Shown: one piece after another, positions 1 to 64,000 of the stretch
How the letters are laid out: each line of letters starts with the position of its first letter
Numbering within the stretch: the first letter of the stretch is position 1
Assembly: GCA_016875635.1 (NCBI GenBank)
Contig: VGPD01000006.1
Span: 5,229-69,228, forward strand
Source: Chloroflexota bacterium
Lineage (GTDB): Bacteria > Chloroflexota > Dehalococcoidia > UBA2979
Direction of reading: 5' to 3'
Length of the DNA: 64,000 nt
Notes under the pieces: generated by a model
What the model was told of the DNA's origin: nothing
The model's database searches: none
Seen by the model: only the letters and a program-made list of their open reading frames with translations
Program-made: the position numbers and the translations under genes

Positions 1-75
1 GCCTCTCGCCTCCGGGCGCGGGGAGATGTGGGTGGCACCGCGAGGACCATCGCCCCACGGCGATGGTCCTTTTTG
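1..75 (+). promoter_or_regulatory. T-box riboswitch, 3' portion only. The T-box sequence TGTGGGTGGCACCGCG is at 27-42. It overlaps a 12-bp-stem intrinsic terminator at 43-74 that ends in TTTTT. The specifier half is upstream of the window.
   Basis: GGGTGGCACCGCG matches the T-box consensus AGGGUGGNACCGCG. The N = C in UGGC would pair with discriminator G73 of tRNA-Trp. It is followed immediately by the perfect hairpin AGGACCATCGCC-ccac-GGCGATGGTCCT and a U-tract, upstream of trpE. Confidence 0.6.
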
Positions 76-247
76 TTCGAAGACGCCTCGGGCGTGGTCT
101 GGGAGTGTTGAGTGGACGAGGTTCGGGCGGCGGTCGGGCGGATCACCCTCGGCGGGGCCGTGGCGTGGCGACGCTCGCCCTCCTGGCGTGCGTCGCGCGG
201 CGCGCGCCACACGTCCCACTCCTGACCAGCGACCCCGGAGGCCGTCG

Positions 248-1717
248 ATGACCTACACACCATCTCTGCCAGACGTCCGGCGCATGACCGGACAGGGCAC
301 CATCGTCCCGATCTACCGCGAGGTGCGTGCCGACCTCGAGACCCCCGTCTCCGCCTACCTGAAGGTCGCGCGCGGCGGTTTCTCATTCCTCCTGGAGTCC
401 GCCGAGGGCGGCGAGCGGATGGGCCGCTACTCCTTTATCGGCACCGAGCCGTATCGCGTCTTCGCCGGCGAGCACGCCGACGGAGACCCGCTCGAGGTCG
501 TCCGGAAGGAGCTGGAGCGATCTAAGGCCGTTGCCGTGGCCGGGCTCCCGCGCTTCCATGGCGGCGCCGTCGGCTACCTGGCGTACGAGGCAGTCGCCCA
601 CTTCGAGCCACGCGTCCCGGTCCCCCCGGTGGACACCCTCGGTGTTCCCGAGTCGTGGCTGATGTTCATCGATTCGCTGCTCGTCTTCGACCACCTGAAG
701 CACACGATCAAGGTTGTGGCGCATGTCCGGCTGGACGGCGATATCGAATCCTCGTACCGCGCTGCGGAGCGCCGGATCGACGAACTGGTGGAACGCCTCG
801 GGCGGCCGCTGGGCGCGTTACCGTATGTCCCGCACAGCGCCCCTTCCGGCCGCGAGGTGAGCAGCAACTGGGAGAAGCAGGATTTCCTGGACGCCGTCGT
901 TCGCTGCAAGGAGTACATCCGGGCGGGCGACATCATCCAGGTTGTGCTCTCGCAGCGCTTCACCCGCGAGACGGGTGCCCATCCATTCGAGGTCTACCGG
1001 AGTCTGCGCACGATCAACCCGTCGCCGTACCTCTTCTACCTCCGGTTTGGCGAGACATCCCTCGTCGGCTCGTCGCCAGAACTGCTGGTGAACATCGAGG
1101 ACGGGCTCGTCGAGGTGCACCCCATCGCCGGGACGCGTCCGCGCGGCGCGAACGTGCTGGAAGACGAGCGGTTGGGGGAGGAACTCAGCCACGACCCGAA
1201 GGAGATCGCGGAGCATGTGATGCTCCTCGACCTCGGAAGGAACGACGTGGGACGTGTTTCGAAGCCCGGCACCGTGAAGGTCACGCAGCAGCTCGACCTT
1301 GAGTACTACTCGCACGTCATGCACCTGGTCAGCCACGTCACCGGGCAGCTCGACCCGGCGATGACCGCCTATGACGCCCTGCGCGCGGCGTACCCGGCGG
1401 GCACCGTCTCCGGCGCGCCGAAGATCCGTGCGATGGAGATCATCGCGGACATGGAGCCCGACCGCCGCGGGCCGTACGCCGGTGGCGTTGGCTTCTTCGA
1501 CCTGTCAGGGAACATCGAGACGTGCATCACGATCCGCACGCTGGTGATGAAAGACGGCAAAGCGCACGTCCAGGCGGGAGCCGGCATCGTGTACGACTCC
1601 GATCCGGTGAAGGAGTTCGAGGAGTGCGGCCACAAGGCGCGTGCCCTGCTCGCGGCCATTGATGACGCCGAGCGCGGCGAGGGTGGCGGCCCCGCCGGAA
1701 GCCTGGGGTACGAGTAG
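248..1717 (+). CDS. trpE: anthranilate synthase component I
   Basis: ORF 26..1717. The chorismate-binding TrpE motifs (LLESAEGGERMGRYSF, GAGIVYDSDP) are present. The start ATG at 248 is preceded by GGAGG. Confidence 0.9.
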   Translation: MTYTPSLPDVRRMTGQGTIVPIYREVRADLETPVSAYLKVARGGFSFLLESAEGGERMGRYSFIGTEPYRVFAGEHADGDPLEVVRKELERSKAVAVAGLPRFHGGAVGYLAYEAVAHFEPRVPVPPVDTLGVPESWLMFIDSLLVFDHLKHTIKVVAHVRLDGDIESSYRAAERRIDELVERLGRPLGALPYVPHSAPSGREVSSNWEKQDFLDAVVRCKEYIRAGDIIQVVLSQRFTRETGAHPFEVYRSLRTINPSPYLFYLRFGETSLVGSSPELLVNIEDGLVEVHPIAGTRPRGANVLEDERLGEELSHDPKEIAEHVMLLDLGRNDVGRVSKPGTVKVTQQLDLEYYSHVMHLVSHVTGQLDPAMTAYDALRAAYPAGTVSGAPKIRAMEIIADMEPDRRGPYAGGVGFFDLSGNIETCITIRTLVMKDGKAHVQAGAGIVYDSDPVKEFEECGHKARALLAAIDDAERGEGGGPAGSLGYE

Positions 1718-2634
1718 TGCCGCCCGCCGGCCCGCGTTTGCTCACCGGCGCAGTCATGGTGCGCGAGGACGGCCTCGTGTTGCTCGTGCAACACCCCGCG
1801 GCCAGTCCGTTCTCCGACAAGTGGTCGATGCCCCTCACCGGCGTGCCCGACCACGAGACCGCGGAGGACGCCCTGGAGCGGATGCTGCGCGACGCGCTCC
1901 ATGTGGAGCCGGGTGAGTACGACTTTCTCGACACGATCTACGCGAACGCCGTCACCAACGGCGAGCGGTTCATCGTGAACGCCTTCACCTGCGTCGGCTG
2001 GACGGGCGAGCCGCGCTTCGGGTCAGAGGCCTACGCGGACGCCGTCTGGGTTTCTCCCGGCGCACCGGGCGCCATTGACCTTCTGCCTGAGGTGCGCGAC
2101 TGGCTGAAGACGGCCTTCGAGGAGAACACCGGTGCGATCGTGCCGCGCGAGTACGACCGGGAGATGCTCATCGCCGACCTCGCCAGCGCCCGCGCCGACC
2201 TGATCGCCGCGTTCGACGCGGTCCCGCCCCACCTCCGCTCGACACCGGACGCCTCGGGCTGGTCGCCGCTCGACGTGTTCGCGCATGTTGCGGATGTGGA
2301 GGCGTACTACCGCAACGAAACCCGCCGGTGCGCGGGTGGCTTCGGGCAGCGGTGGCGGCCGTTCAACGAGGCCCAGTGGGAGGATGCGTTTCGCCTCCGA
2401 CCCGCCGAGGACGAACGTACGCTGCGCGACCGGCTCGCCGCGATGTCGAGCGAGACGCGCGCCTACCTCGGGGAGGTGACGCCGGAGCTGCTGGCGCTTT
2501 ACCTCGACCATCCCGAGCAGGGTGTCGTCCAGGTCGGCGACCGCTTCGAGAAGATCGCGGTCCATTACCGCAACCACGCCGGACAGATCCGCGGGATGGC
2601 GCAGGCTCTGGCCGCCCGCGCTTCCGGCGCCTAG
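1717..2634 (+). CDS. NUDIX hydrolase / DinB-YfiT-like fusion protein embedded in the trp operon
   Basis: The N-terminus carries a Nudix-box-like GVPDHETAEDALERMLRDALHVE. The C-terminal half resembles the DinB_2/YfiT metal-dependent fold. Its GTG start overlaps the trpE stop. Confidence 0.55.
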   Translation: MPPAGPRLLTGAVMVREDGLVLLVQHPAASPFSDKWSMPLTGVPDHETAEDALERMLRDALHVEPGEYDFLDTIYANAVTNGERFIVNAFTCVGWTGEPRFGSEAYADAVWVSPGAPGAIDLLPEVRDWLKTAFEENTGAIVPREYDREMLIADLASARADLIAAFDAVPPHLRSTPDASGWSPLDVFAHVADVEAYYRNETRRCAGGFGQRWRPFNEAQWEDAFRLRPAEDERTLRDRLAAMSSETRAYLGEVTPELLALYLDHPEQGVVQVGDRFEKIAVHYRNHAGQIRGMAQALAARASGA

Positions 2635-2642
2635 GAGGCACG

Positions 2643-3239
2643 ATGCTGCTGCTCATCGATAACTACGACTCGTTCACCTACAACCTCTACCAGTACCTCG
2701 CCGAGCTGGGCGAGCAGGTGGAGGTCCACCGCAACGACCAGATCTCGGTCGAAGACTGCCTGCAGATGAGGCCGGACCATGTCGTGATCTCGCCCGGCCC
2801 ATGTTCGCCCACGGAGGCGGGCATCTCCGTCGACCTCATCCATGCCTTCGCCGGCAAGGCGCCGCTGCTCGGGGTGTGCCTCGGGCACCAGTGCATCGGG
2901 GAGGCGTTCGGAGGAGTCGTCACCTCCGCAGGCGAGATCATGCACGGCAAGACGAGCATGGTCACGCATGACGGCAAGGGCGTGTTCGCCGGCCTGCCGA
3001 ACCCGTTCGAGGCGATTCGGTATCATTCGCTCGCGATCGCGCCCGACAGCGTCCCCGCTGTCCTCGAGGTCAGCGCGACGTCCGAGAGCGGCGTGATCAT
3101 GGGCGTCCGGCACCGCACATTCGCGATCGAGGGCGTGCAGTTCCACCCGGAGTCGATCATGACCCAGCACGGCCATGCGTTGCTGCGTAACTTCCTGGCA
3201 ATGAGACAGGGCGCGGTCGCGCAGGAGGTGCGCCGGTGA
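2643..3239 (+). CDS. trpG: anthranilate synthase component II (glutamine amidotransferase)
   Basis: MLLLIDNYDSFTYNLYQYL, the GVCLGHQ catalytic Cys and FHPES are present. The RBS AGGAGG lies 5 nt upstream. Confidence 0.9.
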   Translation: MLLLIDNYDSFTYNLYQYLAELGEQVEVHRNDQISVEDCLQMRPDHVVISPGPCSPTEAGISVDLIHAFAGKAPLLGVCLGHQCIGEAFGGVVTSAGEIMHGKTSMVTHDGKGVFAGLPNPFEAIRYHSLAIAPDSVPAVLEVSATSESGVIMGVRHRTFAIEGVQFHPESIMTQHGHALLRNFLAMRQGAVAQEVRR

Positions 3240-4285
3240 TCAAGCAAGCCCTCGCCGCGCTGATCGATGATCGCCGCAGCCTCACCGAGGACGAGGCGCG
3301 CGACGCCATGCGTGAGATCATGCGCGCCGGCCAGCCGGACGCCGAGGGCGAGCGCGCCACCGAGGCACAGTTTGGCGCATTTGTGACGGCGCTCCGTCTC
3401 AAGGGCGAGACCGTCGATGAGATTACCGGGATGGCGAAGGCGATGCGTGAGGCGTCGCTGCACGTCTCCGTTGAAGTGAAGCCGCTGCTCGACACCTGCG
3501 GGACGGGCGGCTCGAACCGGAAGATCTTCAACGCCTCGACGGCTGCCGCCTTCGTGGCGGCCGCTGCAGGCGCCAAGGTCGCGAAACATGGCAACCGCGC
3601 TATGACCTCGCAGTCGGGGTCCGCCGACCTGCTGGAGGCGCTGGGTGCGGTCGTGACCCTGGGGCCGGAACAGGTGGCAGAGTGCATCCGCCGCACGGGC
3701 GTCGGCTTCATGTTCGCCCAGACCTTCCACCCGGCGATGAAATTCGCGGGGCCTCTGCGGCCGCAGCTTGGGTTCCGTACTGTCTTCAACATCCTGGGGC
3801 CGCTCACGAATCCCGCCGGTGCCACCTGCCACGTCCTCGGCGCGCCGAGCGTGACGCTGGCCGAGACACTCGCCCACGTCCTGCTCCGCCTGGGCATGCG
3901 CCATGGGCTGGTCGTCACCGGCGAGGACGGGCTGGACGACATCACCGTCACCGGTGCGAGCACGGTCTTCGAGGTGCGCGGGGACACCGTGACGCAGCGC
4001 ACCGTGACCCCGTTCGACCTCGGTCTGACGCTCCACAAACCCGAGGCGATCGAGGGGGGCAACCCCCAGCAGAACGCAGAACTGCTGCGCAACGTCTTCG
4101 CGGGCGAGGGCCCGCTGGCGCTGCGCGACCTCGTCTGCGCGCAGGCAGGCGCCGGGCTCTACGTGGCGGGCCTCGCCGCTTCGCTCCAGCAGGGCGTCGA
4201 GCAGGCGATCAAGGCCATCGAAGAGGGCGACGCCGCCGCACGGGTCGGCGCGTTCGTCGAGGCGACGCGCCGCCTCGCGAAGTAG
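3236..4285 (+). CDS. trpD: anthranilate phosphoribosyltransferase
   Basis: The CGTGGSNRKIFNAST and KHGNRAMTSQSGSADLLEALG motifs are present. ATGA overlap with trpG. Confidence 0.9.
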   Translation: MIKQALAALIDDRRSLTEDEARDAMREIMRAGQPDAEGERATEAQFGAFVTALRLKGETVDEITGMAKAMREASLHVSVEVKPLLDTCGTGGSNRKIFNASTAAAFVAAAAGAKVAKHGNRAMTSQSGSADLLEALGAVVTLGPEQVAECIRRTGVGFMFAQTFHPAMKFAGPLRPQLGFRTVFNILGPLTNPAGATCHVLGAPSVTLAETLAHVLLRLGMRHGLVVTGEDGLDDITVTGASTVFEVRGDTVTQRTVTPFDLGLTLHKPEAIEGGNPQQNAELLRNVFAGEGPLALRDLVCAQAGAGLYVAGLAASLQQGVEQAIKAIEEGDAAARVGAFVEATRRLAK

Positions 4286-4296
4286 CGAGGCGACTG

Positions 4297-5157
4297 ATGG
4301 ACGCGCGGACCACCGGCACCATCCTCGACCGGATCGTGGCGGATCGCCGTATCCGTCTGGCCGAGGACCGTGCGCGCCGCCCTGAGGCCGCGCTTCACGA
4401 TCTCGTCGAGAAGGCCTCCCCCGCCATCGACTTCGCCATGCGGTTGCGGAACGGGCGTCTCGCCACACCGCCTGGCGCCCGTCTGCGTCTGATCGGCGAA
4501 GTGAAGCGTGCGAGTCCAAGCAAGGGCGTCTTCGACGCCAACCTCGACGCCGTCGCCCAGGCACACGCCTATGCGGACGCCGGTGTGGCGGCGATCTCCG
4601 TGCTCACCGAGCCCGATCACTTCCGGGGCAGCATCGCCGACCTCGAAGGGGTGCGTCGGGCATTCGGGGATGACGCCGAACGTCCTGCACTCCTCCGCAA
4701 GGACTTCATCTTCGACTCGTACCAGGTGCTTGAAGCGCGGGCTGCCGGTGCGGACGCGCTGCTGCTCATCGTGATGATGCTGGAGTCCACGGCGCTCACG
4801 TCGCTGCTGGCCGAGACACGGGCCCTCGGCATGCAGGCCCTCGTCGAGGTGCACGACGTGGCAGAGATGCGTGTCGCGCTCGACGCTGGCGCCACCGTCC
4901 TTGGCGTGAACAACCGTGACCTGCGTACCTTCACCGAGGACCTCGGCACGACCGAGCGTGTCGCGGCCGTGGTGCCGGAAGACATCACGCTGGTCGCGGA
5001 GAGCGCCATCCGGCACGCGGCTGACGCGCGGCGGATGGCCGCGTGCGGCGCGCACGCCCTGCTCGTCGGCGAAGCGCTCGTCACGGCGGGCGACATCGCC
5101 GCGAAGGCGCGTGAACTCATGCTGGTTGACGATGTACTGAGCGAGGTGCGCGCGTGA
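4297..5157 (+). CDS. trpC: indole-3-glycerol phosphate synthase
   Basis: IGEVKRASPSKG, LTEPDHFRGS and LVEVHD motifs are present. The ATG lies in frame inside the longer spurious ORF 3682..5157. Confidence 0.9.
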   Translation: MDARTTGTILDRIVADRRIRLAEDRARRPEAALHDLVEKASPAIDFAMRLRNGRLATPPGARLRLIGEVKRASPSKGVFDANLDAVAQAHAYADAGVAAISVLTEPDHFRGSIADLEGVRRAFGDDAERPALLRKDFIFDSYQVLEARAAGADALLLIVMMLESTALTSLLAETRALGMQALVEVHDVAEMRVALDAGATVLGVNNRDLRTFTEDLGTTERVAAVVPEDITLVAESAIRHAADARRMAACGAHALLVGEALVTAGDIAAKARELMLVDDVLSEVRA

Positions 5158-5909
5158 CCTACGTGAAAATCTGTGGCAACCGTACCCCCGACGATGTCCT
5201 GGCTGCCGCCGAGGCCGGGGCGGACTTCGTCGGCATGATGTTCGCGGACTCGCGCCGGCGCGTGGACGTGGAGGAGGCGCAGGCGATGGTGCGCGCCCTC
5301 GGCGGGCCACTGGCGCAGCAGGAGATCTTCGCGCCGCCGCCATCGCTGGCCCACGGACGCGAGGAACTGGAGCCGTGGTTCCGTCACGGCGCTCAGGTGC
5401 TGACGGCGTACCTCGGGATGAAGCGACCGCTCACTGTCGGCGTCTTCGCCGACCAGCCGATCGAAGAGGTGAACGAACTCGCCGAGGAGGCGGGCGTCGA
5501 CCTCGTCCAGTTGTCCGGCGACGAGACGTGGGAGGACTGCCTGCTGGTGGCAAAGCAGGTCATCCAGGTCCTCCACGTCGGCCCGGTGGATACCCCGGCT
5601 GACCCGCTCGCCGATGTCCGTCCGGGCTTCGCTGTCGCCCTCATGCTCGATTCTGCGCACGGCCCCTACCGGGGCGGGAGCGGCCAGGTGTTCGACTGGG
5701 ACGTGGCGGCACGGATGGCCGCAAGGCTGCCGATCTTCCTCGCGGGTGGCCTCACGCCGTTCAACGTGACGGAGGCGGTCGCCCGAGTGCGTCCGTGGGC
5801 GGTCGATGTGTCGAGCGGCACCGAGACCGATGGCCGCAAAGACCACGCGAAAGTGCGCGCGTTTGTGCAGGCCGTGCGGGCCGCCGACGCGGGGGGAGGT
5901 GCTCGATGA
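5154..5909 (+). CDS. trpF: phosphoribosylanthranilate isomerase
   Basis: Begins [14 protein letters not shown] and ends with a [11 protein letters not shown]-type C-terminus. Start overlaps the trpC stop. Confidence 0.85.
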
Positions 5910-7108
5910 CGACCCATACGCCGATGGCCTCGGTGCCGGACGAGCATGGCCACTTCGGGGAATTCGGCGGCCAGTACGTCCCCGAGACGCTGATGCCGGC
6001 GCTCGCCGAGCTTGAGTTCGCCTATCACGAGGCGATCCGCGATCCCGCGTTCCGGAAGGAACTGGACGACCTGCTCCGTGACTACGTGGGGCGTCCTTCG
6101 CCGCTTACGCACACCGCGCGCCTCTCCGCTGCGGTGGGCGCGAAGGTGTACCTCAAGCGGGAGGACCTGAACCACACCGGTGCGCATAAGATCAATGCCG
6201 TCATCGCCCAGGGACTGCTGGCCCGTCGGATGGGGAAGCGCCGGATCATCGCGGAGACCGGCGCCGGGCAGCACGGCGTCGCTACCGCCACCGTCTGCGC
6301 GCTGTTTGGCCTGGACTGCATCATCTACATGGGCGAAGAGGACATCCGTCGCCAGTCGCTGAATGTCTTCAAGATGAAGATCCTCGGTGCGGAGGTGCGC
6401 CCGGTCTCTTCTGGCTCGCGCACCCTGAAGGACGCGACGAACGAGGCGATCCGTGACTGGGTCACGAACGTCCGCGACACCTACTACATCATCGGTTCCG
6501 TCGTCGGACCGCACCCCTATCCGGCGATGGTGCGTGACTTCCAGTCCGTGATCGGCATCGAGGCGCGGGAGCAGATCCTCGCGAAGGAAGGCCGCCTTCC
6601 CACCATCGCAGTCGCCTGCGTCGGTGGCGGTTCCAACGCGATGGGGCTGTTCCACGCCTTCCGCGATGACCCCGTGCGCCTGATCGGCGTCGAGGCGGCG
6701 GGTGAGGGCCTCGACAAGCGGCACGCCGCGACGCTCGGGAAGGGCCGTCCCGGCGTCCTCCATGGCGCACGCTCGTTCCTGCTGCAGGACGAACACGGCC
6801 AGGTGCAGGAGGCTCACTCGATCTCGGCCGGCCTCGACTACCCCGGAGTCGGTCCGGAGCACGCCTACCTCAAGATCAGCGAGCGTGCCGAGTACCGCTC
6901 CGTCACGGACGACGAGGCGCTCGCGGCGCTCCAGACCCTCTCCCGTCTGGAGGGGATCATCCCGGCGCTCGAGAGCAGTCACGCGGTGGCTCAGGTGATC
7001 AAGATGAAGGGGACGTTCCGTCCGGACGACCTCGTGATCATCAACCTGTCCGGCCGCGGCGACAAAGACATGAACACCGTCGCAGAGGCGCTCGGGGTGA
7101 CCGTCTAG
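5906..7108 (+). CDS. trpB: tryptophan synthase beta chain
   Basis: [10 protein letters not shown] (the PLP lysine), GGQYVPETL and GGGSNAMG motifs are present. Confidence 0.92.
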
Positions 7109-7112
7109 CCGT

Positions 7113-7775
7113 CTAGCGCACGAACCCCGGCAGCCCCCACGGGTGCGGGTCGAATTCACCGAGGTGCGCGAGGATTTGGTGCGCCCCGCCGACGAGACCT
7201 TCGTGCCCGGCCTCTGGCAGCGCGACGACCGCCATTCCGGCCGCCAGCGCCGCCTCCACGCCCAGCGGCGCGTCCTCGAACACCAGGCACGCCTCCGGTG
7301 TCGCGCCGATGCGTCGCGCGGCCTCCAGGAAGATGTCCGGCGCGGGCTTCCCGTGGAGGACATCCTCCGAGGTCACGATCGCATCGAACGTCGCGAACCA
7401 CTCCGGCCGGGATACCCGCTTCGCCTCCAGCGAGTGGCGCATCGAGGATGTCGCGACGGCCTGTGCGACGCCGCGTGCCCGTAGATGGCTCGTGAGTTCG
7501 AGCGCCCCCCGCGTGGGTTGCGCCGTCCGAAAGAGCGAGACGAGACGTGCGTCGCGCTCCACGGCGAACGCCTCGGGCGACATCGGGATCCCGGTGGTTT
7601 CGACAAGGATCCGCGCCGCGACCGGCGTCGGGCGGCCGATCATCGACGCCCGGAGCTCGACGGTGAGCGCGGCGCCGTAGCGGTCGAGGATCTCCTGCGT
7701 GGCGAGCCGGTACAGCGGCTCCGTGTCGAGCAGCGTGCCGTCGAGGTCGTAGATGACGTGAGTTATCTGCCGCAT
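7113..7775 (-). CDS. HAD-superfamily hydrolase (beta-phosphoglucomutase-like)
   Basis: DLDGTL motif I is present, with HGKPAPD and FEDAPLGVEAA motifs. Start taken at MRQITHV. Confidence 0.75.
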   Translation of the reverse strand: MRQITHVIYDLDGTLLDTEPLYRLATQEILDRYGAALTVELRASMIGRPTPVAARILVETTGIPMSPEAFAVERDARLVSLFRTAQPTRGALELTSHLRARGVAQAVATSSMRHSLEAKRVSRPEWFATFDAIVTSEDVLHGKPAPDIFLEAARRIGATPEACLVFEDAPLGVEAALAAGMAVVALPEAGHEGLVGGAHQILAHLGEFDPHPWGLPGFVR

Positions 7776-7867
7776 CGGGGCCGCCTTCCCTTCTGAGCGT
7801 ATCGTGCGAGTCTTCCGCGGGCTGCCGGTGTAGCCTGAATGCATCCCAAGGCGAATCTGGAGGCCCG

Positions 7868-8617
7868 TTGCCCGCAACCGTATCCCCCGCACCGCCGACG
7901 GCCCTGCCGCCCTCCCGCTGGCGTCTGTCCGACCTCGCGGCCGGCCTCGCGCTGCTGCTGCTTGGCTACGCGGTGCTGCTGGGTGTGCTCGTGGGGGTTT
8001 CGCTCGCACTGGGTGTTGACCCGGAACTGGACACCGCGGGTGCGCTGGTCGCGGCCACGGTCACCCTGTTCCTGGAGGCGTGGATCGGTTGCGTTGTCTG
8101 GCTCGTCGCCCGCCGCCGGGGAATCGGCGGGGTCGACCTTGGCCTCGACCCGCCGCAGTCGTGGCTGCCAGTCGGCTACGCGGTCGCCGGTGCCTACGCC
8201 TCCCTGATCGTCTACGGCCTCGCCATCCTGGCGGTCGAACGGCTCACGGGCGCTGACCTCGGTCTGTTGAAGGAGGGGAACGGGATCCCGGACTCGCCGG
8301 CCAACACCTCGGCCGTGTGGTTCGTCCTCGGGGTCAGCGTCATGGCGCTGGCGCCGCTGTCGGAGGAGGTGTTCTTCCGGGGGTTCCTGTTCCGGGCCGT
8401 CCACGGACGGATGGGGCTGGCGGCCGGCCTGATCCTCTCCGCGCTGGCGTTTTCCCTGTTCCACCTCAACGTGGGGGTGATCCTGCCGTTCTTCTTGATC
8501 GGCCTCATCTTCGCGTGGGCGTACCATGCCTCCGGGTCGCTCTGGACGCCCATTGCCGCACACGCGATCTTTAACTCCGTCTCCTTTGTCGCAACGCTCG
8601 CGGGGGTGGGTTCGTGA
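7868..8617 (+). CDS. CPBP family intramembrane metalloprotease (CAAX protease / Abi-like)
   Basis: Multi-TM protein carrying EEVFFRGFLF and FSLFH motifs. Confidence 0.75.
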   Translation: MPATVSPAPPTALPPSRWRLSDLAAGLALLLLGYAVLLGVLVGVSLALGVDPELDTAGALVAATVTLFLEAWIGCVVWLVARRRGIGGVDLGLDPPQSWLPVGYAVAGAYASLIVYGLAILAVERLTGADLGLLKEGNGIPDSPANTSAVWFVLGVSVMALAPLSEEVFFRGFLFRAVHGRMGLAAGLILSALAFSLFHLNVGVILPFFLIGLIFAWAYHASGSLWTPIAAHAIFNSVSFVATLAGVGS

Positions 8618-9411
8618 CCGACCGGCTGGCCGAGATGTTCGCCCGTACGCGAGCGGAGCACCGCCCGGCGGTGCTCCCATTCCTTCCGGCGGGCTGGCCC
8701 GAGCTGGACGATACGGTTCGCCTCGTGGAGGCCGCGATCGAGGGTGGCGCGGACGGGTTCGAGATCGGGATGCCCTTCTCCGACCCGCTGGGAGACGGTC
8801 CCGTGAACCAGGTCGCCTACACCCGGGCGATCGCCAACGGCTGCACGGCCGAGACGGTCTTCGAGGCCGTCCGGACGCTTCGCTCACGGGGGGTTCGCGC
8901 CCCCTTACTCGTTATGGGATACTTCAACACCATTCTGGCCCACGGGCTGGAGCGGTTCGTGGAGGACGCTGCGTCCGCCGGCGTCGATGGCTTCATTGTG
9001 GTTGACCTGCCTCCTCAGGAGGCAGGGGAACTCGAGGGCCTGGTACGTGCGGCGGGCCTGCATATGGTGTATCTGTTGCCACCGACGGCGACGCCGGATC
9101 GGATCCGGCTCATCGCAGAGCATGGCAGCGGGTTCATTTACTGCGTGGGCTTCGTCGGTATCACCGGCGAGCGCGCGGAGGTCTCCAGCGAGCTGCCCGG
9201 GCTGCTGTCCCGGGTGCGCGAGCAGACGGACCTGCCGCTCGCGGTGGGGTTCGGTATCTCCCGGCGCGAGCATGTGCGCGCCATCGGGGAACTTGCCGAC
9301 GGAGTGGTGATTGGCAGCGCCTTCGTCCGCTCCGTGGCGGAGGCGTCCAGCGAGGAACGGCCGGCCGTGGCGCGGCGGTTCCTGGAGGAGATTACCGGTC
9401 GTGTGTCGTAA
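8614..9411 (+). CDS. trpA: tryptophan synthase alpha chain
   Basis: Carries EIGMPFSDPLGDGP and GFGIS motifs. GTGA overlap with the preceding gene. Confidence 0.9.
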   Translation: MTDRLAEMFARTRAEHRPAVLPFLPAGWPELDDTVRLVEAAIEGGADGFEIGMPFSDPLGDGPVNQVAYTRAIANGCTAETVFEAVRTLRSRGVRAPLLVMGYFNTILAHGLERFVEDAASAGVDGFIVVDLPPQEAGELEGLVRAAGLHMVYLLPPTATPDRIRLIAEHGSGFIYCVGFVGITGERAEVSSELPGLLSRVREQTDLPLAVGFGISRREHVRAIGELADGVVIGSAFVRSVAEASSEERPAVARRFLEEITGRVS

Positions 9412-9582
9412 CACCGGCACCTGGCACCGCGAGCAGCGCCATGCGGCGCGCCGCGTTTCCGCGTCCTATACGCGGAGCCAGGCGACCCGGTCCGTGGCGA
9501 CCACGGCCGGGTCGTTTGGCTCGTGACCGGGCCGCCTTGCGCGGCCGGCTGCATCGAGTCTGACAGACGGAGACCAACACCC

Positions 9583-9960
9583 ATGATGCTAGTCCGAGGT
9601 ATCCGCGGCGCCACCACCGTGCGTTCCAATTCGCGCGAGGAAATCCTCGAGGCGACGAAGGAACTCCTCTCGGAGATCGTCCGCCGGAATTACCTTGACA
9701 CGGACTACATCGCCTCGGTCGTGTTCACCACCACGGTCGACCTGAACGCGGAATTCCCCGCGGTCGCCGCCCGAGAGATGGGCTGGACCTACATCGCGCT
9801 CGAGTGCATGCATGTCATGAACGTCCCCGGGTCGCTCCCGCGCTGCATCCGCGTGCTGATGCACGTCAACACCGAGCGGGCGGCGACCGATCTCAAACAT
9901 GTGTACCTGCACGAGGCCAAGGCGTTGCGCCGCGACCTCGTGGACGCTTCGGAGGCATAA
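9583..9960 (+). CDS. aroH: chorismate mutase, AroH class
   Basis: MMLVRGIRGATTV with a small monofunctional AroH fold. The ATG lies in frame within ORF 9523..9960. Confidence 0.8.
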   Translation: MMLVRGIRGATTVRSNSREEILEATKELLSEIVRRNYLDTDYIASVVFTTTVDLNAEFPAVAAREMGWTYIALECMHVMNVPGSLPRCIRVLMHVNTERAATDLKHVYLHEAKALRRDLVDASEA

Positions 9961-9962
9961 CC

Positions 9963-11009
9963 GTGATCATCGTGATGAAGCCCGACCACACCCCGGCCCA
10001 GGCGGAGGCCGTCTCGGAGCGGCTCGCCAACTTCGGCCTGAAAGCCCAGCCGATCCACGGTGCGACCCGCACCGTCATCGCTGCCCTCGGCCAGGTCCTG
10101 CAGGACCACCGGGACGAAATGTCCATGATGCAGGGCGTCGACGAAGTCATCCGCGTCTCGAAGCCCTACAAACTCTCCAGCCGTGAGACACACCCCGCCG
10201 ATACCGTGATCGACGTCGGTTTCGGCGTGAAGATCGGCGGCGGCCGTCCTGTCTTCATGGCGGGCCCGTGCTCCATCGAGACCGAGGATCAACTGTGGGC
10301 CTCCGCCAAGGGCGTCCGCGAGGCCGGTGCGCACGTCCTGCGCGGCGGCGCGTTCAAGCCGCGGTCGTCCCCGTATGCCTTCCAGGGCCTCGGCGTCCCG
10401 GGGTTGAAGATGCTGCGCCAGGCGGGAGACGAACTCGGGATGCCCGTCATCACCGAGTGCCTGTCGGTCCGCGATATTGACGCGGTCGCGCAGTACACGG
10501 ACATCATCCAGATCGGCGCCCGCAACATGCAGAACTTCGTGCTGCTGGAGCAGGCGGGGAAGACGGGGAAGCCCGTCCTCCTGAAGCGCGGCATGGCCGG
10601 GACCATCGAAGAATGGCTGCTCGCCTCCGAGTACATCCTGTCGCAGAACAACCCGAACGTGATGCTCTGCGAACGCGGCATCCGGACGTTCGAGACCGCG
10701 ACGCGCAACACTATGGATCTCAATGCCATCGCGCTCGTGAAGCGGCTGTCCCACCTGCCGGTCATCTCCGACCCGTCGCACGGCACCGGCAAGTGGTATC
10801 TCGTCCGTCCGATGACGATGGCGTCGATCGCCGTCGGTGCTGACGGCCTCGAGATCGAGGTCCACCCGAACCCGGACCACGCGCTCTCCGACGGTGCGCA
10901 GTCGCTCACGCCGGCCAACTTCGCTGAGATGGCGAACGACGCGCGCGCGCTCGCAACCGCGATCGGCCGGCCGTTCGCGGATGTCCCCGCGCGCGCCGCG
11001 GCACGCTAG
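9963..11009 (+). CDS. aroG: 3-deoxy-7-phosphoheptulonate (DAHP) synthase, type I-beta with N-terminal ACT/ferredoxin-like regulatory domain
   Basis: GPCSIE, KPRSSPY, LKRG and DPSHG motifs of the KDO8PS-like class are present. There is an N-terminal regulatory domain of about 70 aa. Start GTG at 9963 (alternative ATG at 9975). Confidence 0.85.
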   Translation: MIIVMKPDHTPAQAEAVSERLANFGLKAQPIHGATRTVIAALGQVLQDHRDEMSMMQGVDEVIRVSKPYKLSSRETHPADTVIDVGFGVKIGGGRPVFMAGPCSIETEDQLWASAKGVREAGAHVLRGGAFKPRSSPYAFQGLGVPGLKMLRQAGDELGMPVITECLSVRDIDAVAQYTDIIQIGARNMQNFVLLEQAGKTGKPVLLKRGMAGTIEEWLLASEYILSQNNPNVMLCERGIRTFETATRNTMDLNAIALVKRLSHLPVISDPSHGTGKWYLVRPMTMASIAVGADGLEIEVHPNPDHALSDGAQSLTPANFAEMANDARALATAIGRPFADVPARAAAR

Positions 11010-11017
11010 TCGCTCCC

Positions 11018-11893
11018 GTGACATCCGAGCAGGACGCGGTCGCACCGGTGTCTCCCCTTCCGGGGGAGACACCGGCCGACGCGTCTTCAGATATGCCCGC
11101 CGACGGCATCCCGGATGTTGAGCCCGACTTTTCGTTGACGCTCCCCGCGTTCGAGGGCCCGCTGGCCCTGCTGCTGCACCTCATCGAGTCCTCTGAGCTT
11201 GACGTGACGGAAGTGTCACTGCTCCAGGTCACCGACCAGTACCTCCAGCATCTCCGCTCGCGCGAGCACATCGATATCGGCGCGCTTGCCGAGTTCATCG
11301 CGATCGGTGCGCGGCTGCTCCTCCTGAAATCGCGGGCGCTCCTCCCGCGCGAGACGGACGCGGTGGTCGAAGACGAAGAGGACACCGCCGCCGACATCCG
11401 GGGCCTCGTGGAGGCGCTGCGGGACTACCGTCGCTTCAAGCAGGCCGCCGAGTTCCTCCGCGCACGTGACGGTGGCCACGGCACCTACCGTCGCGAAGTC
11501 GTGCCGCCAAAGGTGCCGATGCCCACCGGCCTCGACACCGTCACGCTATCCTCGCTCGTGGACATGATCCGCGAGGTGATCGCCCGGCTGCCGGACGAGG
11601 AGCCCGCGGGGGAGGTGGCACGAGAGACCGTCCGGCTCCGCGACCGCATGAGCCGCCTCGCGGACCTCCTCGACCGCGATGGACGCACCTCGTTCCGCCG
11701 CCTGATCGAAGGGGCGACCTCGCGCACGATGGTCATCGTCGACTTCATGGCCGTCCTCGAACTGATCAAGCAGCGGTACCTGGCCGCGCAGCAGTCCGAC
11801 GCCTTCGGGGACATCGAACTGGTGCGCCTTGCCGGTGCGACGCGAGATGCGGTGGCGACCGCCGAGGCATCCGAGGACTTCACCGGTGTGTAG
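11018..11893 (+). CDS. scpA: segregation and condensation protein A
   Basis: The FEGPLALLLHLIESSELDVTEVSL kleisin motif is present. Confidence 0.8.
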   Translation: MTSEQDAVAPVSPLPGETPADASSDMPADGIPDVEPDFSLTLPAFEGPLALLLHLIESSELDVTEVSLLQVTDQYLQHLRSREHIDIGALAEFIAIGARLLLLKSRALLPRETDAVVEDEEDTAADIRGLVEALRDYRRFKQAAEFLRARDGGHGTYRREVVPPKVPMPTGLDTVTLSSLVDMIREVIARLPDEEPAGEVARETVRLRDRMSRLADLLDRDGRTSFRRLIEGATSRTMVIVDFMAVLELIKQRYLAAQQSDAFGDIELVRLAGATRDAVATAEASEDFTGV

Positions 11894-11923
11894 GGGCATC
11901 GTCCGTATCGCAGGAGGCGACTG

Positions 11924-12850
11924 ATGCTCCTCGTCCGCGACGAACTCCGCCGCAGCGTCACACCGGGAGACCACGCGCTCTCCATCGGCGTCTTCGACGG
12001 CGTCCACGCCGGCCACCAGGCGCTGATCAAGCGGATGCTGGATGAAGGCCGGTCTCGTGGGCTCACGGGTGGCGTGGTGACCTTCCACCCACACCCGCGC
12101 ACCGTCATCCGCCCCGACCAGCCCTTCGAGTACCTCGCCTCACTGGAACACCGGGTGGAACTGCTGCGCGCGTGCGGGGTCGACTTCGTGGCGGTGCTCC
12201 AGTTCACCTCCGAAGTGCAGCAGGTGAGCGCGGAGGACTTCTGCCGGCTGCTGGTCGAAGAGGCCCACGTCCGGCTCATCGTGGTGGGCGCGGACTTCCG
12301 TCTCGGGCGCGGCGGTGAGGGGACGGTGGCCCGCCTGGCGGAGATCGGCCGGGAACAGGGCTTCGAGGTCCTGCCTGTCGACCTCGTTGACCATGGCGCG
12401 GGCAGCGCGCCGATCTCGTCCACACGGATCCGGACGGCGCTCGCCGCTGGCGAGATGGAGGAGGTCCAGGCGCTCCTCGGGCGGCCGTTCTCGCTGCGCG
12501 GCCCGGTGGTGCTGGGCGACCAGCGCGGGCGCACGATCGGGTTCCCCACCTTGAACATCGGCGTGAGCGCGGACCGGGCGCTGCCGCCGGATGGTGTCTA
12601 TGTCACACGCGCCTACCTCCCGCGAGGCATCTTCAGCGCCGTGACCAACGTCGGTACCCGGCCGACCTTCGATGGCTCGTCACGTCGCGTGGAGACCCAT
12701 GTCTTCGACTTCGAAGGCGACATGTACGGCCAGGTCGTGACCGTCGAACTGCTCCACCGCTTGCGTGTCGAGCAGCGGTTCGATGGCGTCGACGCCCTCG
12801 TCGCGCAGATTAAGCAGGATGCCGCTGCGGCACGGGCCTGGCTCGCATGA
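11924..12850 (+). CDS. ribF: bifunctional riboflavin kinase / FAD synthetase
   Basis: GVFDGVHAGHQ, GFPTLN and FDFEGDMYG motifs are present. Confidence 0.88.
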   Translation: MLLVRDELRRSVTPGDHALSIGVFDGVHAGHQALIKRMLDEGRSRGLTGGVVTFHPHPRTVIRPDQPFEYLASLEHRVELLRACGVDFVAVLQFTSEVQQVSAEDFCRLLVEEAHVRLIVVGADFRLGRGGEGTVARLAEIGREQGFEVLPVDLVDHGAGSAPISSTRIRTALAAGEMEEVQALLGRPFSLRGPVVLGDQRGRTIGFPTLNIGVSADRALPPDGVYVTRAYLPRGIFSAVTNVGTRPTFDGSSRRVETHVFDFEGDMYGQVVTVELLHRLRVEQRFDGVDALVAQIKQDAAAARAWLA

Positions 12851-14064
12851 CCCGCAAAATGGCTCCCGTCGAGGAGCAGATGCGTGTCTACATGGCGGGC
12901 ACCGATTTCGGTGACGACGCCACGCGGCGCTCGATGGAGCGCGAGCTGCGCGCTCGTCTCGAGGAAGACCGTCCGCTGCGCGTCTACTGCGGCTTCGACC
13001 CGACGAAGGTCGACCTCCATCTCGGCCATGCGGTCCCCATGCGCAAACTGCGGCAGTTCCAGGAGTTCGGGCACGATGTCACGTTCCTGGTCGGTAACTT
13101 CACGGCGCTCATCGGCGACCCGACGGGTAAGGACGCCACCCGCCCGATCCTGACGCCCGCGGAGGTCGCGGAGAATGCGAAAACCTACACCGACCAGGCG
13201 TTCGTCATCCTCGACCGTGCGAAGACGAAGGTCGCCTACAACGCCGACTGGCTGAACGCCCTCGGTTTTGCAGACGTGCTGCGCCTCACCGGGCAGTACA
13301 CCGTCGCCCAGTTCCTCCGTCGCGAGAACTTCGCGAAAAGGTATGACGAGGGTGTCCCGATCCACGTCTCCGAACTCCTGTACGCCATGCTCCAGGCGTA
13401 CGACGCCTTCCACATGGAGACGGATGTCCAGATCGGCGGCTCCGACCAGCTCTTCAACCTGATGGCGGGCCGCCAGCTGCAGGAGGCGCAAGGCCAGCGA
13501 CCGCAGGTCTGCATCACCCTCCCGATCCTCGTTGGCACTGATGGCCACGAGAAGATGTCGAAGTCGCTCGGCAATTACGTCGGCCTGACCGACCCACCGA
13601 ACGAGATGTTCGGCAAGGTGATGTCGATCCCCGACTTCGCGATCGTGAACTACTACACGCTCGCGACTCCGCTCCGGCCGGCCGAGGTGGATGCCATCGC
13701 GCGCGACCTCGAGGCCGGGGTGTCTCGTCCGATGGAGGCCAAGAAGCGTCTCGCCGAGGAGATCACTGCCGTCTTCCATGGCCGCACCGCCGCCGAGGCC
13801 GCCCGCACCTACTTCGAATCCACGTTCCAGCGTCGCGAAACTCCGGAGGAGATGCCGGAGCACGCGGTCGAGGGCGAGGCGTCGCTGGCGGTGGTCCTTG
13901 TTGCGGCCCGCCTTGCGAAGAGCAACGGCGAAGTCCGCAGGCTCGTCGCTCAGGGCGCCGTGAGCGTGAACGGCGCACCGATCGCTGATGCAGTCCTGCC
14001 CGTGCAGCCCGGGGATGAGATACGCGTCGGCCGGCATCGGTTCTTACGACTTGTTCGTGCATAG
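12847..14064 (+). CDS. tyrS: tyrosine--tRNA ligase
   Basis: Class I HIGH-like LHLGH and KMSKS motifs are present, with a C-terminal S4 domain. ATGA overlap with ribF. Confidence 0.9.
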   Translation: MTRKMAPVEEQMRVYMAGTDFGDDATRRSMERELRARLEEDRPLRVYCGFDPTKVDLHLGHAVPMRKLRQFQEFGHDVTFLVGNFTALIGDPTGKDATRPILTPAEVAENAKTYTDQAFVILDRAKTKVAYNADWLNALGFADVLRLTGQYTVAQFLRRENFAKRYDEGVPIHVSELLYAMLQAYDAFHMETDVQIGGSDQLFNLMAGRQLQEAQGQRPQVCITLPILVGTDGHEKMSKSLGNYVGLTDPPNEMFGKVMSIPDFAIVNYYTLATPLRPAEVDAIARDLEAGVSRPMEAKKRLAEEITAVFHGRTAAEAARTYFESTFQRRETPEEMPEHAVEGEASLAVVLVAARLAKSNGEVRRLVAQGAVSVNGAPIADAVLPVQPGDEIRVGRHRFLRLVRA

Positions 14065-14139
14065 CGCCGAACGGCGGCGCCTGCGACACTCAGGGAGCCC
14101 TCACCACCATGTGAGGGATGCGGCGGGGAAGGCCGGGGA

Positions 14140-14592
14140 ATGATCGACGACGGTGTGGAACTCGACCTCACGGCCGTCTGTCAGAACATCGCCGAGGCCG
14201 AGGTGATCACCGTCTACTTCCCGCTCATCGGCCGGACCCTCCTCGTCGACGCCCGCCGTGCGGACAATGTGCCCACGATGGTGCGCGTGGTGCCGATGGC
14301 GCGTGACACCGCTGAACGCCTCCGCTCCCTGCGCCGCCTCCGTCCGATGCTCCCCCGCCCCGAGTCGATCACGATGATCCCGTGGCAGATGCGCGTGCAG
14401 ACGGTGGTCGCGACCGGTGTCTGGGAATGCCTGCTGCGGCGGATTGATGACCACCCCGCTGCAGAGGCCTGCCTGGCGCAGCTGCAGAGCCTCGAACGTG
14501 CCGAGCAACTCGACGCAATTCTCGGGCGGCGGTACGAGGCGCTCTGGACGCGCGAGGGCGCGCGCGAACATGCCGAAGAGGACGACCGATAG
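14140..14592 (+). CDS. hypothetical protein
   Basis: 150-aa ORF in a coding-dense context. No recognisable motif. Confidence 0.35.
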   Translation: MIDDGVELDLTAVCQNIAEAEVITVYFPLIGRTLLVDARRADNVPTMVRVVPMARDTAERLRSLRRLRPMLPRPESITMIPWQMRVQTVVATGVWECLLRRIDDHPAAEACLAQLQSLERAEQLDAILGRRYEALWTREGAREHAEEDDR

Positions 14593-14593
14593 C

Positions 14594-16333
14594 CTATCGG
14601 GCCGTCTCGAACCCGTCGTCCGACGCTGGACGGAGGTCCAGCACCTCGATCTGTAGACGAGCCTCTCCCCCGAACTGGTCGGAACGGAACGTGTAGACCA
14701 CGTCGGCGTCTTCACCAGGCGCGACCGCGGCGGCCGCCTGCCGGAACGCGATCGCGCGCCACGTCACGTTCCCCGCACGCAACGACATCTGCAGGTGCGC
14801 GCCGTCCGCGCCGACCGTCCGGCTGTCGGTCACTCGCACGCGCCGTGCCAGAAAGATCGGCGCCGGGTTGCCGTTCCCGAACGGCCCCAACAGTCCCAGC
14901 CACTGCACCATCCGCCGGTCGACTTCGGCCAGCGGCAGTTCCGCATCCACCTCCAGTGCGGCGACCAGCGCGGTCGGGTCGAGGTGCCGCGCGGTGTCTT
15001 CGACCAGCCGTGCCCGCATCTCCGGGATGCGCTCTGGCGCTACCGAGAAGCCAGCGGCGGCGCGGTGTCCCCCGTAGCGCAGAAAGAGGTCAGCGTTGCG
15101 CTGGAGGAGCGCCGTGACGTCGAACTCCGGGATGGACCGGCAGGATCCCCGTCCCTCACCCCCCTCGATGCCGATGGCGATCGCCGGCCGGTGGAATTCC
15201 TCAGCCAGTCGCGCGGCCACCAGGCCGATGATGCCCGAGGACATCTCGCTGGAGTCCACCACGATCAACGACGGCGGCGTGTCGCCGGCGAGCGCCCGCG
15301 CGAGCTCGACCGCGTGCGTCGTGGCGGCGCGGCGGTCGTCGTTCAGCTGCTCGATCTCCGCGGCGATCGTCCGCGCTTCCTCGATGGTTGGCGCGAGCAG
15401 GAGGTCGAGGGCGATCCGCGCGTGAGCCATCCGGCCGGCGGCGTTCAGCCGTGGTCCGATCACCCACCCGATGCTCTCCGCGTCGACCAGGCGCGGCTCG
15501 ATCCCCGCGACCGCGCACAGCGCGAGCAGCCCGGGCCGCCTCGTCGTGCGGAGCGCATCGAGGCCGATGCGGAGGAGGTCGCGGCACTCGCCGAGCAGCG
15601 GCGCGAGGTCACACACCGTGCCGAGGGCGACGAGCGCGCGGTGCGGGGCCGGGTCGTAGGACTGGCCGAGGCGGTCGTGCAGGTCGTGGATCACCTTGTA
15701 GGCGACGCCGACTGCCGCCGGCTCCGAGCCGTACGCGTTCCCGTTCAACTTGGGGTTCACGATCGCGAGGGCTTCCGGCAGTCGCTCCGGGATGGTGTGG
15801 TGGTCGATCACCACGACGTCCATCCCCAGCCCGTTCGCCTCCGCCACCTCGTCCACCGCCGATGTGCCGGTGTCCGCCGTGACGAGGAGGGTCGCGCCCT
15901 GGTCGGCGAGCCGCCGGATCGCTCGCACGTTGGGCCCGTACCCCTCGGTGAAGCGGTCGGGCAGGTACGGCATCGGCACCGCGCCGAGGGCGCGGAGCCC
16001 CTCGGTCAGCACAGCCGTCGCCGTCACGCCGTCCACGTCGTAGTCGCCGTAGACGGCCACCGTCTCGCCCGCACGGCAGGCACGGCCGAGCCGTTCCACC
16101 GCGACTTCGAGGTTGGGCATCAGCCGAGGGTCGGTCAGGTCGCGCGGACTGCCGAGGAACCGTCGCGCCGCATCGGCGGTCGTGACGCCTCGGCGCGCCA
16201 GCAGCAGCCGCATCAGCGGCGGGAGGCCGGGCCCCGCATCGTCGAAGCCACCGAGGTCGGGCGTGGCGTCGATGCGCCAGAGCCCACCGGATCCCGTTAG
16301 GACGCGTGCCGGAGCCGCCTCGGGGGCGACCAC
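14594..16333 (-). CDS. recJ: single-stranded-DNA-specific exonuclease RecJ
   Basis: DHH motifs (VYGDYDVDGVT, VVIDHH) and a DHHA1 C-terminus are present. Confidence 0.88.
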   Translation of the reverse strand: MVAPEAAPARVLTGSGGLWRIDATPDLGGFDDAGPGLPPLMRLLLARRGVTTADAARRFLGSPRDLTDPRLMPNLEVAVERLGRACRAGETVAVYGDYDVDGVTATAVLTEGLRALGAVPMPYLPDRFTEGYGPNVRAIRRLADQGATLLVTADTGTSAVDEVAEANGLGMDVVVIDHHTIPERLPEALAIVNPKLNGNAYGSEPAAVGVAYKVIHDLHDRLGQSYDPAPHRALVALGTVCDLAPLLGECRDLLRIGLDALRTTRRPGLLALCAVAGIEPRLVDAESIGWVIGPRLNAAGRMAHARIALDLLLAPTIEEARTIAAEIEQLNDDRRAATTHAVELARALAGDTPPSLIVVDSSEMSSGIIGLVAARLAEEFHRPAIAIGIEGGEGRGSCRSIPEFDVTALLQRNADLFLRYGGHRAAAGFSVAPERIPEMRARLVEDTARHLDPTALVAALEVDAELPLAEVDRRMVQWLGLLGPFGNGNPAPIFLARRVRVTDSRTVGADGAHLQMSLRAGNVTWRAIAFRQAAAAVAPGEDADVVYTFRSDQFGGEARLQIEVLDLRPASDDGFETAR

Positions 16334-16339
16334 GGACGG

Positions 16340-17587
16340 CTATCCCTCGTAGCGGCTGAAGATCAGCGAGGAGTTGTGCCCGCCGAACCCCAGCGAGTTC
16401 GACATCGCGTGCTTCAGGCTTACGTCGCGCGGGCCGCCGGCCACGTAGTCCAGGTCGCAGTCGGGGTCGGGCGTCAGCAGATGCAGCGTCTGGTGGATCC
16501 GCTGGTCGCGGATCGACAGCACCGTGACCGCCGCCTCGAGGCCGCCCGCCGCGCCCAGCGTGTGCCCGAACATCGACTTGCTGGACGAGACCGGGATGCC
16601 GGGCATCGACTCGCCGAAGACCGCCTTCAGCGACAGCGTCTCGAACTTGTCGTTGAGCGGGGTGCTTGTCCCGTGAGCATTGACGTAATCGATCTCCGCA
16701 GCGTCGATGCCCGCCTTCTTCAGCGCGATCCGCATGGCCCGCGCGGCCCCCTCGCCGTTCTCGGACGGCTGCGTGACGTGGAAGGCGTCCGCCGACTGCC
16801 CGTATGCCGTGAGTTCGGCGAGGATGGTCGCACCACGGGCCTCGGCATGCCCGCGTTCCTCGAGGACGAGGATGCCCGCGCCCTCGCCGAGGACGAAGCC
16901 GTCGCGGTTGAGGTCAAACGGCCGGCTGGCCGTCTCCGGGTCGTTGTTGCGCGACAGCGCGCGCGACGCGGCGAATGCGGCGATCGTCATGCGCGTGACA
17001 GAGGCCTCGGCCCCGCCGGCCACCATCGCGACGGCGTCTCCCCGACGGATCGTCTCGAGCGCGGTGCCGATCGCGTCCGCGCCCGACGCGCAGGCGGAGA
17101 CCGTGTTGAAGTTGGGGCCGCGCAGTCCAAAGCGGATTGACGTCTGTCCGGCTGCCATGTCGGGGATGAACATGGGTACGAGGAACGGCGATACGCGCGT
17201 CGGCTTCTCGAAGAAGACCTTGAACTCCTGCTCCAGCGTCTCCATCCCGCCGATGCCGGAGCCGATCATGCACCCGATCTCGTCCGCATCCGCCGCGACG
17301 TCCAGCCCGGAGTGCTCCAGCGCCTCGCCCGCCGCCATTACCGCAAGGTGGGTGAAACGGTCCATCCGCTTCGCCTCCTTGCGGTCGAGGTAGGTGGACA
17401 GGTCGAACTCGGGCACCTCACCGGCGACGCGGGTCGGCAGGTCCTCCGTCTCCACGCGGGTGATCGGACGGATCCCGTTCGTGCCGGCGAGCAGTGCCTG
17501 CCAGGTCGCCTCGCGCCCCGCGCCTAAGGCGCTGAACATCCCCGCACCGGTCACCACGACTCGACGATCCATCAGTCCCCCTCCCAC
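16340..17587 (-). CDS. fabF: beta-ketoacyl-ACP synthase II (paralog 2)
   Basis: Active-site Cys (VSACASG) and two His (HGTSTPLND, SKSMFGH) are present. Confidence 0.85.
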   Translation of the reverse strand: MGGGLMDRRVVVTGAGMFSALGAGREATWQALLAGTNGIRPITRVETEDLPTRVAGEVPEFDLSTYLDRKEAKRMDRFTHLAVMAAGEALEHSGLDVAADADEIGCMIGSGIGGMETLEQEFKVFFEKPTRVSPFLVPMFIPDMAAGQTSIRFGLRGPNFNTVSACASGADAIGTALETIRRGDAVAMVAGGAEASVTRMTIAAFAASRALSRNNDPETASRPFDLNRDGFVLGEGAGILVLEERGHAEARGATILAELTAYGQSADAFHVTQPSENGEGAARAMRIALKKAGIDAAEIDYVNAHGTSTPLNDKFETLSLKAVFGESMPGIPVSSSKSMFGHTLGAAGGLEAAVTVLSIRDQRIHQTLHLLTPDPDCDLDYVAGGPRDVSLKHAMSNSLGFGGHNSSLIFSRYEG

Positions 17588-18813
17588 CGCTTCACGATCA
17601 AGGCGGAGTTGTGGCCGCCGAGGCCCACCGAAGTGCTCATCCCATACCGCACGGCGGAGCGGCGCGCCTCGTTCGGGACGTAGTCCAGGTCACATGCCGG
17701 GTCCGGGGACGCGTAGTTGATCGTCGGTGGGACGATCCCGCGTTCGCAGACCAGCACGGTGATCGCCGCTTCCACGGCGCCCGCCGCCCCCATCATGTGC
17801 CCGTGCATCGACTTGGTCGAGGAGACCATCAGCGAGTCCGCGTGCTCGGCGAAGACATCGCGGATGGCCTTCGTCTCCACCCGGTCGTTCAGCGGCGTCC
17901 CGGTCCCGTGCGCGTTGATGTAATCGATCACCTCGACGCCGACCGCGGCCCGCGTAAGGGCGTCCCGCATCGCTTGCGCGATCCCGTGCCCGTCCTCGGC
18001 CGCCGCCACCATGTCATAGGCGTCGTTGCTCGTGCCGGCCCCAACGAACTCCGCGTAGATGTGGGCGCCTCGCGCTCGGGCATGTTCGAGCTCTTCGAGG
18101 ATCAGCACGCCAGCGCCCTCGCCGAGGATGAACCCGTTGCGGGTGGCGTCGAACGGCCGGACGGCCTTCGTCGGGTCCTCGGCGGTCGCGAGGGCCTTCA
18201 TCGCATTGAACCCGGCGTAGTAGACGGGCGTCAGCGGCGCTTCGTAGCCACCCGCGATGATCACCTCGCAGTCGCCGCGCGCGATGATCTCGGCGGCCTC
18301 GCCGGTGGTGGCGCCGCCCGTGGCGCACGCCGCTGTCACGGCGAAGTTTGGGCCCCGTGCACCGGTCTGGATGGCGATCAGGCCGGTCGCCGTGTCCGGG
18401 AGCATGTGGGAGATGAGGAACGGCGAAACCCGCCGCGGCCCCTTCTCCGCCAGCACTGCCGCCTGCTCCACGATCAACTGGGCGCTGCCGATGCCCGTGC
18501 CGATCACGACCCCCACCCGGCGCGCGTCCTCTTTCGCCATGTCGATTCCCGCGTCGGCGAGCGCGCGTTGCGCGGCGGCGATGGCGAACACCGTGGACCG
18601 GTCGAGACGGCGGAGGATCTTCGCGTCGACGTGCTCGGCCGGGTCGAAATCTCTGACCTCGCCCGCGATCGGGAACTCGTACGCGCTGGTGTCGAAGAGG
18701 GTGATCGTGCCGATCCCCGACCGTCCGGCGACGAGCGCCTCCCAGTTGGAGGTCACATCGTTGCCGAGCGGGGTGATGAGGCCCAGCCCGGTGACGACAA
18801 CCCTGCGCGTCAC
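17572..18813 (-). CDS. fabF: beta-ketoacyl-ACP synthase II (paralog 1)
   Basis: The Cys-His-His triad is present (TAACATGG, NAHGTGTPLND, STKSMHGH). Overlaps the downstream paralog by 16 nt. Confidence 0.85.
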   Translation of the reverse strand: MTRRVVVTGLGLITPLGNDVTSNWEALVAGRSGIGTITLFDTSAYEFPIAGEVRDFDPAEHVDAKILRRLDRSTVFAIAAAQRALADAGIDMAKEDARRVGVVIGTGIGSAQLIVEQAAVLAEKGPRRVSPFLISHMLPDTATGLIAIQTGARGPNFAVTAACATGGATTGEAAEIIARGDCEVIIAGGYEAPLTPVYYAGFNAMKALATAEDPTKAVRPFDATRNGFILGEGAGVLILEELEHARARGAHIYAEFVGAGTSNDAYDMVAAAEDGHGIAQAMRDALTRAAVGVEVIDYINAHGTGTPLNDRVETKAIRDVFAEHADSLMVSSTKSMHGHMMGAAGAVEAAITVLVCERGIVPPTINYASPDPACDLDYVPNEARRSAVRYGMSTSVGLGGHNSALIVKRWEGD

Positions 18814-19841
18814 GGCGTCGTGCGGCGGGCGGGGAGGACGGAGATCGGGATCGGCTTGTCGCGCGCGTCGTCCAGCGAGACCGCGGTGACCTCGCCCGCG
18901 ATCCGCTTCACCATCCGCGACAGGCTGTGGCCCGGACCGACTTCGATGAAGGTGTCGACCCCTTCACGCGTCATCCGGCGCACGTTCTCTGCCCATAGGA
19001 CGGGCGACTTCAACTGGGCCTCGAACTCCGCGCGGACCTCGGCGGCCGTTCGCAGGAGCTCGGCGGAGATGTTGGAGACGATCGGGCGGTCTGGGTCGGC
19101 GAACGGGATCTCCCGGATCACCTGCGCGAATTCGGCAGCCTGCGCCGTGTGCAGCGGCGTGTGGCTGGAGACCTTCAGCTTGAGCCGGATCGCCTTCGCC
19201 TGGAGCGCGCGCGCGCCTTCCATGGCGCGTTCAAGGGCGCTGACGTCGCCGGAGATTACCGTCTGCTGCGCCTCGTTGTGGTTCGCCACGTCCACACGGT
19301 CGTGCTCACCCAGCGTCGCCTCCACGCACAACTGCCGCACGGCTTCCGCGTCCATGCCGATGATGGCCGCCATGCCCACTGGTCGGTCTGCGTTGAACGA
19401 ACCCATCAGGCGCGAGCGCTCCATGATGATCAGGAGCGAGTCCCGGAACGAGATCGCGTTTGTCGCCACAGCCGCGCTGAACAGCCCGAGCGAGTGCCCC
19501 CCGAACAGCCGGGGGCGTACGTTTCCGCCCACCTCGTTCAGCTTCTCGCGCATCGCGCGGAGGAAGGCGACCGAAGTGGTCAGGACCGCCGGCTGGGTGT
19601 TCTCGGTCGAGGCGAGGTCGTCGGCCTCGGCGTCGAAGCAGAGCGAGGCGAGGTCGATGCCGGTGAGGTCGCTCGCCTCCTCGAAGGTCAGCCGGGCGGC
19701 CTCCGAGTTGGCATGGACCAGCTTCCCCATCCCAGGCGTCTGAGACCCCTGGCCGGGGAAGACGAGGGCGATGGAGTCGGTGGGTGGAGTGCTGGCGTCG
19801 CCCGATGTCAGCTCGGGATCAGGCCTGCTCGTGTCGGTCAC
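18810..19841 (-). CDS. fabD: ACP S-malonyltransferase
   Basis: FPGQGSQ and GHSLG motifs are present. Confidence 0.88.
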   Translation of the reverse strand: MTDTSRPDPELTSGDASTPPTDSIALVFPGQGSQTPGMGKLVHANSEAARLTFEEASDLTGIDLASLCFDAEADDLASTENTQPAVLTTSVAFLRAMREKLNEVGGNVRPRLFGGHSLGLFSAAVATNAISFRDSLLIIMERSRLMGSFNADRPVGMAAIIGMDAEAVRQLCVEATLGEHDRVDVANHNEAQQTVISGDVSALERAMEGARALQAKAIRLKLKVSSHTPLHTAQAAEFAQVIREIPFADPDRPIVSNISAELLRTAAEVRAEFEAQLKSPVLWAENVRRMTREGVDTFIEVGPGHSLSRMVKRIAGEVTAVSLDDARDKPIPISVLPARRTTP

Positions 19842-19975
19842 GCGGGGTTCCTCCGCGGTGTCCGCCTGCCCCGCCCGGGCGTTACGGACACCTGTTCGAC
19901 CTCTGAACTATACGCCCTGGCACCGTCCGGCGCGTCAACGATGTGTGTGCGCGAATCTGGCCCCGGCAGGATGTT

Positions 19976-21607
19976 TCACATCCCGAGCCGGTCGCCCCGT
20001 TCGTCCCTTCGGGGCGGCTCGAGCGTCTTCCGCGCCTCCGGTAGCGCCCGGATGAGATCGGATGCGAGCACGCCCGCGTCCCCGTAGACGCTCGACAACT
20101 GCCGGGCAGCCTCCGCATGGACCCAGACGGCGGCACAGGCTGCCTCGAACGCCTCCATGCCCTGAGCGGCGAACCCTGCTACCAGACCGGCCAGCACGTC
20201 CCCGGTGCCGGCGTGGGCCAGCGCCGAGGTCGCCGTTTCCGAGATCCGTGCCCGGCCGTCCGGCGACGCGATGATCGTGCCCGCGCCCTTCAGGATGACC
20301 ACGCTTCGATTCGCCTCCGCCAGCTCGATCGCGGTTGCCAGTCGTTGCGCCTGGACCGACTCCACGCTCCGCCCGACGAGCCGGGCCGCCTCGCCCGGGT
20401 GGGGCGTCAGGACACGTGGTGTGGCGAACCGTGTGTGCCAGCCGTGCTCACCGGCAAGCACCGTGAGGGCGTCCGCGTCGAACACGACCGTCCCGAGCCC
20501 CTGGACCGCGTCCAGGCCCGCCAGAAGGTGCTGCACGAACCCGCGCGTACCGTCCGAGAGTCCGATGCCCGGCCCGATGAGCAGCGATTGCGCGCGGCCC
20601 TGCTGAAGCGTCTGGAGCAGTGTGCGGGCCCCACCGGGTGTGTGGGCGCCGTCCTGGTCGGGGAGTGGCTCGTGCGTGGCATCGGGAAACGCGATCAGCA
20701 GTTGCTGGATCGAGGCGGGGGCCGCCAGCGTGACCATCCCGCAGCCGGAGCGCGCCGCCGCCTCCGCGGAGAGCCGTGCCGCCCCGGGGAACCGCCGCGA
20801 CCCGGCTGCGATGACCGCGGTGCCGAAGGTCCCCTTGTGTCCGTCCGAGGGCCGCTCCGGCAGTGTCGCGCGTACCTCTCGCAGCACCAGCGTACCCAGT
20901 CCCAGCCGTGCCCGCGCGTCGGCGGGCACGCCGATCGCGACCGGCACCACGCGCCCGGCAAAGAGGGATCCCGGCGCGGTCACCAGGCCGACCTTCGAGC
21001 ATTCGAAGGTCACGGTCTCGTCCGCCGTCGGCGTGAGCGGGTCCGCGTATCCCGTGTCGCAGTCCACGCCGCTCGGCAGGTCGACCGCGAGCACCGGCAG
21101 CTGAGGCACAGCGGCCCGCGCCGCCTGCACGCGCACGAGTATCTGCGCGGCGTCGCCCTCGATCGGCCGTTCCTTCGGATGCAGTCCCGTGCCGAACAGC
21201 GCGTCCACGGCCACCGCCGCGTCGGAGAGCAGCCGTTCGAGTGTGGCCCAGCCGGCGTCCTCTGTCGCCACCGTGTAGGGCACGCCAGCGTCGAGGCAGG
21301 CACGCCATTCGGCGTCGTCATCCGGACGCGCGCGCAGCAGGTAGATGTGGCACGGCGGGCCCCACTCGGCCAGCCGCAGTGCCGCCACCAGCCCGTCGCC
21401 CCCATTCTTCCCCGGGCCGACCAGGATCAGGATCGGGCGCTCGTCCGAGCCGCCTGCCATCATCCATGCCTCCTGCGCCACCGCGAGGCCCGCGTTTGCC
21501 ATCAACTCGCGCTCGGATACGCCAGCGGCGACGGCGGCGGCTTCCAGGTCGCGCATCTGCGCCGCGGTCACGATCGGTGCGGCCGGCCAGCCGAGGACGG
21601 TGCTCAT
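19976..21607 (-). CDS. nnr: bifunctional NAD(P)H-hydrate repair enzyme (epimerase / ADP-dependent dehydratase)
   Basis: An N-terminal YjeF_N region (GPGKNGGDG) is followed by a C-terminal carbohydrate-kinase-like YjeF_C. Confidence 0.85.
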   Translation of the reverse strand: MSTVLGWPAAPIVTAAQMRDLEAAAVAAGVSERELMANAGLAVAQEAWMMAGGSDERPILILVGPGKNGGDGLVAALRLAEWGPPCHIYLLRARPDDDAEWRACLDAGVPYTVATEDAGWATLERLLSDAAVAVDALFGTGLHPKERPIEGDAAQILVRVQAARAAVPQLPVLAVDLPSGVDCDTGYADPLTPTADETVTFECSKVGLVTAPGSLFAGRVVPVAIGVPADARARLGLGTLVLREVRATLPERPSDGHKGTFGTAVIAAGSRRFPGAARLSAEAAARSGCGMVTLAAPASIQQLLIAFPDATHEPLPDQDGAHTPGGARTLLQTLQQGRAQSLLIGPGIGLSDGTRGFVQHLLAGLDAVQGLGTVVFDADALTVLAGEHGWHTRFATPRVLTPHPGEAARLVGRSVESVQAQRLATAIELAEANRSVVILKGAGTIIASPDGRARISETATSALAHAGTGDVLAGLVAGFAAQGMEAFEAACAAVWVHAEAARQLSSVYGDAGVLASDLIRALPEARKTLEPPRRDERGDRLGM

Positions 21608-22077
21608 GAGTTCATCCCTTCGCCCTCGGGGTCGTCGGTTAGCAGGCCGCGTTCACGCAGCCGCGCAATCAGCCGTGCTCGACCTTCCATCGGATCCTGC
21701 TCCAGTCGCTCCTGAGTGCACACGACGACCGCCATGGCGAAGGACGCGAGGTGGGTCAGTGAGATGTCGATCGCGTCCAGCCCGATGGCGTCTGCTCGAC
21801 GGCGCGCTCCGCCATACAGGTAGACCACCGGTTTACCCCGCCGGTCGGGCAGCACTTCGATGTCCCGCCACGCGACCGAGCGCGCGCCTGTCCCGAGCGC
21901 CTTCATCATCGCTTCCTTCGCCGAAAAGCGCGCCGCGAGTTCCGGCACCCGCCCGCGGCAGAACGCCGCCTCGGCGCTCGTGAAGACTCTCTGGATGAAC
22001 CGTTCCGGGTGCTTTGCGAGCACCGCGGCGACACGGTCGATCTCGATCAGGTCGATGCCAACCGCATGAGTGCTCAC
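21604..22077 (-). CDS. acpS: holo-[acyl-carrier-protein] synthase with C-terminal extension
   Basis: Carries the AcpS motifs GIDLIEIDR and FSAKEAMMKALG. A roughly 35-aa extra C-terminal tail is present. Confidence 0.85.
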   Translation of the reverse strand: MSTHAVGIDLIEIDRVAAVLAKHPERFIQRVFTSAEAAFCRGRVPELAARFSAKEAMMKALGTGARSVAWRDIEVLPDRRGKPVVYLYGGARRRADAIGLDAIDISLTHLASFAMAVVVCTQERLEQDPMEGRARLIARLRERGLLTDDPEGEGMNS

Positions 22078-22172
22078 GTGCGCCTCCGGCCCGCGAATCT
22101 AGCACGATCCCGTGGCATACTCTGCTCCCGGGGCGACACGGCCTGCCTCATCCCCTTCGTAGGAGTCTGCCC

Positions 22173-23063
22173 GTGACCGCGAAGATCCTGGACGGCACTG
22201 CGATCGCCGCCGCCGTGCGCGCGGAAGTCGCCGCCGAGGTGGCTCGCGACGTTGCGGGCGGCCACCGTCCGCCACACCTCACCGTCGTGATCGCGGGCGA
22301 CGATCCAGCGTCGCACGTCTACGTGGCCGGCAAAGCTCGCGCCAGCGCCGAAACCGGCATGACAAACGAGACCATCGCACTCCCCGTGGACGTCACGCAC
22401 GCCGCGGTCATGGATGTCGTCCGTCGCCTGAACGCCGACGACAGTGTCGATGGCGTCCTCGTCCAGATGCCGTTGCCCCCTCAGGTGGATGCGCAGGCTG
22501 TGATGTCGGCGCTGGACCCCGCGAAGGACGCGGACGGCCTCTCGCCGTACAGTCTCGGCCGCCTGCTCCAGGGTGAGGCGCCCATGCCACCCTGCACGCC
22601 ATCCGGGATTGTCGAAATGCTGCGCCGCGAGGGCATCGACACGCAGGGTGCACGCGTCGTGATTGTGAACCGCTCCATGCTCGTGGGCCGCCCGCTGGCG
22701 ATGCTGCTGTCGAACCGCGGCGCGGGCGCCAACGCCACCGTCACCATCGCCCATACCGGGACGCGAGACCTCCCTGCCGTGATGCGGGAGGCGGAGATCC
22801 TGATCACGGGGATGGGTCAGGCAGGCACCGTCACCGCCGACATGATCCGCCCCGGGGCGGTGGTAGTGGATGTCAGCGTCGTCCGTGTCCCGGACGCCAC
22901 CCGGAAGACGGGTACCCGCCTCGTCGGCGACGTGGATTTTGAGGCCGCCTGTGAGGTCGCTTCCTGGATCACCCCCGTACCCGGCGGTGTCGGCCCCATG
23001 ACGATTGCGATGCTGATGAAGAACACCCTCACGGCCGCCCGCGCCCGCCGAGGCGTGCGCTAG
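22173..23063 (+). CDS. folD: bifunctional methylenetetrahydrofolate dehydrogenase / methenyl-THF cyclohydrolase
   Basis: YVAGKAR, MPLP and VNRS motifs are present with GxGxxG. GTG start at 22173 with RBS AGGAG at 22161. Confidence 0.88.
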   Translation: MTAKILDGTAIAAAVRAEVAAEVARDVAGGHRPPHLTVVIAGDDPASHVYVAGKARASAETGMTNETIALPVDVTHAAVMDVVRRLNADDSVDGVLVQMPLPPQVDAQAVMSALDPAKDADGLSPYSLGRLLQGEAPMPPCTPSGIVEMLRREGIDTQGARVVIVNRSMLVGRPLAMLLSNRGAGANATVTIAHTGTRDLPAVMREAEILITGMGQAGTVTADMIRPGAVVVDVSVVRVPDATRKTGTRLVGDVDFEAACEVASWITPVPGGVGPMTIAMLMKNTLTAARARRGVR

Positions 23064-23108
23064 CGCCTCGTTGCTGCGCCCCACGGCGCGGCGTGCGAAC
23101 ATATTCCG

Positions 23109-24231
23109 ATGGACGAGCTTCGACAGCGGATCGCCGAACTCCTCGCACGGGTTCGGGACATTCAGGTGCGACTTTGACCTCCCCGCACAGGAGCGCGAAC
23201 TCGCGCGCGTAAAGCAGGAGGCGGAGGCGCCCTCACTCTGGGACGACCAGGCGAACGCGCAGCGGGTGATGAAAGCCGTCGCCCGGCTCGAATCCCTGAT
23301 CGAAACCTGGCGCACCCTCGAGTCCGGTTCGCAGGACCTCCAGACGCTCCTCGAACTCGCCGCCGAAGCGGATGAGGCGGAGCGTGCGCCGGTCCTGGCT
23401 GAGATCGAAGCAGAACTCGCCCTGCTTCAGGCGCAGTTCGACGCCCTCGAAATGTCGCTCACGCTCGGCGGGCCGTACGACGTGCGGAACGCGCTGCTTT
23501 CCGTACACGCCGGTGCGGGCGGCACGGAGGCGCAGGACTGGGCAGAGATGCTCCTGCGGATGTACTTGCGCTGGGCGGAACAGCACGGGTTTACGGCGGA
23601 GATCCTCGCCATCTCCAGCGGTGAAGAGGCGGGGATTAAGTCCGCAGACCTCAAAATCAGCGGCGACTACGCCTACGGGATGCTCCGCTCCGAGCGCGGC
23701 GTCCATCGCCTCGTCCGAATATCTCCGTTCGATTCTTCCCACTCCCGCCATACCTCATTTGCCCTGGTCGAGGTGATGCCCGAGGCGGAGGCCCACGACA
23801 ACACCATCGTGGTGAACCTGGATGACTTGCGCGTGGACACGTTCCGGGCATCCGGACACGGCGGGCAGAATGTCCAGAAGAACGACACCGCCGTGCGCCT
23901 GACCCATCTCCCGACCGGTATCGTGGTGACGTGCCAGAACGAGCGCTCCCAGGGGCAGAACCGGGAGAGCGCGATGCTCGTACTCAAGTCGAGACTGCTT
24001 GAACTGGAGATTGAACGACGGGAAGCGGAGAAGCAGCGCCTGAAGGGCGCCCACATCGAGGCCGGCTGGGGGAACCAGATCCGTTCCTATGTCCTCCACC
24101 CCTACAAGATGGTGAAGGACCTCCGGACTAACGTGGAGACCAGCGACACCGCCCGCGTCCTCGATGGCGGGATTGACGAGTTCGTGACGGCCTACCTGCG
24201 TGAGCAGGTAGGGACGGAGGCGGCAGGATGA
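23109..24231 (+). CDS. prfB: peptide chain release factor 2 with programmed +1 ribosomal frameshift (frame 0: 23109..23177, MDELRQRIAELLARVRDIQVRL-stop; continues in +1 frame from 23176)
   Basis: The canonical CTT TGA C shift site is at 23172-23178. An SD-like AGGTG lies upstream. The SPF tripeptide-anticodon and GGQ motifs are in the downstream frame. Confidence 0.9.
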
Positions 24232-25601
24232 CTCATCGGGCGACAGCCGGAGTCCGCGTGTCACGGGTGGTCGAGGCCGCCGTGGTGGCGCTTGCCCTCA
24301 GCCTCGGGCTGTTTGCGCTGCCCGGGGTCGCCCGAGCCGGCACGATTACGGTGGGCGACGTCACCCAGACCAGCGCCGACCCGAAGTCGATCGTATTCAA
24401 GGTGCGCGTCCAGGCGCCTGCCGGCCTGCAGAGCGCCACGCTGGACTACCGGCTCTTCAACCCCGACACCACAGTCGGCGGCAGCCAGCCCGCCGAGGTC
24501 AATGGTGCCACCACGATCGACGCCACCGTCACGCTGGAGACGAATACCGCCACCCGCTACATCCCCATCGGATCGCGCTTCACCTACACCTGGACGCTGG
24601 TCGACCGGGATGGCGCACGCGTCGTCACGCCGCAGCGGGAGTTCGTCTTCCTCGATGGCCGCTACCAGTGGCAGGAGAGGACGGTCGGCAACTTCACGGT
24701 CTATTGGTACGGCGACAATGCCCGCAACGCCGACCTGGCGCTTCAGGCGGCTGCCTCCGCGACCAACGCGAACGAGGCGCTCCTGAACGTGAAACTGAAC
24801 TACCCCATCCGCCTCGTCGTTTGGCGGCGAGAGTCCGAGGGGGAGATGGCGCAGCAGTCCCGAGGGGCCGCGTTCGACCGTCAGGTGATCACCGGCGGCG
24901 CGCGCGTCGCCCCGGATGTCGTCCACCTCTACGATCCGATCGGTGGCTTCGTTGATGTCGTGAAGCACGAGGTTGCCCATATCGTCACGAAGGTGGCGGG
25001 CGACGGGCCATTCGGCCGTCTTCCCTCCTGGATCGACGAGGGCACGGCGGTCTACGCGCAGTCCGAGCCCGGCGGCTATCGACCCGCGGTCGAAGCGGCC
25101 ATACGTGCCGACTCGCTCACCCGGCTCAAGGCGATGTCGTCACCCTCCAACCAGCCGAGTCGTGTTGACATCTTCTATGGGCAGTCGTGGATGACCGTGA
25201 AATTCATGGTCGAAAAGTACGGCCAGCCCAAGTTCGCCGAGGTCTATAAGGCGTTCAGGGCCGGCGGCGACATGGACGCGGCGCTGAAGCAGGTCTACGG
25301 CGTGGACCAGGACGGCCTCTACAACCAGTGGCGGGAGAGCGTTGGCTTGAAGGCCATCGACTTTCCCCCCGAAGCCTCAACCGCCACTGCGCCGGCGCAG
25401 GGCACCCGCGCGCCCCTTGGCATCGGCGTCACTGGCACGGGTTCATCGTCGCAGGGGGCGGGCGGTACTGGTACGTCAGCGGCTGCCGAGGAGCCCGCGT
25501 CGAAGATGGTGCTGGCGATCATCGTTGGCCTGGCCACGCTGCTGGTGGCGGCGGGGATGGGGTTCGGCGCGTTCCGGCTGCTGAAGAAGCCGAAGGCGTA
25601 G
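24228..25601 (+). CDS. secreted, C-terminally membrane-anchored putative zinc metallopeptidase (HEXXH)
   Basis: An N-terminal signal peptide ends AGTITVG. An HEVAH...EGTAVYA gluzincin-like motif is present. There is a Gly/Thr/Ser-rich linker, one C-terminal TM helix and a KKPKA tail. Confidence 0.55.
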   Translation: MTHRATAGVRVSRVVEAAVVALALSLGLFALPGVARAGTITVGDVTQTSADPKSIVFKVRVQAPAGLQSATLDYRLFNPDTTVGGSQPAEVNGATTIDATVTLETNTATRYIPIGSRFTYTWTLVDRDGARVVTPQREFVFLDGRYQWQERTVGNFTVYWYGDNARNADLALQAAASATNANEALLNVKLNYPIRLVVWRRESEGEMAQQSRGAAFDRQVITGGARVAPDVVHLYDPIGGFVDVVKHEVAHIVTKVAGDGPFGRLPSWIDEGTAVYAQSEPGGYRPAVEAAIRADSLTRLKAMSSPSNQPSRVDIFYGQSWMTVKFMVEKYGQPKFAEVYKAFRAGGDMDAALKQVYGVDQDGLYNQWRESVGLKAIDFPPEASTATAPAQGTRAPLGIGVTGTGSSSQGAGGTGTSAAAEEPASKMVLAIIVGLATLLVAAGMGFGAFRLLKKPKA

Positions 25602-25607
25602 CGGGCG

Positions 25608-26446
25608 CTACTGCCCGAGGACGATCAGCCCGCTGCCGCCGTCGGAGGCTGCGGGTATCGAGGGTGCCCCGGCAGCATTGGCGGCCCTCACCTCTTCTTC
25701 CGTCACGAACTCGGTGACGAAGACGCGTTCGCGCACCACCGGCTCCGGCTCGTTGGTGGCGATCCGCCACAGCTGCTCCATGAGTGCCGTCTCGTCCCAT
25801 GCACCGGGGAAACGTCGCCCTTCGATGGTCATCAGCGGCACCTCGGTCACCCCCTTGATCGAGGCAAGCCGTGGAAACTCCGCGACCTCGATGGCGGTCA
25901 GTCGGACGTTCCGGCTCTCCGCCGCGAACGCGCCGAGCAGGCGCAGCAGGTGTCGGAGTAGGCGTCATACGGCGCCAGCAGGATCTCGATGTCCAGCGGG
26001 CGCGGGAGGGCGGCCAGCGCCGCCTTCGTCTTCGGCTGGAGTGGCGGCTCCGCGGAGAGGAACGTCATCACGTCGAGGAGCGGCGGGAACAGCAGCCCGG
26101 AGATCAGCCCGCTGAGCCGCACCGACTTCCCGCCACCGCGCAGGATCGTCGTCGGCGCCAGGTGAATCGCCTCGCGCTGGGCGCGCTCCGTGAACTGGTC
26201 GAGGGGATACGGGGTGATCGTCAGCGCCGGGTGCAACGTGGCCAGCTGCTTCATCGCGGACAGCATCATCTCCGCATGCACCGCCCCGTCCCGGTCGGGC
26301 AGCACGATCGTGCTGTCCGGACGCCACCAGACTTCGATCCCCACGTGGCGCGAGATGCGTTCCGAGAGCCAGCGCGCGATGGCGAGCGTCTCCTCGCGTT
26401 CGAGCGGGCCCGCATTCGGGTTGGTCGCCGAAGTCTTGCCGGTCAC
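25608..26446 (-). pseudogene. frameshifted gene: unknown N-terminal domain fused to a glutaredoxin/thioredoxin-like C-terminal domain (last gene of the inositol-lipid operon)
   Basis: Two overlapping reading frames (26446..25898 and about 25950..25608) are offset by one nucleotide. The C-terminal part (VPLMTIEGRRFPGAWDETALMEQL) resembles a Grx-like fold. A CCAC motif sits at the frame junction. The GTG start at 26446 overlaps the stop of the upstream CDP-alcohol phosphatidyltransferase (GTGA). Confidence 0.5.
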
Positions 26447-27042
26447 CGCTCTTCCTTCGGTGCGTCCTCTGCGATCATCGAGCGCGAGCCGATCCACAGC
26501 CGCTGGAATGCCGTGAGCACCGTCAACACGGCGAGTGCCCACAGTGCCGCGCGTGTGAAGCCGAGGATCAGCGCGACGCCCACGAGCACCACACGCTCCG
26601 ATCGCGTGAACAGGCCGTCGCGCAGCGCGAGCCCCAGCCCCTCTGAGCGCGCCCGCACATACGAGACCATCAGCGAGCCGACGGTCGCTACGAATGCGAG
26701 CATCGCCTGCTCGTCGCTCCCGGACTGCAGCGCGTGCCACAGCAGCCCGCCGAGGACGGCCGCCTCCGAGAGCCGGTCGAGGGTGGAGTCGTACAGCGCC
26801 CCGAATCGCGAGGCGCGGCCGGTCGCGCGTGCGAGCGCACCATCCAGCATGTCCAGCGCGCTGAAGAACAGCACCGCCACGCCTGCCAGCCGCAGGTCAC
26901 CCTGCGCCGCCAGCCACGCGGCCAGCACGTTGCCCAGGAATCCCGCGGTGGTGAGCATCGTCGGTGTGATCCGGACGGCGACCAGCCCTCGCACGATCGG
27001 GTCGAGGACGGCGGCCGGAGCGCGGCGCGGGAGGAGGATCAT
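26443..27042 (-). CDS. CDP-alcohol phosphatidyltransferase (phosphatidylinositol-phosphate synthase-like, PgsA1-type)
   Basis: Small polytopic protein carrying the CDP-OH transferase motif DMLDGALARATGRASRFGALYDSTLDR (D-G-x2-A-R...G...D-x3-D). Confidence 0.8.
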   Translation of the reverse strand: MILLPRRAPAAVLDPIVRGLVAVRITPTMLTTAGFLGNVLAAWLAAQGDLRLAGVAVLFFSALDMLDGALARATGRASRFGALYDSTLDRLSEAAVLGGLLWHALQSGSDEQAMLAFVATVGSLMVSYVRARSEGLGLALRDGLFTRSERVVLVGVALILGFTRAALWALAVLTVLTAFQRLWIGSRSMIAEDAPKEER

Positions 27043-28211
27043 TCGCGGGTCGCCAGACGGCGCTCGCGGGTCGAATCTATACTGTCGCGCTGGTCTAGGA
27101 GCCGCTCGTAGTACGACGCGACCAGCTGGCCCACGCGTGGCCAGGAGAACTCGTCCACGCGCACCCGTCCGTGCGCTGCCAGCCGCGCGCGCCGCTCAGG
27201 GTCACGCGCCAGCGCCGTCAGAGCGTCCGCCAGTGCCATCGTGTCCATGGGGCGCACCAGGATCCCGTCCACGTCACGGGTGATGACGGAAGCGTACCCG
27301 TCAATGTTCGATGCCACGACCGGTATCCCTGCCGCCATCGCCTCCAGCAATACGTACCCTTGCGACTCGTTCCCCAGCGCGGGCGAACAGAACACCTGCG
27401 CCGTGCGGTGATATCGAGGCAACTTGTCGTACGGCTGCTCCGGTACGAAGATCACCCCCCGCTGGCCGCTGCGCTCCACCATCGCCTCGTACCGCCGGCG
27501 CGCCCGCGAGTCCGGCCCGACCACGATCAGTCGCGTGTCCGGAAGGCGTGCATTCACGACACCAAAGGCGCGGAGCAGCGTCCCCAGCCCTTTCCGTTTC
27601 TCCGCGCGACCGACATACAGGATGTTCATGGTGCCCTCAAAGGCCGCGATCGGTTCGTGGCGCGGGTCTGACCAGTGATCCACGTCGATGCCGTTCGAGA
27701 TTATGTTGTAGAAGCCCGGAAAGTAGCGGCCCACATAATGGGCTGCCGGTGGCGACACCGCGATCTTCCCGTCGATCTCCCGGAACCATCTCTTGAGCAG
27801 TCGCCGGCCGTAGCCGTACAGCCGGTTGCCCCCGTCCTTCCGCGCGTGGAACGTCCCAACATTGACTACGCGAGGGTTCGCCGCCCGTGAGTGGCGCAAC
27901 ACCTGGATTGGCAACACTGGCATCAGCGGCTCATGCACATGCACCACATCGAATTGCTGCTCCACTAGGAGGGCATGGACGCGCGCGCCGATGCGGGGGT
28001 TCACCGGGATGCGGACGACCGATCCGGACGCGGCCACGGGGATCGGCCGTCCGATGACGTGGACCAGAGGGTCGTCCACTTTGCGCGAGGCCGGTGCGAT
28101 CACGTGGACCTCGTGCCCGCGCGCGCGCAACTCGTGGCCGAGGTGGGCCACATGGCTGTTCACCCCGCCCGGCGTATGCCAGTCGTACGGAGAGACAAGT
28201 GCGACCTTCAT
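27039..28211 (-). CDS. GT4 family glycosyltransferase (PimA-like mannosyltransferase)
   Basis: Starts MKVALVSPYDW...GGVNSHV. Has the GT-B fold with the EX7E region (ESQGYVLLEAMAAGIPVV). The ATG at 28209-28211 overlaps the stop of the upstream PHP gene. Confidence 0.8.
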   Translation of the reverse strand: MKVALVSPYDWHTPGGVNSHVAHLGHELRARGHEVHVIAPASRKVDDPLVHVIGRPIPVAASGSVVRIPVNPRIGARVHALLVEQQFDVVHVHEPLMPVLPIQVLRHSRAANPRVVNVGTFHARKDGGNRLYGYGRRLLKRWFREIDGKIAVSPPAAHYVGRYFPGFYNIISNGIDVDHWSDPRHEPIAAFEGTMNILYVGRAEKRKGLGTLLRAFGVVNARLPDTRLIVVGPDSRARRRYEAMVERSGQRGVIFVPEQPYDKLPRYHRTAQVFCSPALGNESQGYVLLEAMAAGIPVVASNIDGYASVITRDVDGILVRPMDTMALADALTALARDPERRARLAAHGRVRVDEFSWPRVGQLVASYYERLLDQRDSIDSTRERRLATRE

Positions 28212-29005
28212 GATCGAGGCCGGGCTCGTTCGCTGATGCGCCCCATGAACCGCCCGATCGGCGGCCCCAGCACCTTCTTCGGTGTGACCGAGAGGCCGCG
28301 CACCTGCTGAAGGGCCACCCGTGTCGCGCCGATCTGACGCAGCGGGACGCCGGCGCCGCGCCGTCCTGCCGTCGTGCGGTTGAGGATCGCCTGCCGCACG
28401 TCGTCGGAGGCATGCCCGGGGAACAGCGTGTAGGCACCCCCCACCGCTTCTGCGAAATGGGCGTCGCTCCCGCCCGTTTCGGCCAGGCCCCACCGGGCCC
28501 GATTCGCCTCGACGGCACGGATGCCCGTGTCCCAGCCCGCCGAAGTCGGGTTGGCGAGCTCGATCCCGTCCGGGTGGGTCGTGGTGTCCGCGATCGAGAG
28601 GACGCGCTCCAGTGTGCGCCGGCCGATCGAGCGAGTCAGGAGGGAGAACGGGTGTGGGACGACGGCGAGGCCGCCCTGGTCGTGGATCGCCGCGATGGTC
28701 GCCTCGAGCGAGCGGAACGAACGGACGGGAGCCTCCACCCACAGCGCCAGCAGGTGGCCGTGCTGTGTCGTGACCTCGATCCCGGTGATCAGGTCGAAGT
28801 GGTACGGGGCGCGCCCGTGCACCTCCCGCGCCTCCAGCGCTCCGCCGATGTCGTCGTGGTCGGTGACGGCGATGACATCGAGTTCCCCCATGACCTCGAC
28901 ACGTTCGAAGATCGTGCGGGCGTCCTCCATGCCGTCACCGTAAGCGGTGTGGACCTGCAGGTCGGCGCGTCCGAAACGGCGGGGGACGGCGGTGTAGTCG
29001 GGCAT
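28208..29005 (-). CDS. PHP-domain metal-dependent phosphoesterase
   Basis: Carries DLQVHTAYGDG and VTDHDDIGG PHP motifs, plus GGSDAHF. Confidence 0.75.
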   Translation of the reverse strand: MPDYTAVPRRFGRADLQVHTAYGDGMEDARTIFERVEVMGELDVIAVTDHDDIGGALEAREVHGRAPYHFDLITGIEVTTQHGHLLALWVEAPVRSFRSLEATIAAIHDQGGLAVVPHPFSLLTRSIGRRTLERVLSIADTTTHPDGIELANPTSAGWDTGIRAVEANRARWGLAETGGSDAHFAEAVGGAYTLFPGHASDDVRQAILNRTTAGRRGAGVPLRQIGATRVALQQVRGLSVTPKKVLGPPIGRFMGRISERARPRS

Positions 29006-29010
29006 CAACG

Positions 29011-29880
29011 TTATTGTAGCCCGCGCCAGACGGGCGCCAGCGCGAACCACTGGCCGGGAGCGCGCCTGATCGCCCGTTCGAGTGCGTCGAGGTAGGCGTA
29101 CTGCGCCGCCTCCAGATCGTTCTGACGGTCGCCGCTGGTCTCAGGCAGCGCAATCCGCTCCACCACGGCGGCGTACCGCCCCGGCCGGGTGCGTGTGACC
29201 CATCCGGCAACGACGGCGGCGCCTGAGCGCAACGCCATCTCCATCATCCCGTCCGGCATCGCCGCGCGCTCCCCGAAGAAGACGTACGGCTTCCCGGTGC
29301 CGAGGACATCGCGGTCCGCCAGTCCGCCAAGGACCGCCCCGCATCGAATCTGCGTCAGCGCCGCCCGGAGTCCGCCGGGGTCGGGTTCCAGCATTCGGGC
29401 GCCTCCGCGCTCTCTTGTGGACTCGATCAGCGCGTGGACGCGAGGGTCGGCCAGTGGCTCTACGAAGATCGCGGTGGGCAGTCCGAGATGCGGCAGCAGG
29501 GTTGCGAATACTTCCGGGTTCCCGAGGTGCGCAGAGAGGAGCACCACGCCCTGTCCCGCGTCGTACGCCTGGAAGAGCTCGTCCAGGCCCTCCACGGAGT
29601 CGAGGCACGCGAAGGTTGCTTCCGGGGTCATCCGCGGGACACGCGCGAGGTCGATCCAGTACCACGCCGCTGCCCGGACGCAGTCGCGTGCGCGCGCCTG
29701 GACGGTCCTGCGTGGTGCGCTCACCCCTAGGACGTGCCGCATGTGGTCGGTCGTGGTCTCACGCAGCCTCCGGGAGGCATACCAGGCCAGACCGCCACCC
29801 ACCCACGCCAGCGGGGCAATCACGCGCAGCGGGACACGCGGTAGCACGAGCATCAGCGCCCACAGCAGCCAGTAGGGCAT
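29011..29880 (-). CDS. LpxL/HtrB/PatA-family lipid acyltransferase
   Basis: N-terminal membrane anchor. An HX4E motif (SAHLGNPE) is present. The LPLAT fold is shared with mycobacterial PIM acyltransferase and lipid A lauroyltransferases. Confidence 0.7.
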   Translation of the reverse strand: MPYWLLWALMLVLPRVPLRVIAPLAWVGGGLAWYASRRLRETTTDHMRHVLGVSAPRRTVQARARDCVRAAAWYWIDLARVPRMTPEATFACLDSVEGLDELFQAYDAGQGVVLLSAHLGNPEVFATLLPHLGLPTAIFVEPLADPRVHALIESTRERGGARMLEPDPGGLRAALTQIRCGAVLGGLADRDVLGTGKPYVFFGERAAMPDGMMEMALRSGAAVVAGWVTRTRPGRYAAVVERIALPETSGDRQNDLEAAQYAYLDALERAIRRAPGQWFALAPVWRGLQ

Positions 29881-29887
29881 CAGGGGA

Positions 29888-30766
29888 TCAGGGGCGCGCT
29901 GCGCGCGCGAGGTCGGCGACCCAGAGGCTGCGGAAGATGTACCACTGCGACGGGTCCCGACGGACGAACTGTTCCAGTTGCCGGAAGATCGCCTGCGTCA
30001 GGCTGCGCACATCCGCCTCCTGATCTCCGGTCGGCGTAAACGGGACCGGCGCGACGTCCACGGTCACCTTGTCGCCCCACGGCTCGACGCGGGGCAACGT
30101 GGCTGCCATGACCGACGAGCCGGCGCGGAGCGCGATCCGCGCCGGGCCGTCCGGCACGGCGATCCGCTCGCCGAAAAATTCCACCTCCACGCCGTCTGAG
30201 GGTTGCGGAATGTCGATCAGCACCGCGACCACATCGTTGCCACGCAGCGCGCGAAGGATGCCCGGACCCATCCGTTCGGCGGCGATCACTTTCATGCCGA
30301 GATGTGCGCGTGAGTCGACTACCAGACGGTTCACTTGCCCGTTCTCGAAGGTGTCGGCGATGACCGAGATCGGGAACCCCTTCTGTGCGAGGATCGCCGC
30401 GCCCAGGTCCCAGTTTCCGAAGTGCATCGTGATGAACACGATGCCCTTGCCGCGCCGCTCCGCCTGGAGGCCTGGCCACCCGTCCCAAGCCACGCGTCGG
30501 TTGACCTCGTCCGCGTCCGTGCGGAGGAACCGCAAGAAGTCCACGAGATAGACCAGGTAGTTACCAAACGATCGCCGGGCCAGGCGCCGCGCCGCACGCG
30601 CGTCGCCGTCGGTGACACGCAGCATGTTGGCGATGCACCGCCGTCGTCCCCCCGCCCATACCAGGTAGGCGAGCCAGCCGACGCTCCGGGCGATCGCGTA
30701 CGAGACCCGTAGCGGGATGGCGCGGGTGAGCCGCGCGCCGAAGCGGAAGGCCACGTACATCAGCAT
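29888..30766 (-). CDS. LpxL/HtrB/PatA-family lipid acyltransferase (second paralog)
   Basis: An HX4D motif (MHFGNWD) is present. Start placed at MLMYVAFRF. An alternative upstream ATG at 30856 exists. Confidence 0.7.
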   Translation of the reverse strand: MLMYVAFRFGARLTRAIPLRVSYAIARSVGWLAYLVWAGGRRRCIANMLRVTDGDARAARRLARRSFGNYLVYLVDFLRFLRTDADEVNRRVAWDGWPGLQAERRGKGIVFITMHFGNWDLGAAILAQKGFPISVIADTFENGQVNRLVVDSRAHLGMKVIAAERMGPGILRALRGNDVVAVLIDIPQPSDGVEVEFFGERIAVPDGPARIALRAGSSVMAATLPRVEPWGDKVTVDVAPVPFTPTGDQEADVRSLTQAIFRQLEQFVRRDPSQWYIFRSLWVADLARAARP

Positions 30767-30932
30767 GTCTGCATCGTCCGCACGCGGCGTCCTTCCAAGT
30801 CCACGGGGCCTTCTTCCTTCAGCGTACCGGCGTGGGATGGCGCCCGTCTCATGCACCGCGGCGCTGACACGAGACGAGCCCGCCGTGGGGGCGGGCTCGT
30901 TCGGGTGGGGAAGGGGGTCTGGTGAGGGGCGG

Positions 30933-32075
30933 CTACTCGCCGCGGATGAACGCCTCCACGCCGTCGCGGGCGTCTTCGTCCAACATCTGGCGCGGTGGTG
31001 ACTTCATGAAGTATGCCGCCGCCGGGTAGATCGGGCCGCCGATGCCGCGGTCCAGCCCCAGCTTGGCCGCGCGCACGGCGTCGATCACCACACCCGCCGA
31101 GTTCGGCGAGTCCCAGACTTCGAGCTTCAACTCCACGTTCAGCGGCACGTCCCCGAAGGTCGTGCCCTCGATGCGGATGTGGCACCACTTCCGGTCGAGG
31201 AGCCACGGCACGTAGTCCGAGGGGCCGACGTGGACATCAGCGGCCGGGAGTTCGTATGCGATCTGCGATGTGACCGCGGAGGTCTTCGAGATCTTCTTGG
31301 ACTCGAGGCGCTCGCGCTCCAGCATGTTCATGAAGTCGGTGTTGCCGCCGAAGTTCAACTGGTATGTGCGGTCGATGCGCACGCCGCGATCCTGGAACAA
31401 CCGTACGAGGTTCCGGTGGACGATCGTGGCGCCGACCTGCGACTTGATGTCGTCGCCGATGATCGGGAGCCCCTTCTCCTTGAACCGGTCGGCCCAGTAG
31501 GGCTCTCTCGCGATGAAGACCGGGATGCAGTTGATGAAGGCGCAGCCTGCCTGCAGCACCTGTTCCACGTACCACTTCGTCGCCTCTTCCGAGCCGACGG
31601 GGAGGTAGTTGATGACGACGTGCGTGTTCGTCTCTTTCAGGATCTTCACGATGTCCGCGGTCTGGCCCGGCGCCTTCGTGATCACCTGCGAGAGGTACTT
31701 GCCGATGCCGTCGTGCGTCATCCCACGCTGGACGGTGATGCCAGTGGGCGGGACGTCGGTGAACTTCAGGGTGTTGTTCTGGCCGGAGAAGATCGCCTCC
31801 GAGAGGTCCTTGCCCACCTTCTCCACGTCCACGTCGAACGCGGCGGTGAAGTTGATGTCGCGGATGTGGTAACCGCCGAGGACCGGGTGCATGAGCCCCG
31901 GGATTTCATCACCAGATTCCGCGTTCTTGTAGTACTCCACGCCCTGGACCAGGGAGGAGGCGCAGTTTCCGACGCCGATGATGGCGACGTTGATTTTCTC
32001 GCTCACGGTGGTGGCCTTTCGTGCCGGCGCCGGTGGGGTGGCGGTGCGCGGCTTACGGAAGTCAGCGTGCGCCAT
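30933..32075 (-). CDS. ino1: myo-inositol-1-phosphate synthase
   Basis: Carries the NAD-binding [14 protein letters not shown] and the central SKKISKT / LNFGGNTDF region typical of bacterial/archaeal MIPS. Confidence 0.85.
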
Positions 32076-32128
32076 GCGTTATCCATCCGTCCAGTCAAAA
32101 GATACGATATGATTCATAAGAGATAGAG

Positions 32129-33019
32129 ATGGAAGAAGATTCGATACTCCCGCTCAATCTTCACCTCCACCACCTCGCCTATCTGCGTGAGGTGGAGCGC
32201 AGTGGCACGTTCACCGCAGCGGCACATCGGCTGCACATCTCCCAGTCCGCACTCTCGCAGGCGCTGGCCGAATTCGAGCGCCGTCTCGGCGTTCCGTTGT
32301 TCGAGCGGGACGGTCGCCGGCGCGCACTGACCGAGGCCGGTCGGGAAGCGGCGCGGTTCGCTTCCGAAGTGCTGGGGCGTGCTACCGAGTTGCGGGCGTG
32401 GGTGGAGGCCCGGCGCGCGGGTGGTTCTGGCTCGCTGGTCATCGGGATGATCGACGCGGCGTCGCTCTATGTGCTGCCGTCAGCCGTGGCCGCTTTCCGG
32501 GCGGGCCACCCCGGCGTGGAACTGCGTGTGGTGGTGGATACGACTGAGGCGCTGCTTGAACGCCTCCAGCGGTTCGAGGTTGACCTTGCGGTCGTCGTCG
32601 GTCCGGTGGCTTCCATGTTTCATACGGTCGAGGTCGCACGGGAGCCATTGAGGCTGTATGGCCCGCCCGGAAAGGCAGCGCCAGAGCCAGATTCTGAGTG
32701 GATCCTGTACCCCGGAGGCTCCCACACGCGCGCTGTCATCGATGCGGCACTCGCTGCACGCCGGATCCTCCCGCGGGTCACGCTGGAGTCCAGCAACCCC
32801 CAGGTACTGCGCCAACTCGTCGCGCTGGGCTTCGGATGGAGTGTGTTGCCCGAACGGGTCGCGGAGGACGGGCCGACGCCGCTGCGGCCATCGGGTGAAG
32901 TGCTGGGGGAACGGACGTTGCTCGGAGTGCGGCGACCGGGTGCCACGCCGGATGCGCGTGCGGAGGCGTTTCTGGCGCTCGCGGTCGTGGCCGGGTCGGC
33001 CGCTCGGGGTGACCTCTAG
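32129..33019 (+). CDS. LysR-family transcriptional regulator (divergent from ino1 operon)
   Basis: An N-terminal HTH (LHISQSALSQALAEFERRLGVPLFER) is followed by a LysR substrate-binding domain. Confidence 0.85.
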   Translation: MEEDSILPLNLHLHHLAYLREVERSGTFTAAAHRLHISQSALSQALAEFERRLGVPLFERDGRRRALTEAGREAARFASEVLGRATELRAWVEARRAGGSGSLVIGMIDAASLYVLPSAVAAFRAGHPGVELRVVVDTTEALLERLQRFEVDLAVVVGPVASMFHTVEVAREPLRLYGPPGKAAPEPDSEWILYPGGSHTRAVIDAALAARRILPRVTLESSNPQVLRQLVALGFGWSVLPERVAEDGPTPLRPSGEVLGERTLLGVRRPGATPDARAEAFLALAVVAGSAARGDL

Positions 33020-33161
33020 ACGGGTGCCTTCACCAGTTTGGACATGCGCGTCCCGCATACCGGACACGGCGCTTGCATGGCTGTTTTCCCATTCTTGAGC
33101 GTGACCTGCTGAGGTCCTTCAAGATCCCGCATCGCGCGGCATTTCAGGCAATATGCCTGCA
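33015..33161 (-). CDS. small zinc-ribbon protein (48 aa, MQAYCLKCRAMRDLEGPQQVTLKNGKTAMQAPCPVCGTRMSKLVKAPV). Not in the supplied ORF track.
   Basis: Strong RBS AAGGAGGTG lies 6 nt upstream of the ATG. Two CxxC pairs (CLKC, CPVC) are present. The ORF sits in the 230-nt gap between lysR and truB. Confidence 0.55.
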
Positions 33162-33250
33162 TCGGGCCCACCTCCTTGTAGTGTTGAGGTTCCGATTGCC
33201 GGTAAGTACGCTTCTCGCCTGCCGCCTGTCAACCGACAGACGGCTGCTGG

Positions 33251-34192
33251 CTACCGGGTGGCGGGGGCTGCCGGTGCGGGTTCCGGGGGGAAGACCCGGT
33301 ACGGATGCCAGGCTCCGAGCACGCTGGAGGGCTCCAGCAGGGCGATCAGGGTGCCATCCGGGGCGTACGCGCGCACCCTTCGGCGACCCTTTAACACGAC
33401 ATAATAATTGGCCACCAGCGAGGCATCGAGCCCCTGGCAGACACGCGCCGTCTGGTGCGCGGTGAGCGTGACGGTTGGCCAGTCCCCGAGGACTGCGTCG
33501 GGTGGGAGAAGGATTGAGGCGCCGTCGCCGGCCTCGAGTCGCGCGACCGCCTCGTCGAGGGGGATGGCGTCGGTGGCCAGAAACGGCCCGACCTGCGTCC
33601 GGCGCAGCCCAGAGAGGTGGGCTCCAGTGTCCAGCAGTGCGCCGAGGTCGTGCGCCAGGGAGCGCACGTAGAAGCCTTTGCCGCACTGGACATCCAGGTG
33701 CAACAGCGGGCGGTCAGGACGTGTGCGGTCAAACGCGAGTACGTCCAGCGCGTACACGACCACCGGACGGGCATCGAGGGTCAGCGGGTCGCCACGGCGG
33801 GCGGCGCGATAGGCAGGGACGCCGGCGCGTTTCACGGCGGAGTACGCGGGCGGGATCTGCATCTGCTCGCCAAGGAACCCCGTCAGGATCTCCCGCACGC
33901 GTGCCTCGTCCAGGTCTGATGCGTCGCGCTCTTCCACGACGTCACCCTCGAGGTCGTAGGTGTCCGTCTCGACACCGAAGAGGATCTCCGCGGTGTACCG
34001 CTTGCGAGCGCTGACAAGTTCGTCCACGAGCCGGGTGGCCTCGCCGATCGCGATTGGCAGCACGCCGGTCGCGTTGGGGTCGAGCGTCCCTGCGTGGCCT
34101 ACTTTTTTCGTCCGCGCGGCACGGCGGATGCGACGGACCACCTCGAACGAGGTGATCCCACGTGGTTTGTCGACGTTGATGAAGCCGCGCAT
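33251..34192 (-). CDS. truB: tRNA pseudouridine(55) synthase
   Basis: GFINVDKPRGITSFEVV and the GHAGTLDP catalytic Asp motif are present. Confidence 0.9.
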   Translation of the reverse strand: MRGFINVDKPRGITSFEVVRRIRRAARTKKVGHAGTLDPNATGVLPIAIGEATRLVDELVSARKRYTAEILFGVETDTYDLEGDVVEERDASDLDEARVREILTGFLGEQMQIPPAYSAVKRAGVPAYRAARRGDPLTLDARPVVVYALDVLAFDRTRPDRPLLHLDVQCGKGFYVRSLAHDLGALLDTGAHLSGLRRTQVGPFLATDAIPLDEAVARLEAGDGASILLPPDAVLGDWPTVTLTAHQTARVCQGLDASLVANYYVVLKGRRRVRAYAPDGTLIALLEPSSVLGAWHPYRVFPPEPAPAAPATR

Positions 34193-34203
34193 GGGGTAAT
34201 CCG

Positions 34204-34653
34204 TTACGGGGTAGGCAGGTCGCGCCCGTCGGCGCGGGCCACATCTCGGAGCAGCGTCGTGATGCGGTCGGCCTCGGCCATCGATTCGTCGCGCGTGAAA
34301 TGGAGCCGCGGCACGCGCCGGATGTGCAGCTGCTTGCCCAGCTCGCGGTGCAGGTACGGTTCGACGCGCTCCAGTGCCTCCATCGCGGCCGTCGCCTGCG
34401 CCTCGTCTCCCAGGATGGAGACGGCGACCTTCGCGTGGGCGAGGTCTGGTGTGACCTCGACACTCACGAAGGAGAGGATCACACCCTGCAGGTCGGGATG
34501 CTTCACGCGGCGGTTCACCAGGTCGGCGATGGCGGCCTGGATGACGTCACCGACCTTCTCGGTGCGACGGGTCAGCGGACCTGCTCCAGGTGATACGTCA
34601 CAATCTCGTCCCCCTCTTCGAAGGAGTCGAAGTTGGAGATGATGATGCCGCAC
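34204..34653 (-). CDS. rbfA: ribosome-binding factor A
   Basis: A KH-like RbfA core (VSVEVTPDLAHAKVAVSILGD, IRRVPRLHF) is present. The start is uncertain: no ATG/GTG exists near the expected N-terminus, and a CTG overlapping the infB stop (CTGA) is possible. Confidence 0.75.
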   Translation of the reverse strand: MRHHHLQLRLLRRGGRDCDVSPGAGPLTRRTEKVGDVIQAAIADLVNRRVKHPDLQGVILSFVSVEVTPDLAHAKVAVSILGDEAQATAAMEALERVEPYLHRELGKQLHIRRVPRLHFTRDESMAEADRITTLLRDVARADGRDLPTP

Positions 34654-36355
34654 TCGAGGCCCGCGGCGACCTCGCGCGCGTCCTCGTTGATGCGCTTGAG
34701 CGACTCGATGGTGCCTTCGTGGACGACCTCGCCCTTCCGGCGCACCCGGCAGCGTGCGCCGCGGACGGCCGAGCCGTCGCGGACGTATGAGCCGGCGATC
34801 GAGTTGCGGCGGCTGACACGGAAGATCTGGCGCACTTCGATGACGGCGTCCAGGCGCTCCTCGAAGATCGGTTCCAGGAGGCCCTGCACGGCCTTCTCCA
34901 CGTCCTGCACGATGTCGTAGATGATCCGGTACTCCCGGACTTCCACCTTCTCAGTGTCAGCCAGCCGGCGCGCGCTGGGCTCCACGCCCGAGTTGAAGGC
35001 GATGACGACCGCCTTCGCAGCGACGGCCAGCTGGACATCTGACTCCGTCACGGAACCCACACCGGCGTGGATCACGCGCACACGCACGTCCGGCAGCGTA
35101 AGGTCTTCCAGCGTGTTGACCAAAGGCTCCACCGATCCATGGACGTCCGCCTTCAACACGAGATTGAAGTCCGTGATCGAGCCCTTCCGGATTTCGCCGA
35201 AGAGCGAGTCCAGCGTGACGGCGGCGCGCTCCCCAAGGCCTGCTTCCTGGCGGCGTCGGCGCTCCTCCACCTCGGCACGGGCGACCTTCTCGTCCTTGCG
35301 GATCTCGAAGCGTTCACCGGAGGCAGGGACCTCGTCCAGGCCCAGCATCTCGACCGGCGTCGACGGACCGGCGGACTTCAGCTTCTCGCCCGCCGCGGAG
35401 GTCATCGCCTTGATCCGGCCGACGGCCATCCCGGCGATCACGGTGTCGCCGACGTTCAGCGTTCCCGTCTGCACCAGCAACGTCGCCACAACGCCGCGGT
35501 GCCGGTCACTCTTCGCCTCCAGCACCAAGCCGCGGGCCGGCTGGTCGGCGCGGGCGGTGAGTTCCTGCAGGTCGGCGACCAGCAGGACGTTCTCCAGCAG
35601 TTCGTCGATCCCTTCGCCCTTCAGCGCGGAGGTTGGGACGACGATCTGGTCGCCACCGTACTCTTCCGGCACCAGCCCGATCTCCATCAACTGCTGCTTC
35701 GCGCGGTCCGGGTTCGCATTTTTGCGTCGATCTTGTTGAGCGCGATGACCAGCGGCACGCCGGCTGCGCGGACGTGGTCGATCGCCTCGCGTGTCTGCTG
35801 CATCACGCCGTCGTCCGCTGCCACGACGACGATCGCGACGTCGGTCACGCGGGCGCCGCGCGCACGCATCTGGGAGAAGGCCTCGTGGCCCGGGGTGTCG
35901 ATGAATGTCAGCACGCGGCCATCCGGGGCCGTGGCCTGGTACGCGCCGATGTGCTGCGTGATCCCGCCCGCCTCCCCGGCGGCGACATTCGCGCGGCGGA
36001 TACGGTCCAGCAGCGTCGTCTTGCCGTGGTCCACGTGGCCCAGGACGGTGATGACCGGGGGGCGTGCCTGCAGCCCTTCGCCCTCGTCGACGATCCGGAG
36101 CGAGGTACTGGCGGCCTCGGCGCCTGCCTCGGCGTCGGGGGTGTTGGACGTCGCCGGCGCCTCCTCCTCGATGGCGAAGCCCATGTCGGTGGCGACGATG
36201 GCCGCCGTGTCGAAATCCACGACCTGGTTGATCGTGGCCATCACGCCGTTCTTCATCAGCTCTTTGATGACGTCGATGGGGGTTACGCCGAGGAGCGCGG
36301 CCAGCTCTGCCACGACGATGGCGTTTGGAAGCCGTACAGCCTGTTGGTTCGTCAT
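34572..36355 (-). CDS. infB: translation initiation factor IF-2, reading frame interrupted by a -1 frameshift at an A5 homopolymer (plus strand T-run 35718..35722)
   Basis: The N-terminal and G domains ([21 protein letters not shown]) lie in ORF 35687..36355. The rest ([11 protein letters not shown]..., C-terminal beta-barrels) lies in the frame of ORF 34572..36425. One extra A in GCAAAAATG would restore the frame. Confidence 0.85.
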
Positions 36356-36693
36356 GCGCGTGCCTCGATATCCTCATCCGCCTCGGGGGCGGTGAATCGT
36401 TCTGCATAGGCGAGGAGCGCCTCACGGTCAGCCTCTACCAGTGTGACCCGCAGCGAGCCTTGCAGCGCGCCGGACATACCCCGCTGCCAGCAGGCGGTCG
36501 ATGGATGGAGGTAGGCCCCTCGCCCGGGCGCTTTCCCGCGCTCGTCCACCTCCACGCGGCCTTCCGCCGTCCGGACCACCCGCACGAACGAGGACTGATC
36601 ATCCTCCCGGCGGCAGGCCACGCACGTGCGCTGCGGGCGAGGCCGCGTCCGGCCCGCTGCCGTCGGACGGTTACTGCTCGTCCTCGTACCCAT
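36352..36693 (-). CDS. ylxR: YlxR/DUF448 family RNA-binding protein
   Basis: Contains RTCVACRR. Positioned between nusA and infB, as is typical. Confidence 0.7.
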
Positions 36694-38296
36694 CCTCGTC
36701 GCCGATCAGGTCGTCGCCATGCAGCGCCGCCTCGATCTCCTCCTCGTCGAACTCGTCGAGCACCCGGCGGCCCCCACCACGAAGCGGCGGCTGCGGGCGT
36801 GTGCTGCGTACCGGGGCCACAGGCCCGCCGCGCCGCCCACGCCGGCCGACGGCGGCACCTCGACGTCGTTCTTCTTCTTCTTCGTCCACCACCAGGTCGC
36901 GGACATCCTCGCCGAAGCGCAGGCCGCCGGGCTGGGCGGGGGTCCGAGGGCGCACGGGAGCGGGGGCGGGGACTTCGGCGGCGGGCGCCACGGTCTCCGG
37001 CTCTTCCTCCACGAACTCCGCCATGACCTCCTGCTCTGGGGTGAGACGGATCTCCTCGGCACGACGTTCAGCCGGGCGGGGAGCCTGGGCGGCACGCTCG
37101 CCGGGCAGGCCCGGACGTGCGTACAGCGCCTGCGAGGGCGCGATCGCCTCCGGCGGTGGCGCGGCGGTCGCCGTGGCGGCGGCGCGCCCCGGGATCGGGA
37201 TCGCCTCCATGTTCGGCTCGGGGGGCGGGTAGAGGTCGTCGCCGGCGGCGATCACCGCCGATTCGCCGCGGATGTCGATGCGGCGTCCGGTCAGCTGCGC
37301 GGCCAGGCGGGCATTCTGCCCCTCCTTGCCGATCGCGAGGCTTAACTGCTTGTCGGGCACTGCGATGTACGCCGTGTTTGTGTCCCGATCGAGGCGGATG
37401 GAAACCACCTCCGCCGGCGACAGCGCGTTGGCGACAAACGCCTCTTCGGACGGGTCCCAGCGGACCACGTCGATCCGTTCGCCGCCGAGCTCGTTCACGA
37501 TGTTCTGGATGCGCGACCCGCGCAGGCCCACACACGCACCAATCGGATCGATGCCGTGCTGACGCGAGATCACCGCGATCTTGGTGCGGTGTCCGCCGTC
37601 GCGGGCGATCCCCATTACTTCGACCACGCCGCGTGCGATCTCCGGCACTTCGAGTTCGAAGAGGCGTTTGACCAGCGCGGGGTTCGAGCGCGAAACCACG
37701 ACCTGCGGGCCCTTGGAGGCCTTGTAGACCTCTTTCACGTAGACGCGCAGCCGCTGTCCAGCGCGATAGTGCTCGGATCGCACCTGTTCGGCGGCAGGCA
37801 GCACGGCCTCGGTCCGGCCCAGGTCGAGGATCACCTGACGCCGGCCGCCTTCGACGCGCAGCACCGTCCCCGAGACCAGTTCGCCCTCTTTACCGGTGAA
37901 GTCCTCAAAGACCGACTCGCGCTCAGCCTCGCGTAACCGCTGGAGCACAACCTGCTTCAGTGTCTGCGCGGCGATGCGACCTGCTGGCGCTGCCGGGATT
38001 TCTTCGCGGATGACCTCGCCCGGGCGCTTCCCGGGGTAGCCCATCTTCGCGGCGCGCTCCGGCGAGACCTGGATCTCGTCGTCCTCGATGTCATCGTCCG
38101 GTGTGACGGTGTGGAGGCGCCAGGCGTCGATGTCGCCGGAATCGCGGTTGATTTTGACCGCGATCTCCGCGTACTGGAGGTCGTCCTTCTTGAGGGCGGA
38201 CGCCATGGCGGCTTCCACTGCCTGGAAGACGGTGTCGGAGTCGAGGTTCTTCTCAGCCGACAGTTGACTGATCGCGAGGACGAATTCGTTTTTCAT
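36671..38296 (-). CDS. nusA: transcription termination/antitermination factor NusA with long low-complexity C-terminal tail
   Basis: The N-terminal domain, S1 and two KH domains are present. A roughly 190-aa Pro/Ala/Glu-rich tail follows, including an EEEEE-encoding (GAA)5 run. The ATG at 38296 is preceded by AGGTGG. Confidence 0.88.
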   Translation of the reverse strand: MKNEFVLAISQLSAEKNLDSDTVFQAVEAAMASALKKDDLQYAEIAVKINRDSGDIDAWRLHTVTPDDDIEDDEIQVSPERAAKMGYPGKRPGEVIREEIPAAPAGRIAAQTLKQVVLQRLREAERESVFEDFTGKEGELVSGTVLRVEGGRRQVILDLGRTEAVLPAAEQVRSEHYRAGQRLRVYVKEVYKASKGPQVVVSRSNPALVKRLFELEVPEIARGVVEVMGIARDGGHRTKIAVISRQHGIDPIGACVGLRGSRIQNIVNELGGERIDVVRWDPSEEAFVANALSPAEVVSIRLDRDTNTAYIAVPDKQLSLAIGKEGQNARLAAQLTGRRIDIRGESAVIAAGDDLYPPPEPNMEAIPIPGRAAATATAAPPPEAIAPSQALYARPGLPGERAAQAPRPAERRAEEIRLTPEQEVMAEFVEEEPETVAPAAEVPAPAPVRPRTPAQPGGLRFGEDVRDLVVDEEEEERRRGAAVGRRGRRGGPVAPVRSTRPQPPLRGGGRRVLDEFDEEEIEAALHGDDLIGDEDGYEDEQ

Positions 38297-38332
38297 GGTC
38301 CACCTGGGGCCAGCCGGGGAATGGAGGCGTTG

Positions 38333-38361
38333 CCAATAAAAAACGTGGGCGAAAGCCCACG
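38333..38361 (-). terminator. intrinsic terminator-like hairpin in nusA leader (minus strand: CGTGGGC-tttc-GCCCACG followed by TTTTTTATT)
   Basis: A perfect 7-bp GC-rich stem is followed by a U-tract, about 35 nt upstream of the nusA start codon. Confidence 0.5.
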
Positions 38362-38540
38362 TCTCTGGATGAGGCGTCGCCCGACCATCCTACCACTCGC
38401 GTTTCCTGAGTCACAAGGCGGACGGCGGCCGTTTAGGGCATTGCCCGGCACAGCCCTCAAGTTCCCGTCCGAGGTGCCGAAGATCGCCTCGGTGGAATGG
38501 TGAGCACTCGCCATCCGAGATTCGGGCGACAGGGAGCACG

Positions 38541-39740
38541 ATGCGCCGCCTCGCTCTGACCCATCGTGCTGCAGCCGGCGCACCGCTGGCGCGAGATGTC
38601 GCTGGAAGTACCGGCGAGGTGCTCGCCCGCGCCGGGCATGTCCTCTCGGATCGGGTGATCAGCGCTCTCCAGCAGCGCGGGATCACCACGGTGTACGTGG
38701 ACGACGCGGCCAGCGCCGGGATCGCCCTGACAGCGATCACCCCGCGACCGGCGATGGCCTCGCTCGAAGGCCTCCTCGATGAATTCACCGTAAGCCTCCA
38801 GAAGGTGGTGGAACCGCTCGTCAACCAGCCGACGTCAAAGATCATCGAGGCCCTCAGGACGGACGCCACAGGCGCCTCCCGGATTCGTGTGACCGCCGTG
38901 CTCTCGGATCTGCGGGATGGTGCCGCGACGCTCGCCGAGGCATGCGCCGAGGCCGGTGGCGATTCGGGTTACCTGACGGACCGCGCTCCGGATGACGACA
39001 TAGTGGGGCATTCGATCCGCGTGGACTCGCTGACGGCGCGGGTTGGGGCTGCTGCGGGGTTCGCGGATGACGCGCTCGTCTTCGCGACGTACGCGGCCCT
39101 GCTCCACGACATCGGACTGATCTTCGTCCCCGCTGAGATCCGCGCCTCCCCCGAACGCTGGAGCGTGCCGCAGCGGTTGCGCTTCGAGGACCACACCGTC
39201 CTTGGCGAGGCGTTGCTGGCCGCGGTCGCGCGGAACTCAGTCGACCTTCCGATCATTGCCGGGGAACATCACGAGGCGCAGGACGGCAGCGGATTCCCGC
39301 GAGGGCGTCGGGGCGGCAACCGGGTGCTGCGCGGTGCCGAGAAGCAACGAAGCCCGGATCAGGTAGCGCTGCTTTCCGAGGTGGTTGCCGTCGCGGACCG
39401 GTACGAGCGCCTCGTGTCCCCGTCGCCGGCGCGTGCCGGCCTCCCCCCGGCGGAGGCGCGGTATGTGCTCTCGTCCGAGGCCGGCGTCAAACTGAACGCC
39501 GAAGTGGTCGCCCGCTTTCTTGAGACCTTCCCGGCGCTCCCACTCGGGACAGAGGTGCGTGTTGTAGGTGGCGAGTATGACGGTTCCTACGGGATCGTGG
39601 CGCGTCTTTCGACGACGGGGCAGCGTCCTCTCGTCCGCGTCTACGCCGACCGTTCCGGACGTACGCATACGCCCGTCGAGGTTGACCTCGCCCGGCTTCG
39701 TGATGTGAACGTGCTGTTGGACGAGGGACACGAGGCTTAG
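38541..39740 (+). CDS. HD-GYP domain protein (putative c-di-GMP phosphodiesterase)
   Basis: LLHDIGL and HHEAQDGSGFP motifs are present (the GYP is a variant, GFP). Confidence 0.7.
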   Translation: MRRLALTHRAAAGAPLARDVAGSTGEVLARAGHVLSDRVISALQQRGITTVYVDDAASAGIALTAITPRPAMASLEGLLDEFTVSLQKVVEPLVNQPTSKIIEALRTDATGASRIRVTAVLSDLRDGAATLAEACAEAGGDSGYLTDRAPDDDIVGHSIRVDSLTARVGAAAGFADDALVFATYAALLHDIGLIFVPAEIRASPERWSVPQRLRFEDHTVLGEALLAAVARNSVDLPIIAGEHHEAQDGSGFPRGRRGGNRVLRGAEKQRSPDQVALLSEVVAVADRYERLVSPSPARAGLPPAEARYVLSSEAGVKLNAEVVARFLETFPALPLGTEVRVVGGEYDGSYGIVARLSTTGQRPLVRVYADRSGRTHTPVEVDLARLRDVNVLLDEGHEA

Positions 39741-39756
39741 GGCCAGCGGACGGTTG

Positions 39757-41547
39757 TCACCCCTGGGCGGAGCCGAAATGGCGAGCCGCCGTCTCCGCGG
39801 CTTCCGTTGTGAGCGAGTCCAGCAGCGCCTGCCGGTGCGTGAGCACGGCGGCCACAACCTCCGCACGCGCGACCTGCGAGGCCGCGCCACCGTCTCGCAC
39901 CTTCAACTCCACGATCCCCGCGGCGTGGTTCCGGCTCGACACCGTCAGCCGGAGTGGGACGCCGATCAGGTCCGCGTCGTTGAACTTCACACCGGGCCGC
40001 TCGTCCCGGTCGTCGAAGACCACTTCCAGGCCCACTTCGTGCAGCGCGTCGTACAGCGCATCCGCGTCCGCGCGGGCCGCCTCGTCGCGGTCGAGCCCGA
40101 TTCCCACCATGTGGACGTCGTACGGAGCGATCGAGGCAGGCCAGGCGAGCCCGGCGTCGTCGCGGTGGACCTCGGCGGCGGCGGCGATGATCCGCTCCAC
40201 GCCGATGCCGTAGCAGCCCATCGTCGGCGTCAACTGGGTGCCCTGGGCGTCCTGTACCGACACGTCCATCGAGGTGGTGTAGACGTACTGCAGCCGGAAG
40301 ACGTGGCCCATCTCGATGCCGCGCGTCGAGCCGAGCGTGCCCTCACCGCACTGCGCGCAGCGGTGTCCCACCTGCGCCGTCGCGATGTCCGCCACGACCT
40401 CGGCCTGCCAGTCGCGGCTGTGGTTCACGTTCCGCAGGTGCCATCCGACCCGGTTCGCGCCCGCTACCAGGTTCGGCGACTCCGCGACCGAGGTGTCCGC
40501 GATCACACGCACGCCCGGACGCACGCCGATCGGCGAGGCGTAACCGGCGACCAGCCCGTATTCGGCGACCTCGGCGTCCACCATCGGCCGCAGTTCACCG
40601 CCGCCGAGCGCGTTCGCCAGCTTGACCTCGTTCACATCGAGGTCGCCCCGGACGACGGCGAAGACGGGCACGCCAACGCGTTGACCCTTCGGCGTCGCCA
40701 TGTAGAACACGGCCTTAGCGGTCTGCTTCGCTTCAACGCCGAGGAATGTCGCAAGGCCGGCGATCGAGGTGACGACCGGCGTCTCCACTTCTTCGATCGC
40801 GAGGGGCGCGCCGGGGATCGCCGGCGGACGGATGAAGGCAGCCTTCTCGGTGTTGGCCGCGTACGTGCAGCGGTCGCAGAAGACCACCGTGTCCTCGCCC
40901 GTCTCGGTCGGGAAGATGAACTCCTGCGAGCCTTTCCCGCCGATCGCACCCGAATCCGCCTCCACCGGCAGTGTCGGTACGCCGCAGCGGGCGAAGATCC
41001 GGCGGTAGGCCTCGAACATCGCCGCGTACGAGGCGTCGAGTCCCGCATCGTCCGCGTCGAAGGAGTAGGCATCCTTCATCGTGAACTCGCGCACGCGCAC
41101 CAGGCCGCCGCGCGGGCGGGCCTCGTCCCGGAATTTCGTCTGGATCTGGTAGAGCGTGACCGGCAGGTCGCGGTAGGAGAACGCGTGGTCCTTGAAGAGC
41201 CGCGTGATCACCTCTTCGTGTGTGGGGCCGAGGGCCATGCCGCGCTCGCGACGGTCGGACAGCTGGAAGAGCACGTCGCCCATCTGCGCCTTGCGCCCGG
41301 TCTGCTCCCACAGCTCGATCGGCTGGATCGCCGGCAGGTGGACCTCCTGCGCCCCGGCGCGGTCCATCTCCTCGCGGACGATTTGCTCCACCTTCAGCTT
41401 CACCCGCTGTCCCAGCGGTAGGAAGGAGTAGACGCCGGCCATCAACTGGTCGATGTAACCGCCGCGCAGCAGGAGGGCGTGCGATGCCGTCTCGGCGTCG
41501 CCGGGCATCTCCCGCAGGGTGCGTCCGAACATTCGTGACATGCGCAT
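39757..41547 (-). CDS. proS: proline--tRNA ligase (bacterial type with INS editing domain)
   Basis: MRMSRMFGRTLRE is present, with class II motifs and a C-terminal anticodon-binding domain. Confidence 0.9.
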   Translation of the reverse strand: MRMSRMFGRTLREMPGDAETASHALLLRGGYIDQLMAGVYSFLPLGQRVKLKVEQIVREEMDRAGAQEVHLPAIQPIELWEQTGRKAQMGDVLFQLSDRRERGMALGPTHEEVITRLFKDHAFSYRDLPVTLYQIQTKFRDEARPRGGLVRVREFTMKDAYSFDADDAGLDASYAAMFEAYRRIFARCGVPTLPVEADSGAIGGKGSQEFIFPTETGEDTVVFCDRCTYAANTEKAAFIRPPAIPGAPLAIEEVETPVVTSIAGLATFLGVEAKQTAKAVFYMATPKGQRVGVPVFAVVRGDLDVNEVKLANALGGGELRPMVDAEVAEYGLVAGYASPIGVRPGVRVIADTSVAESPNLVAGANRVGWHLRNVNHSRDWQAEVVADIATAQVGHRCAQCGEGTLGSTRGIEMGHVFRLQYVYTTSMDVSVQDAQGTQLTPTMGCYGIGVERIIAAAAEVHRDDAGLAWPASIAPYDVHMVGIGLDRDEAARADADALYDALHEVGLEVVFDDRDERPGVKFNDADLIGVPLRLTVSSRNHAAGIVELKVRDGGAASQVARAEVVAAVLTHRQALLDSLTTEAAETAARHFGSAQG

Positions 41548-41604
41548 GGCGCGAGTCTACGGTCGCCCCCCGGCGCGGGCTACTACGATGCTCGGGGAGG
41601 CATC

Positions 41605-42091
41605 GATGCCGGACGAACCAGCCACGCCTCTCTCGCCGGCCAGACGGCCCAGGGACGAATACGGCCGTCCGCTCCCGGACGGCGCACCCACCCGCCTCGT
41701 CCTCCCTGACTTCGACGCCATGACGATGGACGAAGCGCACGCCGAGGCGATCCGCCTCTTTGACGCCGGCAACTACTTCGGCGCTCATGAGGCCTGGGAG
41801 ACGTGCTGGGCGCTCTCGAAGGACAGCCACGAGGAGGAGTTCTTCAAGGGACTCGCGCAGCTCGGTGCCGGCTACACCCACTGGATGCGCGGCAACCCGC
41901 TTGGCGTCGTCCACCTGCTCGACCGTGCGCTCGCCCGCATCGGCCTCATGGGTTCACCGTATGGCGGCATCGACGTCGACGCCTTCATCGCCCATGCCGC
42001 CGAGGTGCGCGCGCTGGCTCAGCAGGCGCTCGACCGCGGCAAACCGCTCCCTGACCTGTCGAAGCGTTCGGTCCCGCTCGCAGCGGACTAG
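41605..42091 (+). CDS. DUF309 domain protein
   Basis: FDAGNYFGAHEAWETCW signature. ATG at 41605 with RBS GGGGAGG. Confidence 0.65.
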
Positions 42092-43035
42092 ACGACCGCG
42101 ATGATCCCCGCTTCTGCGAGGACATCGATGGCGCGGGCGAGGTCGTCGTCCGGCTCGACCTGGTCGATCTCGAACGTCCGCTGTGCGCGCGGGTTCGCCT
42201 CCGCGATCCGGGCGGCCAGCCACGCGAAGTCCACGTCGCCGTTGCCCGGCGCTCGGTGGTCGAGCAGGCCTCGCACATCGTGCAGGTGCAGTTCCACGAG
42301 TCGAGGCCCTACGAGGTCCCACCACGCGGAGCGGTCGGTGACACCCAGCCGGTGGTGGACCTCGGCGTGTCCCACGTCGTGGACATACCCCACCACGTCG
42401 GCCGGGTACGGCGCGAAGAGGTCGGCGGCTTCCTGCGGGAGCGGAATCTCGTGGTAGTGCAGCCGTGTCTCGATGCCCAGCGTGACACCGCGGCGGCCGG
42501 CCTCCTCGACCATCGTTGCGAGGCTCCGCCGCGCCGCGTCGAGGGAGGGCGCGGCGATGGCTGCGCGCTCACGGACGGTCGTATCGACCGTCGCAGCCCA
42601 CTCGTCACGCAACACCTCGCGGCGGTCGTACATCGAACGGAGCCGTCGCTCCCCCGCCAGCAGCCGGTTCCCCACGCCACCGAGGTGGACGACGACGATC
42701 GAGGCCCCCGCGTCAGCCGCGAGCGTGATCGAACGGAGGTGGAAGTCGACCGCAAGCCCGCGCTCGACCTCGTCGGTCGCGGCGAGGTTCAGTTCGCGGT
42801 TCCACCCGGCCGAGGGGTGCCGCTCCAGTGGGGCGGGCGCATGGACGCCGGTCACGGGCAATGAGCGGTAGCCGAGGATGGCGCCGGCCTGCTCCGCCGT
42901 CATCGAATGGTTGATCTCGACGCCGCGGTAGCCAAGTTCACCGGCGCGCTCCATGAACGCGCCCAGCGCACGCTCGAAGCGCGGCTGCACCGCCCACATC
43001 GTGGAAAGCGAAGGAAGGAGAGGATCGACCGCCAT
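42088..43035 (-). CDS. sugar phosphate isomerase/epimerase (xylose-isomerase-like TIM barrel)
   Basis: AP-endonuclease-2/TIM-barrel pattern (VVHLGG, ELHLHD). Confidence 0.65.
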   Translation of the reverse strand: MAVDPLLPSLSTMWAVQPRFERALGAFMERAGELGYRGVEINHSMTAEQAGAILGYRSLPVTGVHAPAPLERHPSAGWNRELNLAATDEVERGLAVDFHLRSITLAADAGASIVVVHLGGVGNRLLAGERRLRSMYDRREVLRDEWAATVDTTVRERAAIAAPSLDAARRSLATMVEEAGRRGVTLGIETRLHYHEIPLPQEAADLFAPYPADVVGYVHDVGHAEVHHRLGVTDRSAWWDLVGPRLVELHLHDVRGLLDHRAPGNGDVDFAWLAARIAEANPRAQRTFEIDQVEPDDDLARAIDVLAEAGIIAVV

Positions 43036-43094
43036 TGTCCAATCCTCGCGCCTGGGGGGGCGGGGCGCCAGCGGCGGATGACGCCACTAGTGCG

Positions 43095-44255
43095 TTACGC
43101 CGGAGCGAGGCCCTTTGAGGCGATGACCTCGTCGAGGAGCGTGCGCACCTGGCCAAGGACGGAGTCGTACGGGAAATGTCCCACCGTGGCCTCACCGCGC
43201 TTCAGGTTCACGCCCAGTGGGCCGCACCAGAGCCCGATGTCGGCGTCGTCGGTCTCGCCCGGGCCATTCACCCGACAACCCATCACGGCGATCGTGACCC
43301 GGTATTTCGAGGCGTATTCCGACATCGTCTTCACGTCGCGGGCGAGTTCGATGAACGCCTCGTTCTCCACGCGCGAACAGGAGGGGCAGGAGATGATGTT
43401 GAGGCCCTCGCCGAAGTTAGCCGGCACCGACCGGAACCGTCCATTGGCGATGTCGTCGAGGAGCGCGCGCCCGACGGTGATCTCCTGGCCCTTGTCCTCG
43501 AACGGCAGCGTGAGGGAGACGCGGATCGTGTCACCGATTCCCTCCGCGATCAGTTGCTCGAAGGCAATTCGGGTCTTGATGATCCCGTCCGGTGGCATGC
43601 CGGCTTCGGTGACACCGAGGTGGAGCGGCACGTCCGGGCGCTGCGACGAGAAGCGGCGGTTGCCCTCCACGACCTTCCGCCAGTCCGAGTCCTTCAGCGA
43701 GACGACGAAGCGGTGGAAGCCGAGGTCGTCCAGCATCTGGGCGTGCTCAAGGGCACTCTCCACCATCGCGCCGACGTCGTCGTGGCCGAACTTCGCCGCC
43801 TTCTCCGGGTCGACCGAGCCGCAGTTCACACCGACTCGCAGTGCGATGTCGTGCTTCACGGCGACGTCCGCGAGGAACGCGACTTTGTCGCGGATGCTCT
43901 TCTCCCGCTCATGGTGGTGGAGGTGGCCGGGGTTGTACCTGACCTTGTCCACGAGCGGCGCAACAAGGGCGGCCAGCCGGTAGTTCTCCTGCAGGTCCAC
44001 GGAGAGGTTAGCCCCCAGTTCGCGCGTTTGCGCGCGTACCTCGGTGAGTGCTTCGACATCCTTGCGGCTGTCGACGGCGATGCGGATGACGTCCGCCCCG
44101 GCGGCGTGGATCAGGCGCACCTGGCGCACGGTGGCGTCGACGTCCTGGGTGCGGGTGGCGGCCATCGACTGCACGGCGATCGGAGTGCCTCCGCCGATCT
44201 GGGTGCGACCGACGCGGACGGCGCGGGTGGGCTTCCGGCGGGCGTTCAGCGGCAT
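43095..44255 (-). CDS. ispG: 4-hydroxy-3-methylbut-2-en-1-yl diphosphate synthase (flavodoxin)
   Basis: The three-Cys cluster SCPSCSR...GCRVNGPGE and the RVGVNCGS motif are present. Confidence 0.9.
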
Positions 44256-44316
44256 CGATGGCTCTCCCGGTCGCGCGCGAGGTGCATATTGCTCAGGGTA
44301 CCGCAGGTCGTACCTG

Positions 44317-45537
44317 CTATCCGCCGTTCACGATCCGCGAGATGTCGGCGAAGGTCACGACCACGGCCAGCAGCAGGAATGCCGCCAGCCCGACCATGTG
44401 GACGAGTGCTTCACGTTCCGGCCGCACCTTCCGACCGCCTCGCACGATCTCGATGAGCACAAAGAAGACGCGCCCGCCGTCCAGCATCGGCAGCGGCAAC
44501 AGGTTCAGGATGCCAAGGTTGATCGAGAGCAGCGCCGCCAGCTCCAGCAGGGGTGAAATCGCACCCGCCGTGGTCTCCGATGAGCGCGCGACCTCGCCCG
44601 TGGTTTGAGCGATGCCAACGGGTCCCTGGAACTGCGGGCGCGCCGTCCCCTTCACCCAGCCGACGACCTCGTTCCGGGCGAGGATCAGCGTCTGCCATGT
44701 CATCACGGCGCCGTTCGGAATCGCCTCCCACGGCGGCTCGGAGACGGTGACCGTGTACGGCCGGCCGTCCACCGGGTTCACCGACTCCGGGGCGATCGAG
44801 ATGCCGGTGGGGCCCTGCCCGGCGGGCGGCGCCCAGCGTGCATAGACCGGCACGGTCACCTGCTCGCCCGCGCGACGGACCGTGATGTCCACGGTCTTGC
44901 CCTGATAGATGCGGACGAGGCGGCTGGCCTCCGCCAGATTTTTGGCGTCGTGCGAGCCGACGCGGAGGATGACATCGCCTTCGCGCAGGCCAGCGGCCTC
45001 CGCCGGGGTGCCGGATGCGACGCCGGTGATCTTCGCACGCCCCTCGTCCTCCTGGTGCGGGATCATCAGCGCTGCTGACAGCAACACCACTGGCAGCACG
45101 AGGTTCACCAGCGCGCCCGAGGTCAGCACGATCAGCCGTTGCCAGCGCGGCTTCGCCGCCAGCGAGCGCGGGCTGGACGCGTTCTCTTCGCCCTCCAGCC
45201 GCACATATCCGCCGAGGGGAAGCCAGTTCACCGAGTATTCGGTCTCGCCGATCCGCTTCGCGAAGATGCGCGGCGGGAACCCGAAGGCGAACTCGTGGAC
45301 GCGAACGCCGAACGCCTTCGCGGTCAGGAAGTGCCCGGCCTCATGCACCATGACCACGCCGAGCATGATCGCGATGAAGATCACGGCGCTGGTCATCGCC
45401 TCCCGTGCCATCACGGACCCGACGCTGAAGCCGACCAGGACGATCGCGGCGGTGATCCAGGTCTTCAGCGGCGGGCGGCCACCCGGCGTCACGGGGGGCT
45501 CAGCCGCTGAGATCTCGTCGCGCCATTCGTCCTGCAT
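44317..45537 (-). CDS. rseP: RIP site-2 metalloprotease
   Basis: HEAGHF zinc motif, a PDZ domain and LPLGGYV. Confidence 0.88.
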
Positions 45538-46688
45538 TACCGCACCCCCGCCGCCACGCGGCTGTCCACGAATCGCCGGCCCCACGCCTCCGCCGCCAGC
45601 AGGGCCTCGAGGTCGCCCGTGCGCTGGGGTTCGTGGGCATCCAGCGCCTGCGCCAGCAATCGTCCGATCTCGGTGAATCGGATGCGGCCCGCGAGGAAAT
45701 GCGCGACGGCGGACTCGTCAGCACCGGAGATGGCCGCCGCCGAGGTGTCCTCGCGCCGGCCGGCTTCGAGCGCGATCCCAAGCGCGGGGAAGCGCTCGGC
45801 GTCGACGCTGCCGAAGGTGAGGCTCCCGCGCCGAGCGAGGTCGAGTGCGGGCGCGGGTTTCGCCGCGCCGCGGTGCGGGTACGTCAGCGCCACCTGGATC
45901 GGGAGGCGCATGTCCGGCTCGCCCAGCTGTGCCTTCACGGAACCGTCGCGGAAGGTGACCATGCTGTGTACGACGCTCTCGCGGTGCTGCAGGATCTCGA
46001 CGCGGTCCAGCGGGACATCGAAGAGCCAGCGCGCCTCGATCGCTTCGAGGCCCTTGTTGAAGAGCGTGGCGCTGTCGATCGTGATCTTCGGGCCCATCTT
46101 CCACGTCGGGTGGGCCAGCGCCTGTGCGGCGGTCACGGCCTCCAGCTCAGACGGTTCGTAGTCGCGGAACGCGCCGCCCGAGGCGGTGAGGGTGAGCCGC
46201 TCGACGCTGTCCGGCGCCTCGCCCCAGAGGCACTGCCAGATTGCGGAGTGTTCGGAGTCCACCGGCCGCAGTTCCCCGCCCAGTCCTCGCCCGGCGTCGA
46301 GCGCGGCGCGGACGGCCGGACCACCGACGACCAGCGTCTCCTTGTTCGCGATCGCGACCGGTTTGCCCGCGCGGAGCGCCGCGATGGTGGCCGGCAGCGC
46401 GGCGAGTCCGCTCGTCGCGACGAGGACGAGGTCGACATCCTCGCGGATCACCATCGCCTCGAGCGGCTGCCACTCGGCGGAGGTTGCGGCGCGGAGGGCG
46501 TCGGCGTCGTGGCCGGGACGGGCGAAGAGGGCGGAGGGCGCGAACTCGCTCGCCTGGGCGTGCAACAGGCCTGCGTTACCGCCGGCGGCGAGGGCGACGA
46601 CCTCAAACTCGTCGGGCAGCTCGCGCACGACGTCCAGCGCCTGCTGGCCGACGGAACCGGTGGAGCCGAGGATCGCGAGACGGATCAT
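45537..46688 (-). CDS. dxr: 1-deoxy-D-xylulose 5-phosphate reductoisomerase
   Basis: ILGSTGSVG NADPH-binding motif and DSEHSA. Confidence 0.9.
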   Translation of the reverse strand: MIRLAILGSTGSVGQQALDVVRELPDEFEVVALAAGGNAGLLHAQASEFAPSALFARPGHDADALRAATSAEWQPLEAMVIREDVDLVLVATSGLAALPATIAALRAGKPVAIANKETLVVGGPAVRAALDAGRGLGGELRPVDSEHSAIWQCLWGEAPDSVERLTLTASGGAFRDYEPSELEAVTAAQALAHPTWKMGPKITIDSATLFNKGLEAIEARWLFDVPLDRVEILQHRESVVHSMVTFRDGSVKAQLGEPDMRLPIQVALTYPHRGAAKPAPALDLARRGSLTFGSVDAERFPALGIALEAGRREDTSAAAISGADESAVAHFLAGRIRFTEIGRLLAQALDAHEPQRTGDLEALLAAEAWGRRFVDSRVAAGVR

Positions 46689-46713
46689 GGCGTGCCTGTG
46701 CTGGTGTGGTGGG

Positions 46714-47493
46714 CTACAGCCATCGCAACAACCAGTATAGGCACACGCCTACGACGAGCACGGAGTCGAGACGGTCGAGCAGACCACCGTGTCCCGGCAG
46801 CCAGCCGGACATGTCCTTCACTCCCATCTGCCGTTTGAGCGCGGACTCCAGCAGGTCGCCGGCGATCGCCACGAGCGGGAGCAGCATTGCTCCCAGAGCG
46901 AGCCGGGCCTCGGGGAGTTCGAGGTCGAGCAGGGTGACGGCGGCGACGAACGCCAGAGCGCCCGAGACGAGCCCGCCGAGCCCGCCCTCCCATGTCTTTT
47001 TCGGCGAGACGGCGGGCCAGAGCAGGTGGCGACCCACGAGCCGCCCGACGGCGTACGCCCCCGTGTCCGTCGCGAAGGCGGCCGCGAGCAGCACGATGCA
47101 CCACGCCCGGCCGTCGTCGAGCCCGCGGAGCAGGATGAGGTGCGCACCCAGCGCGACGTACAGCGTTGCGCCCAACCACCAACCGGCGTCGGTGACGCCG
47201 ATGCGGCCGCGCGGGTGCAGCAACAGGCTGAGGGTGACCGCGGCCATCCCGACGAACGGGAGCACCGGGAACGCCGGGACGGCACGCGCCGCGGCCGCGT
47301 AGAGCGCGACCGCGGCGGCGGCGCTCATGCCGTAGGCGGGGGAGGCCTCCGGGCTCGCGGCGCGCGCCATCTCGAAGGCGGCGGCGGCGAGGAGCAGCGT
47401 GACCGCAGCGGCGAACACCGGCTCCGGCGCCGCCAGCAGGAGGCCGAGGAGCGGGAGCCCGACCGCCGCGACCAGCAGACGCTGACGGAGCAA
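46714..47493 (-). CDS. cdsA: phosphatidate cytidylyltransferase
   Basis: C-terminal KRQMGVKDMSGWLPGHGGLLDRLDS signature. Confidence 0.88.
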   Translation of the reverse strand: MLRQRLLVAAVGLPLLGLLLAAPEPVFAAAVTLLLAAAAFEMARAASPEASPAYGMSAAAAVALYAAAARAVPAFPVLPFVGMAAVTLSLLLHPRGRIGVTDAGWWLGATLYVALGAHLILLRGLDDGRAWCIVLLAAAFATDTGAYAVGRLVGRHLLWPAVSPKKTWEGGLGGLVSGALAFVAAVTLLDLELPEARLALGAMLLPLVAIAGDLLESALKRQMGVKDMSGWLPGHGGLLDRLDSVLVVGVCLYWLLRWL

Positions 47494-47495
47494 TG

Positions 47496-48053
47496 CTAGA
47501 CCGACAGGAGCTCGCGCTCCTTCTCCTTCGCCATCGCCTCGATCTTTTCGATGTGCTGCTGCGTGAGGCGGTCGATCTCCCCGGCAGCGTTGTCGCTCTC
47601 GTTCTCGGAGATATCGCCGTCCTTGAGGGCCTTCTTGACCGCGTCGTGCGCGTGGCGGCGGATGTTCCGCACGGAGACGCGCGCCTCCTCGGTCTTGGTG
47701 TGGACCTGCTTCGTCATCTCCTTGCGGCGCTGCTCGGTGAGCGGGGGGATGGGCAGGCGGATGACGCGGCCGTCGCTGTTCGGGGTGATGCCGATGTCGC
47801 TCTGCTGAAGGGCCTTGATGATCGGGTCGACGGTCGTGCGGTCGAAGGGCGTGATGCTGATCAGCTGGGCCTCCGGCGTCGCGAGGTTCGCGAGCTGGAT
47901 CAGCGTCATCTTCGCCCCGTAGACATCGACCATGATGTGCTCGACGAGGGCGGTCGAGGCGCGGCCCGTGCGCACGCCGGTCAGGTCGCGCTGGAAGGCG
48001 TTGATCGCGCCACCCATCTTCTCTTCGGCTTCCAGGAGGATCTCGTCGGTCAT
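47496..48053 (-). CDS. frr: ribosome recycling factor
   Basis: Full-length RRF (MTDEILLEAEEKMGG...). Confidence 0.92.
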   Translation of the reverse strand: MTDEILLEAEEKMGGAINAFQRDLTGVRTGRASTALVEHIMVDVYGAKMTLIQLANLATPEAQLISITPFDRTTVDPIIKALQQSDIGITPNSDGRVIRLPIPPLTEQRRKEMTKQVHTKTEEARVSVRNIRRHAHDAVKKALKDGDISENESDNAAGEIDRLTQQHIEKIEAMAKEKERELLSV

Positions 48054-48129
48054 CGCTCGACCTCCATGCAGGCGCGGGGGAGCGGGCGAGGGCGAGCGTA
48101 TCGCAGACGCGCCCGCCCTCGCTTCCCGG

Positions 48130-48636
48130 CTACTTCCCGCCGATCTCGAAGCGCGAGAAACGTGCGATCCGGACGTTCTCGCCGGTCGTGGCGATCACAT
48201 CCTGCACGAGGTCGGCGATCGTCTTCTTGCCGTCCTTGATGAACGCCTGCGTGAGCAGCGCGTTCTCTTCCTTCGTCCCCGGGGCGTCCGCGGGGACCTC
48301 CTCGGGCGTCAGGGCCACGGGGCTCATTGCGGCGACCTGCATCGCCACGTCGCGGGCGAGCGTCTTGAAGGCGTCTGTGCGCGCGACGAAGTCGGTCTCG
48401 CACTGCAATTCGACGATCGCGCCGATACGGCCCTGACCGTGGATGTAGGCCTCCACGACACCCTGGCCGGTCGCGCGCTCGGAGCGCTTCGCCGCGGCGG
48501 CGACGCCGCGTTCGCGAAGGAGTTCCTTCGCCTTGTCGAAGTTGCCGCCGGCTTCCTCCAGCGCCTTCTTGGCGTCCATGACGCCGGCGCTGGTCTCTTC
48601 GCGCAACCGCTTCACGTCCTCAGTGCTGACTGCCAC
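48130..48636 (-). CDS. tsf: elongation factor Ts (short form)
   Basis: The UBA-like N-terminus VKRLREETSAGVMDAKKAL is present. GTG start with GAGGAG upstream. Confidence 0.85.
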   Translation of the reverse strand: MAVSTEDVKRLREETSAGVMDAKKALEEAGGNFDKAKELLRERGVAAAAKRSERATGQGVVEAYIHGQGRIGAIVELQCETDFVARTDAFKTLARDVAMQVAAMSPVALTPEEVPADAPGTKEENALLTQAFIKDGKKTIADLVQDVIATTGENVRIARFSRFEIGGK

Positions 48637-48728
48637 TGTGATGCTCCTCGCAGGGCCCGGCCGTCGAGGCCGGGCAGGTGCGGGCGTGCGGAGATACAAC
48701 GCACGCCCGAGGTTGGGGCCGGGCGGGA

Positions 48729-49463
48729 CTACTCCCGCGCGGCCTCGTACTGCTGTTCGACTTCTCCCACAGCGGCGCCCTCGATGGCAGCGTCCGCGAT
48801 GCGGCCCGTCATCAGCTGGATGGCGCGGATCGCGTCGTCGTTCGACGGGATCGGGAAGTCGACGTGGTCCGGGTCGGCGTTGGTGTCGCACATGGCGATG
48901 ATGGGGACGCCGGCGCGGCGCGCCTCCTGCACGGCGTTCGCCTCCATCGTCGGGTCGACGACGAAGACGGCGCCCGGCAGGCGGGTCATGTTGCGGAGGC
49001 CGCCGAAGGCGTGCTCGAGGCGCTCGTAGTCCTTCGCCAGCATCATCTGCTCGCGCTTCGTGAGCCCCTCGGCGTTGAGGACTTCCTCGCCGGCCGAGAT
49101 GCGGGCCTCGATGCGCTTGAAGTACTCGATTCGGCGGCTGACGGTGACGAAGTTGGTGAGCGTGCCACCGAGCCAGCGGCTGGTGACGTACGGCATCCCG
49201 GCGCGGGTCGCCTCGGCGACGATGATCCCGCGGGCCTGCTTCTTGGTGCCGACGAAGAGCACCTGGTCGCCGGCGGAGACGACTTCCTGCACCTTCGCCA
49301 CGGCGGCGTCGAGGCCTTTGACCGTGAGTGCGAGATCCAGGATGTGGATGCCGTTACGGGCGGTGAAGATGAACCGCCCCATGTGGGGGTTCCATCGACG
49401 GGTCTGGTGGCCGAAGTGGACTCCGGCCTCCAACATCTGACGCATGCTGACGCTTGCAGCCAT
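48729..49463 (-). CDS. rpsB: 30S ribosomal protein S2
   Basis: MRQMLEAGVHFGHQTRRWNP. Confidence 0.95.
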   Translation of the reverse strand: MAASVSMRQMLEAGVHFGHQTRRWNPHMGRFIFTARNGIHILDLALTVKGLDAAVAKVQEVVSAGDQVLFVGTKKQARGIIVAEATRAGMPYVTSRWLGGTLTNFVTVSRRIEYFKRIEARISAGEEVLNAEGLTKREQMMLAKDYERLEHAFGGLRNMTRLPGAVFVVDPTMEANAVQEARRAGVPIIAMCDTNADPDHVDFPIPSNDDAIRAIQLMTGRIADAAIEGAAVGEVEQQYEAARE

Positions 49464-49972
49464 CGCTGCCTCTCTTTCTCGCGCGGCCCCCGTATAGATT
49501 TACCCGTGCTGGAAGCCCGGGCAGGACGGCGACCTACCTGTTCTCGAATCGACTTCCGAGTATGGCGCAGGCGTCGCTGAGACGCCAACGGTCTCGAAAA
49601 CTGGGAACGGGTGAGTCTCCAACCGACCCACTTTCGGGAATTTCCGGGGGAGTCTCGAAAAAACGTGTGACACGAACGGATGTTCCACGTGAAACGCGGA
49701 CGGTAGATTCGATCCGCGGGGTTTCGGGGGCTCTGACCTCGATCCGGAGGGGGCGATGTGGATGCGCCAGATCCCCGTATTTGAGCCGGGTCGACTCAGA
49801 TCCGGGTGTGCCAGATCCCCGTAGTTGAGCCAGGTTGGCTCAGGATCTCTGAGCCGGTGGGGCTCGTGTAACAGCGTCCTGTGACAGGAGCGGGTTGGTG
49901 GTCGCGCTGATGTCGTTGTCGCGTGCGCGGGGAGGTGCCTAGACTCGGGGCATCCGTGTTCCGGGAGGTCAC

Positions 49973-50335
49973 ATGCCGAGGTACGACTACCGCTGCCAGG
50001 CTGGCCATGTGTATGAGAAGCAGGAGCCGTTCGGTTCGCCTGGCGAGCAGCCCTGCGAGAAGTGCGGCAAGCCGGCCCTGCGTGTGCTGGTGGCGCCGCC
50101 CCTGGTCTTCAAGGGCGGGGGCTTCTACAAGACCGCCAGCCGAGGCGACTCGCGGATTGCGGCGCAGCAGGCCTCTTCTGATTCCGAGCCGGAGACGAAG
50201 TCGTATGACGCCGGGATCGACTCCGAGGAGAAGCCCGCCGCCACCGAGGCGAAGGGGAAGCGCGCCGAGAAAGCCGAGAAGGGCGCGAAGGCCGACGCCA
50301 ATGCCGGCTCGAAGGCCAAGAAGGTCGATTCGTAA
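49973..50335 (+). CDS. FmdB-family zinc-ribbon protein with Lys/Ala/Glu-rich tail
   Basis: MPRYDYRCQAGHVYE...CEKCG. Confidence 0.8.
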   Translation: MPRYDYRCQAGHVYEKQEPFGSPGEQPCEKCGKPALRVLVAPPLVFKGGGFYKTASRGDSRIAAQQASSDSEPETKSYDAGIDSEEKPAATEAKGKRAEKAEKGAKADANAGSKAKKVDS

Positions 50336-50351
50336 GGGCGCTCCCCAACCG

Positions 50352-50490
50352 TTGAACTCGTGAGTCGTAGCGTCTGTCGCGCCGGAGCCCTCACCCCCTG
50401 CCCCCGCTGTGTTCTGGGGGCGCTCCTCAGGCCTCGAACTTGTGAGTCGCGGCGTCTGTCGCGCCGGAGCCCCCACCCCCTGCCCCCTCT
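50352..50490. repeat. tandem pair of roughly 50-nt GC-rich repeat units (CGAACTYGTGAGTCG..GCGTCTGTCGCGCCGGAGCCCYCACCCCCTGCCCC), each followed by a hairpin
   Basis: The two copies, at about 50352-50406 and 50433-50487, are about 90% identical. The CCCCCTGCCCC core recurs at least 4-5 times between 50390 and 51210. Confidence 0.6.
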
Positions 50491-50669
50491 CCAGCATGGC
50501 GGGAGAGGGGGATCCGGATTGCCCTCCCCCTGCCCCCTTCCTGGCCGGGAGGGGTGGGCTTCGCGTTTCGCTGAGTGAGGGTTGACGACGTGTCGTCGAG
50601 TGCGGGCTTCGTGTCTCCGATGAATACGATCCAGGCGTGTGACGGGTGGTCGAGGGATCGAGGGCTGTC

Positions 50670-51143
50670 GTGCGTGCGGTGATGCAGCGGGTGTTGCGGG
50701 CGTCGGTGACTGTCGATGGCGTTTCCACGGGCGCGATCGAGGACGGGCTGCTTGTGTACCTGGGGGTTGCGCCGAACGACGGTGATGCCGAGGTGGAGTG
50801 GTTCGCGCGCAAGGTGTCGGAGATGCGGATCTTCGAGGGCGTGAGTGAGCGCGCGGGGCAGATGGACCGGTCGGTTGGTGAGGTGGGCGGTGCGGTGCTT
50901 GTTGTCTCGCAGTTCACGCTCTACGCGGACACCCGGAAGGGGCGGCGGCCGTCGTTCATCGACGCCGCCGCGCCGGAGGTCGCCGCGCCGCTCATCGAGC
51001 GGTGCATGGAGGCGTTGCGCTCGTGCGGGTTGTGCGTGGAGGGCGGGCGGTTCGGGGCGCACATGCTGGTGGATGCGGTGAACGATGGGCCAGTGACGAT
51101 CCTGTTGGATAGTGAGGAGATGGGGCGGCCGCGACGCGGGTAG
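50670..51143 (+). CDS. dtd: D-aminoacyl-tRNA deacylase
   Basis: SQFTLY and the GRRPSF motif are present. GTG start giving VRAVMQRV. Confidence 0.85.
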   Translation: MRAVMQRVLRASVTVDGVSTGAIEDGLLVYLGVAPNDGDAEVEWFARKVSEMRIFEGVSERAGQMDRSVGEVGGAVLVVSQFTLYADTRKGRRPSFIDAAAPEVAAPLIERCMEALRSCGLCVEGGRFGAHMLVDAVNDGPVTILLDSEEMGRPRRG

Positions 51144-51224
51144 CGGTCGAGGTCTTTTGTTCCGTTGCATCCGTACCGCCGTCGCGTTGCGACGAGCGGC
51201 CCATCCCCTGCCCCTTCCCTCGGG

Positions 51225-51300
51225 GAAGGAGTTGAAAACCTGGAGATCACCCACACCCCCCGGCCCCCTCGCCCTCGAGGGCGAGGGGGAGACCGGATCT
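51225..51300. repeat. palindromic repeat unit copy 1 (CACCCACACCCCCCGGCCCCCTCGCCCTCGAGGGCGAGGGGGAG...)
   Basis: Contains a perfect 18-nt palindrome CTCGCCCTCGAGGGCGAG. A second copy lies at about 51480-51560. It is associated with the shared 30-nt CTGGCCGGGAGGGGTGGGCTTCGCGTTTCG, present at 50535 and 51365. Confidence 0.6.
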
Positions 51301-51477
51301 GGATCGGGGAGGCTGGTGGCTGGTCCTCGTGGTCGTTCTTTTCCCGGCTCGCCGTCTCCCTGCGCCTCACTGGCCGGGAGGGGTGGGCTTCGCGTTTCGG
51401 GTGGGTGAGGACCAGCTCGGCGTTGCTGGGTGCGAGGCTCCGGGTGTCCGGAGGTGGGGCGGTCGGTTGAGAGTTTG

Positions 51478-51560
51478 AGGTCACCCACACCCCCCGGCCC
51501 CCTTCGCCCTCGAGGGCGAGGGGGAGGCCAGAGCGGGATGGGGGAGGCTGACGGGCTGGT
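51478..51560. repeat. palindromic repeat unit copy 2
   Basis: About 90% identical to copy 1 at 51225-51300. Confidence 0.6.
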
Positions 51561-51836
51561 CTACGTGGCCGGTCGCGTCGCGAGGGGTTCCTCTTCACCG
51601 GTTTTTTCGGGCTGTGGGCCTCTTGAATCTCGCCAATCCTTGGGGTTGTAGTGGAGATTCCACTGGTGCTGGGGCGCGCGGGGGGCGATCCTTTTGGCCA
51701 GCGGTGGATCGCCCGTTTGGGGCCTCCGCGGAAGCTGGAGCATCCGGTGATCCTGGCGTCCGAGTCTCGCACCTCCCGCAACCGTGGCGCGGAGCCGACT
51801 GCCTCACCGCATGTCGCGAACATTGCCGCGAACCGG

Positions 51837-52223
51837 ATGGTGCGGTTGGCGTGGGGCTGCCTCGGGACGTTCTCGCTGGGGCTCGGGATCGTCGGTGTGC
51901 TGCTGCCGGGCTGGCCGACGACCATCTTCCTGATCCTCGCGGCGGCCTGTTACGCACGCTCCTCGCAGCGGATGTACGACCACATCGCGAATAATCGGAT
52001 GTTCGGCGGGCACGTGCGCCGCTTCCGCGAGACCGGCGGGATGCCGAGGCGGGCGAAGGTGCTGTCGCTGGGCGTGATGTGGCCGTTCGTCCTCTTTGCG
52101 ATGGTGGTGGCGATCCCGGGCACGCTGCTCTGGGCACAGGTGTTCACGCTGGTCCTCGCCGTCGCCGGGACGATCTGCATCCTGCACCTGCCCACGGACC
52201 GCGGCACCGAGAGCCGCGCGTAG
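51837..52223 (+). CDS. DUF454/YbaN-family inner membrane protein
   Basis: LGIVGVLLPGWPTTIFLILAAACYARSS signature. The ATG at 51837 lies in frame within ORF 51651..52223. Confidence 0.7.
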   Translation: MVRLAWGCLGTFSLGLGIVGVLLPGWPTTIFLILAAACYARSSQRMYDHIANNRMFGGHVRRFRETGGMPRRAKVLSLGVMWPFVLFAMVVAIPGTLLWAQVFTLVLAVAGTICILHLPTDRGTESRA

Positions 52224-52517
52224 GCCGGGCGAAGCGCGACGCCCCGTCCGCCCGGACGCGGCCACTGTGGTGCATGGAGGCCGCGCGCCGTTTCCACCGA
52301 GGCGAGTCGCCGGGGTGTCGAAACGCACTCCGTTTGTGGGGCAATGGCTCTACCTTCGCGCAGGCCGGGTGGCAATATGGCGCCGGGAGAGCGTGTCGAC
52401 GCCGAGTGTCGGGAGCACCCCGGGACGAGTCGTTTTGTCCCCCACCTTAACCATTCCTTGACCATTCCTTAACCCTACGGGGAGTGCGGAACGTTCCGTG
52501 GGCGTTCGTATACTCCC

Positions 52518-52543
52518 GATTCTGACGCTCGCACGTCAGAATC
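52518..52543. promoter_or_regulatory. perfect inverted repeat GATTCTGACG-n6-CGTCAGAATC, candidate operator upstream of the large secreted protein gene
   Basis: 10-nt perfect arms, 40 nt upstream of the start at 52584. It lies in a lower-GC stretch containing a TATACT -10-like hexamer. Confidence 0.5.
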
Positions 52544-52583
52544 GTTCACCTGTTCTCGCATTTTCAGGGCATCGGAGGCGGAG

Positions 52584-54938
52584 TTGAAGTTATCCAGATT
52601 ACGGTCCTTGGTGGCTCGCGGGGGCGCCGCCGGGCTGATCGCCCTCGCGGCGTTCACCATCCTCCTACTCAACCCGGCTGAACCTCGCGTCGCCAGTGCG
52701 ACCAGCGTGGTCTTCACCAGCGGCTCCGATGTCGATACGTGGGATCCGATTCTCCCCGCCTCGGCGTACCAGAACTGGCCCGCGACGGTCTGCACGCCGA
52801 CGCCCGCGGTCGGCCTCGGCGCCGCCTGGACGAACCCGCACAAGGCCTCGTCCTTCGGGACGGCCGCCCACCCGTGTCAGCCTGGTGCGGGCTTCACGGC
52901 GAACTGGATCAACGCGTGGGCCGACATGAACTCGCAGGGCCCGAGCGGGCACAGCTGGACGAAGTACTCCACCACGGTTTCGGGTAGCGGCGCGTTCGTG
53001 CTGAACCTGCTCGCCGACAACTGCTCGTGGATTTACCTGGACGGCACGCTCGTGGGCTTCCAGGACACGACGCTCACCCCGCGAACGTAACCAGTGACGC
53101 TCTCGGGTTCGCACACGCTTGAGTTCTCGTTTTTTGACGGTGGCGGTTTGGCTGGCGGCATGTACCGCCTGGAGACCGACACCGGAACCGTGTTCGTGGA
53201 CACGGACTCGGACGGGCTCACCGACGCGCAGGAGCATCTGCACGGTACTGATAAGACCAACCACGACTCCGACGGCGACGGCGTCAGCGATGGCGCCGAG
53301 GTCCAGGCGGGCACGAACCCGCTGGTGGATCCGGCTTCGGCGACGCTCGGGGCGACTGCGTGGCAGGGCCAGCGGCCGTACGGGCCGGTGCAGACGCCCG
53401 CGTTCTCGCCGTTGGGCGCGATCGCGTTCTACAACTACATCCCGGCACCAGGTGTCCCGGGCGCGACCGACCCCAGCTGGGCGGCGTGTGGTCCCGGCAA
53501 CCCGCTGTGCCCGAGCGCGAACACCATCGGCCTGAACAACCCGTATGGCTCGCGGCTCGGCGGTTCGTTCGCATGTGGAGCCTCGGCTGACTACACGTTC
53601 TACCAGGCGTTCGTCAGCATCCCCTGGGGGACGACGATCAATGAGTTCAAGGTCGTCATGAGTGGCGCCGACGATGGAGCGCGAGTGGCGATCTACAACG
53701 CTGCCTTCCCCGGCGGCCAGGTACTCCCGGGTGCGTACATCTTCCTGGGTGGGGCGCAGACCACGACCGACCTGTCGTCAGCGATGCGCGCGGGCCAGGT
53801 GAACCGCGTTGTCACCACCCAGATGGACAACTGCGCGACCGGCAACAACCTGCAGTCGGCGCAGATCTTCCTCAACGGGACGGTGATCGCGCCGCCGCCG
53901 TCGGACACGACGCCGCCGGTGATCACGCCGACGGTGACGGGCACGCTGGGTGACAGCGGCTGGTACACGAGCAACGTCAACGTCTCGTGGACGGTGACCG
54001 ACTCGAACTCGGCCATCACGTCGCAGACGGGCTGCGGCCCGACGACGGTGTCCGTGGACACGGCTAGCGTCACGTTCACCTGTACGGCCACCTCGGCCGG
54101 TGGGATGGCCTCGCAGAGCGTCACCTTGAAGCGTGACGCGACGGCGCCGGTGGCGACCGCGACGGCGGCCCCAGCGCCGAACGGGAATGGTTGGAACAAC
54201 ACCGGCGTGACGGTGACCTTCACCGGCACGGACGGGCTGTCCGGCATCGCCTCCTGCACCGCTGCGGCGGTCCTGGTCGAGGGCGCGGGCCAGTCGGCCA
54301 GCGGCACCTGCACGGACAACGCGGGCAACGTCAGCGATCCGGCGACGGCGTCGGACATCAACGTTGACAAGACCAACCCGGTGGTGGCGGTGACGGGCGT
54401 GACGGACGGCGCGACGTACAACGTCGGCGGCGTCCCGGCCGCGGGCTGCACCACGACCGACGCGCTGTCGGGCGTGGCGACCCCGGCGACGCTCTCGACC
54501 GCGGGCGGGCCGCTGGCCACGGTGACGGTGACGTGCGCCGGGGCCACCGACGAGGCGGGCAACGCCGCTCCGGCGGTGACGGCGACGTACTCCGTGACCT
54601 ACGCCTTCTGCGGCTTCAAGCAGCCGCTGCTGGTGCCGGTCCAGGAGTTAAAGACGGGCTCGACCATCCCGGTGAAGTTCTGCGTGCAGGACGCCAACGG
54701 GGTCACGGTGACGACGGCGACCGGCACGGTGGAGGCCTACGTGAACGGCGTCCTGAAGGGCACGGTCGCGTTCCGCTTCTCGGACGGCCAGTACATCGCC
54801 AATTTCCAGACGAAGGACGGCAAGACTGACTGGCCGACGGGGACGCTGGAGTTGCGCGTCAAGCTGAATGACGGCACGACGCAGTCCACCAACGCTCTCT
54901 CGACGAGCGGCGTGAAAGGTGGCCTGAAGCTCAAGTAG
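52584..54938 (+). CDS. large secreted adhesin-like protein (PA14/lectin-like N-domain, thrombospondin-type-3 Ca-binding D-x-D-x-DG repeats, multiple Ig-like repeats), interrupted by one in-frame TAA at 53088..53090
   Basis: ORFs 52584..53090 and 53094..54938 share one frame. The protein reads straight through the stop (LVGFQDTTLTPRT*PVTLSGSHTLEFSFFDGGG). It has an N-terminal signal peptide, DTDSDGLTDAQE / DSDGDGVSDGAE calcium-binding repeats, and repeated TVT/TGT-rich Ig-like modules. Confidence 0.65.
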
Positions 54939-54962
54939 CGCGTCGCGTCTGACATGAGACGA

Positions 54963-54995
54963 GAAGGCCCGCCGAAAGGCGGGCCTTCTTGTTCC
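54963..54995 (+). terminator. rho-independent terminator (GAAGGCCCGCC-gaaa-GGCGGGCCTTC TTGTTCC)
   Basis: A perfect 11-bp stem with a GAAA loop is followed by a T-rich tract, 25 nt after the adhesin stop. Confidence 0.8.
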
Positions 54996-55100
54996 TGAGC
55001 ATCGTTTGCCCGGCTGCCGAGCGTCCCTGAGCGGAGTCCGCCGCGGTATGCTGCGCGCGCTCCGGGACGGAGTCCGTAGATCAGGGGGGGACCGCAGAAC

Positions 55101-55886
55101 ATGGCCGACGAACCATTCATCGTCTACTCGTACGTTGGCGCGGCAGGGCGCGCGATCGATGAGCACACCGCCGAGGGGATCCTCGAGCTGCGGCCGGAGC
55201 TCCGTCATGCGGGCGGCCTGCTTGCGGCGACGCTGGGGCTCATGTCGACGGCCGGGACCGGGGTGACGGTCCACATCCATGCCGCGGGTGCGCCGACCCG
55301 GATCGACGTGCACATGTGGGACTCCGGCGACGGTGTCGAGCGGGTGAGGGTCGACACGAAGCTGCTGCGCGTCGGGCGCTCGCAGGTGTTCGCCGAGGCA
55401 CGCTTCTCCGACGCTGACAACCCGAGCCGCCACATGGGTTACAGCACCGTCAGCTACGTCGCGACCGGGCCGGGGACCGGGAAACTCGAGAACCACCCCG
55501 CGCCGCCGTACGTCGGGCCGGCCCGCAACGAGCGGCCGATCACCGAGATCTACGGCGGGGTCCCGCGTGCGGACGGGGGCTTCGACATCCCCGACCTGCC
55601 GCCCCGCCTGCGGGCCGGCGGCCGGATCCACTCCGGGACGATGGAGGTGCTGGGCGAGGTGGCGGGTATGAGGGCCGCGACGCTCAAGACCGGCGTCGAG
55701 CGGATGCGGACCGAGCACATGAGCACGACGATCCTGAGCGCGGGCCTCGGCGGCCCCTTCAGCATCACGCCGGAGGTGCTGGCCTCCGGGGACGACTTCG
55801 CGATCTGCCGGATGGAGTTGCGCGATCACGCGAACGACGATCGGCTGCTGGCCGTGGTGCGGACGCGGTACCGCCTCCTGCCGTAG
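55101..55886 (+). CDS. hypothetical protein
   Basis: 261-aa ORF preceded by GGGGGGGA. No recognisable motif. Confidence 0.45.
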   Translation: MADEPFIVYSYVGAAGRAIDEHTAEGILELRPELRHAGGLLAATLGLMSTAGTGVTVHIHAAGAPTRIDVHMWDSGDGVERVRVDTKLLRVGRSQVFAEARFSDADNPSRHMGYSTVSYVATGPGTGKLENHPAPPYVGPARNERPITEIYGGVPRADGGFDIPDLPPRLRAGGRIHSGTMEVLGEVAGMRAATLKTGVERMRTEHMSTTILSAGLGGPFSITPEVLASGDDFAICRMELRDHANDDRLLAVVRTRYRLLP

Positions 55887-55909
55887 CGGGTCGATCCGGA
55901 TCGGGAAGG

Positions 55910-56497
55910 CTAACGCCCGGCCCTCGTGGTCGGGCGTTTTGCTGCGGGCTTCTTCGTCGCGGACGGCCTCAACTCGATATCCCGAAACCCTGCCTGAGCA
56001 AAGCAAGCTCGTGCCTGCTCGGGATCGAGTGCGAACGCTTCGCCCATGTTCTGCCCGATTACCCTGTCCAGCGACTCGTTCTGCACCCGGAAGAACGTCT
56101 GCTCACTGAGGTCAGACCAGAACGTGGCCACGACCCGTCCGCCGGGGCGCAGCACGCGGTGCATCTCCGCCGCGGCTCGTTCCAGGCTGGGGAAGAACTG
56201 CACGCCCTGCTGGGAGAGGACGGCATCGAACTCCCCATCCCCGAACGGCATGTCGAGCACAGACGCCTCGTGCCATTCGAAGCGGACACCGGGAGCGCTA
56301 GCCTGACTCGCCCGCGCCCGAGCAAGCATGCCGGCGTTCACATCGAGCCCGGCGACTCGCGCTCCTGCTCCCGCGACCTCGCCGGCACGCCGCGTCAGGA
56401 ATCCAGTCCCGCATGCCACGTCCAGGATGGCTCCGCCTGAGGGGAGCGCCGCGCGGTCGATGACCGCTTCAATGAAGGGGGCCATGATGGGCGCCAC
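55910..56497 (-). CDS. class I SAM-dependent methyltransferase
   Basis: Motif I (LDVACGTGFLT), an acidic post-I residue and LRPGGRVV. Confidence 0.8.
   Translation of the reverse strand: MAPIMAPFIEAVIDRAALPSGGAILDVACGTGFLTRRAGEVAGAGARVAGLDVNAGMLARARASQASAPGVRFEWHEASVLDMPFGDGEFDAVLSQQGVQFFPSLERAAAEMHRVLRPGGRVVATFWSDLSEQTFFRVQNESLDRVIGQNMGEAFALDPEQARACFAQAGFRDIELRPSATKKPAAKRPTTRAGR
55912..55942 (+). terminator. terminator-like hairpin (AACGCCCG-n11-CGGGCGTT TTGCTG)
   Basis: An 8-bp stem and a T-tract follow the hypothetical gene. It overlaps the 3' end of the convergent methyltransferase gene. Confidence 0.45.
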
Positions 56498-56810
56498 CGT
56501 TCGGTCATAACGTTCTGGCGCATCGCCGCCCAGCTGAAATCCCGTCTGCGTAATCCCGGAACCCCTTCAGAGCAGCGCACGCTGAGCCTGCCGGGCATTA
56601 TGCCCCGAGCGACTTCATCTGACGCGCCTGAATCCCTGAATGTGACGAACGTCACCGCCAGACCACCGAGTAACTTCCGTGGACACGTGTTACGTCGCCT
56701 CGGGTGTTGCAGGGAGATTCCTCCCCTGTCTCCGCCAGCGCGCCCCGGTGCATCCGAGCGTGGTATTTGGTTGGTGTTACGCCGCACGCGCTGCGGAGGG
56801 CCGTGGCCTC

Positions 56811-57362
56811 CTACCCCTCCACTAACACAGCGAGCCCGCGGGCGACGGCATCCTGCACCCGGTCGCCCGTCACACGCGCATCGCCGTCGTCCGAGGTGTC
56901 GAGGGTGGCGCCGGGGATGAGGCCGGCGGCGGTGTCGCGGGTGAGTTCGGCGTGGAGGGTACGGACGCGGTCGTGCATCAGGGGGTGGGCGGCGACCGGG
57001 TCGTGGCGGAGGGCGACCTCGACGGCGGGGAGCAGGGTGACGAGGTGGACGGGGACGCCGATGCCGGCGAGGGCCTCGCGGTACTGGGGGACGGCCTCGG
57101 CGGTGGCGATGTCGGAGATGACGACGGCGTAGCGGAGGCCGATGCTCTCGCGGGCGATGGCGCAGGCGTTGCGGACGGCGAGCAGGCGCTGCTCGCGGGC
57201 CTGGCGGTCGTCCTCCCAGGGGCGGCGGTAGCCGGCCTTCACCCAGTGGCGGAGGTCATCGACCTCGATGTGGACCATGCGGTCGAAGCGCTCGCACAAC
57301 GCCTCGGCGACGGCGGTCTTCCCGGCGCCGGGGGGCCCGCTGATGATGATGACCTGTTCCAT
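56811..57362 (-). CDS. P-loop kinase-like ATPase (AAA_33 / shikimate-kinase-like fold)
   Basis: Walker A motif ISGPPGAGKTAVAE. Confidence 0.6.
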   Translation of the reverse strand: MEQVIIISGPPGAGKTAVAEALCERFDRMVHIEVDDLRHWVKAGYRRPWEDDRQAREQRLLAVRNACAIARESIGLRYAVVISDIATAEAVPQYREALAGIGVPVHLVTLLPAVEVALRHDPVAAHPLMHDRVRTLHAELTRDTAAGLIPGATLDTSDDGDARVTGDRVQDAVARGLAVLVEG

Positions 57363-57400
57363 GGAGGCGTGCGCTTTCTAGCCTGCTGCTGGGCCCGCGG

Positions 57401-58294
57401 TCATGCCGGGCGGACGTCGAGCGAGATATCGAGTGCGGGCGCGGAGTGGGTCAGCGCGCCGCACGAGATGAGGTCGACGCCGGTCGCGGCGACGCTGGCG
57501 ATCGTCCCCAGCGTGATCCCGCCGGAAGCCTCGAAGAGCACGCGCTCGTACGCCGGCTTCGCGCGCGCTTCCGTGACGATCGCGGCCATCATCGCGGGCG
57601 TCATGTTGTCGAGCAGCACCACGTCCGCACCACCGGCAAGGGCGGCGCGCGCCATCTCCGGCGACGTCACCTCGATCTCGATGCGCAGCGTGTGCGGCAC
57701 CTCGGCGCGGACGCTTGCGAGCAGCGCGGGGATCGTGACGCCGCGCTGTGCGGCGGCCTCGATGTGGTTGTCCTTGATCAGCACGCCGTCCTGCAGCGTG
57801 TCGCGGTGATTGTGCGCGCCGCCGGTGCGGACGGCGTAGCGCTCCAGCGTGCGCAGCCCCGGCGTCGTCTTCCGCGTGTCCACGACGCGCGTCCAGCCGC
57901 CGGCGGAGGCCGCCTCGACGTACTGGCGCGCGAGCGTCGCGATGCCGCTCATCCGCTGCATCAGGTTGAGCGCGACCCGCTCGCCGGAGAGCATCGGCGC
58001 GAGCGGGCCGCTGACGGTGGCGACGGCGGTGCCGGGCTCCACCCACGCGCCGTCCGAGGTGGACGCGCGCAGCTCGATCTCCGGGGAGACCTGGCGGAAC
58101 ACCTCGCGCACGACCTCGAGGCCGCACACGACGCCGTCCTGCTTGTAGAGCAGCGTCGCCTCGCCGCGCTGGTCGCGCGTGACGGTGGAGCGCGTCGTGA
58201 CGTCGAAGCCCGCGCGGTCCTCGGCGAGCGCGCTGGCGACGATCGCCGCGACGGCGGCGCTGTCCGGGGGAGAAGCCTCGACTGCCTCGGTCAT
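57401..58294 (-). CDS. nadC: nicotinate-nucleotide pyrophosphorylase (carboxylating)
   Basis: QAPRTase motifs (TRKTTPGLR, LIKDNH, LDNM). The ATG at 58294 overlaps the nadB stop. Confidence 0.88.
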   Translation of the reverse strand: MTEAVEASPPDSAAVAAIVASALAEDRAGFDVTTRSTVTRDQRGEATLLYKQDGVVCGLEVVREVFRQVSPEIELRASTSDGAWVEPGTAVATVSGPLAPMLSGERVALNLMQRMSGIATLARQYVEAASAGGWTRVVDTRKTTPGLRTLERYAVRTGGAHNHRDTLQDGVLIKDNHIEAAAQRGVTIPALLASVRAEVPHTLRIEIEVTSPEMARAALAGGADVVLLDNMTPAMMAAIVTEARAKPAYERVLFEASGGITLGTIASVAATGVDLISCGALTHSAPALDISLDVRPA

Positions 58295-59862
58295 GCGACA
58301 CCTTCCGTGATGCGGAACACGAGATGACGCCGCCATGCCTCGCGCGGCTCCGGGAAGTCGGTGCGGTAGTGGGCGCCGCGTGACTCCTCGCGGGCGAGGG
58401 CGGCCTGGGCGGCCATGCGGCCGCAGGTGAGGATGGAGCGCAGTTCGTAGCCGGCGCGGTCACGGGGTTCGGGGAGGTCGGCGGACCAGCGCGAGAGTTG
58501 CGCGGCGGCGGTGCGCAGGCCCTCGGCGTCGCGCACGATGCCGACGGAGCGCCACATCAGGTCGCGGACCGCCTGGACGGTGGGGGGCGTGCCGCCGTCG
58601 CGCGCGGGGGCGAGGGTGAGGGTGTCGCGTGTCGCCTCGGGCGCGGGGGCGGGCGCGTCCTGGCGGTAGAGCCGTTCCACCGTGCGGTGGGCGAAGACGA
58701 CGGTCTCGAGCAGGGAGTTGGAGGCGAGGCGGTTCGCGCCGTGGACGCCGGTGCAGGCGGTCTCGCCGACGGCGAAGAGGCCGGGCACGGTCGTCTCGCC
58801 CCATGTGTTCGTGCGGACGCCGCCCATCGTGTAGTGCGCGGCGGGGGAGACGGGGATGCGGTCGCGCGCCATGTCGAGGCCCACCTCGAGGCAGGTCGCG
58901 TAGATCTGCGGGAACCGCGCCGCCAGCCACGCCTCGTCCCGGTCAGTGATGTCGAGGAGGACGTGGTCGCTGCCGGTGCGGGCCATCTCGGCGTGCGCGG
59001 CGCGGGCGACGACGTCGCGCGGGGCGAGCTCGGCGCGCTTCGGGTCGTAGTCGGGCATGAAGCGACGGCCGTCGGTGGCGAACAACCGCGCGCCCTCGCC
59101 TCGGACGGCCTCCGAGATGAGGAAGACCGGGCGTCCCGGGAGGACGAGGGCGGTGGGGTGGAACTGGGTGAACTCCATGTCCTGCACCTCGGCGCCGCTG
59201 GCGTAGGCGAGCGCCGCGCCGTCGCCGGTGGAGACGACGGGGTTCGTCGTGGTGCGGTACATCTGCCCCGCGCCGCCGGTGGCGAGGACGACGCGGCCCG
59301 CGCCGAAGCGCCGGCGCTCGCCCGTCGTCGTCGTGAAGGTCTCGATGCCGGCGGCGCGTCCGCCCTCGACGATGATCCGGTTCGCCTGTGTGTGCTCGAG
59401 GATCGTCACCTCGCGCTGGGCGAGGCTGGAGAGCGAGAGCTCGATCTCGAGGCCGGTGCCGTCGCCGCGCGCGTGGAGGATGCGCGAGGCGGAGTGCGCG
59501 GCCTCCCGTCCGAGGGCGACCTCGCCGTTGGTGGTGTCGAAGTGGACGCCGTAGCGGACGAGGTCCTTGATGCGGTCGGCGGCCTCGAAGCAGAGGAAGC
59601 GCGCGGCCTCCTCGTCGACGAGCCCCGCGCCGGCCTCGATGGTGTCGGCGAGGTGGGCGGCGGGGGAGTCGCCGGGGCCGACGGCGGCGGCGATGCCGCC
59701 CTGGGCGTGGCGGGTGGAGGCCTCGTGGATGTCACCCTTGGTGACGACGAGGACGCTCGCGCCGAACTCGCGCGCCTGGATGGCGGCGTAGAGGCCGGCG
59801 ATGCCGGAGCCGACGACGACGAGGTCGTAGGAGTCGCGCGCGGCTGTCGCCGGCTCGATCAC
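58291..59862 (-). CDS. nadB: L-aspartate oxidase
   Basis: FAD motif (DLVVVGSGIAGL), HAQGGIAAA, and the RGEGA and HYTMGG motifs. GTG start at 59862. The supplied 1070-aa ORF is an in-frame upstream extension through a spurious frame. Confidence 0.88.
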   Translation of the reverse strand: MIEPATAARDSYDLVVVGSGIAGLYAAIQAREFGASVLVVTKGDIHEASTRHAQGGIAAAVGPGDSPAAHLADTIEAGAGLVDEEAARFLCFEAADRIKDLVRYGVHFDTTNGEVALGREAAHSASRILHARGDGTGLEIELSLSSLAQREVTILEHTQANRIIVEGGRAAGIETFTTTTGERRRFGAGRVVLATGGAGQMYRTTTNPVVSTGDGAALAYASGAEVQDMEFTQFHPTALVLPGRPVFLISEAVRGEGARLFATDGRRFMPDYDPKRAELAPRDVVARAAHAEMARTGSDHVLLDITDRDEAWLAARFPQIYATCLEVGLDMARDRIPVSPAAHYTMGGVRTNTWGETTVPGLFAVGETACTGVHGANRLASNSLLETVVFAHRTVERLYRQDAPAPAPEATRDTLTLAPARDGGTPPTVQAVRDLMWRSVGIVRDAEGLRTAAAQLSRWSADLPEPRDRAGYELRSILTCGRMAAQAALAREESRGAHYRTDFPEPREAWRRHLVFRITEGVA

Positions 59863-60305
59863 GAGGGGACGCCGAGTCCGACGGGGGACGGCTCGTACTG
59901 CGTGATGGCGCTGACGATGGCGGCCCAGTCGTGCGGGACGATGGGCCGGCCGGTCTGCGCGTCGACGTAGGCGTAGCGGTGGTTGATCCGCGCGACGACC
60001 GCGCCGTCGCTCGCCGCGGCGAGCTCGCACTCGAAGCGGAGGCGGCCATCGACGGCCTCGACGCAACGGAGGCGGACGATCGCGGCGTCGTCCCAGCGCA
60101 GCGGCGCGCGGTAGCGCACTTCGGTGTGCGACTGGAAGCGCAGCACCTCGCGGTGGCTGGGGAGCCCGGCCTCGCGGTCGTAGGCGTCGAGGGCGATCTC
60201 GGTGAGGGCGAGCATCACGCCGCCGTGGACGAAGGGCGTGCCGCCGAAGGCGTCGGTGTGACGGAGCGGCATGCGCTGTTCGAAGCGGAACGCGGGGTCG
60301 GCCAT
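59859..60305 (-). CDS. hotdog-fold thioesterase (4HBT/YbgC-like) in the nad operon
   Basis: About 148 aa with a hotdog-pattern central helix (FVHGGVMLALTEIALDAY). Overlaps the nadB start by 4 nt. Confidence 0.6.
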   Translation of the reverse strand: MADPAFRFEQRMPLRHTDAFGGTPFVHGGVMLALTEIALDAYDREAGLPSHREVLRFQSHTEVRYRAPLRWDDAAIVRLRCVEAVDGRLRFECELAAASDGAVVARINHRYAYVDAQTGRPIVPHDWAAIVSAITQYEPSPVGLGVPS

Positions 60306-60344
60306 CGTGGGGGGTCCTCGGGTCTAGCGCACGCGCCGCGGGCG

Positions 60345-61565
60345 CTACTTGAGGGCGAGCATCCGCTCGAGGGCGACCTTCGCGTCGCGCTTGTGGGCCT
60401 CGGGCACCTGGATGCGGTTCACGACGCGCCCGGCGACCAGTTCCTCCATCACCCACGCGAGGTAGGCGGGGTGGACGCGGTACATCGTGCTGCACGGGCA
60501 GACGACGGGGTCGAGGCAGAAGATCGTCTTGTCCGGGTGCTCCTTCGCGAGCCGGGAGACGAGGTTGATCTCGGTGCCCACGCCGATGACGGAGCCGGCC
60601 GGGGCCTGCTCGATGTACTTCACGATGTAGCCGGTGGAGCCGTTGGCGTCGGCGGCCTCGACGACGTCGGCGCGGCACTCGGGGTGGACGACGATCTTCG
60701 CCTCGGGGTAGCGGGCGCGCGCCTGCTCGACCTGCGCGACGGTGAACCGCTGGTGCACGGAACAGTGGCCCTGCCAGAGGATGATCCGGGAGCGGTCGAG
60801 GGCCTCGCGGGTGGCGCCGCCGAGGTTGCCGGCGGGGAGCCGCCAGTTCCAGAGCACCATCTGCTCCAGCGGGATCCCCATCGCGTGCCCCGTGTTGCGG
60901 CCCAGGTGCTGGTCGGGGAAGAAGAAGACGCGCTTGCCGCGCTGGAACGCCCACTCGAGCACCTTGCCGGCGTTCGATGAGGTGCAGACGACGCCGTTGT
61001 TCGCGCCGCAGAACGCCTTCAGGCTCGCGGCGGAGTTCATGTAGGTGACGGGGATGATGTCGTCGGTGCTGCCGAAGGCCTCGCGCAGCTCCGCCCAGGC
61101 GGCGTGGACGTCCGCCTCCGCCGCCATGTCCGCCATCGAGCAGCCGGCCTCCATGTTGGGGAGGATCGTCTGCTGGTGGGGGGCGGCGAGGATGTCGGCG
61201 GCCTCCGCCATGAAGTGGACGCCGCAGAAGACGATGTAGTCGGACTCCGGCCGCTGCGAAGCGTACTGCGCCAGCTGGAACGAGTCGCCGCGCTCGTCGG
61301 CGAACTGGATGATGTCCTCGCGCTGGTAGTGGTGGCCGAGGACGACGACGCGCTTGCCGAGGGTCGCGCGCGCGGCGCGGATCCGCTCCGCGAGCTCGGT
61401 GGCCTCCATGGTCCAGTAGCGCTCCGGGATGGAGGGCTGCCAGGAGGAGAAGGCGACCTCGAGGGCGAGGGGGACGGTCTCGATCCCGGTGTCGGTCTCG
61501 CACTGGAGCTGGGCCATCGGGAACGACTTGTAGTCGAGGGCGGGGACGGTGGTGGGAGGGGTCAT
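60345..61565 (-). CDS. nadA: quinolinate synthase
   Basis: NadA motifs and the Cys ligands (HCSVHQ, PVVCPC...) are present. Start placed at ATG 61565 (MTPPTT). The listed ORF begins at GTG 61577. Confidence 0.85.
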   Translation of the reverse strand: MTPPTTVPALDYKSFPMAQLQCETDTGIETVPLALEVAFSSWQPSIPERYWTMEATELAERIRAARATLGKRVVVLGHHYQREDIIQFADERGDSFQLAQYASQRPESDYIVFCGVHFMAEAADILAAPHQQTILPNMEAGCSMADMAAEADVHAAWAELREAFGSTDDIIPVTYMNSAASLKAFCGANNGVVCTSSNAGKVLEWAFQRGKRVFFFPDQHLGRNTGHAMGIPLEQMVLWNWRLPAGNLGGATREALDRSRIILWQGHCSVHQRFTVAQVEQARARYPEAKIVVHPECRADVVEAADANGSTGYIVKYIEQAPAGSVIGVGTEINLVSRLAKEHPDKTIFCLDPVVCPCSTMYRVHPAYLAWVMEELVAGRVVNRIQVPEAHKRDAKVALERMLALK

Positions 61566-61580
61566 CGCGGGCCTCACGTC

Positions 61581-61603
61581 CTTTGCGTATTAAGTACGCA
61601 AAG
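61581..61603. promoter_or_regulatory. near-palindrome CTTTGCGTATTAAGTACGCAAAG, candidate repressor operator (NrtR-type) just upstream of nadA
   Basis: A 21-23-nt imperfect inverted repeat (TTTGCGTA-ttaa-gTACGCAAA), 16 nt 5' of the nadA start. An NrtR-like regulator is encoded 1 kb upstream. Confidence 0.45.
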
Positions 61604-61672
61604 TGCTTCGTGTGCAGAGTACGCTTTCCCGCCCCGGCGGGTCAATACGGGTGTGCTCGTGGAGGTTCGTGG

Positions 61673-62602
61673 CTACTCGGGGAACTCTGCCTGGAGTTGT
61701 GGGACCACCTCGAAGGCGATGCGTGCCAGTTGCGCGATGCGGTCGCCGCCGGCGAAGACGAGGTTGAAGTGGCGCACGCCCGCCTGAGCGTACTCGCGGA
61801 GGCGGGCCACCCACATCTCCACGTCGCCGTAGACGGTGTACCGCTCGAACCGCTCGAACGGGACGCGGTAGGTGCTTTCGATCCGCTCGGCGATCGTCGG
61901 GAGCGCGACTGCGAGGTCGTCGTCGAACATGCCCCACAGTTGCAACGCCGGGCGGATCGAGGCGGGGTCGCGGCCGAGCGCGGCGGCCTCGGAGCGCACG
62001 TTCGCGAGGCCCTCGGCGAAGTGCTCGGGCGTCGTGACGAACGGCATCCACGCGTCGCCGAAGCGTGCGGCGCGGCGCTGCGCCGGTCGCGAGCGGCCGC
62101 CGACCCAGACGGGGATCGGCGGCGCGGGGACGAGGTCGAGCGTCGCGTCGTCGACGTCGATCGCGGTGTTGTGCAGGGAGACGGGCGCGCCGGACCAGAG
62201 CGCGCACACTGCTTCGAGCGTGTCGTCGAGGCGTCGCCCGCGCTCCGCGAGCGGGACGCCGGCGGCCTCGAACTCCTTCGCGTACTCGCCGCCCGCGCCG
62301 ACGCCGAGGCGGAAGCGCCCGCTGGAGATCCACTGGAGCGTCGCCGTCTGCTTCGCGAGCGGGGCCGCGCCTCGGAGCCCCGCGAGCATGACGCCGGTGC
62401 CGAGGCCGATGCGCGAGGTCACGGCGGCGGCGGCGGAGAGCAGCACGACCGGCTCGGGCCAGAAGACCGGCCACAGGACATGGTCACCCACCCACACCGA
62501 GTCGTATCCGAGTTCCTCCGCCGCCTGCACGGCCGCGAGGAACTCCTCGGGCGTCGAGCCGCCGGGGAGGACGCCGAAGGTGAGGCTCACGGGATGCTCC
62601 AT
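61673..62602 (-). CDS. luciferase-like monooxygenase (LLM) family oxidoreductase, probably F420- or flavin-dependent
   Basis: Begins MEHPVSLTFGVLPGG and carries VWVGDH... with a TIM-barrel LLM signature. The true CDS lies in frame within the 547-aa ORF. Confidence 0.7.
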   Translation of the reverse strand: MEHPVSLTFGVLPGGSTPEEFLAAVQAAEELGYDSVWVGDHVLWPVFWPEPVVLLSAAAAVTSRIGLGTGVMLAGLRGAAPLAKQTATLQWISSGRFRLGVGAGGEYAKEFEAAGVPLAERGRRLDDTLEAVCALWSGAPVSLHNTAIDVDDATLDLVPAPPIPVWVGGRSRPAQRRAARFGDAWMPFVTTPEHFAEGLANVRSEAAALGRDPASIRPALQLWGMFDDDLAVALPTIAERIESTYRVPFERFERYTVYGDVEMWVARLREYAQAGVRHFNLVFAGGDRIAQLARIAFEVVPQLQAEFPE

Positions 62603-62604
62603 CG

Positions 62605-63258
62605 CTACAGGATCACGGGCTCGCGCGAGATGAAGCGGAACAGCTGCGCGGGCCGGTGTGCCCCCGCCCGCCGGTGCTCTGCCGTGGCCTCGATGATCCC
62701 GGAGGAGAGCATCCGCTTGCGGAAGTTCCGGCGGTCGAGGGGACGGCGGAGGATCGCCTCGTAGACGGCCTGCAGTTCGCGCAGGGTGAACTGCTCGGGC
62801 AGCAGGCCGTAGGCGATGTTGGTGTAGTCCAACTTCGCGCCGACGCGCGCCGCGGCCTGCCCGATCACCCGGTTGTTGTCGAAGGCGAGCGGCGGCAGCG
62901 CGTCCACCGGCTGCCAGGCCGGGTGCCACGCCTCCTCCTCGCGCAGCCGGACCTTCGCGGCCTCGACGAGCGCGAAGTAGGCGACGGCGACGGAGGGGCG
63001 GGCGGGGTCGAGGCCGGAGATCGTGAACAGCTGCTCCAGGTAGACATCGGCGACGCCGGTCTCCTCGACGAGTTTGCGCGTCGCGAGGGCGTCGAGGCTC
63101 TCGGTGCCGTCCCAGCGCCCGCCGGGCAGCGCCCACTTGCCTTCCTCGGGCGGGCCGGTGCGGTGGACGAGCAGCACCTGGAGACGCCCGTCGGTGACCG
63201 CGAGGATCACGACGATCGTGGCGACGGACGGGGAGGTGTCGGGCGGCATCGATGCCAC
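62605..63258 (-). CDS. nrtR: NrtR-family Nudix-related transcriptional regulator
   Basis: An N-terminal Nudix domain with a degenerate Nudix box (GGRWDGTESLDALATRKLVEETG) is followed by a C-terminal winged helix ending RNFRKRML...RPAQLFRF, as in NrtR regulators of NAD metabolism. Confidence 0.7.
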   Translation of the reverse strand: MASMPPDTSPSVATIVVILAVTDGRLQVLLVHRTGPPEEGKWALPGGRWDGTESLDALATRKLVEETGVADVYLEQLFTISGLDPARPSVAVAYFALVEAAKVRLREEEAWHPAWQPVDALPPLAFDNNRVIGQAAARVGAKLDYTNIAYGLLPEQFTLRELQAVYEAILRRPLDRRNFRKRMLSSGIIEATAEHRRAGAHRPAQLFRFISREPVIL

Positions 63259-63264
63259 GCGCGC

Positions 63265-64000
63265 TTACAGCACCGCGAACGACAGTGAGCCGGCGACGCG
63301 GCCCTGCAGCGACCACGGCGTGACCTGGTCGACGGTCACGCGCACGAGGTCGCCCACGCGCCCGGTCGCGTCGAAGTGGACGAGTTGCCCCCGGCGCGTC
63401 CGGCCGGTGGAGCGCCCGTCCTGCTCCGACTCCACGAGGACCTCGACGGTCTGGTTGAGCAGACGCTGGTTGATGCGCGCGGAGGAGGCCGCGTGCAACT
63501 CCTCGATGACGTGGAGGCGGGCCTTCTTCACCTCGCGCGGCACATCGTCGGCCATGTTCCGATGGGCGAAGGTGCCGGGGCGGGGCGAGTAGGCAGCGAC
63601 GTGGATCGTGTCGAACTGCGTGCGCTCGATGAGCGCGACCGTGTCGGCGAACTCCTCGTCCGTCTCGCCGGGGCAGCCGACGATGACGTCGGTGACGATG
63701 GCGGCGTCCGGCATCCGGCTGCGGATCCGCGCGACGCGCTCCTCGAACTCCGCGACGGTGTAGCCGCGGCGCATCCGCCCGAGCATCGATTCCGACCCCG
63801 ACTGCACGGGGATGTTGAAGAACTCGCAGACCTTCGGTTGGTCGGCGACGGCGTCGATGATGCGGTCGGTCATGTCCTTCGGGTAGGAGGTGAGGAAGCG
63901 CACGCGCTGTATGCCGTCGATGGCGTCGATGCCCTCGAAGAGGGTGGCGAGGTCGGGGCGGCTGCCGTCCGGGGCGGCGAGGTCGTGCCCGTAGGCCTCG
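63265..64000 (-). CDS. radical-SAM methylthiotransferase, MiaB/RimO family (C-terminal part; start beyond window end)
   Basis: Radical-SAM distal motifs (IPVQSGSESMLGRMRRGYT, GCPGETDEEF) and a C-terminal TRAM domain. The ORF continues past 64000. Confidence 0.8.
   Translation of the reverse strand, partial: EAYGHDLAAPDGSRPDLATLFEGIDAIDGIQRVRFLTSYPKDMTDRIIDAVADQPKVCEFFNIPVQSGSESMLGRMRRGYTVAEFEERVARIRSRMPDAAIVTDVIVGCPGETDEEFADTVALIERTQFDTIHVAAYSPRPGTFAHRNMADDVPREVKKARLHVIEELHAASSARINQRLLNQTVEVLVESEQDGRSTGRTRRGQLVHFDATGRVGDLVRVTVDQVTPWSLQGRVAGSLSFAVL

Follow-up and report, generated by a model that had tools for sequence, protein, structure and literature searches.

How is a gene to be read that is open from its start to its natural end except for one stop codon in between? 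This question is raised by a locus in the 64-kb stretch of Chloroflexota DNA analysed here (the window), in which one frame runs from a TTG at 52584 to a TAG at 54936-54938. The frame comprises 785 codons if both stops are included (783 of them sense), and its sole internal stop is a TAA at 53088-53090, codon 169. There are 168 codons before this TAA, and the frame after it is open from 53091 to the TAG ending at 54938, such that the peptide around the stop reads LVGFQDTTLTPRT-TAA-PVTLSGSHTLEFSFFDGG. A first-pass annotation of this DNA had placed two ORFs (52584..53090 and 53094..54938) in the same frame and had estimated the length of their joint product at about 780 aa. Its coordinates and the peptide context that it quoted are exact, and the length agrees with our count of sense codons. 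In GenBank, the halves appear as two hypothetical proteins, MBM4410215.1 (159 aa) and MBM4410216.1 (614 aa).

Three explanations for the stop had been left side by side in the first-pass annotation, namely a recent nonsense pseudogene, a sequencing error, or a gene that is subject to read-through or phase variation. Our analysis favours the first of these, in view of the conserved Tyr at this site and the presence of the stop in two sequence variants, and it speaks against the other two. Judged by comparative sequence analysis, it is quite probable that the locus represents a single gene, which codes for a secreted protein of ~783 aa and carries a recent and genuine TAC>TAA loss-of-function allele, and that it is in effect a pseudogene.

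The reading frame and the protein it encodes

Along the frame, the following features can be placed:

52574..52578, + strand: Shine-Dalgarno sequence GGAGG, 5 nt 5' of the TTG start
52584..52700, + strand: TTG start and signal peptide, codons 1-39, assigned by inspection
52701..53087, + strand: N-terminal jelly-roll domain, its first ~129 codons up to the stop, belonging to no Pfam family
53088..53090, + strand: in-frame TAA in place of a conserved Tyr codon, C>A at the third codon position
53091..53195, + strand: last strands of the N-terminal domain, cut off by the stop, with a near-invariant FDGGG-AGGM-RLET motif
53196..53327, + strand: two bacterial thrombospondin type-3 (TSP3) calcium-binding repeats, Pfam PF18884
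53328..53900, + strand: middle domain of ~190 aa, common to L007 (see below), P0089 and others
53901..54596, + strand: tandem Ig-like beta-sandwich modules, AF2 pLDDT >90
54597..54938, + strand: C-terminal PxKF-like domain (TIPVKF) and natural TAG stop, a sub-threshold match to NCBIfam NF038114

By inspection, the amino terminus has the typical features of a Sec signal peptide, that is, a K/R-rich start, a hydrophobic core and an RVASA cleavage motif followed by T. A near-identical signal peptide is found in two related loci, L004 and L007, and the signal peptide proposed in the first-pass annotation is thus borne out.

For the N-terminal domain, an AlphaFold model was made of P0003, a homolog with 73% identity, and this domain is predicted to form a beta jelly-roll (pLDDT 91). 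The conserved Tyr corresponds to Y145 of P0003, at the start of strands 144-162 and 168-174. The best PDB matches of the model, obtained with Foldseek, are GH2 N-terminal sugar-binding domains together with the Ig-like domain that follows them, and a PA14-containing beta-glucosidase is also among the matches. The predicted likeness to the GH2 N-terminal sugar-binding domain and to the PA14 domain of the Kluyveromyces beta-glucosidase (3abz) thus lies in the jelly-roll fold, with Foldseek probabilities of 0.99-1.00. However, the TM-scores are low, the matches span several domains, and the protein has no match to Pfam PA14 (PF07691) or GH2_N at E<=1. Of the lectin/PA14-like N-domain that had been proposed earlier, the likeness at the level of the fold is retained, but there is no Pfam PA14 match to go with it.

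The thrombospondin type-3-like repeats are recognized by Pfam TSP3_bac (PF18884) in two stretches and above the gathering score (46.9 bits vs a cut-off of 25, E=2.3e-12), in agreement with the earlier proposal; besides TSP3_bac, the only Pfam match is a weak one to DUF6667 within the Ig-like stretch. As in other bacterial TSP3 proteins (PF18884), among them the Myxococcus cell-cell cohesion protein MtsD (NF047639), the repeats are of the DxDxDGxxDxxE calcium-binding kind. However, NF047639 matches the repeat stretch only, with 21 bits against a cut-off of 800, and the architecture is a different one; the window protein is not an ortholog of MtsD.

In a model of ORF2, pLDDT is below 60 over the TSP3 and middle-domain parts, whereas three to four Ig-like modules and the C-terminal domain are predicted with confidence. 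The Ig-like modules find titin, complement C3 MG domains and S-layer proteins as Foldseek matches, and model and structure search together support the multiple Ig-like modules that the first reading of the sequence had suggested. The C-terminal domain of ~110 aa resembles that of PxKF proteins (NF038114) and has their P-V-K-F motif; the match extends over model positions 2-109 of 113 and, at 29.7 bits (E=6e-7), stays under the curated cut-off of 35. Taken together, sequence and models make it reasonable to assume a secreted protein of a carbohydrate-binding or adhesion type, the label "adhesin" being a putative one that is drawn from the domain content.

Other adjacent same-frame ORF pairs of the window, as brought up by a GC3 screen, are separate and unrelated neighbouring genes, and no further interrupted gene besides 52584-54938 was detected in the 64 kb. 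A change in the genetic code that would make TAA a sense codon was considered as well and was rejected, given these unrelated pairs and the fact that TAA ends trpA (8614-9411; stop at 9409-9411) and a miaB-like gene (63265-63903; stop at 63265-63267).

The ancestral codon and the reality of the stop

A search with the first 439 residues of the protein in a collection of 5.8 billion clusters returned many homologs in which the N-terminal domain is followed by TSP3 repeats, and the matches from a profile search of a library of 1.84 billion representatives are dominated by giant TSP3-repeat proteins. We aligned 96 homologs, 93 of which are aligned at the column of the stop. The residue at this column is Tyr in 89/93, Phe in 3/93 and His in 1/93, and the two columns after it are Pro (93/93) and Val (92/93). 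A scan of one genome per species yielded 31 loci, 30 of which align across the Tyr site; L014 showed the matching motif in the later DNA scan only and is counted there. A stop at the aligned site was found in none of the 93 proteins and none of the 30 genome loci, the latter all having a sense codon (TAC or TAT in 29, CAC in one), and the matched region of the N-domain is free of any stop in 30 of the 31 loci. In the high-GC (Chloroflexota) relatives that were checked at the DNA level, the codon is TAC. By this comparison, the ancestral codon is TAC (Tyr), and the lesion is a TAC>TAA change of a single base.

The ortholog of the gene is L007, a locus in a Dehalococcoidia MAG from groundwater whose product has 77% protein identity and which has dtd upstream, as in the window. 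It shares the signal peptide, N-domain, TSP3 repeats, middle domain and Ig modules, it reads ...LPRTYPVTLSGTHTLEFIIFDGGG... across the site without interruption, and it is open for at least 640 codons; we regard this as true orthology. According to the first-pass annotation, the notion of one interrupted gene would fall if orthologs turned out to be two separate genes with independent starts. This is not what is found, because the homologs as well as L007 read through the site, L007 being one continuous gene.

Is the TAA itself real? The same stop is present in three assemblies, namely the MAG contig of the window, the JGI contig Ga0194131_10046538 of metagenome 3300020193 (L002), and the Logan assembly of SRR7990526 (L001). 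The 24 samples from Lake Tanganyika to which metagenome 3300020193 belongs were sequenced with Illumina 2x150 and each assembled separately with metaSPAdes (bioRxiv 10.1101/834861). Over 7.4 kb (L001) and 3.0 kb (L002), the two sequences match the window letter for letter, with the TAA included, except for one pair of indels:

53126..53130, + strand: compensated indel pair, window compared with L001/L002, 36-40 nt 3' of the stop

At this position, L001 and L002 have GAGTTCATCGTTTTTGAC (EFIVFD), whereas the window has GAGTTCTCGTTTTTTGAC (EFSFFD). At least two sequence variants and at least two assemblers (JGI metaSPAdes and Logan) thus share the TAA, which makes a consensus error at this codon unlikely, even though L001 and L002 may be from one sample and the three assemblies may have reads in common.

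In principle, the organism might have TAC, and the TAA might be an artefact of the contig consensus. MAG contigs are indeed consensus sequences of a population, and the odd indel pair 36-40 nt away means that the assemblies do not all agree over this stretch. However, an artefact of this kind would have to have produced an identical TAA in three assemblies, by at least two assemblers and in two variants, and substitution errors are rare in an Illumina consensus. The protein collection, moreover, has no recorded intact allele: none at >=90% identity is among the hits of the 5.8-billion-cluster search, and the only match above 75% identity in the collection is the downstream fragment itself. A scan of metagenome contigs, in which an undamaged copy from this population might have appeared, brought up one distant relative, L003, and carries no weight in this respect. 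We therefore consider an error very unlikely indeed, and the stop to be a genuine one.

With respect to the age of the lesion, dN/dS relative to L007 is 0.26 for the N-domain up to the stop and 0.30 for all that follows, at a dS of ~0.5. Because the ratio is similarly low on both sides, the stop is, by this measure, recent, and purifying selection acted on the whole gene while nearly all of the divergence built up. The position that is Ser in the EFSFFD of the window is I, L or V in 93/93 homologs, and the Ser change in the window variant is a second, non-conservative one that came after the stop arose. That the indel pair restores the frame could mean that the downstream frame still matters, or the two indels could go back to one complex mutation. 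In the window protein, Cys moreover takes the place of a near-invariant Trp (W98C), and in all, this protein departs from the family at 5 of 92 highly conserved columns as compared to a family median of 2, a value that is high without being an outlier (~15% of homologs have as many). Such departures from conserved columns are suggestive of some relaxation of constraint.

Lesions in relatives, rival readings and the fate of the gene

The closest environmental relative of the gene is L004/L005, the upstream region being common to both. The C-terminal domain of L004 is 83% nt-identical to the end of the window gene, and after the signal peptide, L004/L005 has an additional glycine-rich domain and ephrin-receptor-like Cys repeats. 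There is an in-frame TAG in L004 at 2367-2369 (...APGTA*VTITFEE...), and the called start of its protein P0016 falls inside a Pfam Ephrin_rec_like repeat; therefore, the gene of L004/L005 is interrupted as well. In L034, which lies on a complete Dehalococcoidia chromosome, a TGG>TAG change has occurred at the invariant Trp of WINAW, and in L038, the 5' end with the signal peptide is replaced by a gene for an IS200/IS605-type transposase. With the window included, this amounts to four independent and different lesions in Chloroflexota-type loci, with the ascertainment bias that L004 and L038 were noticed because their gene calls looked truncated. The N-domains of ~25 loci from other phyla were all free of stops. 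Since the sites of the lesions differ, and in particular since one of them is an IS insertion, the comparison of these sequences is suggestive of recurrent inactivation rather than of a conserved read-through device.

It might be argued that the TAA is read through or suppressed, in a programmed or merely tolerated manner, such that a low and regulated amount of full-length surface protein is made. The gene is otherwise intact and the compensated indel pair keeps its frame, L004/L005 and L034 likewise have a single in-frame UAG in otherwise open genes, all three stops are UAA or UAG, and a pseudogene with a single lesion would look the same in sequence as a gene with low-level read-through. 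However, the three stops are at three different positions, none of which is conserved, and L007 and 29 other aligning genome loci have a sense codon at the site of the TAA, while the fourth relative is disrupted by an IS element and thus beyond rescue by read-through. Both release factors recognize TAA, which shows the least leakage of all stops in those bacteria that have been studied, and both TAA and TAG terminate ordinary genes of the window. Furthermore, the 73 nt 3' of the stop fold no better than their shuffled versions (MFE of -19.1 vs a shuffle mean of -21.4 kcal/mol, z = +0.81), a terminator-like hairpin at 53102-53123 is within chance expectation, and the 64-kb window has no tRNA genes, a suppressor tRNA included. 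Programmed read-through as in the A1 protein of phage Qbeta makes use of a conserved leaky stop, mostly UGA, that stands between functional units. The window gene resembles this case in that its coding sequence would be continuous if it were not for one in-frame stop; unlike in Qbeta A1, its stop is TAA, is not conserved and lies inside a folded domain. We hence give read-through a small chance of being true.

The two halves could also have become functional on their own, as a secreted N-terminal fragment of 168 aa and a protein of 592-614 aa that starts from GTG 53094 or ATG 53157. Gene callers do list separate products (MBM4410215.1, MBM4410216.1 and P0001), and with GTG 53094 located 4 nt after the stop, termination-reinitiation is conceivable. 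Yet the stop is located inside a single folded domain, the GTG at 53094 is not preceded by a Shine-Dalgarno sequence, and the downstream part has no signal peptide, though all of its domains are of extracellular types. When the proteins from the locus in the window itself are left out of the family hits, no hit has its end within the domain, and P0082, truncated by the IS, is the sole one to begin there; a functional split is very unlikely on these grounds. As to reversible phase variation, in which the gene would be a contingency locus, such switching is frequent among surface proteins, and several relatives of the gene are switched off. However, the lesion is a base substitution, and the stop and its surroundings contain neither a homopolymer nor a short tandem repeat (none at 53088-53090, the nearest repeats being at 52445-52474 and 53270-53295). 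Neither does an invertible element flank the promoter; the inverted repeat at 52518-52543 has arms of only 10 nt at a distance of 6 nt. The chance that phase variation applies is negligible.

The preferred reading, a recent loss-of-function allele, would imply the following course of events. A point mutation would have turned TAC (Tyr) into TAA at codon 169 in a Chloroflexota population of Lake Tanganyika. Translation from TTG 52584 would since then end at 53090 and yield a precursor of 168 aa without the last beta-strands of its only domain, the FDGGG-AGGM-RLET motif included, and this precursor would be expected to misfold. The remaining 615 codons would be left with neither a Shine-Dalgarno sequence nor a signal peptide of their own, and a product restarted at GTG 53094 or ATG 53157 would presumably be unable to reach the cell surface. 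Only one further damaging change has been added since, in one of the two variants.

There is a known precedent for such a situation in internalin A of Listeria monocytogenes, a surface protein that is inactivated by natural single nonsense mutations (inlA PMSCs). By analogy, the gene described here would likewise encode a secreted or surface multi-domain protein that has been hit by independent lesions across lineages while otherwise remaining intact. The two cases differ in that the proteins are of unrelated families (jelly-roll/TSP3/Ig here, LRR in internalin A), that the organisms here are uncultured Chloroflexota, and that recurrence is drawn from four loci.

What does this mean for the annotation of the locus? 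MBM4410215.1 and MBM4410216.1 together make up one disrupted gene, for which a pseudogene label is warranted; if they are left as two proteins, such fragments inflate protein families. The event itself is biologically routine and ordinary in kind. The wider point concerns a widespread and as yet unnamed N-terminal jelly-roll family with a TSP3 link that has repeatedly been knocked out in Chloroflexota. These repeated knockouts are a possible marker of a change in lifestyle, or of pressure by phages or grazers, in uncultured bacteria of lakes and groundwater. A recurrent and possibly selected loss of the secreted jelly-roll/TSP3 family in Chloroflexota/Dehalococcoidia is a tentative and somewhat doubtful extension of our findings. 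If selection rather than drift was at work, having the protein would be a disadvantage in some habitats: phages might use it as a receptor, grazers might take hold of the cell by it, or it might be attachment machinery of no use to planktonic cells. Selected loss would then be an environmental counterpart of the inlA truncations.

Leader and 3' end

Outside of the coding sequence, four further features were placed:

52445..52474, + strand: 11-nt tandem repeat CCTTAACCATT, 2.7 copies, upstream of the gene
52509..52514, + strand: -10-like hexamer TATACT, a putative promoter element from the leader alignment
52518..52543, + strand: perfect inverted repeat GATTCTGACG-CTCGCA-CGTCAGAATC with 10-nt arms and a 6-nt spacer
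54962..54989, + strand: GC-rich hairpin AGAAGGCCCGCC-GAAA-GGCGGGCCTTCT, a putative transcription terminator

The leader is conserved across three orthologous loci (the window, L004 and L007), in which the inverted repeat lies directly 3' of the -10-like hexamer. The hexamer reads TATAGT in L004 and TACAAT in L007, and a strict scan found no full sigma-70 promoter upstream of the gene. At the orthologous loci, the CCTTAACCATT repeat is present in a single copy. A perfect inverted repeat like that at 52518-52543 is not expected by chance (none in 100 shuffles). L004 has retained a stem of 7 bp with two compensatory changes of pairs (A-T to G-C and C-G to T-A), whereas L007 has retained the inverted repeat only partly. 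From a comparison of these three sequences, the inverted repeat is probably a hairpin at the 5' terminus of the mRNA or an operator at the start of transcription. The first-pass annotation had placed this 10-nt inverted repeat in the promoter. The repeat is exact as described there, but since it lies just 3' of the conserved TATACT, it is more likely to be located at the start of the transcript or in the 5' UTR.

At the other end of the gene, the hairpin at 54962-54989 probably ends the transcript; it was not picked up by a terminator scan that depends on T-tracts. Searches for RNA families gave no match at gathering score in the window, L004 or L006, and the sub-threshold matches at 54873-54993 all overlap the terminator hairpin.

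Stop codons and other lesions among relatives of the secreted-protein gene

The closest environmental relative of the secreted jelly-roll/TSP3/Ig-like gene carries a stop of its own, an in-frame TAG at L004 2367-2369 (equivalent to L005 2-4), which lies at the end of the glycine-rich domain; the protein called downstream of it, P0016, has its called start within an Ephrin_rec_like repeat. Two further members of the family, both in Chloroflexota-type loci, are also altered. On the Dehalococcoidia chromosome OZ252295.1 (L034), a TGG>TAG change at 3247-3249 hits the WINAW motif at its invariant Trp; apart from this TAG the frame is open to its natural end. In L038 (1901-3000), the family member is without its signal-peptide end, and a transposase gene of the IS200/IS605 type (Y1_Tnp) is found immediately 5′ of it.

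With respect to stop-codon usage, TGA is usually the dominant stop in genomes of 69% GC. Among ORFs with coding-type GC3 across the whole window, TAG was the commonest stop (43 TAG, 25 TGA and 10 TAA), which is unusual at this GC content, though the ORF list underlying this tally takes in some shadow ORFs.

A compensated indel pair after the stop

The sole difference between the window and the two other Lake Tanganyika assemblies of the same locus is a one-base deletion and a one-base insertion, 4 nt apart and mutually compensating, at window 53126-53130 (L001 2752-2755; L002 957-960). The window thereby reads EFSFFD, whereas both other assemblies read EFIVFD; a position that is hydrophobic without exception in the family is no longer so in the window.

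Non-coding elements and repeats upstream

Upstream of the gene, the following features were found:

window 49656-49850 (L004 863-1063; L006 3385-3592): conserved non-coding element, ~190 nt
window 50336-50553 and 51199-51571: GC-rich repeats in the intergenic stretches on either side of dtd
window 52445-52474: 11-nt tandem repeat CCTTAACCATT, 2.7 copies, 5′ of the secreted-protein gene

In an alignment of the three genomes (window, L004 and a further genome locus, L006), the ~190-nt element has a mean column identity of 80%. It contains a GAAC-N4-GTTC motif, resembling a Cheo/LexA box, which adjoins CACGTG, as well as two copies of the hairpin unit GTGTGCCAGAT-N4-GTAGTTGAGCC-loop-GGCTCAG. None of the three copies matched Rfam. 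In L004 and L006 the element lies ~0.5 kb 5′ of homologous secreted-protein genes, and in the window an FmdB-type zinc-ribbon gene lies downstream of it.

The interval between dtd and the DUF454 gene holds two copies of a ~95-nt repeat, each with a 26-nt palindrome, CCCC(C/T)TCGCCCTCGAGGGCGAGGGGG (51264-51289 and 51499-51524); these repeats are REP/MITE-like. As for the tandem repeat, the orthologous loci in L004 and in the groundwater Dehalococcoidia genome L007 carry a single copy of the 11-nt unit, as compared to 2.7 in the window.
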